A DNA stretch of 63,814 nucleotides, filler included, from Reclinomonas americana ATCC 50394 (GCA_048213135.1; 16 parts of 16 records of this genome joined end to end with filler, not necessarily neighbours in it), one strand, 5' to 3'; shown: positions 1-63,814, counted from the first letter of the whole stretch. The notes: a model not told the origin generated them from the letters alone. Program-made: numbers and translations.

Positions 1-1397
1 GGCGCGACAAGCATGTGTGTGGCAATGGTGATCCGCAGAGACGGAGATGCAAGACGAAGGAAGGGAAGGGATAAGGGGCGAGTATGCAGAAAGGGATGTA
101 AATGGAGAGAGAGAGAAGGAGAGAGAGGAGAGTGGAGGGGAACGATGAACAAATGATGTGTGTGGGTGGGGGGAAGAGAGAGAAGGATCAGGACGGAGAG
201 TCACACACACGGGAAATGAAGGCAGGGGAACACATGCGAAAACAATACAAGACAACTGGCAAAGAGTGAGAAAGAGGCACACGTATGCGGAAAGAGCAGG
301 ATGAGAGGAGAATGTGAGTGAATGAGAACGGATGCGAGGAGGATAAGCAGCAAGTACGCACGAAATACGGGAGGTGAGGGAAGCGGAGGAAGAAAAGGAC
401 GATGTGAGTGATTCACACACACGGATGCGATTCGCACAAGGTACACAGACAAACAAGCACACGCGAGATGATGAGCACTCCAAGCAGGAAGAGGGAGAGC
501 GAAAGAAGAGAAGAGAGAAGAGAGAGAATGTGAAACAAGGGATGAGGGTGTTGATCAATCACGTCACACATGCGCGGTGCACTCACACGAATCAATGACA
601 CGCACACATGCACGTTGAGGAGGGAGAAAAGAGAGAGGAGAGAGCAGAGAGCGCGAGAATGTGACGCAGATGGGCGCGGAAATCATTCACAACGAGAATG
701 CGGCACAGACAGGCGAATCAACGAGACGCACATGCACACGCGCAACAATGTTCACTCACAGGAGGAAGAAGAGAGGGGGGAGAGAGAGAGGAGAGATAAG
801 GAATCATGTCTGCGATCAATGCACACTGCGAGAAGAATTCTCTCTCTCTCTCTCGCTCACTCACCCTCTCGCTCTCTCTCTCTCTCTCTCGCACAAACAC
901 ACACACACACACACCTTACATGCAACAACGAATCGAACCTGAGTCCTTTTTCGTCTTCCGCGTCCCTCTCTCCCTCGCTCGCGCATTCTCTCACGCCCTG
1001 CACTCTCTCTTCCTCACTCATCCATGACACGTGGCACAGCAGGCGACCATCACCCACGGGCGTGCTGAAGAAAGCAAGATACGTCGGATGTCCCGCAAGA
1101 CATGTACAATCTCCCACGCACAACGCAAGACGCCACGAGAACAGGCCGAGAGTGTGTGTGTGTGAGACGTGTGTGCAACAAAGTACATCGTGCTGAAGAG
1201 CGAGAAAGGAGACAAAGAACTGCGACGAGAAGATGTCGGTGAGTTGTATTGATTGAGTGGGGGACGCGTGTTGTCTGCTTACTTCCCCCTCTCCACTCTC
1301 TCTCATCGCTTGTCACTCACTGCCTTGTGTGTGTCGCAGTTCTCTGTGAACGTGAGTGCGGCGCATGATTCATCGCTGGTGGTGTGTGGTGGAGGGC

Positions 1398-3406
1398 ATG
1401 TCGGGCATGTCCACTCTCGCGGACTTGCTGTGCGAGGCCACTCGCTTGCTGCGTGAGACGAGTGGAGATGAGGGGGTGGAGATTGTGGGGGTAGAGAGGC
1501 CTGCTCCATATGATGTGGCAGTCGTGGGTGGTGTGCCGCCTGCTGGACTTGCATCAACTCATCCACTCATCTCGTCCTCCGTCTGACACCTGGCGTGGCT
1601 GGCGCTGCAGTCTAGTGGCGCGGGGGAGGGCGGAAGGTGTGTGCTTGGGATGTGTTGGATCACCTCTTTGCGCCAATCATGCTGCTCACTCTCGTGTTCC
1701 GGCACAGCAACTCGGAGCGAGTGACTCGGTTTGCTTTCCTTGTCTTCGTCCTTTTCTCCCTTTGCTTGTTCTTCCACGCGAGGCGAGTCTGTGCTGATCG
1801 TGTTTATGTGTGCACGCGCAGCATGATCAATGCACAGCGCATCAATATGGCCTTTGAGGTGGTGGAGGAGGCCGTTCGTTTGCGTTGTCAACGCGCACTG
1901 GCGCAGTTCAGTCGCGACCACCCCGACTTTGATGTGCGAGCGTGGGTGCCGAGTTTCACGCCTGTTGGCGTGGATGCAGTGGTCGGGAAGGCGTGGCGTG
2001 AGCGGCATGCTCCACTCCACCCCTCTCGGGTCAAGTTGTTTGCGGAGAAGCAGCCGGCCTGGCGTGCTGTCCTCGACGCCGACCCGTCGTCCGACCCTCC
2101 GTGTGACGGTTTCGATACGACAGCACTCGCCTCAAGCATGCTGTATGGTGGCTTTGTTGAGGATGACAGTCGCAAGCTGCTGCTGATTGACGATGCTGAT
2201 GAACGAAAGGCGGTGGAGGAGCTGTGCGTGCGTGACGTGAGAAATGAGATCGAGATGGCTCACAAGGATCTCGTGGTGACGGACTTCAATGTGCGGCAAT
2301 ACCTTGGGGATGGTGGTGTCTCCCCCTCCATCCTCTCTCGACTGCAGTTGACGGCTGACGAGCGTACTCGACTCACCGCCCGTGTCTGCGAGGCACGTCA
2401 CGCCCGTCACATCGTGGACACATTTGAGGAGCGACTGCATCGACTGGCTGTGCGTGAGCTCTCCTTCTACCTGCATGACGAGAGTGTGCGCAAGGACATG
2501 CAGGTGTATGTGCCACTGCTGTGCTCACGTGAGCGTGACGTCTCGTCGAGAGACAAGATGATGGATCTGTTGACGGAAGTGGATTCCTTCCTCTCCGACA
2601 CCAACACCACCCAGCGTATGCTGGTGCTTTTCGGCAACAGCGGAGCCGGCAAGACCACCACCATGTCTGTGTTGGCTGAGCGAGCGTGGCGACAGTGGCA
2701 GTCGAGAGGGAGCCGACGAGTGCCTGTGCGTGTGCCTCTTGGTGCGCTGCGCAATGCCGATGAGCGATTGTTGGAGGAGGCACTGGAACGACTGTCGCCC
2801 GAGTTGGGATTGAGACAGATGTGCGACGGTTGAAGGAGGAGCCACTGTTGTTGTTGCTTGACGGGTATGATGAGTTGTACCGTGGTGTGAATTTGTTTGT
2901 CAAGAACCAGTTGGATGTGTGTCGCGATTTGAAGGTGATTATCACCTGTCGTGGGGATTATGCACTGACGGCACTGGGTGGTGTGACACAATATCGACGG
3001 TACTTTGCACCAGTGGATGCACGAGGACAGTTGTGCATGCAGCAGCTGATGGAGCGACACATTGCACCATTCAGCCAGGAGCAAATTAACGAGTATATTG
3101 GGCGAACGGTGCGAGTTGGTGGTGACGATGGTGAAGGGTCAAGGGTCGACTGCCGAGGAGTACATTCGTGCACTGGAGAGTGTGCTTGGACTGGATGCAC
3201 TGGTGTCGAATCCATTCCTGCAGGCAGTGGTGGGTGGATCGTATCTTGTGTGGTTTGTGAAGCGTCATTCGTGATGCAGGTGTTTTTGTATGCTTTGCTG
3301 ATGACATTGTTGTTTGTTTGTTTGTTTGTGTGTGTGTGTGTCATTTGTTTGTGTTCAGTTACTTGTATGGCGGTGTGGGCACGCCTGTGCAAGTTGGCAG
3401 CACTTC
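1398..3406 (+). pseudogene. NACHT/STAND-type P-loop NTPase, disrupted (in-frame TGA and two frameshifts), 3' end lost at spacer
   Basis: Walker A 'VLFGNSGAGKTT' (~2633-2659) in ORF 1637..2833. Walker B 'LLLLLDGYDE' and 'KVIITCR' lie in another frame (ORF 2821..3462). 'IAPFSQEQINEYI' is followed by 'LVSNPFL' in a third frame. In-frame TGA at 1584-1586. No GT-AG intron restores frame at ~2810 or ~3110. Confidence 0.75.
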
Positions 3407-3506
3407 NNNNNNNNNNNNNNNNNNNNNNNNNNNNNNNNNNNNNNNNNNNNTTAATTAATTAANNNNNNNNNNNNNNNNNNNNNNNNNNNNNNNNNNNNNN
3501 NNNNNN
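3407..3506. other. Artificial contig spacer N44-TTAATTAATTAA-N44 (first of 15; others start at 10717, 16652, 23988, 27612, 29984, 33383, 39001, 45253, 46633, 48982, 55735, 57741, 59034, 60425)
   Basis: Identical 100-nt structure each time; the core gives stop codons in all six frames. Confidence 0.98.
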
Positions 3507-3599
3507 GTTGCTTGTTTCTGCAGGTCTGTTTGTCTCCGCGGTGATGAGTATTCGATCGTCTGTGTCTTGTGTTGCTGACGTGTGTGTGTGTCGTTGCAG

Positions 3600-6500
3600 T
3601 GACGAGCTTCTCACCGAGCAGCATCATTGCGGAGACGAGTGGTGTGCAAGTGACTGTGAGTGGCAGTGGTCTGTCGGATGCGGATGTGGTGCAGGTGCAG
3701 AGTGCGGGTGCGTGCACGGGTGCTGGGACTGTGCTGGCGCTTGTTTCGACGGCAGTCGATGGACTGACGACGATTCGACAAACGACGAGCACGTCGCTTG
3801 GTGTTGGATCGTACTGGGTGTGGTGCGTGTCATGTTTTTTTGTGAGCACAAGTTTTTGGAGGCGACAGTAAGAAGCGCGGTGTCTGTCAAGTTAGAACAG
3901 TGCATGTCGTAGAAAGAGTGAGTGGGAGAAAGACGGACAGTGGGGAAGAGAGGAAGAGTGTTCCCTATGAGGTACGCTCCTTTTTCTCCATGCACTGATT
4001 GTCGCATGTTGTTTGTGTCGCACAGCATTCACTTTGGAGGTGCTCAAGCTGGGGTGTGGTTGCAAGTGCCTGGCGTGTTGGCTGTCGGTGCGTGTGTGTG
4101 CTTCCATGGGTGTGTATGTGTGATCTGGTGCAGGGTTGTGACTCATTTTTTGAGTGCCATTGTTGTTGCGTTGGTTCATGTGTGTGTAGTACCGTCTGCG
4201 GACTCGTACACACCGGCGAGCATCACGAGTGAGACGACGGGACAGAGTGTGACGGTGACCGGCCATGGTCTCACGGCCAGTGACGATGTGAAGCTTGTGT
4301 CTGGATCTGGTTGCTCTGGATCGCCGTCGTACAGCATGACGAGTGGAGTGCGCGGAGGATCAGCGGGTGCATGGACATTGACGGTGACGACGAGTGATGT
4401 GAATCTGACGCCGGCGGGACAGTATTCTGTGTGGTTCGTCTTTCGCTATCCGCATTGGTGTTGCTGAGAAGAAATTCGGCTTGTCACTGACTTAGTGTGT
4501 GTATGCGATGGCAACCGTGCAGCTATCGGTTCAACGGCACGGGGGCATATGTGCAAGTGCCATCGACGCTTTTGAATGTCAGTTGAGTGAATATGTGGAG
4601 AGAGAATGAATGTGTGTGTGAGAGAGAATGAATGTGTGTGTGTGTCTGAGAGAGAGAGAGAAAGAGAGTGCGGGATAGTTAGTGTGTTTGAAGTTGTACA
4701 TGTCAAAGGATCTAACATGTATGCGCCTCCACTCCTCCCCTCTCCCGTTCGTTTTTCTTTCGTTTTCTCTCCTTCCCCCATTTTTGCAGACAAACTGGCG
4801 GAGTCGTTCACGCCAAGTGCGATTGTGGCGGAGACGAGTGGACAGACGATCACGGTGACTGGACGTGGTCTGACGACGGCCGATGCGATTCGTCTGGTGC
4901 TCGGTGCTTCGTGCGGCGGAGCGACGACGTACGATCTGGCTGTGGGATCGGCGGGAGGTGTTGCGGGAGCATGGACTGTGGTTGGCACTGCGGCGAATGT
5001 GAATCTGACGCCGGCTGGATCGTACGTGGTGTGGTGAGTGTGTGTGTGTGTGTGTGGAGATGAGATGTGATGTGGTGGAGAGGGATTGGGTTTGCGCGCT
5101 TGCTGTTGTTCTTCTTGCAAAGTGATTCTCTTTCTTTTATGAGATTTTCTGCTGTTGCGACTGACGTGTTGTGCATGAATCAGCTACAAGTACAACAACA
5201 CTGGATCGTTTGTGGCGCTGACGGGAGCACTGATCGTCTGTTGCGTACTGTTTTCTTGATTCAAGGTCTAGTTTTAGTTCCATTCCGCTAACTGGTTGTG
5301 CGCTTTATCACAGCCAAATCGGCAACGTCATACACGCCGTCGAAGATCACTGCAGAGACGACTGGCGAAGCCTTGACAGTAACTGGACTCGCTTTGTCAA
5401 ACACAGATGCTTTGCGACTGGTGTTGGGTGCAACGTGTGGTGGTTCGACTTCGTTCACGTTGACAACTGGCACTGTCGGTGGAAGCGCCGGAGCGCGCAC
5501 GGTTCGCTTCACCACGTCAGGCACTGCGATCGCTGCGGGATTTTACACTGTGTGGTATGCTGTGGATTTGGTGGTGTCTTGCAGCTGTGGACGTCGGTTG
5601 TGCTTACTCGGTGCTGCTGTACTCCTTGCATAGTTATCAGTACGACTCTACCGGCAGTCTTGTCAGTGTTGGCAGTGCATTGGAAGTTGGTGCGTTCACA
5701 CATATTTGCTTCCTTCGTTTTCACTTTGTTGCTTGTCCCCTTTGTTGTCTCCTTGTATCTATCCTGCTTCTCACTTTCTGTTCATTACCACAGGTGCAAG
5801 CGGTGACTCCTTCACTCCTTCATCGATTCGCTCCGAGACCAGTGGCGAGGTGATTTCCGTTACTGGTCACGGCCTTGCCAACTCCGATTCTGTGCAACTT
5901 GCTGCCGGTATCGGATGCGCGGGTACAACATACAGCCTGTCTCCGGGCTCATTTAGCGGATCGGCGGGTGCGCGAGTTTTGACGGTTTCCACTCCTGGTC
6001 TCACGATTCCGGCGGGTCTTTACACTAATTGGTTAGTGGATGCGCTTTCTCTGTCTAATACGCACTGCATGTTATCCTCTCTGCTTCCTCTACTCTCAAC
6101 AATTTCTTCGCTTCAGCATTCAGTTCAGCTATTCTACCGGCTATGTGGCGGTTTCTGGCGGCACGATTGCTGCTGGTTCGTGCATATCACGGTCGCAATG
6201 GGCATAGATGGCGCTATCTTACATTTCTTCGTGGGTTCCATTATCCTGTGCTGCTGATATACAGTCGAGACGGCCGATGCTTTCTCACCGGCCACGATAT
6301 TCTCCGGAACTGCCAACCAAGTGATTACCATTACGGGGCACGGCCTGCTTGCGGCCGATGCGGTCAAGCTGGTGTCTGGGACGACTTGCAGCGGCAGTCC
6401 GCAGTTCCCTTTGACTCCAAGTGCTGCGACAGCAGGCGTTGCAGGAGCGCGGCTGAGGACGGCATTCACACCAGATTCCAGTCTCACGAATGGCACCTAC

Positions 6501-9500
6501 TCTGTGTGGTTCGTTTTGGAGTAGCGCTGGGCTGTCTCTCTACACTCAATTCTTCACGATCTTTGTCAGCTCAGACGCCCTTTGTTTGTACTTTCTATCT
6601 TCTCTATCTGCAGAGAAGCAGAATTGGTGTAGTGTTTGTGTGCCATCTTGCTGTGTCGCGTCTGTTCGTGGTCTTGCATCCCCCATCTGCGCTATTTGTC
6701 ATCGTATTTGCTGTGCTCATCGTCGATATCCCGTCACAGCATCCAACTGACGTACCCGACGGGAGGCGCATACTCTAAAGTCGGCACGACGGAAATTTCC
6801 GTTGGTTCGTTGATGTCGCGCTTCGTGCATCATAAACGTTACCACGTCGTTGCTCATGTACTTGTCGTCCAGTGACTCCTCTGGTAGTTACCGGGTACAG
6901 TCCGGCAAGCATCGTCGCGGAGACTGCTGGTGTGCACATAACGATCACCGCTGTTGGTTTGCAGCTGATAGATACTGCTGCACTCTTCTTGGGCACAAGT
7001 GTTCTCGTGTCTTGCGACACTGCCACATCGTACTCGCTCACGTCGACGTCAGTGGCTGGTGGGTTGCAAAAGATTGTGACGCTGGACACGAATTTCCTTC
7101 CGAGTGGCTACTATGCTGTCTGGTCAGTCATCCATCTCAATCCGCGCTTTTGCTTTATGTGTCTCCGCTGCTTATTGCTCACCATTTGTGCCCAACAGCT
7201 ATCACTTTGTGGGTGCACTCGGTTACCCGTACGTCATGGTCCCGACTTCGGCTCTCGTAGTCGGTATGCCAACAGCTTCCTATCCGTATTTGGAAACCAC
7301 TGCGGCTTATGTTCGCTCACCGTGCTTGTGTGATCAGTGTCGAGTGCCGATGCTTTCACTCCTTCCACCATCACTGGCCAGCTGGCTGGCGCGCTGCTGA
7401 CTGTTACCGGTCACGGTCTGTTGGCATCGGATAATGTGCAGCTGGTGCCATCTGGAACGTGTTCGGGGGCGACTGCCTATCGTCTCGCAGCGCAGTCGTT
7501 CGGCGGAGTGGCGTCGGCTCGTGAGGTCGTCGTGGCGACGACTGCGGAGAGCTCTGTGCCTGTTGGATCATTCTATGTGTGGTGAGTGAGGAGGAGAAGG
7601 GAAGGGAGGTGAGGAGAAGGGAGGAGACGGGAAGGGAATGTGTGAAGGGAAGAGAGGAGAATAGACGGGAGGGGAGGGGAAGGGAAATGTGTGAGGGAAG
7701 TGAGGAGAGGAGAAGGAGGAGAAGGGAAGAGAGGAAAAGAGGAGAAGTGAAGGGAGGAGAGGAGAAGGGAAATGGGTGAAGGGAAGAGAGGAGAGGAGAA
7801 GGAGACGGGAGGAGACGGGGGAGAAGGGAGGAGACGGGGGAGAAGGGAAGAAAGGAGAAGAGAAGGAGAAGGGAAGAGAGGAAAGATGAGAGGAGATAAA
7901 GGAATGTAAGAGAAAGGAGAGGGGAAGAACGGAGAGAAGTGAGGAGGTGAGAGATGAGATGGAGAGAATAGAAACTGGGACCAATGAGAATGTGCAGTTG
8001 CTTCCTTGTGCGAGAGCTTGTCCAGTGTGACTGTGTGTATATGTGAGCTAGTGAGCGAGGGCGAGAGAGTGAGACCAGCTCAGCCGGCAGGGATAAAGAG
8101 GAGGTGAAGTGAGGAGGAATGGGAAGCAACGGTGAACAGAATGAGTGAGTTGTGAGATGCGTTATGTGGCCGGAGAGACACTGAGAATGAAAACATGTTT
8201 GTTGAGCGAGATGCACGAGATTACGTTGGAATAGAGCCCCGTATTGCAGAGGATAGTGGATGGACTTTGTAGACTGTAGACATTTGCATCGATTGAATGA
8301 GCATTTCTGGTCGTCGTTTGTATATTTTATTCTCGAATCGCGTCAAAGCATGTTTTCCTTTCCCTTACTCTCTGCGAGAAGCGAGTTTGAGTCAGCGTAT
8401 TCCTTTTACTCACAATGTGTATTACAGCATTCAATTTGGTACCGGTGGCGTCGGATCGTTCACTGCCGTCGCCGGTGGCCAACTTACCGTCTGTGAGTAC
8501 GAGCGGAGAGTGCGAAGAGTGCAGAGATCGAAATGAGTTGCTCATGTGCTTGTGTTTTCGGCAGTACAATTGCCAACATTTTCATTCCCAACCGTCGCGT
8601 CGTCATACACGGTGACAATCGGCAACACAACCACTGTTGGTACGGTCACCCAGCATGTCATGCTCACATCCATCGTCCTTCTCATACTCCTGCATCTGTC
8701 CGTAGTCACTGGCGCAACAACATCGAGCACAATCGGTCTTCGTGTCGGTTTGTCCAGACAAGTAGTTATGCTGACGGTGCTAGTGGCCTCGTTCCCCTTT
8801 GCCACGCCGTCATTCACACTGTTCAAGAACGCCGACTGCCGCGGGAATGTGACCACCATCATCAGCGGCTTCAGCACCGCGTCTGATGGCACGACCTATA
8901 CCATCACATTCACATTCGACACGACTGGAGAGCCAACACCAGCGAAGCAGCAGTTGTGCCTGTCATCCACTGACCTGGCAGGCTACTTCAGCATGGCGTC
9001 TGTATCCATTTGTTGCGTTCCTGCTGGAGATGTTATGCTGTCATGTTTATTTCCTTTTTCTTTTAACGAGGCGACCGTGCAGATCGTGTCAAGAGCACAT
9101 CGGCGCCGTCCATATCCCAGGGCATCAAGTCGCAAACGGTGGTCTTGTCGGGTGGCGACTTTCCATTGCTGGCTACAAGCGCTGCCAGTGGCAGTAATCC
9201 AGTCACACCTGGCGGCACGCACTCGCCACCGACTGTTCGTCGATGGACTTGCGGGCGGCTGCCTTTGTGGTCACTGCGGTATCACCGACGCGTATGACGG
9301 CCACGGTTTCCACCATTTCTGCGGTCTCTCTCGCCTCGTGCACGCTGGATCCGCCTGGCACGTATCAAATTTGTGGTCGGTGTGTTTAGGAGGGAAAGAG
9401 GGAAGGGAGGGGAGGGGAAGTGGGAAAGGGAGGGGGGAGAAAGAGAGAGGGAGGAGGGGAGGGGGACTGGGAGGAACGACGGCGAAGAAAGAGAGACAAT

Positions 9501-10631
9501 GGGAGAGAGGGCATTACCGTTGCGAGAGATATGGGGCGAGGGGAAATGGTGATAGAGAAAGGGCGTGAGAGTGGATGGTGTGGGGCAGAATGAACAAAGC
9601 AGTGGGTGCCGGGGGGAGGGATGAAGGAAAGCGGGAGAGGCAGGTGAGCCACGAAGTATATTGTGTGTATGTGCGAGAGACATGGTAGGATGTGAATGAG
9701 AGGGTAGCTGTGAGAGGCAAGAGGACAAAGGAGCAATAGGGAAGTGAGTGAGAGGCTGCAGGTGAGCCACGTATGTGCGAGAGATACGCGAGAATGTGAA
9801 CGAGAGCGCGGTTGCGAGAGGCAAGAGGGCTGAAGAACAGTAGGAAAAATGAGTGAGAGGCTGCAGGTGAGCCACGTATGTGCGAGAGATATGCGAGGAT
9901 GTGAATAAGAGGGCGGCTGCGAGAGGCAAGAGGGCTGAGGAACAGTAGGCAACTGACAGTGAGCGGCTGCAGGTGAGCCATGTATGTGCGAGAGATACGC
10001 GAGGATGTGAATGAGAGGGTAGCTGCGAGAGGCAAGAGGGCTGAGGAGCCATAGGAAAAATGAGTGAGAGGTTGCAGCTGAGCCACGTATGTGCGAGAGA
10101 TATGCGAGGATGTGAATGAGAGGGAAGCTGTGAGAGGCAAGAGGGCTGAGGAGCAATAGGGAAAATGATAGGGGGGGCTGCAGGTGAGCCACGTATGTGC
10201 GAGAGATGCTCGAGGATGTGAATGAGAGCGCGGCTGCGAGAGGCAAGAGGGCTGAGGAACAGTAGGCAACTGACAGTGAGAGACTGCATGCGCAAATGAG
10301 TGGGACTTTTTGTCATTTTCTTTCATGTTCAACGAGAAGAGTGGAAGGATGAGAGAGAGAATGCGATTGATCTAACGACGTTTCACCACCATCGACTATT
10401 CGACTGACAAAATATCTGCGCGCAGCTTCCAGGACGGCTCGTATGTGCCTCTCGGTGTGACATTGACCATCACGACCGTCACCGACCCCGATGTCGGCTT
10501 CATTTCTCCAAAGTCGTTGCCTCTCGGCGTGCCAACTACGTTGGTGTTGCATTCGCCATCACGCACGTTGTCGAATTGTACTCGTTTCAAGGTGGTCGAC
10601 GCTGGGTCCGACTGCAATGGTCCGGCTTCGG
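3600..10631 (+). CDS. Multi-exon extracellular/surface protein with 8 tandem ~100-aa IPT/TIG(Ig)-like modules followed by divergent modules; partial at both ends
   Basis: Long exons start at ~3600, 4190, 4790, 5314, 5794, 6265, ~6880 and 7338, each reading 'SF(T/S)PSSIxAETxGxx(I/V)TVTGxGLxxxDxVxLVxGxxCxG...GxYxV'. Each is followed by a ~60-nt exon (e.g. 4026-4087 'CIHFGGAQAGVWLQVPGVLAV'); the Cys codon is split TG|C by the intron. Confidence 0.8.
9640..10285. repeat. Intronic minisatellite, ~105-106-bp unit, ~6 copies
   Basis: 'gcaggtgagccacgtatgtgcgagagat...gagaggcaagagggctgagga' recurs at ~9640, 9758, 9863, 9969, 10074 and 10180. Confidence 0.92.
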
Positions 10632-13367
10632 GTGAGTGCTGAGAATGAGAAGATTCTGCGCGGGCGGTGGGTGGAGGAGATCTGTACTCACCCTCTTTGC
10701 ATGTCTCTCTCTTTCTNNNNNNNNNNNNNNNNNNNNNNNNNNNNNNNNNNNNNNNNNNNNTTAATTAATTAANNNNNNNNNNNNNNNNNNNNNNNNNNNN
10801 NNNNNNNNNNNNNNNNCACATTGATTAGCAGAGCGAGCAAAAAACCAGCAAGACAGACATTTGAGTTGTCTAGCGTTGGATCATGACGGAGGGTGACAAA
10901 CCGGTGACATTTTGTAGCCTCCGATGCCCTTGGAAGCTGTTATCTGCATCTGATAAGGGAGCAAAAAGGTGCGTTGTGATGCCCAGCCTGTGGCCGTCAT
11001 TACACCGGGGTATACGTACCCTGGAGACGCAGTCTTTATCAACAGTTTTCCAGCAGGATCTGTGACTGATAGGACAATCTGATAGTCCCGATACACCCAG
11101 CCGTACATGGGTCTACAGAGTCATGTGTGTATGCAATGATAAATGTGAATATGCCATCTTGTAGCGCTCTGTGTGTACTACTTAGCGCACCTTGCAGCAT
11201 AACAGGAGACCACTCCATTGAAGAGAAAAGAGCGATGCACGGCGTCGTTTTTGACTGAGTAACTGACTGAGAGCCTCATGGTGGAGGTGCCCTACGACGT
11301 GCCCACTCAGCCCAGGTGGTCCGCCACCGTCCTGTGCGTGGCCTCCCATGCGCTGAGCACTCAGGAGTGCATGCCGGGTCAGCTGTGAGTGCGACTTCAC
11401 AGGTCATGTCCGCTCAACTTCACGCGCACTGAGTTGACCTGCTTCAGAGACGATGGAGGCGACTTGAGCAAGGCAATAATGTAGGCAGAGGTGATGTCTA
11501 GCGGTGGGCGAAGGAATGACGCTCAGGAGATGCACGGGCGATCTACGCAGGCCCGATCGCCCATACGTACATGGCCAGTGACACGTCGCCCAGAGCTGTC
11601 GCGCGACTTTCTCGAGTGCGTGCATCTTGCATTGGTGTCTTGCCTCCCGAATGCACTTTAGCGCCAGGCTCTAGCACATTTCCCTGAGCCGAAGCAGACG
11701 ACTTCCGTGAGCGACCAAAATACACCCATACGTACATGATATTATAAGGCAAGGCGGACTCAGTGCTGGTGAGACTCGGGTATTGCACCCCTCTCAGTCG
11801 CTCCCGGATGCGGCTGTCGTGCAAGGGGTGCTATGACACCTCCACAGGCACACGCAGGGTGCGGAGTGCCTTCTTGCACGCTGACTTGGAGTCAGACTAC
11901 GCAGCACACCGCGATCGCTGTGAAGGGGCATACAGCTGCCGGCCTGAGACTTTGTCGGTGGAGGATCAACAAGTCGACACTGCTGTTGCACCGCAGATGC
12001 TGCGCATGGTATGTCATTGAGCAGCGGGTGCAATACGACAGCCGCGCAGTGAACGATCCATACAGCCTCCGATGACGAAGTACACACAGGGAAGAAGCAG
12101 CATGACTTTACTCATTCACTTCCACCTACGCGACCAAAGTCTCTCCACCGACATTGCCGATGCTAGGTACGTAGTGGCGTTGAAACTGTCAGGGCACACA
12201 CTGGTCACGCACCCCACGTGCACGTCTCTCGGTCACTCACACTCTCCAGTCGTTCATCACAGTTCGATCCTCACGCGTCACTCTCCTCGCCTCAGATCCC
12301 ATACCTCCCCCTCAGCGCTTATATCTCTCGCCTCCCGCCTCACTCTTCATGACTCGCCATCTGCTCTGCTCACACCTGTCATCTCACTCCTCATACCACG
12401 ACGCCACACACACCATACCGTACGTTGGCCTCTCACTCATCGATCTGCACACCGCATCTCACACCTCACTCACTCGTCACACCAGATACTTCGAACCTCA
12501 GACCTTACCTCACGCCTTACAACCCGCCTCATGTCTCAGGTCGCCTCATGCGGCCCATAGAATGCCGCATGCCTCTAATGACATCCTCGTCACAGCTCAC
12601 AGCTTATGCAGCACACGTCGTACAACATTCCAAACCTCACACCACACTCTCACTCCGCGTACCTCACTCCTCATATCACACACTTCATGCCATATTCCTC
12701 ACCTTCGTATCCCCCCACCTCATACGCGAGCCTCGCAACTAGTCGGCCACCACAACCCAAGATCACTGAAACGCCACATCGAATCACATGCAGAACCAGC
12801 TCCCACACCAAACACTTCAACCAGCACACCTGAAAGCACAACTCCATAACACGCCAGTCAACGTACACACCCACAGACCTCACAGTCACGGCCAACAGTG
12901 CAACGAGGGACATATGCATGGCATCATACAGTAATACCTGCGTCCGAGCATCACGACGGAGACTCGTGTGCACATGTGGCTCCTACGCCGTTGAGTGTGC
13001 TGTGACACCGCCTCGTGAGAGGGAGCAGAGAGGAACGATAGCAAGGAAAAGGTACGACGTCGCGACAGGTGAGTGGAACATCAAGCATGCGCACATGCAC
13101 ACACATGCACACACATGCGCGGCTGTGTGCAGGCAGTGAGTGACAACAGCACGCCTCGCACTGTGCATGGCACATGCATCGACAACAGGATGTGATCTCG
13201 CAGAGAGCGTCGTTCTGCTGCTCAACCCAGACGCCTTGGCGTGAGCACTTCATCCAGACGCGCTGAGCAATGAGAGTCAGGTGGATCACCACTGCTGCGC
13301 GGGTGAGTGCAGCGAACCATGACGAGCATGCTTGCAGCGACACGCAGAAGGCTGGTCCAACACACAA

Positions 13368-13370
<3 letters not shown>

Positions 13371-13440
<70 letters not shown>
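13371..13440. repeat. (CA)n microsatellite
   Basis: About 35 uninterrupted CA units. Confidence 0.97.
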
Positions 13441-13442
<2 letters not shown>

Positions 13443-39100: not shown

Positions 39101-40075
39101 AGAGCCGGGTCGTAGTTGGCAGTGGTACAGGCCGTGCAGCCGCTTGCCAGAGTGTAGCCAGCGACGCACTGAGTGCAACCGTGGGCCGGATCGTAGTTGG
39201 CGGTGGTGCAAGCCGTGCAGCCGCTTGCCAGAGTGTAGCCAGCGACGCACTGAGTGCAGCCGTGGGCCGGATCGTAGTTGGCAGTGGTACAGGCCGTGCA
39301 GCCGCTTGCCAGAGTGTAGCCAGCGACGCACTGAGTGCAGCCGTGGGCCGGATCGTAGTTGGCAGTGGTACAGGCCGTGCAGCCGCTCGCCAGAGTGTAG
39401 CCAGTGACACACTGAGCGCAGCCCAGAGCAGGGTCGTAATTGGCAGTGGAGCAAGCCGTGCAGTTACTGGAAAGGCTGTAGCCGGCAACGCACTGAGCGC
39501 AGCCCTGAGCCGGATCGTAGTTGGCAGTGGTGCAGGCCGTGCAGCCGCTCGCCAGAGTGTAGCCAGCAACGCACTGAGCGCAGCCGTGGGCCGGATCGTA
39601 GTTGGCAGCAGTGCAAGCCGTGCAGCCGCTCGCCAGAGTGTAGCCAGCAACGCACTGAGCGCAGCCCAGAGCAGGGTCGTAGTTGTCAGCAGTACAGGCC
39701 GTGCAGCTGCTCGCCAGACTGTAACCACTGACGCATTGCGCACAGCCCAGAGCAGGGTCGTAGTTGGCAGTGGTGCAGGCCGTGCAGCCACTCGACAGGC
39801 TGTAGCCAGCGACGCACTGAGTGCAGCCTTGAGCCGGGTCGTAGTTGGCGGTGGTGCAAGCCGTGCAGCCGCTTGCCAGAGTGTAGCCAGCGACGCACTG
39901 AGCGCAACCGTGGGCCGGATCGTAGTTGGCAGCAGTGCAAGCCATGCAGCCGCTCGCCAGACTGTAACCACTGACGCATTGCGCACAGCCCTGAGCAGGG
40001 TCGTAGTTGGCAGTGGTGCAGGCTGTGCAGCCGCTTGCCAAGCTGTAGCCACTGACACACTGCGTGCAGCCTGGG
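39101..40075 (-). repeat. Coding 81-bp tandem repeat (~12 copies, continuing into the spacer)
   Basis: Period of 27 codons in ORF 39049..40629. Confidence 0.93.
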
Positions 40076-42316
40076 GCGTAGTGCTGGTTCGGGCAGCTGC
40101 TCATCGCGGTGCCGTCCCAGGCAACTACGCCACCGCCAGCTTGCATGAGCACCACCACGTTGGCTGTCCAAATCAAATGCAACCACAATGTGAGTTGTCG
40201 AAAGCATGATGCAAAGGTCGTAATCACTGACAACTCACCACCGACAGTGCAAATGCCGACTGGGAACACCAGCTGGGCCGGCGACGCAGAGAGATCCAGC
40301 GTCGGAAGCGTGCTCTGCATGTCGGTGACCAGACCATGTCGCAAGTCGCTGTACATGACTGTTCCCGCGGGTCCCAGGGAAGTATCGCAGTCGATCGGGT
40401 ACACGTCCTGGTCGCCCTGCTCCAGGTAGCTTGCAGACCACGAGCATGGCTCAACACCAAACGAAGGGTCGATAAAGTTGAAGTTGCCGCTGGTAGTCAG
40501 CTTGCTGACGACGTGGTTGGCAAACTGCACCGCCAAGAACTCGGTATCGGAGACTCTGATGACAGCGGCGCGAGTGAGAGGGAGACACAGGTGAATGGTG
40601 TAGTTGCAGGCACACGACACATAACGCACCGAGTCGCAGACGTGGTGAACCCGAGATACTCGGTGGACAGTGTCGCGTATCCGTACGACGTGCTGCCGAA
40701 GTTGTAGGGGTTCTCAACCGCGGCCACCGGCAGCCCACCGTGCTCAGTGGTGTACGGGCCGCCGGCACCGCCCAGCGTGCTGAAGCAGCCGGCACCAGCC
40801 GTCGGTGACGGTGGCATGACGGGGACATCTGCAACAGCAGCACGCGTAAGTGCGTGCGTGTGTGACGTGAGGCGACCTCAAACCGAACATACCCCAAATC
40901 CGCACTGGCGACAGTGTGTTCGAGGCGTCGTATCCGAGAACCGCAGTGGGTGTGTTGTCCATGAACGGACGATCAATGATACCAATGGCGACTCGGACGC
41001 GGATCGCACCCGCCGGATCCATGTACGCACCAACCAGGAACTTGAGAATGGACACCGAGGCAAATGCTCCGTAGGCCGCGTTGTCCACATCGTGGTGAGT
41101 GGCTGCGCGCGCATGGCACAAACAGAATCGGTTCAGCTTCACGCATACACACACGCTGCAGTGACGTGCACGCAACTCCGCAGCACCGCGTCATTGGAGT
41201 CCAGCTGAACCACGATAATGCCCGACATTTTCAGAATCGACATGGGGTTCTCGTAGTAGTCCGCCGTGCCCATGACGATCACTGCGCAGAACGAACTCAG
41301 TGTCGGCACACGACAGCAACACACTGAGCTCTGCCAAACCTTTCTGGCCGGCGACCGGAGAAGACCTCACCGAGATACTCACCGGGCCAAAGCGGTACAT
41401 GCCGTCGACCGTGTTCGGTGCGAGGAAGCTCGCGTATGTGTACGACGGGAGGAAATTCTTCCACCAAACGTAACACAAGTCGACAGAGTTGAGCTTGTCG
41501 TCAAACGTCCACACGGCAGTGGAGCTGCGTGACCACGAGCCACCGCTGAAAGTGTACTTCCACACGGCAATACCGGACACGTTGCCATTCTGCAAACAAG
41601 CATAGGCGGGGCGCGTGAGTGCAATAGAGAAAGGGGAAAGAAGGAAGGGAGACGTAGGAAGGGAAGGGAAGAGGAGAGGCGAGAAGAGGAGAGAAGCAGA
41701 TACGCAACAGCAGCCTCGACAGTGTACAGGGTGTTGTCGTCGTATGCCGACACATCGCGGACGGTGTTGCTACGGATGAGGGTGCGCGCGCCAGCTGCAG
41801 AAGTACGTGGCATGTCAGGATCGGGACTGAGTAAGAACATGGTGCGCGTCCGCAACTGCTGGGGTTGACTTCATACAGCGAGCCGTTCGTGTTCCAGTTG
41901 CCAATGTAACCCGGCGGCTGCAATCATGCGGTGAGTAAAGAGAGAAGTGGGGAGAGAAAGAGAGTGTCACGTTCACCTTGTCCACAATAAAGAGGCGAGT
42001 CGCGCCGCCGGAACATCGAGTGGGCGTGTTTCCGGCACTGCAATACCGGAAAGTGTGAACACGACGACAAACAGAGGGGGCGGGGAAAGCTCTGACAAAA
42101 GCACGCGGGGCGCAACTTGCTGGTCCACGGGATGTTGTTGAGTGTGCCACTGCGTATGGTGGAGGATTAGCTCACTGGGCGCAGGGACTCGGAAAAACAC
42201 AGACACGCACGCCGCACACACCTGACACTAACCACGACCACCGCTGCAGTTGCGAGCAGCAGCAGCAACAGCAGCAGGGTGGGGCGAGAAGAAAGCAAGG
42301 TCGTCGACCGAGACAT
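39101..42316 (-). CDS. Secreted/surface protein: signal peptide, multi-exon globular N-terminal region, then Cys-rich tandem repeats; 3' partial
   Basis: ATG at 42316 gives '[54 protein letters not shown]...'; the last visible exon holds 27-aa repeats 'CTACTTANYDPAxGCxQCVAGYTLASG'. Confidence 0.85.
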
Positions 42317-44299
42317 GGGGCAGAGGGTCTGTGTGTGCGGGAGAAGCTATGCGAGGATGGGGGGAGAGTTTGATTACTCTTGGCGTTCGGATGCGAGAAG
42401 AAAAACAAATAAAGGCAAGAACAAGACGGCGCCGGCTCTCTCGGCATCCCACAACACGCCACAGGACGACAATAGAATATAAGGAAACAATCAAGGCAGG
42501 ATTCGTGTGTGCGTGGCCGATCGCACACGCACCAAGAGTGGTATCACACCCTCCGCTTTCGGCGAGTGTCTCTCGTCAAGAACAGAGCACGCGCACACAC
42601 ACACACACGCAACCACACGGCGGGGGAAAGGCAAAGAGGAAAAGAGGAAAAGAGAAACGCGGAAAAAATAGTCGCGCCTCGCATCTATATTTCCCCGAGA
42701 CACGGCAGACCAATGCCGACAATAACGAAAAATACGGACACACTCTCACACTCCTTTCGCTCACAGAGGGCGAGGTGGAGGAGAGGAGGGAGGGAAGAAG
42801 AGGTGGGGAGAGTGCGAGGGGAAACAAAACAAAAACAGAGAATGTGCGAAAAATTGACGGCATCACGACGACGGTGAACCAATAGAGTGTGTGATCACAT
42901 CGTCCGGATACATGATGAGTGCCGGCGAGAGACAAACAGACACACACGAGAAGGGAGAGAGAGAGGGAGAGAGAGGGAGAGAGGGAGACGGAGAGAGGGA
43001 GTGAGAGGCACGCGCAGCGAGTGACGATTGACCGCACAACGGATACGATCGTGGTTTGTGTTTTTCGTGAGAGTGTGAGAAGAAAACGAGCGAAGACAAC
43101 ACAGAGAGAGAGAGAGAGAGGAGAGGAGAGAGAGACATGATACAAAGAGAGTCGATGAGACACGACCGAATAAAGCGTGGTGTGAGACTGACCTGCCTTC
43201 TCAGCGCTCCGCACAAATGAAAGAAAGAAAAGTGGACTCCATAAAAGGCAACTGCTCATTCGTCTGTCCAACTCTATTCCTTCGAGCCACTGGCAGCAAA
43301 TGTGTGGCGGGGGAAGCGGGAGCGGGTGTGGGAAGACGGTGGTATATGTGTGTGCTGGTGCTTGCCTGGTAAAGGGAGGAGTGGAGCGGGCGCAAAACGC
43401 GGTTTGTCTGAAATGTGTGGTGCTGTATCTCAGTCTTTCTCTCTCTCGTTCTCGCACGACGGCACGCCGCCACACGCGCAACCACCAATAAATGTCAAAC
43501 GTGGTGCACCGACCCATGCAACCAATGTCCTTCCTCGCGTGTCAAAAAGTTGATTGCCATCCAACAAGTCGGACGCGCGCGAGTGGCCCCGGAAGGCATG
43601 TTCTTCATTTCGCGACGACTGCGTGCTTGAGCGGCAAGCATTGCACCTCTGCATGTGTGCGGGTGTGTTGGGGGCGAGTGGAGACGTCAACGCAGTGGGG
43701 GAGAGGCAACACGGCACGATCGCGATGGTGTGGCTTGTGTGATCCAAAAATACGTACAAACGTGATCGTCGATCTCGCGCTCTTTGCTTCGAGCGAGATG
43801 AGCGGTGAGGCGACACTGCTCACGCTTGGGAGAGAGATGAGCAGTGCGAGAGAGCGTGTGTGTGTGGGAGAGAGAGAGCGAGTGAGAGTGCACACAAAGG
43901 ATTTACGCGCGCCTCGATCGTGTTGTGTGTCACTCTAGATCTGATCGACAGGTGTCGGAGCATAACCACCACACGCTCTTGCCACAGAGAAGGCGCGGTG
44001 GGAGAACAGCGGGGCGGGGCTGTGAAGCGCCACCTTGGGTGCTTTGTGTGGTGGCCGGACACCGATTTCCCACAAAGGAATCTATGCGGCTGTCGCCGCC
44101 CTCACCAATCCACACGGGTGTGAGGTGCTGACAAGGAACACACGCGTGGCACTCACGCACATGGCCGTTTCCGGCATCCGGCACCCTTTGTATGGGAACC
44201 TGAGAATTGCAATTCTCGCGGTCAGGCAATACATCGCCGGCGCCGCGACGCGCTGCGTCCTCTGTGTCTGAGTGAAAAAGCACTCCAGCACTCACAAAT

Positions 44300-45200
44300 G
44301 ATGACACTGAGGTTCGTGGCAGTGTGTGGGGGTCGTGGTCGTGGTCGCTATCGATAACGATATCCGAAGCGTGATCGAGTGCGAGCGCGCTGGATCATCA
44401 TGTATGTGTGCGCCTTCCGTTTGCCGAGCACAATCGCGATCGCGCTTCGGTGCCAGTATTGCAGTGCTTGCTGGCGAGCGCGCTTGCGTGCACGCGGCGA
44501 CAAACCTGTTGAGAAACGGAAACGTTCGAACGCGCGTGCCCTCGAGGCTCCACGCCAACAACCCGGACGTGTTCGGATCGACAACTTTTTCCGAGCCCAC
44601 GAGCACAGGGACGAGCCAAGAACACAAGAACACACATTCAACCTCACCACTAATGACGCCTCCACTGCTTTTGCTTTGCTTGCTTCACGGATCCGGACCC
44701 GGCTTTGCATTGTTTGCCTGGCATATTGCCTTTTCCCGAATTCGATGTGCCGTGTACGATCGCAGAAAACGCTATGCGTCTATGCAAGGCGTCAAATCCA
44801 CTGTTCTTCAACCACGCTTATGCGGTGAAGATCGCAGTTCTCGACTTGTTCGGAGCTCCGAGAGCGAACACACACAATTGCAAGGAACCTGCTGCTGCCT
44901 CATGATTGGTGTCTGTGTTGATGTTTTGGATACGGTTGAACTTGGTCATCAAGACAGCTGTTGCTTGTTTGTTGGTGAATGAATTGCAGTTGTTGAAACG
45001 ATCCGCAGCGCTGCGCATGCGCAGCGCAACTGCGGTATCGGATCGATCGCGATCGAGCTGCAGCTGCGAAACGCCAGCATTAGCCATCTCGATTTTTCTC
45101 ATGCTGCTTACGCGCTGTCTCAGTTGGTGAACATCATGCAGCTGTCGCTGCTTGGATTGATAAAAAGGTGTCGAGTCAGTTTGCACCTCGCGAAACTGCA
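44300..45200 (-). mobile_element. Possible decayed 3' end of an RLE-type non-LTR retrotransposon (tentative)
   Basis: Intronless, frame-broken peptides 'RIREASKAKAVEA...WLVPVLVGSEKVV...ARQQALQYWHRSAIAIVLGKRKA' loosely resemble the RExxKxxK...FVP...W..RISxALQRGNA tail of CRE/R2-like elements; no RT motif seen. Confidence 0.2.
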
Positions 45201-45352
45201 AATTCGCGGGAAATCAAACCACACACTTTCGTGACGCACACACACACACTCANNNNNNNNNNNNNNNNNNNNNNNNNNNNNNNNNNNNNNNNNNNNTTAA
45301 TTAATTAANNNNNNNNNNNNNNNNNNNNNNNNNNNNNNNNNNNNNNNNNNNN

Positions 45353-46578
45353 TGGTGTGATTCACAGCCATTGCCGGCAGCGTGGCCACCGCCTGGGAAC
45401 TCAACGTGCATCTCACACAAGCGGCTTTCTGGCCGCCCGGCTTTGACGTCTCGTCGATGCCGCATCGCCCGATTCTAGTGCCGGCGCCATTCGTCTTTGT
45501 GCTGATGGACGAGATGCAGTTTGCCGAGCTGTGCGCCAGTGAGCAAACGTGCGATCGCTTCGTCGGACGCATTCGGCAGGAGTTTGTGGCGCAGACCGCC
45601 GTTTTCCCCGTCCTCAAGGTGCCGCGGTCGTTTCCTTCCTTCCTTCCGTCTCTCCCTCCCGCCCTCCTCCGTGTTACTCAACAGTGCGACGACGACGGCA
45701 GATCACATTTATCGTGGTGAACTTGCTGGGCATTTCGAAAAAGGTAAAGGAGCGCTTGTACAACAGGCAGGTGCAGCACATGGATAATCCGCTGGACGTG
45801 GCTCCCGGTGAGGGTTGTGTCTGTGTGTGTGCCCCACGTACACGCACGCGCTCCGTCTCCTCTGTATTTGACATTCCCCTTTCTCTCCGCAGTGCCGTCT
45901 GCTGCCTTCGCCAAGTGCATCAAGGACAGCGACGTTGATCAATGCGTCATCCGTCTGCTGCTGCGACACAGTGTGGAACTGGTCGACGCGGTCACATGGC
46001 GGGGCGCTGTCGAGCAGCTGTGCTTTTCTTTGCGTGCCGTCGCACGAGCACCGTACTAGTTTCGTGCGGCCTCCCCTTTCGAGAGCATGCGCTGTGTTTC
46101 GGTGCTCACTCTGTTCACCAGTGAGGAGAGTGTCAATGACCTCAAGGTGGATCATCAGGCGGTGGACTCGCGTGCATCCGGCTGCCGCGATAAGCTGTTG
46201 TATTTGAACAAGATTTGGGCCAGGTTTGTGCTCCCACCTCTGCGTACTCTCGTTGGCAGACTTAGCTGACGCTCTCCACCAGCATGTTGGATCAAATACC
46301 GGGCGTGTCGGAGCGCAAGTCGTCACAGGTTGTGCGCATGTATCAGACACTGCCTCTGTTGCTGGACACATACGGTGCACTGGACGGCTCGCCCTCCGAT
46401 CAAGTGGGCTTGCTGGCCGACATTCTTGTTCCTGGAGGTTTGTGGAAACGAATCCGGCTGTGCACGTGACTCCGTCGCTCACTCTATGCGCCGCACAGAA
46501 ACCGGAAACTCGGCTCGTCTCGGCCCGCAAGCCTCGGCCGCCATTTGTCGCTACTACACCAAATTCGAAGTAAAATAA
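45353..46578 (+). CDS. EME1: Crossover-junction endonuclease non-catalytic subunit EME1/Mms4-like (ERCC4 + HhH); 5' partial
   Basis: 'VDQCVIRLLLRHSVEL...LRAVARAPY', 'KIWASMLDQIPGVSERKSSQVVRMYQTLPLLLDTY...LLADILV...RLGPQASAAICRYY' matches the EME1 C-terminal pattern; TAA ends at 46578. Confidence 0.82.
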
Positions 46579-46801
46579 TAACACACCAATTCCTCTAACC
46601 CGTTTCACTTACGTAGCGGGCGGAGCTGTGCTNNNNNNNNNNNNNNNNNNNNNNNNNNNNNNNNNNNNNNNNNNNNTTAATTAATTAANNNNNNNNNNNN
46701 NNNNNNNNNNNNNNNNNNNNNNNNNNNNNNNNACAACAACACGGCAGGGTGAGCTGCAAGAAAGAACCAGTCAGACAAACTTGCCGATCACGGAGGCGTA
46801 C

Positions 46802-48836
46802 CTTCGCTGTGCCACTTGCCGTCGAGGGAGATGGAGGAGGCCACGCGCAACATAATCTCCAGCGACTCAAAGTCCCGTGCGTGCACCTCGCGCAACGCCT
46901 CTGGCACATACGCCGCCGCCGAGCGCGGCATGAGCGCGAGACAGAAGAGTGCAGTGGACAGCGGTGGCACTGGCGTCGGCGAGTTGAAATCCACGCCATG
47001 TCGCTGCGCGCGGAGGCGATGAGCACACACGAATGAGCCAGGTGCAAGTCTACACATCACACACACACACCTCAGCGTACGGCTTGTTGACCTCCTCACT
47101 GATCCACCGATTGAGTTGAATGTTGGAAGGGGCGCGCGTGAACGGATACGCGAAGCGGTAGTCGCGACATTCGCCGTCGACGTACACTGCACGCACGCAC
47201 AAAAATAAATGAGCGACAAAACCCCCATCCACCGCCGCACGTCACTACGCAACTTGCCAAGTTCCACAACAGGGCTTGGAGATACACTCGTGCAACGTCG
47301 CGGAACGGCACTTGTACTTGCTGACAGCCGCCAACCTCCTCATCATCATCTGCGACAACGGTGAGAGCGTGGGAGGGGAGGGAATGCGACAAACATGGAG
47401 TTACTTACCGTCGTTATCGTCGTCCTCATCCGCTTCGGCATCGTCGGCCTCGGCGAGCAGCACCTCGTCGTCCGCGACATCGTCTTCGACGATCGCAGCG
47501 GCCTTGGCATCCTCCATCGCCTCACCGTCCTCACCGACGTCGTCGTCCTCGGGAGATAATGCGCTGCTGGCGACTGGGGCGGCGGCAGCAGAAGCAGGAG
47601 AAACTTCCACAGTCTGCACAGCACAGTGAGACCATCGTGGGCAAACACAGACTCAGTCGTGTGTGCACGCAAAAAAAAACGCACCATGGACACGGCAGAC
47701 GCCGAGGAGGTTCCATCCAATTGAACCATCACACCCCGCCCGTCGGCAGCCAGCAACGGCTTGAGCTGCGTGTGCACCAAATCACCCGACAGTACGTCCT
47801 TTCCCGGCACCGCAGTGAGCATGGAGAAAATCACATGGCAGGGGGAGCGAGGGTGTGTACCTGTCGGTAGATACGCTCCCGTGAGGCTTCGACCTCCTGC
47901 AGAATCCACGCCAGCGACTCGAGCTGGATGCTGGCCACCGAGCGTCCGTTGGCGGCACGCTCGACCCACACCAACACACTCTCGGGGTTCTCTTTCTTGA
48001 ACTGCGGCGGAGCGACGCGGATGAGTATGTGCACATTTACGCACACAAACACACACACACATCTCACCCTCTTGAAGGCTTGCCACAGGCTGGAGAACTG
48101 CACGCCACGCAGGCGCGGATGATAATCGTTGCCGGCCAGCAACGATAAGAAGACCCAGTCCATGGCCAGTTCGTGCTCCGTGGCTCGCGGAAACACGCGC
48201 ATGAAGCAACGGCGCAACTCGTCAAGGTCCAGGAAGCGATTCGTGTCACGCGCCATGTCTGCCATGCTGTTTTGCAGCACTTGCAGGCCGGGAATCTCCG
48301 ACGCCAGACCTGTGGCGAGAAAAAGATTCAGGGGCGGCGGGGAGAGGGGAAGTGCAGGGCAACGCACCAAGAAGGAGCAGATCGGCGTCGTTGCCGCACA
48401 CCAGGACACGCGGCGGTGGAGATCCGGCCGGCGCCTCACTCAGCACCGAGCGCAGATACGTAAACATCTTCAACTCGCCTTCGCCCGCCTCCTCCGCGTC
48501 CGACACAATGTACTGCACGCCACGGTCGGCGTAGCGCGTGGCGCGCTGCGCGCAGAAAAAGTGCATGGCGCGACTGAGGGTGCGCATAAAGTCGGTGCCG
48601 GGGGTGAAGTTGAGCGGCGACATGCCACCGTGCTTGGAGGCTTTGGTGGCGTGCTGGAGAAGAGGGGACAGAGGGGGTGAGAGGAGAAGGGGGAGAGGGG
48701 GGAGGGGCGTGAACATTTAAAGTATATACCTTTTCTCGTCGCTCGCGTTGGGTGAGCAGCTTGGAAAACGGTGCGGGGCCGTCAATGGCGATGAATACGG
48801 AGACGTGTGGGGAGCAGGAGCGCAGGATGGAGTTGA
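46802..48836 (-). CDS. XRN-family 5'-3' exoribonuclease-like protein; partial at both ends
   Basis: 'VFIAIDGPAPFSKLLTQRERR', 'NFTPGTDFM', 'IVSDAEEAGEGELK', 'VCGNDADLLLLG', 'DWVFLSLLAGNDYHP', 'YLQALLWNL.MYVDGECRDYRFAYP...AP'. Confidence 0.92.
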
Positions 48837-49150
48837 CTGTGAGGAGGACACGTGAGAGGCGGAGGGGGAGGGAGGGAGGGAGGGGGAGAAGAAGGGTGGC
48901 GGGCGAGAAGGAAGAGAGGGAGAGGGAAGGGGTGGATGAGGAGATGAAAAGGAAGCAGGAGCGCAGGATGGAGTTGACTGTNNNNNNNNNNNNNNNNNNN
49001 NNNNNNNNNNNNNNNNNNNNNNNNNTTAATTAATTAANNNNNNNNNNNNNNNNNNNNNNNNNNNNNNNNNNNNNNNNNNNNGTCGGTGGCAGGTGCACTG
49101 TCTCCCTAGTCCCCCCTCCCCTCGGTAGCACTCACTCATGCCTCGTGCAG

Positions 49151-52100
49151 GTTCACTGGAAGTGCGAACCTCACTCAATGTCAACAGCGGGCTGTTGTGT
49201 ACAAGTAGCAGCGGATCGAGAAGTGTCGGAATTGGCACGTGCGATCCGCAGGCGTCACTGTCTGTGCAGGGCGGCGTCAAGGCGTCCAGTGGTGTGCCCG
49301 GCAGTGGCGCGACATCTGTATCATCATCTTCAATATCAATATCTACATCAACATCAACCGACGAGCCAGCAGGCACAGCGTCATCGATGACACGTGCGCG
49401 CGCCACGCGGTCCGGGCCATTATCTGACTCGTCTATGGCTCGAGCGTCAACGCAAGACGGACGGGGCATGGACAATACTGGCAGCAGCAGCAGCGGCGGT
49501 GCTTATGGTGCTGGGCTCCTAACGGAGCCTCGAAGCACCAGCGCGGCCGATGTCGGCTTCAGTTTTGCTGGTGAAACCACCGGCATGTATTCCGCGCCGC
49601 CTGCGCTGCGCAATTCGAGCTCGACATCGTCAACGCCTGATGCACTCGGCAACGATCTGCTGCTTCTCCGTGGCAACTCGACAGTCGCGCGCTTTGGCCG
49701 TCACAGCACCGACGGTGAGGTGTTGCTGCTGGGGACGCAATTACACGTCCTCGGCAGTGAGCTGTCGCTGGGCACGAGTCTTGCAGACAGTACCACTGCG
49801 TCGGCCAGCGCGGTGTATAATGCGCGGCGTCGCGCGGTGTCGCTCTTCAAGGAAGCAGACAACACAGTGTCTCTCCATTTGAACCCGTCTGCGACGTTCG
49901 ATGGTGGTGTACGCATCAGCGGGCAGGCCATTCGAGTTTTGCCCTCGAATGGCATGGTCGGTCTGAACACTCTGGCGCCTCAACTCCAGCTGGATGTCAA
50001 TGGAGGGTGTGTACAGCTGTTATTAGATCGCATTCTCTTGTTATCTCCAGTCTTGCATCTCAACGCCCTTGTTTCTTCACGCTCCTCTACCAGCGTTCGT
50101 GCAGCGATGGGCTACCCCGCAGTGGTCGGGGCGTCTGCGGGAAATATCGGTTTCGCTCTCGGCAACGGTCTCAATAGTGGCGTGTATGGTACGATTGTGT
50201 GACTGCTCCATATTATTCCAACCACTGAGTGAGAAAGCTGACCGCGATTATAGCCGCTGCGGATGGGGAAACGGGAATCCGACTGGGACTCTTTGTGAGT
50301 GGCGCACTCGGGTTTGAACTCTCCTCTTCCACCTCGGAGGCTCGTGTCACCGGCAGCCTTCATGTGGCCGGAACGACTGTGCGTTTGGTAGATGGCACTG
50401 CGCTACAAGTCGCAGCTGGCGTGCTTCGCGTCGGATCTCTTGCCGATTACACCTCGTGAGTCACGCTGGCGCTGGTCTTCCGTTTCCGATATTTCTTGTG
50501 TGGTTGAAGTGTGCTTGTTTCCTCCTGTCCCAGTGGATTGGATCTCGGCAGTGGATCTGTTGTGATCTCCAGCTCCGGTCGAGTCGCGATTGGAAACGTG
50601 ACTCCGCAGACTCAACTCCAGGTCGCCGGCGGTGTGCGAGCACTTAGCGGTGGCACGCTGACGTCAACAAACACACTGGACTCCGGCTTCTCGTTCGACG
50701 ATTCCACGGCGATGCTTCAGATTGCGCAAGGTAGGGTTCCACCGACAGCATTGAATCGTTGTGCATTTGGCTTATTGACACTGGTGTTGTGCAGACTTGG
50801 TGTTTCGAGTTGGAGGTCGCGACTCCGTCGTCATTCCAGCCAGTGTCACAGGCACAGTGGACATTCGTAGTGCCGCGCGAGTGACCGGCTTGCTGCATGC
50901 AGACGGCGGTCTGAAAGCGACCACGATCCAAGCCACTGGTCTTGCCACGCTCGACGGCGGAGCCTCTGTGGCCGGACTCGTTGTCGGCGGCAACGTTGTA
51001 GTCGCTGGTAGTGTGCAGGCATCGTCGTTGTCCGACGGCGTGGCCTCAATCAGTGGCGGAAACCTGAGTACCGCCGGGTCTGTCTCTGTTCGCGGCACTG
51101 TGTCGGGAGGCACATTGTCTTCGTCCGGCGCCATCGTCGCCGGAACCTCTGTGCAGACAGGAGGCCTCACCGCAACCACGGCCACCATCGGTGCTCTCAC
51201 GGTTACCGGCAATGCCAGTGCCGGAGGGCAGCTGTCGGCAGGCTCCTTGTCTACTTCCGGTGACGTTTCCGCGTTAAACGTTGTGGCACGCGGGTCGGTG
51301 TCCTCGGCAGGTGTTGTCAGCTCGGGCTCACTGACCACCGATACACTCAACACGCGCGTGGCGACCGTATCAGGCCTGCTTACCGCAGCCACGCTGTCAA
51401 CAAGCGGAAACTTGCAGGCAACGGATGCTGTGCTCAGTGGCAAATTGACTGGCGCGAGCGTGACTGTCACCGGAATTGTGTCTGCCGCCGGTGATGTGCG
51501 CGGTGTGAATATGACTGCAAGTGGCAACATAAGTGGCGCGAATATGACCGCCACATCGCAAGTTACCGCCGCCACAGTTAACTCCGGCACTCTGTTAGTC
51601 GGCGCCGGTGGCGTCAGCAGCGCCGGTTCTATCCGTGGTCCGTCGCTTAGCGTAGCGGGTCAGGTGCAAGCCGACACCATGTTCGTATCCACAAGTGTTC
51701 AGGCCGCGAATTTTCTGACGACCACAAGCTTTCTTTCTCGTGGTCAAGCAACGTTCGAAGGTGGGATTGTCGCTGCCGGCGCGACCATTGCTGGCAATCT
51801 GGAAGCGTCCGGCGGTTTGCACACGACCATGGCCACGGTCGATAGTCAATTGTCCGCAGGAAATATCAGCTCTGCGGGTTCCCTTGTAGCGGCAGTGATC
51901 TCGACAAATGGACGCCTGGTAGCTGGCACGCTGACATCGACTGGATCTGCGTTGATGCAGACCGACTTGCAGGTGCAGGGAACTATTGCTGCCGTCCTCA
52001 TGAGTGCGAGTGGAGGGCTGGTCAGTGGTGGTGGCGGTGTGTCGACGAGTGGGAGTGTGGTAGGCCAGAGTGTGAGTGCGAGTGGCGGAGTGAGTGGTGG

Positions 52101-55100
52101 GAGTGTGTCGAGTGGTGGTGTGGTAGAAGGCAACAGTCTGGTGTCGTCGACGAGTGTGAGTGCGGTGGGGGTTGTGACTGGCGCGAGTCTGTCGACGAGC
52201 GGAGGAGTGACGGCGACATCGGTTGTTGGGAGCAGCAGTGTGAGCAGCGGTGGGATTGTGAGTGGTGGCAGCGTGACGACGAGTGGCAGTGTGAGTGCAC
52301 GCACAATGAGTGCATCGGGAGCGGTGAGCGGCGGGACGCTGTCGACGACTGGCGATGTCGTGAGTGGTGGTGTGGTGAGCGGAGGCACGCTGAGCACTGC
52401 AGGGTCGTTGATTGTCGGAGGCCATGGAAGTGTGAGTGGTGGTGTGACCGCGAGTGGTGTGATTGTCGGCGGGAGTGTGACGACGACCGGCAGCGTGACG
52501 GGTGCGACGGTGATTGCTGGTGCAGGAGGGGTGCTGAGCAGCGGCACGGTGAGTGCGAGTGGAGCACTGATCAGTGGCGGTGGCGGCGTGTCGACGAGCG
52601 GGAGTGTGGTGGGCCAGAGTGTGAGTGCGAGTGGTGGAGTGAGTGGTGGGAGTGTGTCGAGTGGCGGTGTGGTGCAAGGCAACAGTCTGGTGTCGTCGAC
52701 GAGTGTGAGTGCGGTGGGGGTTGTGACTGGCGCGAGTCTGTCGACGAATGGTGGTGTGACGGCGACGTCTGTTGTTGGGAGCAGCAGTGTGAGCAGCGGT
52801 GGGATTGTGAGTGGCGGCAGCGTGACGACGAGTGGCAGTGTGAGTGCACGCACGATGAGTGCGTCGGGAGCGGTGAGCGGTGGGACGCTGTCGACGAGTG
52901 GCGATGTCGTGAGTGGTGGTGTGGTGAGCGGAGGCACGCTGAGCACTGCAGGGTCGTTGCTTGTGGGAGGCAATGGAAGTGTGAGTGGTGGTGTTACCGT
53001 GAGTGGTGTGATTGTCGGTGGTAGTATCAGTACGAGTGGAACCCTGATTGCCGGCGGCGCAGTGACTGCGATCGGTGATGTGAGTGTGCAGGGCGTGTTG
53101 CGCGCGGCGTCTGTGACGGCCAGCGGACCGGTGGTGATGCAGGGGACGATGCGGGTTGCGGGATCGGCAATGCTCGACGGTGGCGCGACGGTGTCGGGAC
53201 TGACTGTGAGCGGCAACATGGATGTGTCGGGTCGAGTGAGTGGATTTGCTGTCAGCGACGGCATTGTGACGATGAGCGGAGGGCGACTGACGACGAGTGC
53301 GGGCAGTGGGACGAGCGACATTGGCAGCAGCAGTCAGGCATTCGGGACGGTGTATGTGTCGAATGTGAGTGCGAGTGGAGTTGTGCGCGGTGCGCGAGTG
53401 AACGACGGTGCAGGATGTGAGCTGAGCGGTGGGTCGCTGAGTGGATGCACGTCTGTGACTGTGCTTGGTGGGGGAGTGAGCACGAGTGGAAACCTGATCG
53501 CAGGCGGTTCTCTGAGCGTCAGCGGGATGGTTTTCGGTGGTAGTATCTCCACTTCTGGCACGTTGGTTGTGGGGCGGTTGATTAGTGATGTTATCGTCAG
53601 CACGTCGGGCACCGTCACTGGCGGTACAATTAGTGTCAGCGGAATCGTGATTGCTGGTGCAGGTGGTGTTTCGACGAGTGGATCGATTTTCAGTGGGTCG
53701 GCGATCAGTGCCGGTGGTGCTCTGAGAGGCAGCAGTCTGTCGGTCAGTGGACTTGTGGAGGGTGGTGGCGGACTGGTGGGATCGTCTGTGAGCGCATCCG
53801 GGCAGATCATTGGTGGCGGAGTCAGCAGCAGCGGGACAGTGAGTGGTCTTATTGTGAGTGGCGGCACAGTGAGCAGCTCTGGCATCGTTGTCGGCAGCGT
53901 GATCAGCAGCGGCGGGGCGCTGACGGCAGGAGACATTTCGACGAGTGGGGGAGTGACGGCCGGCGGGAGTGTATCGGCGACGTCTGTTGTTGGGAGCAGC
54001 AGTGTGAGTAGCGGTGGGATTGTGAGTGGTGGCAGCGTGACGACGAGTGGCAGTGTGAGTGCACGCACGATGAGTGCATCTGGAGCGGTAAGCGGCGGGA
54101 CGCTGTCGACGAGTGGTGATGTTGTGAGTGGTGGTGTGGTGAGCGGAGGCACGCTGAGCACTGCGGGGACGTTTATTGTGGGAGGCAGTGGAAGTGTGAG
54201 TGGTGGTGTGACCGTGAGTGGTGTGATTGTCGGCGGGAGTGTGACGACGACCGGCAGTGTGACGGGTGCGACGGTGATTGCTGGTGCAGGAGGGGTGCTG
54301 AGCAGTGGCACGGTGAGTGCGAGTGGAGCGCTGGTCAGTGGTGGTGGCGGCGTGTCGACGAGTGGGAGTGTGGTGGGCCAGAGTGTGAGTGCGATTGGTG
54401 GAGTGAGTGGTGGGAGTGTGTCGAGTGGTGGTGCGGTGCAAGGCAACAGTCTGGTGTCGTCGACGAGTGTGAGCGCGGTGGGGGTTGTGACTGGCGCGAG
54501 TCTGTCGACGAGCGGAGGAGTGATGGCGACATCGGTTGTTGGGAGCAGCAGTGTGAGCAGCGGTGGGATTGTGAGTGGTGGCAGCGTGACGACCAGTGGG
54601 AGTGTGAGTGCACGCACGATGAGTGCATCGGGAGCGGTGAGCGGCGGGACGCTGTCGACGAGTGGCGATGTTGTGAGTGGTGGTGTGGTGAGTAGTGGAA
54701 CGCTGAGCACTGCGGGGACGTTGATTGTGGGAGGCAGTGGAACTGTGAGTGGTGGTGTTACCGTGAGTGGGGTGATTGTCGGTGGAAGTGTGACGACGAC
54801 CGGCAGCGTGACGGGTGCGACGGTGATTGCTGGTGCAGGAGGGGTGCTGAGCAGTGGCACAGTGAGTGCGAGTGGAGCGCTGGTCAGTGGCGGTGGCGGC
54901 GTGACAACGTCAGGAACCGTTGCTGGCTCGTCGTTCTCCTCGAACGGCACGATATCCGCGTCGACAGTGGATTCGCTGCTTGTGCGCGGCACCACAATCA
55001 GCAGCAGTGGTTTGGTGACTGGCGGCAGCATCAGCACGAGTGGAACTCTGATTGCCGGCGGTGCAGTGACTGCGATCGGTGATGTGAGTGTGCAGGGCAT

Positions 55101-58100
55101 GTTGCGCGCGGCGTCTGTGACGGCCAGCGGACCGGTGGTGATGCAGGGGACGATGCGGGTTGCGGGATCGGCAATGCTCGACGGTGGCGCGACGGTGTCG
55201 GGACTGACTGTGAGCGGCAACATGGATGTTTCGGGTCGAGTTAGCGGATCGGCTGTGAGTGACGGCATTGTGACGATGAGCGGAGGGCGACTGACGACGA
55301 GTGCGGGCAGTGGGACGAGCGACATTGGCAGCAGCAGTCAGGCGTTCGGGACGGTGTATGTGTCGAATGTGAGTGCGAGTGGAGTTGTGCGCGGTGCGCG
55401 AGTGAACGACGGTGCGGGATGTGAGCTGAGCGGTGGGTCGCTGAGTGGATGCACATCTGTTGCTGTGCTCGGTGGGGGAGTGAGCACGAGTGGAAGTGTG
55501 GTTGCGGGTAACGGCGGAGTGAGCACGAGTGGCAGTGTTATTGGCGGGAGCAGTGTGTCGAGCGGTGGTGCGCTGATTGGCGGCAGCATCAGCACGGCTG
55601 GACTGATCAGCGGTGGCAGTCTGTCGTTGACGGGAAGCTTTGTTGTGTCGAGCATTGTCGGTGGAGGGACGCTGAGTGCGAGCGGCGTGCTGATGAGCGG
55701 GGGCGTTGTGACGAGCAGTGGGGCGGTGTTAGGGNNNNNNNNNNNNNNNNNNNNNNNNNNNNNNNNNNNNNNNNNNNNTTAATTAATTAANNNNNNNNNN
55801 NNNNNNNNNNNNNNNNNNNNNNNNNNNNNNNNNNCCAGAGTGTGAGTGCGAGTGGCGGAGTGAGTGGTGGGAGTGTGTCGAGTGGTGGTGTGGTGCAAGG
55901 CAACAGTCTGGTGTCGTCGACGAGTGTGAGTGCGGTGGGGGTTGTGACTGGCGCGAGTCTGTCGACGAGCGGAGGAGTGACGGCGACGTCTGTTGTTGGG
56001 AGCAGCAGTGTGAGCAGCGGTGGGATTGTGAGTGGTGGCAGCGTGACGACCAGTGGGAGTGTGAGTGCACGCACGATGAGTGCATCGGGGGCGGTGAGCG
56101 GCGGGACGCTGTCGACGAGTGGCGATGTCGTGAGTGGTGGTGTGGTGAGCGGAGGCACGCTGAGCACTGCAGGATCGTTGATTGTGGGAGGCAACGGAAC
56201 TGTGAATGGTGGTGTTACCGTGAGCGGCGTGATTGTCGGTGGAAGTGTGACGACGACCGGCAGCGTGACGGGTGCGACGGTGATTGCTGGTGCAGGAGGG
56301 GTGCTGAGCAGTGGCACGGTGAGTGCGAGTGGAGCGCTCGTCAGTGGCGGTGGCGGCGTGTCGACGAGCGGGAGTGTGGTGGGCCAGAGTGTGAGTGCGA
56401 GTGGCGGAGTGAGTGGTGGCAGTGTGTCGAGTGGTGGTGCGGTGCAAGGCAACAGTCTGGTGTCGTCGACGAGTGTGAGTGCAGTGGGGGTTGTGACTGG
56501 CGCGAGTCTGTCGACGAGCGGAGGAGTGATGGCGACATCGGTTGTTGGGAGCAGCAGTGTGAGCAGCGGTGGGATTGTGAGTGGTGGCAGCGTGACGACG
56601 AGTGGGAGTGTCAGTGCACGCACAATGAGCGCATCGGGAGCAGTGAGCGGCGGGACGCTGTCGACGAGTGGCGATGTCGTGAGTGGTGGTGTGGTGAGTA
56701 GTGGAACGCTGAGCACTGCGGGGTCGTTGATTGTGGGAGGCAATGGAACTGTGAGTGGTGGTGTGACCGTGAGCGGCGTGATTGTCGGCGGGAGTGTGAC
56801 GACGACCGGCAGCGTGACGGGCGCGACGGTGATTGCTGGTGCAGGAGGAGTGCTGAGCAGTGGCACGGTGAGTGCGAGTGGAGCGCTGGTCAGTGGCGGT
56901 GGCGGCGTGACAACGTCCGGAACCGTTGCTGGTTCGTCGTTCTCCTCGAACGGCACGATGTCTGCGTCGACGGTGGACTCGCTGCTTGTGCGCGGCACCA
57001 CAATCAGCAGCAGTGGCTTGGTGACTGGCGGCAGCATCAGCACGAGTGGAACTCTGATTGCCGGCGGCGCAGTGACTGCGATCGGCGATGTGAGTGTGCA
57101 GGGCGTGTTGCGCGCGGCGTCTGTGACGGCCAGCGGACCGGTGGTTATGCAGGGGACGATGCGGGTTGCGGGATCGGCAATGCTCGACGGTGGCGCGACG
57201 GTGTCGGGACTGACTGTGAGCGGCAACATGGATGTTTCGGGTCGAGTGAGTGGATTTGCTGTGAGTGACGGCATTGTGACGATGAGCGGAGGGCGACTGA
57301 CGACGAGTGCGGGCAGTGGGACGAGCGACATTGGCAGCAGCAGTCAGGCATTCGGGACGGTGTATGTGTCGAACGTGAGTGCGAGTGGAGTTGTGCGCGG
57401 TGCGCGAGTGAACGACGGTGCGGGGTGTGAGCTGAGCGGTGGGTCGCTGAGTGGATGCACGTCTGTGGCTGTGCTCGGTGGGGGAGTGAGCACGAGTGGA
57501 AGCGTGGTTGCGGGTAACGGCGGAGTGAGCACGAGTGGCAGTGTTATTGGGGGGAGCAGTGTGTCTAGCGGTGGTGCGCTGATTGGCGGCAGCATCAGCA
57601 CGGCTGGACTGATCAGCGGCGGAAGTCTGTCGTTGACGGGAAGCTTTGTTGTGTCAAGCATTGTCGGTGGAGGGACGCTGAGTGCGAGCGGCGTGCTGAT
57701 GAGCGGGGGCGTTGTGACGAGCAGTGGGGCGGTGCTGGGANNNNNNNNNNNNNNNNNNNNNNNNNNNNNNNNNNNNNNNNNNNNTTAATTAATTAANNNN
57801 NNNNNNNNNNNNNNNNNNNNNNNNNNNNNNNNNNNNNNNNTCGTCAATGAGCACGAGTGGTGGGATTGTTGGTGGTGGATCTGTGAGTGTGAGCGGCCTC
57901 GTGTACGGCGGCAGTGTGTCCACGGCGGGTACGTTGACTGTTGGGCGACTTTTGAGCGATGGGCTTGTGAGCACGAGTGGGGTTGTGATGGGCGGGTCGT
58001 TGAGCACGGCGGGGTCTGTGTTTGGTACTGCAGTCAGTGTCAGTGGCACGTTGATTGCTGGTGCAGGTGGTGTTTCGACGAGTGGGTCGATTGTCAGTGG

Positions 58101-60424
58101 GTCGGCGATCAGTGCCGGTGGTGCTCTGAGAGGCAGCAGTCTGTCGGTCAGTGGACTTGTGGAGGGTGGCGGCGGACTGGTGGGATCGTCTGTGAGCGTT
58201 TCCGGGCAGATCACTGGTGGTGGAGTCAGCAGCAGCGGGACAGTGAGTGGTCTTATTGTGAGTGGCAGCACAGTGAGCAGCTCCGGCGTCGTTGTCGGCA
58301 GCGTGATCAGCAGCGGCGGGGCGCTGACGGCAGGAGACATTTCGACGAGTGGGGGAGTGACGGCCGGCGGGAGTGTATCGGCGACGTCTGTTGTTGGGAG
58401 CAGCAGTGTGAGTAGCGGTGGGATTGTGAGTGGTGGCAGCGTGACGACCAGTGGGAGTGTGAGTGCACGCACGATGAGTGCATCGGGAGCGGTGAGCGGC
58501 GGGACGCTGTCGACGAGTGGCGATGTTGTGAGTGGTGGTGTGGTGAGCGGAGGCACGCTGAGCACTGCGGGGTCGTTGATTGTCGGAGGCAATGGAAGTG
58601 TGAGTGGTGGTGTGACCGTGAGTGGTGTGATTGTCGGCGGGAGTGTGACGACGACCGGCAGTGTGACGGGTGCGACGGTGATTGCTGGTGCAGGAGGGGT
58701 GCTGAGCAGTGGCACGGTGAGTGCGAGTGGAGCGCTGGTCAGTGGTGGTGGCGGTGTGTCGACGAGCGGAAGTGTGGTAGGCCAGAGTGTGAGTGCGAGT
58801 GGCGGAGTGAGTGGTGGCAGTGTGTCGAGTGGTGGTGTGGTAGAAGGCAACAGTCTGGTGTCGTCGACGAGTGTGAGTGCGGTGGGGGTTGTGACTGGCG
58901 CGAGTCTGTCGACGAATGGTGGTGTGACGGCGACGTCTGTTGTTGGGAGCAGCAGTGTGAGCAGCGGTGGGATTGTGAGTGGTGGCAGCGTGACGACGAG
59001 TGGGAGTGTGAGTGCACGCACGATGAGTGCGTCNNNNNNNNNNNNNNNNNNNNNNNNNNNNNNNNNNNNNNNNNNNNTTAATTAATTAANNNNNNNNNNN
59101 NNNNNNNNNNNNNNNNNNNNNNNNNNNNNNNNNTTTTGGCAACGTATTCCTGCGTGGCGATCTTTCTTCAAACTCCATTCACGTCACCTCGTCTGCGACC
59201 TTCAGCGGCAGCATCTCCGTTGGTAACCTCACCGCAACTGGCGCCGTGCAGGTCGGCGGCCCGATGACAGCCACATCAATTCAGTCAACGACGCTGACTG
59301 CGAGCGGCGTGATTGTCGGAGGGAGTGTGACGACGACCGGCAGCGTGACGGGTGCGACGGTGATTGCTGGTGCAGGAGGGGTGCTGAGCAGTGGCACGGT
59401 GAGTGCGAGTGGAGCGCTGGTCAGTGGCGGTGGCGGCGTGACAACGTCAGGAACCGTTGCTGGTTCGTCGTTCTCCACGAACGGCACGATGTCTGCGTCG
59501 ACGGTGGACTCGCTGCTTGTGCGCGGCACCACAATCAGCAGCAGTGGTTTGGTGACTGGCGGCAGCATCAGCACGAGTGGAACCCTGATTGCCGGCGGTG
59601 CAGTGACAGCGATCGGCGATGTGAGTGTGCAGGGCGTGTTGCGCGCGACGTCTGTGACGGCCAGCGGACCGGTGGTGATGCAGGGGACGATGCGGGTTGC
59701 GGGATCGGCAATGCTGGACGGTGGCGCGACAGTATCGGGACTGACTGTGAGCGGCAACATGGATGTGTCGGGTCGAGTGAGTGGATTTGCTGTGAGTGAC
59801 GGCATTGTTACGATGAGCGGAGGGCGACTGACGACGAGTGCGGGCAGTGGGACGAGCGACATTGGCAGCAGCAGTCAGGCGTTCGGGACGGTGTATGTGT
59901 CGAATGTGAGTGCAAGTGGAGTTGTGCGCGGTGCGCGAGTGAACGACGGTGCGGGGTGTGAGCTGAGCGGTGGGTCGCTGAGTGGATGCACGTCTGTGGC
60001 TGTGCTCGGTGGGGGAGTGAGCACGAGTGGAAGCGTGGTTGCGGGTAACGGCGGAGTGAGCACGAGTGGCAGTGTTATTGGGGGGAGCAGTGTGTCTAGC
60101 GGTGGTGCGCTGATTGGCGGCAGCATCAGCACGGCTGGACTGATCAGCGGCGGAAGTCTGTCGCTGACGGGAAGCTTTGTTGTGTCGAGCATTGTCGGTG
60201 GAGGGACGCTGAGTGCGAGCGGCGTGCTGATGAGCGGGGGCGTTGTGACGAGCAGTGGGGCGGTGTTAGGGTCGTCGATGAGCACGAGTGGTGGGATTGT
60301 TGGTGGTGGATCTGTGAGTGTGAGCGGACTCGTGTACGGCGGCAGTGTGTCCACGGCGGGGACGTTGACTGTTGGGCGACTTTTGAGCGATGGGCTTGTG
60401 AGCACGAGTGGGGTTGTGATGGGT
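49151..60424 (+). CDS. Giant Gly/Ser/Val/Thr repeat protein with phage/giant-virus tail-fibre-like motifs; at least 4 introns, spans 3 spacers, partial at both ends
   Basis: Introns at 50007-50093, 50189-50253, 50456-50533 and 50731-50794 restore frame. Stop-free ORFs 50797..55782, 55842..57788, 57847..59085 and 59246..60472 follow. Motifs: 'VGIGTCDPQASLSVQG', 'GMVGLNTLAPQLQLDVNG', 'GRVAIGNVTPQTQLQVAG', 'SDIGSSSQAFGTVYVSNV'. Confidence 0.85.
52000..60424 (+). repeat. Higher-order coding repeats: 549-bp (183-aa) unit plus a second block containing the DIGSSSQAF motif
   Basis: 'ggccagagtgtgag' at 52063/52612 and 'ccagagtgtgag' at 55835/56384 (549 apart); second block recurs at ~53020, 55021, 57030 and 59560. 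Confidence 0.92.
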
Positions 60425-60524
60425 NNNNNNNNNNNNNNNNNNNNNNNNNNNNNNNNNNNNNNNNNNNNTTAATTAATTAANNNNNNNNNNNNNNNNNNNN
60501 NNNNNNNNNNNNNNNNNNNNNNNN

Positions 60525-60591
<67 letters not shown>
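60525..60591. repeat. (GA)n microsatellite
   Basis: Directly visible. Confidence 0.95.
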
Positions 60592-60592
<1 letters not shown>

Positions 60593-60786
60593 GAGGGCTG
60601 AGTTACGGATGTACCTGCGAAGAGGTCGTCAGAGAGAGGGAGGGAGACTCAGTTCACTTGTCTCTCTCTGCTGAAGGAGAGAGAAACAATGAGAACCAGC
60701 GTCGCGAAACAGAGACTGAGGCTCAGCGGAGCAAGCACAGATCCAATGTTCGCAGCGTCTCTCTCTGACACTCTTTGGCGAACAGG

Positions 60787-63700
60787 ATGACCCCGCACCG
60801 ATTCGACCAGTGGATGAGAGCGCGACACCGAATCGGCGCCGTGTGGTGCTCACACCCACTGGGCCTGGTCCATCCGCCCGAAGCAATCAGGTTCTCTTTG
60901 ATCCTATCTGCAACTTGGTATTCTTTCGTCCGTGCACCACTTCTCCGCTTTCCTGTACCACAGGCGAGTTGCGACCCGACGCCACTCCTCTACGCCGAGG
61001 CGCCCACATTCATCTCGTCCTTCCTCAGCAGCATGCGTGCGCTTCCTCCTTACACTCTGCAGTCTCTCTCTTTCCTTTTCGCCCTGCCATGATCCGCACT
61101 CTGAAGGACAACTTTTTTCGCCTTCGCGTTAACATACTGCAATTCTTCACTCCCTTCATTCTCCGCTTGTCCCCATGCTCCATCGTTGTCTTTTTTCGCC
61201 CACCTCGTTCCCTCTCTTTCTTCCCCCTCTTTTCCCCCTTCCTCCCTCTCTCCTCCCCCTTTCCCTCACCCACCTCTTCCCCCCTCGACAGCCCGACTAC
61301 GCCTCCGCCGAATACGTCGAGGTACAACTGCGCGCCCTCCGCTTCTGCGCCCCGCTCCACTCGCTGTGCCTGGCCGGCCTCGACTCGATGATCAGCAAGA
61401 CCAATCAGGACCTGCTGTTGGAGGTCATTGAGCGAAACCTCTCGCTGCGACAGCTGGATCTGTCGCGCAATCCCGCGTGGCTGAACGACGCGCGAGGAAC
61501 GGCGATTTGTGAGTCCTTTGTCCACGTGAGCGTTGGGAAGGGATCGGGCACTGACCTTTGTCTCGTCAGTGACATCGGTGCGCAAATCACCGGCCCTGCG
61601 CTTCCTCGACCTGTCCGAGAACGATGCAGGTCCGCGCACCGCCATGACTGCCGCCCGCACGCTGATGCGCTCGCGGCAACTGCTGGTCGTCGATTTGCGA
61701 CAAAACCCGCCAATGTGCGTCGCGATTGCTTTGATTGCTTGCACCTCCTTGATACTAAATTCTTGCATAGAACCTTGTCGGACGATGCCTCGATTGCGGA
61801 GGCATGGGTGTCGATGCTTTCGCGGCGACGCGATGTGCGGCACATTTTTATCGAGTTTTCCATTGCCGTGCGGCGGCAGTTTTTGGACGCACTGGCCGGC
61901 AAAGTTGCGTGGGGAGAGACAGCGAGAGAGACAACTGCGCACCCACTGCCCCGCACGCTCACCGCATGGCGCACAGGGCATCACTAGCATCCAGTCCATG
62001 TGTTTCTCACAGTCGGCGCTGCGCACACTGCCCGACGAGCGTCAGCGCCTCACCGACTTTATCACGTCACCGCGCGGTCGCGCCCTCACCTTTATTGACT
62101 TGCGCTTTTCGTTCCTCGGCGACGATGTGTCGTGCGTCATCTCGGCGTTGCGGGAGTTGCCGAGCCTGACGCAGTTGGATTTGAGACATTGTGCACTGGG
62201 CGACGCCGGTTTCGCCGCCCTCGAGCCGGTGCTAACGGTGCGTCGTTGTCGATGGTTTTGAGTGTGGAGAGAACTGGAAGGGTGCTGATATCGTGGCACG
62301 CAGTCGCACGTGTCGCTCACGAGCCTGTGTGTCATGTCGAATGACTTGTCGGATGAGTCTGCCGATGGCATTCGTCGTTTGCTGACGGTGAACCCCGTCA
62401 TCACGGAACTGGACTTGTCCAGGAACAGATTTACTGATGTAAGCCTGTCGCGTGCAGTTGCTGTTGGCCGGTTGGCTGGCTGACAAATTCTGTGTACAGC
62501 GATCGGCCTCGTGTTTCGACGACATTGTCGAAGGCAATGAGAGTCTTGTCAGTCTCGGCGACCTGTCTACGTTGCGCTCGTCACCCACATTCGCCCCAGA
62601 AGCCCTTCATTGACTCACACATTTCTTGAATTCGCAGACTGAAGCTGGACGTGCTGTCGCGAAGTCGCCTGCAATCGCACCTCGATGCGACGCAACGCGG
62701 AAACGTGCGCTCCGCTCCGCTGCCAGTTGCGTTTTCGGTGCGCCTGTGTTGGGACGCAGTTGATGCTCACCCGCGGCACACAGTTGCAAGACCATGCATA
62801 CCAACAACTGGCTGTGGACTATGTGCGCGTGAGCGAGGTGGCTTCGGGTTTGCAGGCGCTCAGCACCCGTCAGGCGGGCATTGTGCAGACAGCAACGCAG
62901 CAGCTGGAGGTTTGGTGGAAAATAATGTGCCCTTCTGGCCACAAGTGATGCCCATCTCTGCGACACAGGCGCTGCGTGGATGCGTGTTCCAGCTCGGCGA
63001 GGCGCTCAGCTTGGTCAAATCCAAGAAGAGTCGCCGCGCCCCGCTGTACCTGCGAGTCAAGGATGCCGTTGTAAGGCAAGTGTGACGCAGCTGAAAAAAA
63101 GTCTCCCTTGTTCGCCCGCTCATTATTGTGTCGCCACCACACAGGATGATGGAGTCGATTGGGCTGGAGCCGGAGGAGATCAATGTGCGACTGGACGAGA
63201 AGCCCGCGGGTGGTGCCGGTGGCAGTCGTCCGCGCAAGCGCCGTGCGGCTGCATCCACGGCAGTGGGTAGTTCATCGCGTACACGCAGCGCTCCCAGTGC
63301 TCCTGCACCGCCCGCGGACCGCGCGCGCAGTGCGTCGCCCACCAAACGGCGACCGCGACCACCGGTTTGTTGTCAGCTTAATATTCATGCGCCCAACACC
63401 CACTCGCCCACTCACTCGAGGATGCAGCCGAGCCGTTTTCATGCGGCCCCCACGTACGCTGTGGACGACGCCGGTGTCGAGATGCAGGGGGCGTCCGAGG
63501 GCGACGGTGACTCGGGACGCGAATCGCCCGTCACGGGCCACAAACGCGCCGCCTCCGAGGAGTCATTCAGCGGCCTCATGTCGTCCGTGGCCGCCTCGGC
63601 TGCGCTGGCCACCGAGGTCCGAAGCTCCTCTGCCGGTCCCATGCGGCCCTCCAAACTACGCGCCATTCGCATGCCCTACGTCAGCGACCGCGAAGACGAC

Positions 63701-63814
63701 GAACTCACGCTGCAGTTGTCCGAGGACAACATGCCACTTCCGCCGCCGTTCAGACCGCGGAAGCGCTTCACAGATGGCGATGGCGACGACGAGGCACCCA
63801 AGACACGTGCGCCC
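60787..63814 (+). CDS. RNI-like leucine-rich-repeat protein with disordered C-terminal region; runs off the window
   Basis: 'NLSLRQLDLSRN', 'PALRFLDLSENDAG', 'LLVVDLRQNP', 'LTFIDLRFSFLGD', 'PSLTQLDLRHCALGDAGF', 'SLTSLCVMSNDLSDESA', 'VITELDLSRNRFTD' on GT-AG-bounded exons. Confidence 0.85.

Follow-up and report, generated by a model that had tools for sequence, protein, structure and literature searches.

A giant gene in the genome of Reclinomonas americana ATCC 50394, made largely of short glycine- and serine-rich repeats, raises the question of what kind of protein it encodes and whether that protein serves a cell or a virus. The gene carries sequence signatures that appear otherwise to be known from phage and giant-virus fibres. 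The best reading, held at middling probability, is a cellular surface or secreted fibre with viral-fibre ancestry. The window referred to below is the whole stretch of DNA that was analysed, 63,814 nucleotides with filler included.

Contigs and gene organization

The window consists of 16 separate contigs joined by artificial linkers, N44-TTAATTAATTAA-N44, which were read in the sequence. The giant repeat gene of the region 49151-60424 is spread over four of them, contigs A to D. Contig A contains the repeat gene alone. Contigs B, C, and D are copies of its 2-kb super-repeat at 94-98% identity. Contig B is a further super-repeat copy that is 95.8% identical to 53966-55728 of contig A. In contig D, a unique head (59135-59320, FGNVFLRGDL...) precedes a copy of the repeat that shares 97.6% identity with B. 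When mapped on D, the end of B and the start of C abut exactly, without a missing base. The adjacency of the four contigs is only partly supported. The original prediction of more than 3,000 codons holds as a sum over the four contigs (2101+635+397+430 = 3,563), but the contiguous part is the 2,101 codons of contig A, and both ends of the gene are absent from the data. The features, all on the plus strand, are as follows.

49082-55734, plus strand: contig A, the sole contiguous part of the gene, with 5 exons and 4 introns
49082-49137, plus strand: 5' end of contig A, with an in-frame TAG at 49126-49128 read directly in the sequence
49138-50006, plus strand: exon 1, 289 codons and 2 nt, with an ATG at 49138
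49225-49272, plus strand: first VGIGT-type motif, VGIGTCDPQASLSVQG, in exon 1
49957-50004, plus strand: second VGIGT-type motif, VGLNTLAPQLQLDVNG, in exon 1
50007-50093, plus strand: predicted intron 1, 87 nt, GTGTGT...TACCAG, in frame and stop-free
50094-50188, plus strand: exon 2
50189-50253, plus strand: predicted intron 2, 65 nt, GTACGA...TTATAG; reading through gives a TGA and a frameshift
50254-50455, plus strand: exon 3
50456-50533, plus strand: predicted intron 3, 78 nt, GTGAGT...TCCCAG; reading through gives an immediate TGA
50534-50730, plus strand: exon 4, with the third VGIGT-type motif and DSGFSFDDSTAM
50583-50630, plus strand: third VGIGT-type motif, VAIGNVTPQTQLQVAG, in exon 4
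50731-50794, plus strand: predicted intron 4, 64 nt, GTAGGG...GTGCAG; retention gives a frameshift
50795-52065, plus strand: exon 5, non-duplicated shaft, about 423 codons, the modelled part
52066-55734, plus strand: exon 5, repeat array, open to the end of contig A
53314, 55318, 57324, and 59855, plus strand: four occurrences of SDIGSSSQAFGTVYVSNV, the first two in the contig A array
55835-57740, plus strand: contig B, 635 codons without a stop, motif at 57324
57841-59033, plus strand: contig C, 397 codons without a stop
59134-60424, plus strand: contig D, 430 codons without a stop, motif at 59855

At least four GT-AG introns had been proposed, and four, of 64-87 nt, are predicted to be removed by splicing. 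Joined in this way, the five exons of contig A read as 2,101 codons in a single open frame that contains no stop and lacks a 3' end. Since intron 1 keeps the frame and contains no stop, it was called solely from the motif L.V.GGV[KR]A, and splicing it out restores LQLDVNGG joined to VRAAMG. A pyrimidine-rich stretch at the 5' end of contig A terminates in CAG (49147-49149). If this CAG is a 3' splice site, as it may be, the true N-terminus could sit on another contig. The sole candidate start (MPRAGSLEV...) has no signal peptide, and the gene's own 5' end lies outside the data.

The head contains three phage-fibre-type modules, each with VGIGTxxPxxxLxVxG and then GFSF..TGMY. The three motifs of the G-x-V-G type that had been noticed were all located by regular expression. 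Exon 1 also holds DVGFSFAGETTGMYS and a Ser-rich low-complexity insert, and GFSFAGETTGMYS-type segments are found in the gene.

Repeat array and coding status

The array is organized as 549-nt (183-aa) sub-repeats within a super-repeat of about 2,004 nt (668 aa). The four-fold punctuation of the original prediction corresponds to the occurrences of SDIGSSSQAFGTVYVSNV. DIGSSSQAFGTVY occurs four times and nowhere else in the window ORFs of at least 60 residues. The repeats are rich in G, S, V, and T as described (G 22%, S 21.5%, V 16%, T 11%), with A at 9%. Autocorrelation peaks at 5-6, 11, 17, 22, and 28 residues, and the strongest Fourier period is 5.72. A eukaryotic mucin-like protein, which had been named as the ordinary alternative, does not fit the proline content (4 of 1,646 residues), the recurrence of hydrophobics every 5.7 residues, and the predicted beta strands.

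No stop interrupts the plus frame over 1,646+635+397+430 codons, and a third-position bias is seen in the repeat. Copies in contigs A and B differ by 60.5 synonymous and 12.5 non-synonymous changes (dN/dS 0.07). The other pairs give 0.066 (A-D), 0.055 (B-D, in B's own frame), and 0.20 (A-C), and repeat copies inside contig A give 0.15-0.26. The dS between super-repeat copies is about 0.13. Because most changes between copies are synonymous (dN/dS 0.06-0.26), the repeat looks like conserved coding sequence and the gene looks functional. The antisense strand of the repeat is also long-open (1,104 and 667 codons) and, sharing wobble positions with the plus frame, has an equally low dN/dS. The plus frame was chosen only on its unbroken length, the spliced head, and the fibre motifs.

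Similarity to fibre proteins

A library search with exon 1 gave 34 matches at E<=1e-3, the best at 1.7e-9 and nothing at E 1e-10. Peptidase_S74 (PF13884) is present in 7 of the 34. Others bear Collar, Gp53-like_C, Peptidase_G2, C1q, Chlorovi_GP_rpt, or collagen, which agrees with the earlier view that these motifs are characteristic of fibre proteins. The three VGIGT modules align to a repeated module of P0014, an S74 protein. Exon 4 has weak matches to PHROG tail-fibre families (E 0.0024 and 0.0089).

The non-duplicated shaft matches a phage fibre, P0001, at E 3e-16, the two being 34% identical across 398 aligned columns. Their alignment score exceeds residue shuffles by 17.8 sd and 6-mer block shuffles by 10.2 sd. 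The P0001 family comprises 67 viral loci (IMG/VR). One of these, L006, is a tailed phage in which a major head protein and a head maturation protease adjoin the fibre gene. Of the 67 loci, 30 contain the motif x[LI]G[ST]....[WF]..[LIV][YF], which appears for instance as NIGSSSNYFNTVF, and its counterpart in the window is DIGSSSQAFGTVY. Alignment of the DIGSSS motif with P0009 was not significant alone (E 0.024).

The three VGIGTxxPxxxLxVxG motifs, the four copies of DIGSSSQAFGTVY, and the 5.7/11/17-residue periodicity link the gene to phage and giant-virus fibres. This kinship is drawn from short motifs and a periodic low-complexity pattern that could be convergent, and a close homologue was absent from every collection searched. 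The suggested link to the Vp260 repeat family was not confirmed. Eight pieces over the four contigs were searched, and PF06598 gave no match at E<=1 in any of them. PF13884 likewise gave no match at E<=1 in the eight pieces, and the frame runs off contig A.

Predicted fold

The AlphaFold model of the non-duplicated shaft, built with 17 viral rows, is all beta (pLDDT 63.9, pTM 0.50). At the level of fold class, this moderate-confidence model suggests a three-sided parallel beta-helix or beta-solenoid. In VIA-align, the best 50 matches listed are all beta-helix or beta-solenoid proteins, with Z up to 17.6. They include YdcK (Z 17.6), Vag8 (Z 15.4, rmsd 3.9 over 277), an antifreeze beta-helix (Z 15.2), HMW1 (Z 13.9), phage tailspikes (Z 11-13), and LpxA-type left-handed helices. 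A fibre fold had been anticipated for the non-repetitive part, and the model bears this out as a beta-solenoid, but Foldseek found no match in the PDB at E<=1e-3. The 14 matches in BFVD (E<=1e-3) are to proteins of phages and algal giant viruses, among them a Gaeavirus Peptidase S74 protein, and they may be biased by the viral rows used to build the model.

Origin and possible function

The introns, head codon usage, and trinucleotide make-up match those of the neighbouring contigs. Codon usage correlates with that of the other window genes at r = 0.90 for the head and only 0.57 for the repeat. The gene's GC3 is 0.60-0.62, below the conserved window genes (0.71-0.82). The trinucleotide correlation of the head with 16 other pieces has a mean of 0.744, and the per-piece means of host pieces range from 0.536 to 0.831. 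An intron of similar kind, about 62 nt long, is present in DDX23, which lies on another contig.

Under the preferred reading, this would be a spliced, functional nuclear gene of an under-sampled unicellular eukaryote. Its product would be a rod-shaped beta-solenoid of giant size and almost no charge, at least 2,101 residues long and probably more than 3,500. The shaft would be built of 5-6-residue strand-turn units with about 17 residues per turn, and amplified as 183-residue units in 668-residue super-units with DIGSSSQAFGTVY marking each junction. With a rise of 0.48 nm per turn, a solenoid of one chain would extend about 46 nm over contig A and about 88 nm over the four contigs together, and three intertwined chains would reach roughly three times that length. 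On the model of viral fibres and of the beta-helical adhesins of bacteria, the protein may be exported and build a stiff filament, at the surface or secreted, that serves in adhesion, as a coat, or in contact with prey. The most likely ancestor is a captured viral or phage fibre gene, which would have stayed in the genome for long enough to gain introns and codon usage of the host type.

The original description of a spliced host-style gene is supported by the short host-type GT-AG introns and the host-like head codons, but host style is not proven. Neither is domestication, because nuclear protist viruses also have GT-AG introns of about 80 nt (PMC12768974). It is possible, though doubtful, that the four contigs belong to a nuclear or integrated virus and that the protein is a virion fibre for host attachment rather than a cellular one. 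Candidates are a polinton-like virus, virophage, mirusvirus, pandoravirus-like virus, or endogenous giant virus. Every detectable relative is viral or fibre-like, GC3 falls short of its value in conserved host genes, and with contig A holding the repeat gene alone, no flank speaks for a cellular setting. Polinton-like viruses of protists offer a parallel in their modular phage-like fibres of up to 3.9k residues, often Peptidase_S74-ended (PMC12220804). The predicted introns are also compatible with such viruses. PMC12768974 describes 37,703 GT-AG introns in mirusvirus genes, with a length peak at about 80 bp and enrichment in virion morphogenesis genes, and spliceosomal introns in pandoraviruses, a few chloroviruses, and decaying endogenous giant viruses.

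However, pattern scans of 2.9 million viral contigs and of metagenome contigs returned no close relative. The head is indistinguishable from the other contigs in codon usage and trinucleotide make-up. No viral hallmark domain was seen in the 15 large ORFs scanned, which lie on other, unlinked contigs. The earlier remark that no other viral gene is visible in the window is uninformative, since the neighbouring stretches are other contigs. The dS of about 0.13 with strong purifying selection fits a long-lived locus, with which a virus is also compatible.

A cellular beta-solenoid unrelated to viruses, in which the G/S/T/V periodicity and short motifs are convergent, is unlikely. It could be a bactofilin-like intracellular polymer, an ice-binding or antifreeze protein, or an extrusome or cell-coat component. 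The viral similarity is limited to low-complexity repeats and 13-16-residue motifs, the candidate start lacks a signal peptide, and the fold matches include the antifreeze beta-helix and LpxA-type helices noted above. ESM Atlas gave leads only, to bactofilin and haemagglutinin-repeat clusters. There are weak matches to Bactofilin (PF04519; E 0.012 and 0.068), but at 16.3 and 13.9 bits they fall below the Pfam gathering cut-off of 27.9 bits, and membership is rejected. In addition, the 17-residue register occurs here together with two distinct fibre motifs, as it does in the viral family, and S74 is found among the exon 1 matches.

An assembly artefact, a non-coding satellite with chance open frames, or bacterial or phage contamination is very improbable and largely refuted, for although the antisense frames are long-open, the short contigs break at the same repeat position, and one 368-nt piece only of an independent assembly can be placed, on the gene head, the third-position bias and low dN/dS between copies, the four frame-restoring GT-AG introns (which bacteria and phages do not have), and a make-up resembling the other contigs all stand against it.

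Comparison with known systems

Fibres of the P0001 type, from uncultured tailed and jumbo phages, likewise have 5-6-residue units and a 17-residue period, and they share the x[LI]G[ST]....[WF]..[LIV][YF] junction motif. They are 1,100-2,700 residues long. Their consensus is ATGNVTGGNxxTxGxxS, whereas that of the window is S/T-hydrophobic-S-x-S-G, with S where the viral fibres have N. Their genes are without introns, whereas four are predicted here, and the 549/2,004-nt higher-order amplification is seen in the window gene only. Their N-terminal adaptor (a weak Phage_T7_tail match) and their C-terminal domain, common to PA5oct-like jumbo phage virion proteins, are not found in the available sequence, which omits both gene ends.

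Peptidase_S74-ended fibres and spikes of phages, bacteria, giant viruses, and polinton-like viruses have the module G-x-VGIGT-x-x-P-x-x-x-L-x-V-x-G-x-V-[KR]-A in common with the window gene. S74 proteins of Gaeavirus and cyanophage S-CAM7 are among the BFVD matches of the model. The chlorovirus Vp260-like repeat (PF06598) is borne by two exon 1 library matches, P0024, which passes the cut-off, and P0036, which falls just short of it. Bactofilins are beta-helices with about 6 residues per side, akin to the predicted shaft, but they are about 100-200 residues long and do not form giant arrays.

A precedent for eukaryotic cells keeping a phage fibre or spike module is MYRF/MrfA, a eukaryotic transcription factor that contains both the triple-beta-helix of a phage tailspike and an ICA (S74) domain (PMC3742443, PMC8326128). 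MYRF retains the chaperone/self-cleavage module for regulated proteolysis, whereas the window gene has shaft and head motifs in hugely expanded form, and its available sequence shows no ICA domain.

The predicted long three-sided beta-solenoid is similar to the autotransporter passengers Vag8, Ag43, and TibA, to the two-partner-secretion proteins HMW1, EtpA, and FHA, and to the beta-helical region of an Antarctic bacterial antifreeze protein. The better-fitting matches to these bacterial proteins have Z 13.4-15.7 and rmsd 3.4-5.5 over 235-277 residues. Unlike them, the window protein has no TPS domain or beta-barrel translocator and is encoded by a eukaryotic intron-bearing gene, and there is no sequence relationship. 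The likeness in predicted fold to these single-chain adhesins suggests a stiff extracellular rod.

Gene structure on contig A

There are 30 runs of 44 Ns in the window, and these are paired around the 12-mer TTAATTAATTAA (for example, in the linker at 48982-49081). The paired N44-TTAATTAATTAA-N44 linkers indicate that the window is made of 16 separate contigs and is not a single stretch of chromosome. Readings of gene neighbourhood across any linker are unsafe. The fibre-like coding sequence lies on four of these contigs, A to D.

Features of the fibre-like gene
49082-55734, contig A
50007-50093, intron 1, predicted, GT-AG, 87 nt
50189-50253, intron 2, predicted, GT-AG, 65 nt
50456-50533, intron 3, predicted, GT-AG, 78 nt
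50731-50794, intron 4, predicted, GT-AG, 64 nt
50797-52065, non-duplicated shaft at the start of the long exon 5, approximately 423 codons
55835-57740, contig B
57841-59033, contig C
59134-60424, contig D
59135-59320, unique head of contig D, 62 residues, beginning FGNVFLRGDLSSNSIHV...

The frame starts with an ATG at 49138 in contig A and is interrupted four times. When four GT-AG intervals are removed, a single stop-free frame of 2,101 codons is obtained, and it runs past the end of the contig. Introns 2, 3, and 4 are required for the frame, since retaining any of them shifts the frame or brings in a stop. Intron 1 keeps the frame and contains no stop. The one support for it is that its removal rebuilds L-x-V-x-G-G-V-[KR]-A, which is unbroken in both other modules of the head (the exons before exon 5). 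A comparable intron of approximately 62 nt (GT...polypyrimidine...CAG) is present in a DDX23 gene on a different contig.

A TAG is located 9 nt 5' of the candidate ATG, and the candidate N-terminus, MPRAGSLEV, does not form a signal peptide. A pyrimidine-rich run ending in CAG (49147-49149) looks like a further candidate 3' splice site. With an uncertain start and a frame that passes the contig's end, both the 5' and 3' ends of the gene are absent from contig A. Exon 1 (49138-50006) also has a Ser/Thr-rich, low-complexity insert of approximately 90 residues (49300-49560). In head module 1, it separates the VGIGT motif from the GFSFAGETTGMYS segment; head modules 2 and 3 are without it. Among public runs, no RNA run was listed as containing the sequence, and three small DNA runs were; the fraction of sampled words present was 0.12 in one and approximately none in two. 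From these runs, one contig piece of 368 nt could be placed, at 49208-49575, where it is identical to the window, with the remainder uncovered.

The repeat array

The shaft is followed by an array of 549-nt units (183 aa) nested in a super-repeat of approximately 2,004 nt (668 aa), and the copies share 89-97% identity. Contigs B, C, and D are 95.8%, 95.8%, and 96.4% identical to parts of contig A, and B and D are 97.6% identical to each other. They are additional repeat copies and not duplicates of A. Contigs A and B stop at one common repeat position, through which D continues, and when B and C are placed on D, the final base of B adjoins the first base of C. Given this adjacency and the shared break position, the window order fits one locus broken by the assembler. 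The sequences of the four contigs are consistent with such a locus, rather than proof of it. The original prediction described more than 3,000 codons; the features are real and the four contigs sum to 3,563 codons, but this total is stitched together and the contiguous minimum is the 2,101 codons of contig A.

The unique head of contig D begins within a variant DIGSSS..FG.V motif and has no second occurrence anywhere in the window. This segment could come from a paralogue or from further along the gene. Pieces related to the gene were not found on the window's other contigs.

The repeats differ from their surroundings in composition. From 52001 to 60424, C is avoided at third positions (GTG 74%, ACG 67%, and AGT plus AGC 77% of Ser). 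The GC skew of the array is +0.37 to +0.45, which sets it apart from both the head of the gene and the remaining contigs. Codon usage of the repeat part correlates with that of other coding regions in the window at r = 0.57. C-poor third positions are expected of a recently amplified unit.

Coding status and selection

Long antisense ORFs lie over the repeats at 51595-54909 (minus strand, 1,104 codons) and 53334-55337 (minus strand, 667 codons). They are P/L/T-rich or H/R/T-rich. The repeat frames are thus open on both strands, and openness alone proves little. It is the differences among the copies that are decisive. Contigs A and B differ in the plus frame by 60.5 synonymous and 12.5 non-synonymous changes (dS 0.137, dN 0.010, dN/dS 0.07). 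The ratio is 0.066 for A and D, 0.055 for B and D (in B's own frame), 0.20 for A and C, and 0.15-0.26 among copies within contig A. The remaining two plus frames have ratios of 1-9. There are no stops in the 3,108 repeat codons of the plus frame. The low dN/dS and the stop-free plus frame indicate that the array is protein-coding and under strong purifying selection. A satellite or a decaying relic is rejected by the mostly synonymous differences among copies in this frame.

The antisense frame has an equally low dN/dS because it has its wobble position in common with the sense frame. The P/L/T-rich antisense frame was rejected as a gene, as stops interrupt it and it lacks a head. The antisense ORFs are judged to be by-products of the repeat.

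Composition and predicted fold

Together, G (22%), S (21.5%), V (16%), T (11%), and A (9%) account for 80% of the shaft. It is nearly uncharged and has 4 prolines in 1,646 residues. Residue autocorrelation has maxima at lags of 5-6, 11, 17, 22, and 28, and the main period of the hydrophobic pattern is 5.72 residues. This period and the lag peaks point to three strand-turn units in each turn of approximately 17 residues.

Nothing was over threshold in Pfam, NCBIfam, and PDB sequence searches, and the NCBIfam rows were at chance level. Bactofilin reached 16.3 bits against a cut-off of 27.9. Only an acyltransferase (E 0.4) was returned from PDB when exon 1, the shaft, the super-repeat, and P0001, the shaft's best library relative, were searched by sequence. 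ESM Atlas provided leads only.

AlphaFold without an alignment gave an unusable model of one 668-residue super-repeat (pLDDT 43.7). When 17 viral shaft segments were supplied as an alignment (A1), the non-duplicated shaft was modelled as all beta (pLDDT 63.9, pTM 0.50), with 147 residues at pLDDT 70-90. Foldseek found no match to this model in PDB at E<=1e-3. When VIA-align was used on 48,161 chains, all of the 50 matches listed were beta-helices or beta-solenoids.

VIA-align matches to the shaft model
YdcK, Z 17.6
EtpA, Z 15.7
Vag8, Z 15.4 (rmsd 3.9, 277 residues)
Bacterial antifreeze beta-helix, Z 15.2
Tapirin, Z 15.1
HMW1, Z 13.9
Phage tailspikes, several, Z 11-13

The fold class is predicted, with moderate confidence, to be a beta-solenoid rod. 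A trimer prediction with three copies of a 300-residue segment (52066-52965) scored 0.00, which without controls argues neither for nor against a trimer.

Relationship to viral and phage fibres

Exon 1 was compared by HMMER to 1.84 billion representatives. There were 34 matches at E<=1e-3 (best 1.7e-9) and none at 1e-10, and every one was by way of the VGIGTxxPxxxLxVxG module. Seven of these carry the Peptidase_S74 (S74) chaperone domain and 13 have no family. Others bear phage Collar, Gp53-like_C, Peptidase_G2, C1q, Chlorovi_GP_rpt, or collagen. Exon 4 (50534-50730) has weak matches to PHROG tail fibres (E 0.0024 and 0.0089).

The shaft matched 13 long metagenomic proteins in the library. The best, P0001 (E 3e-16), is 34% identical over 398 columns, and the score is 17.8 standard deviations over residue shuffles and 10.2 over 6-mer block shuffles. 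A score well over the block shuffles indicates a repeat register in common, beyond composition. The P0001 family was found in 67 distinct viral loci, and the C-terminus of P0001 matches virion proteins of PA5oct-like jumbo phages. In L006, a tailed-phage locus, three genes of this family neighbour those for a head maturation protease and a phage major head protein (E 7e-101). On the same 343 kb jumbo-phage record, three to four consecutive repeat-shaft fibre genes (1,534, 1,187, 1,226, and 405 aa) lie right after the head genes, at 8131-21368 of L006.

Of the 67 viral loci, 30 have the junction motif of the super-repeat, x[LI]G[ST]....[WF]..[LIV][YF] (e.g., NIGSSSNYFNTVF). Its only occurrences in the window are four copies of DIGSSSQAFGTVY. 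The shaft model had 14 matches in BFVD at E<=1e-3, from uncultured caudoviruses, cyanophage S-CAM7, Ostreococcus and Pyramimonas viruses, and a Gaeavirus Peptidase S74 protein; these are not fully independent, since viral rows went into the model. The comparisons of exon 1, the shaft, the junction motif, and BFVD confirm the fibre-type motifs that the original prediction had named. The specific link to chlorovirus Vp260 that it proposed was not confirmed by the Pfam search.

Close relatives were not found by pattern scans of viral contigs, metagenome contigs, and prokaryote genomes, by a word-index search with the DIGSSS (junction) region among proteins of 905-2,881 residues, or by a protein-library search with exon 1. 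The shaft had no tblastn match in 50,697 phage records, where the low-complexity filter may have masked one.

Cellular gene or resident virus

The remaining contigs contain ordinary eukaryotic genes, and Rfam and tRNA scans of the whole window found none of their targets.

Genes on other contigs
35071-37872, plus strand, DDX23/PRP28-type splicing helicase (Pfam E 7.9e-13)
1616-2833, 27714-28793, and 61530-62261, plus strand, ORFs with weak Pfam matches

The DDX23/PRP28 gene has short GT-AG introns of approximately 45-62 nt. Its best library relatives are scattered over plants, green algae, and fungi, and at just 44-52% identity, they indicate a source eukaryote without a close sequenced relative in the library searched. 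The weak Pfam matches are to AAA/NACHT/STAND-type P-loop ATPase and TPR models, both under their curated cut-offs, and to LRR_6, which is borderline, just over its cut-off (23.8 bits against 23.4). They hint at an expanded STAND/LRR repertoire, which is common among protists.

Several features favour a long-resident nuclear gene. These are the four predicted host-type introns, the correlation in codon usage between the head and seven further coding regions of the window (r = 0.90), the trinucleotide profile (0.744, mid-range of the other contigs' per-piece means of 0.536-0.831), and the lack of a close relative in the viral, metagenomic, prokaryote, and protein-library searches. The original reading of a domesticated fibre is partly supported: the motifs and the predicted host-type introns stand, and the Vp260 link falls away.

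It is possible, if somewhat doubtful, that the fibre gene belongs to a resident virus and not to the cell. Contig A has no flanks that could speak against this reading. One report describes tens of thousands of GT-AG introns in mirusviruses, with a peak near 80 bp and enrichment in virion genes, and spliceosomal introns in pandoraviruses, some chloroviruses, and endogenous giant viruses (PMC12768974). Such intron-bearing viruses weaken the intron argument for a cellular gene. Phage-like fibres of up to 3.9k residues are encoded by protist-integrated polinton-like viruses, according to a second report (PMC12220804). A cellular fibre, with about an even chance of being correct, is the likelier of the two.

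Possible function and comparison with known systems

The cellular fibre can be pictured as follows. The three head modules, which resemble those in the neck and shaft of S74-type fibres, could nucleate folding or oligomerisation. The shaft would be a stack of 17-residue turns of 0.48 nm each. Approximately 97 turns in exon 5 of contig A would then give a rod of approximately 46 nm, and the four contigs together approximately 88 nm; an intertwined trimer would be roughly threefold longer. Each 668-residue super-unit has a DIGSSS junction and two cysteines, and the super-units may serve as segments or hinges. The uncharged, Ser/Thr-rich surfaces are possibly O-glycosylated, judging by composition. 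Viral fibres and the beta-helical adhesins of bacteria suggest, by analogy, that the product could be a stiff extracellular filament for attachment or a coat. If the model is correct, this is a very regular natural beta-solenoid, with its approximately 97 turns in one exon, and is relevant to repeat-protein structure.

The gene thus appears to encode a beta-helical fibre of viral type. Its setting is unusual, as it is conserved, codon-adapted, hugely amplified, predicted to be spliced, and found in an unsampled eukaryote. Such a gene would show either that cells can take over the portion of a viral fibre that bears load, or that nuclear viruses with introns, from a protist lineage not yet sampled, build fibres far beyond known lengths. 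A full history of capture is rather unlikely. It would have a protist acquire a fibre's neck and shaft from a phage or giant virus, add introns and host codon usage to the gene, and amplify it until the product was a rod exceeding 3,500 residues. The rod would now build a cellular structure, such as a hair or scale on the surface, an adhesive filament, or a thread of an extrusome. If true, this would be the first time that a viral fibre shaft had become a structural component of a eukaryotic cell. Phage-type fibre modules occur in protist viruses, and the S74 chaperone occurs in the animal factor MYRF. In MYRF, it is the chaperone domain of the viral fibre that has been retained, whereas here, if the capture occurred, it would be the shaft.
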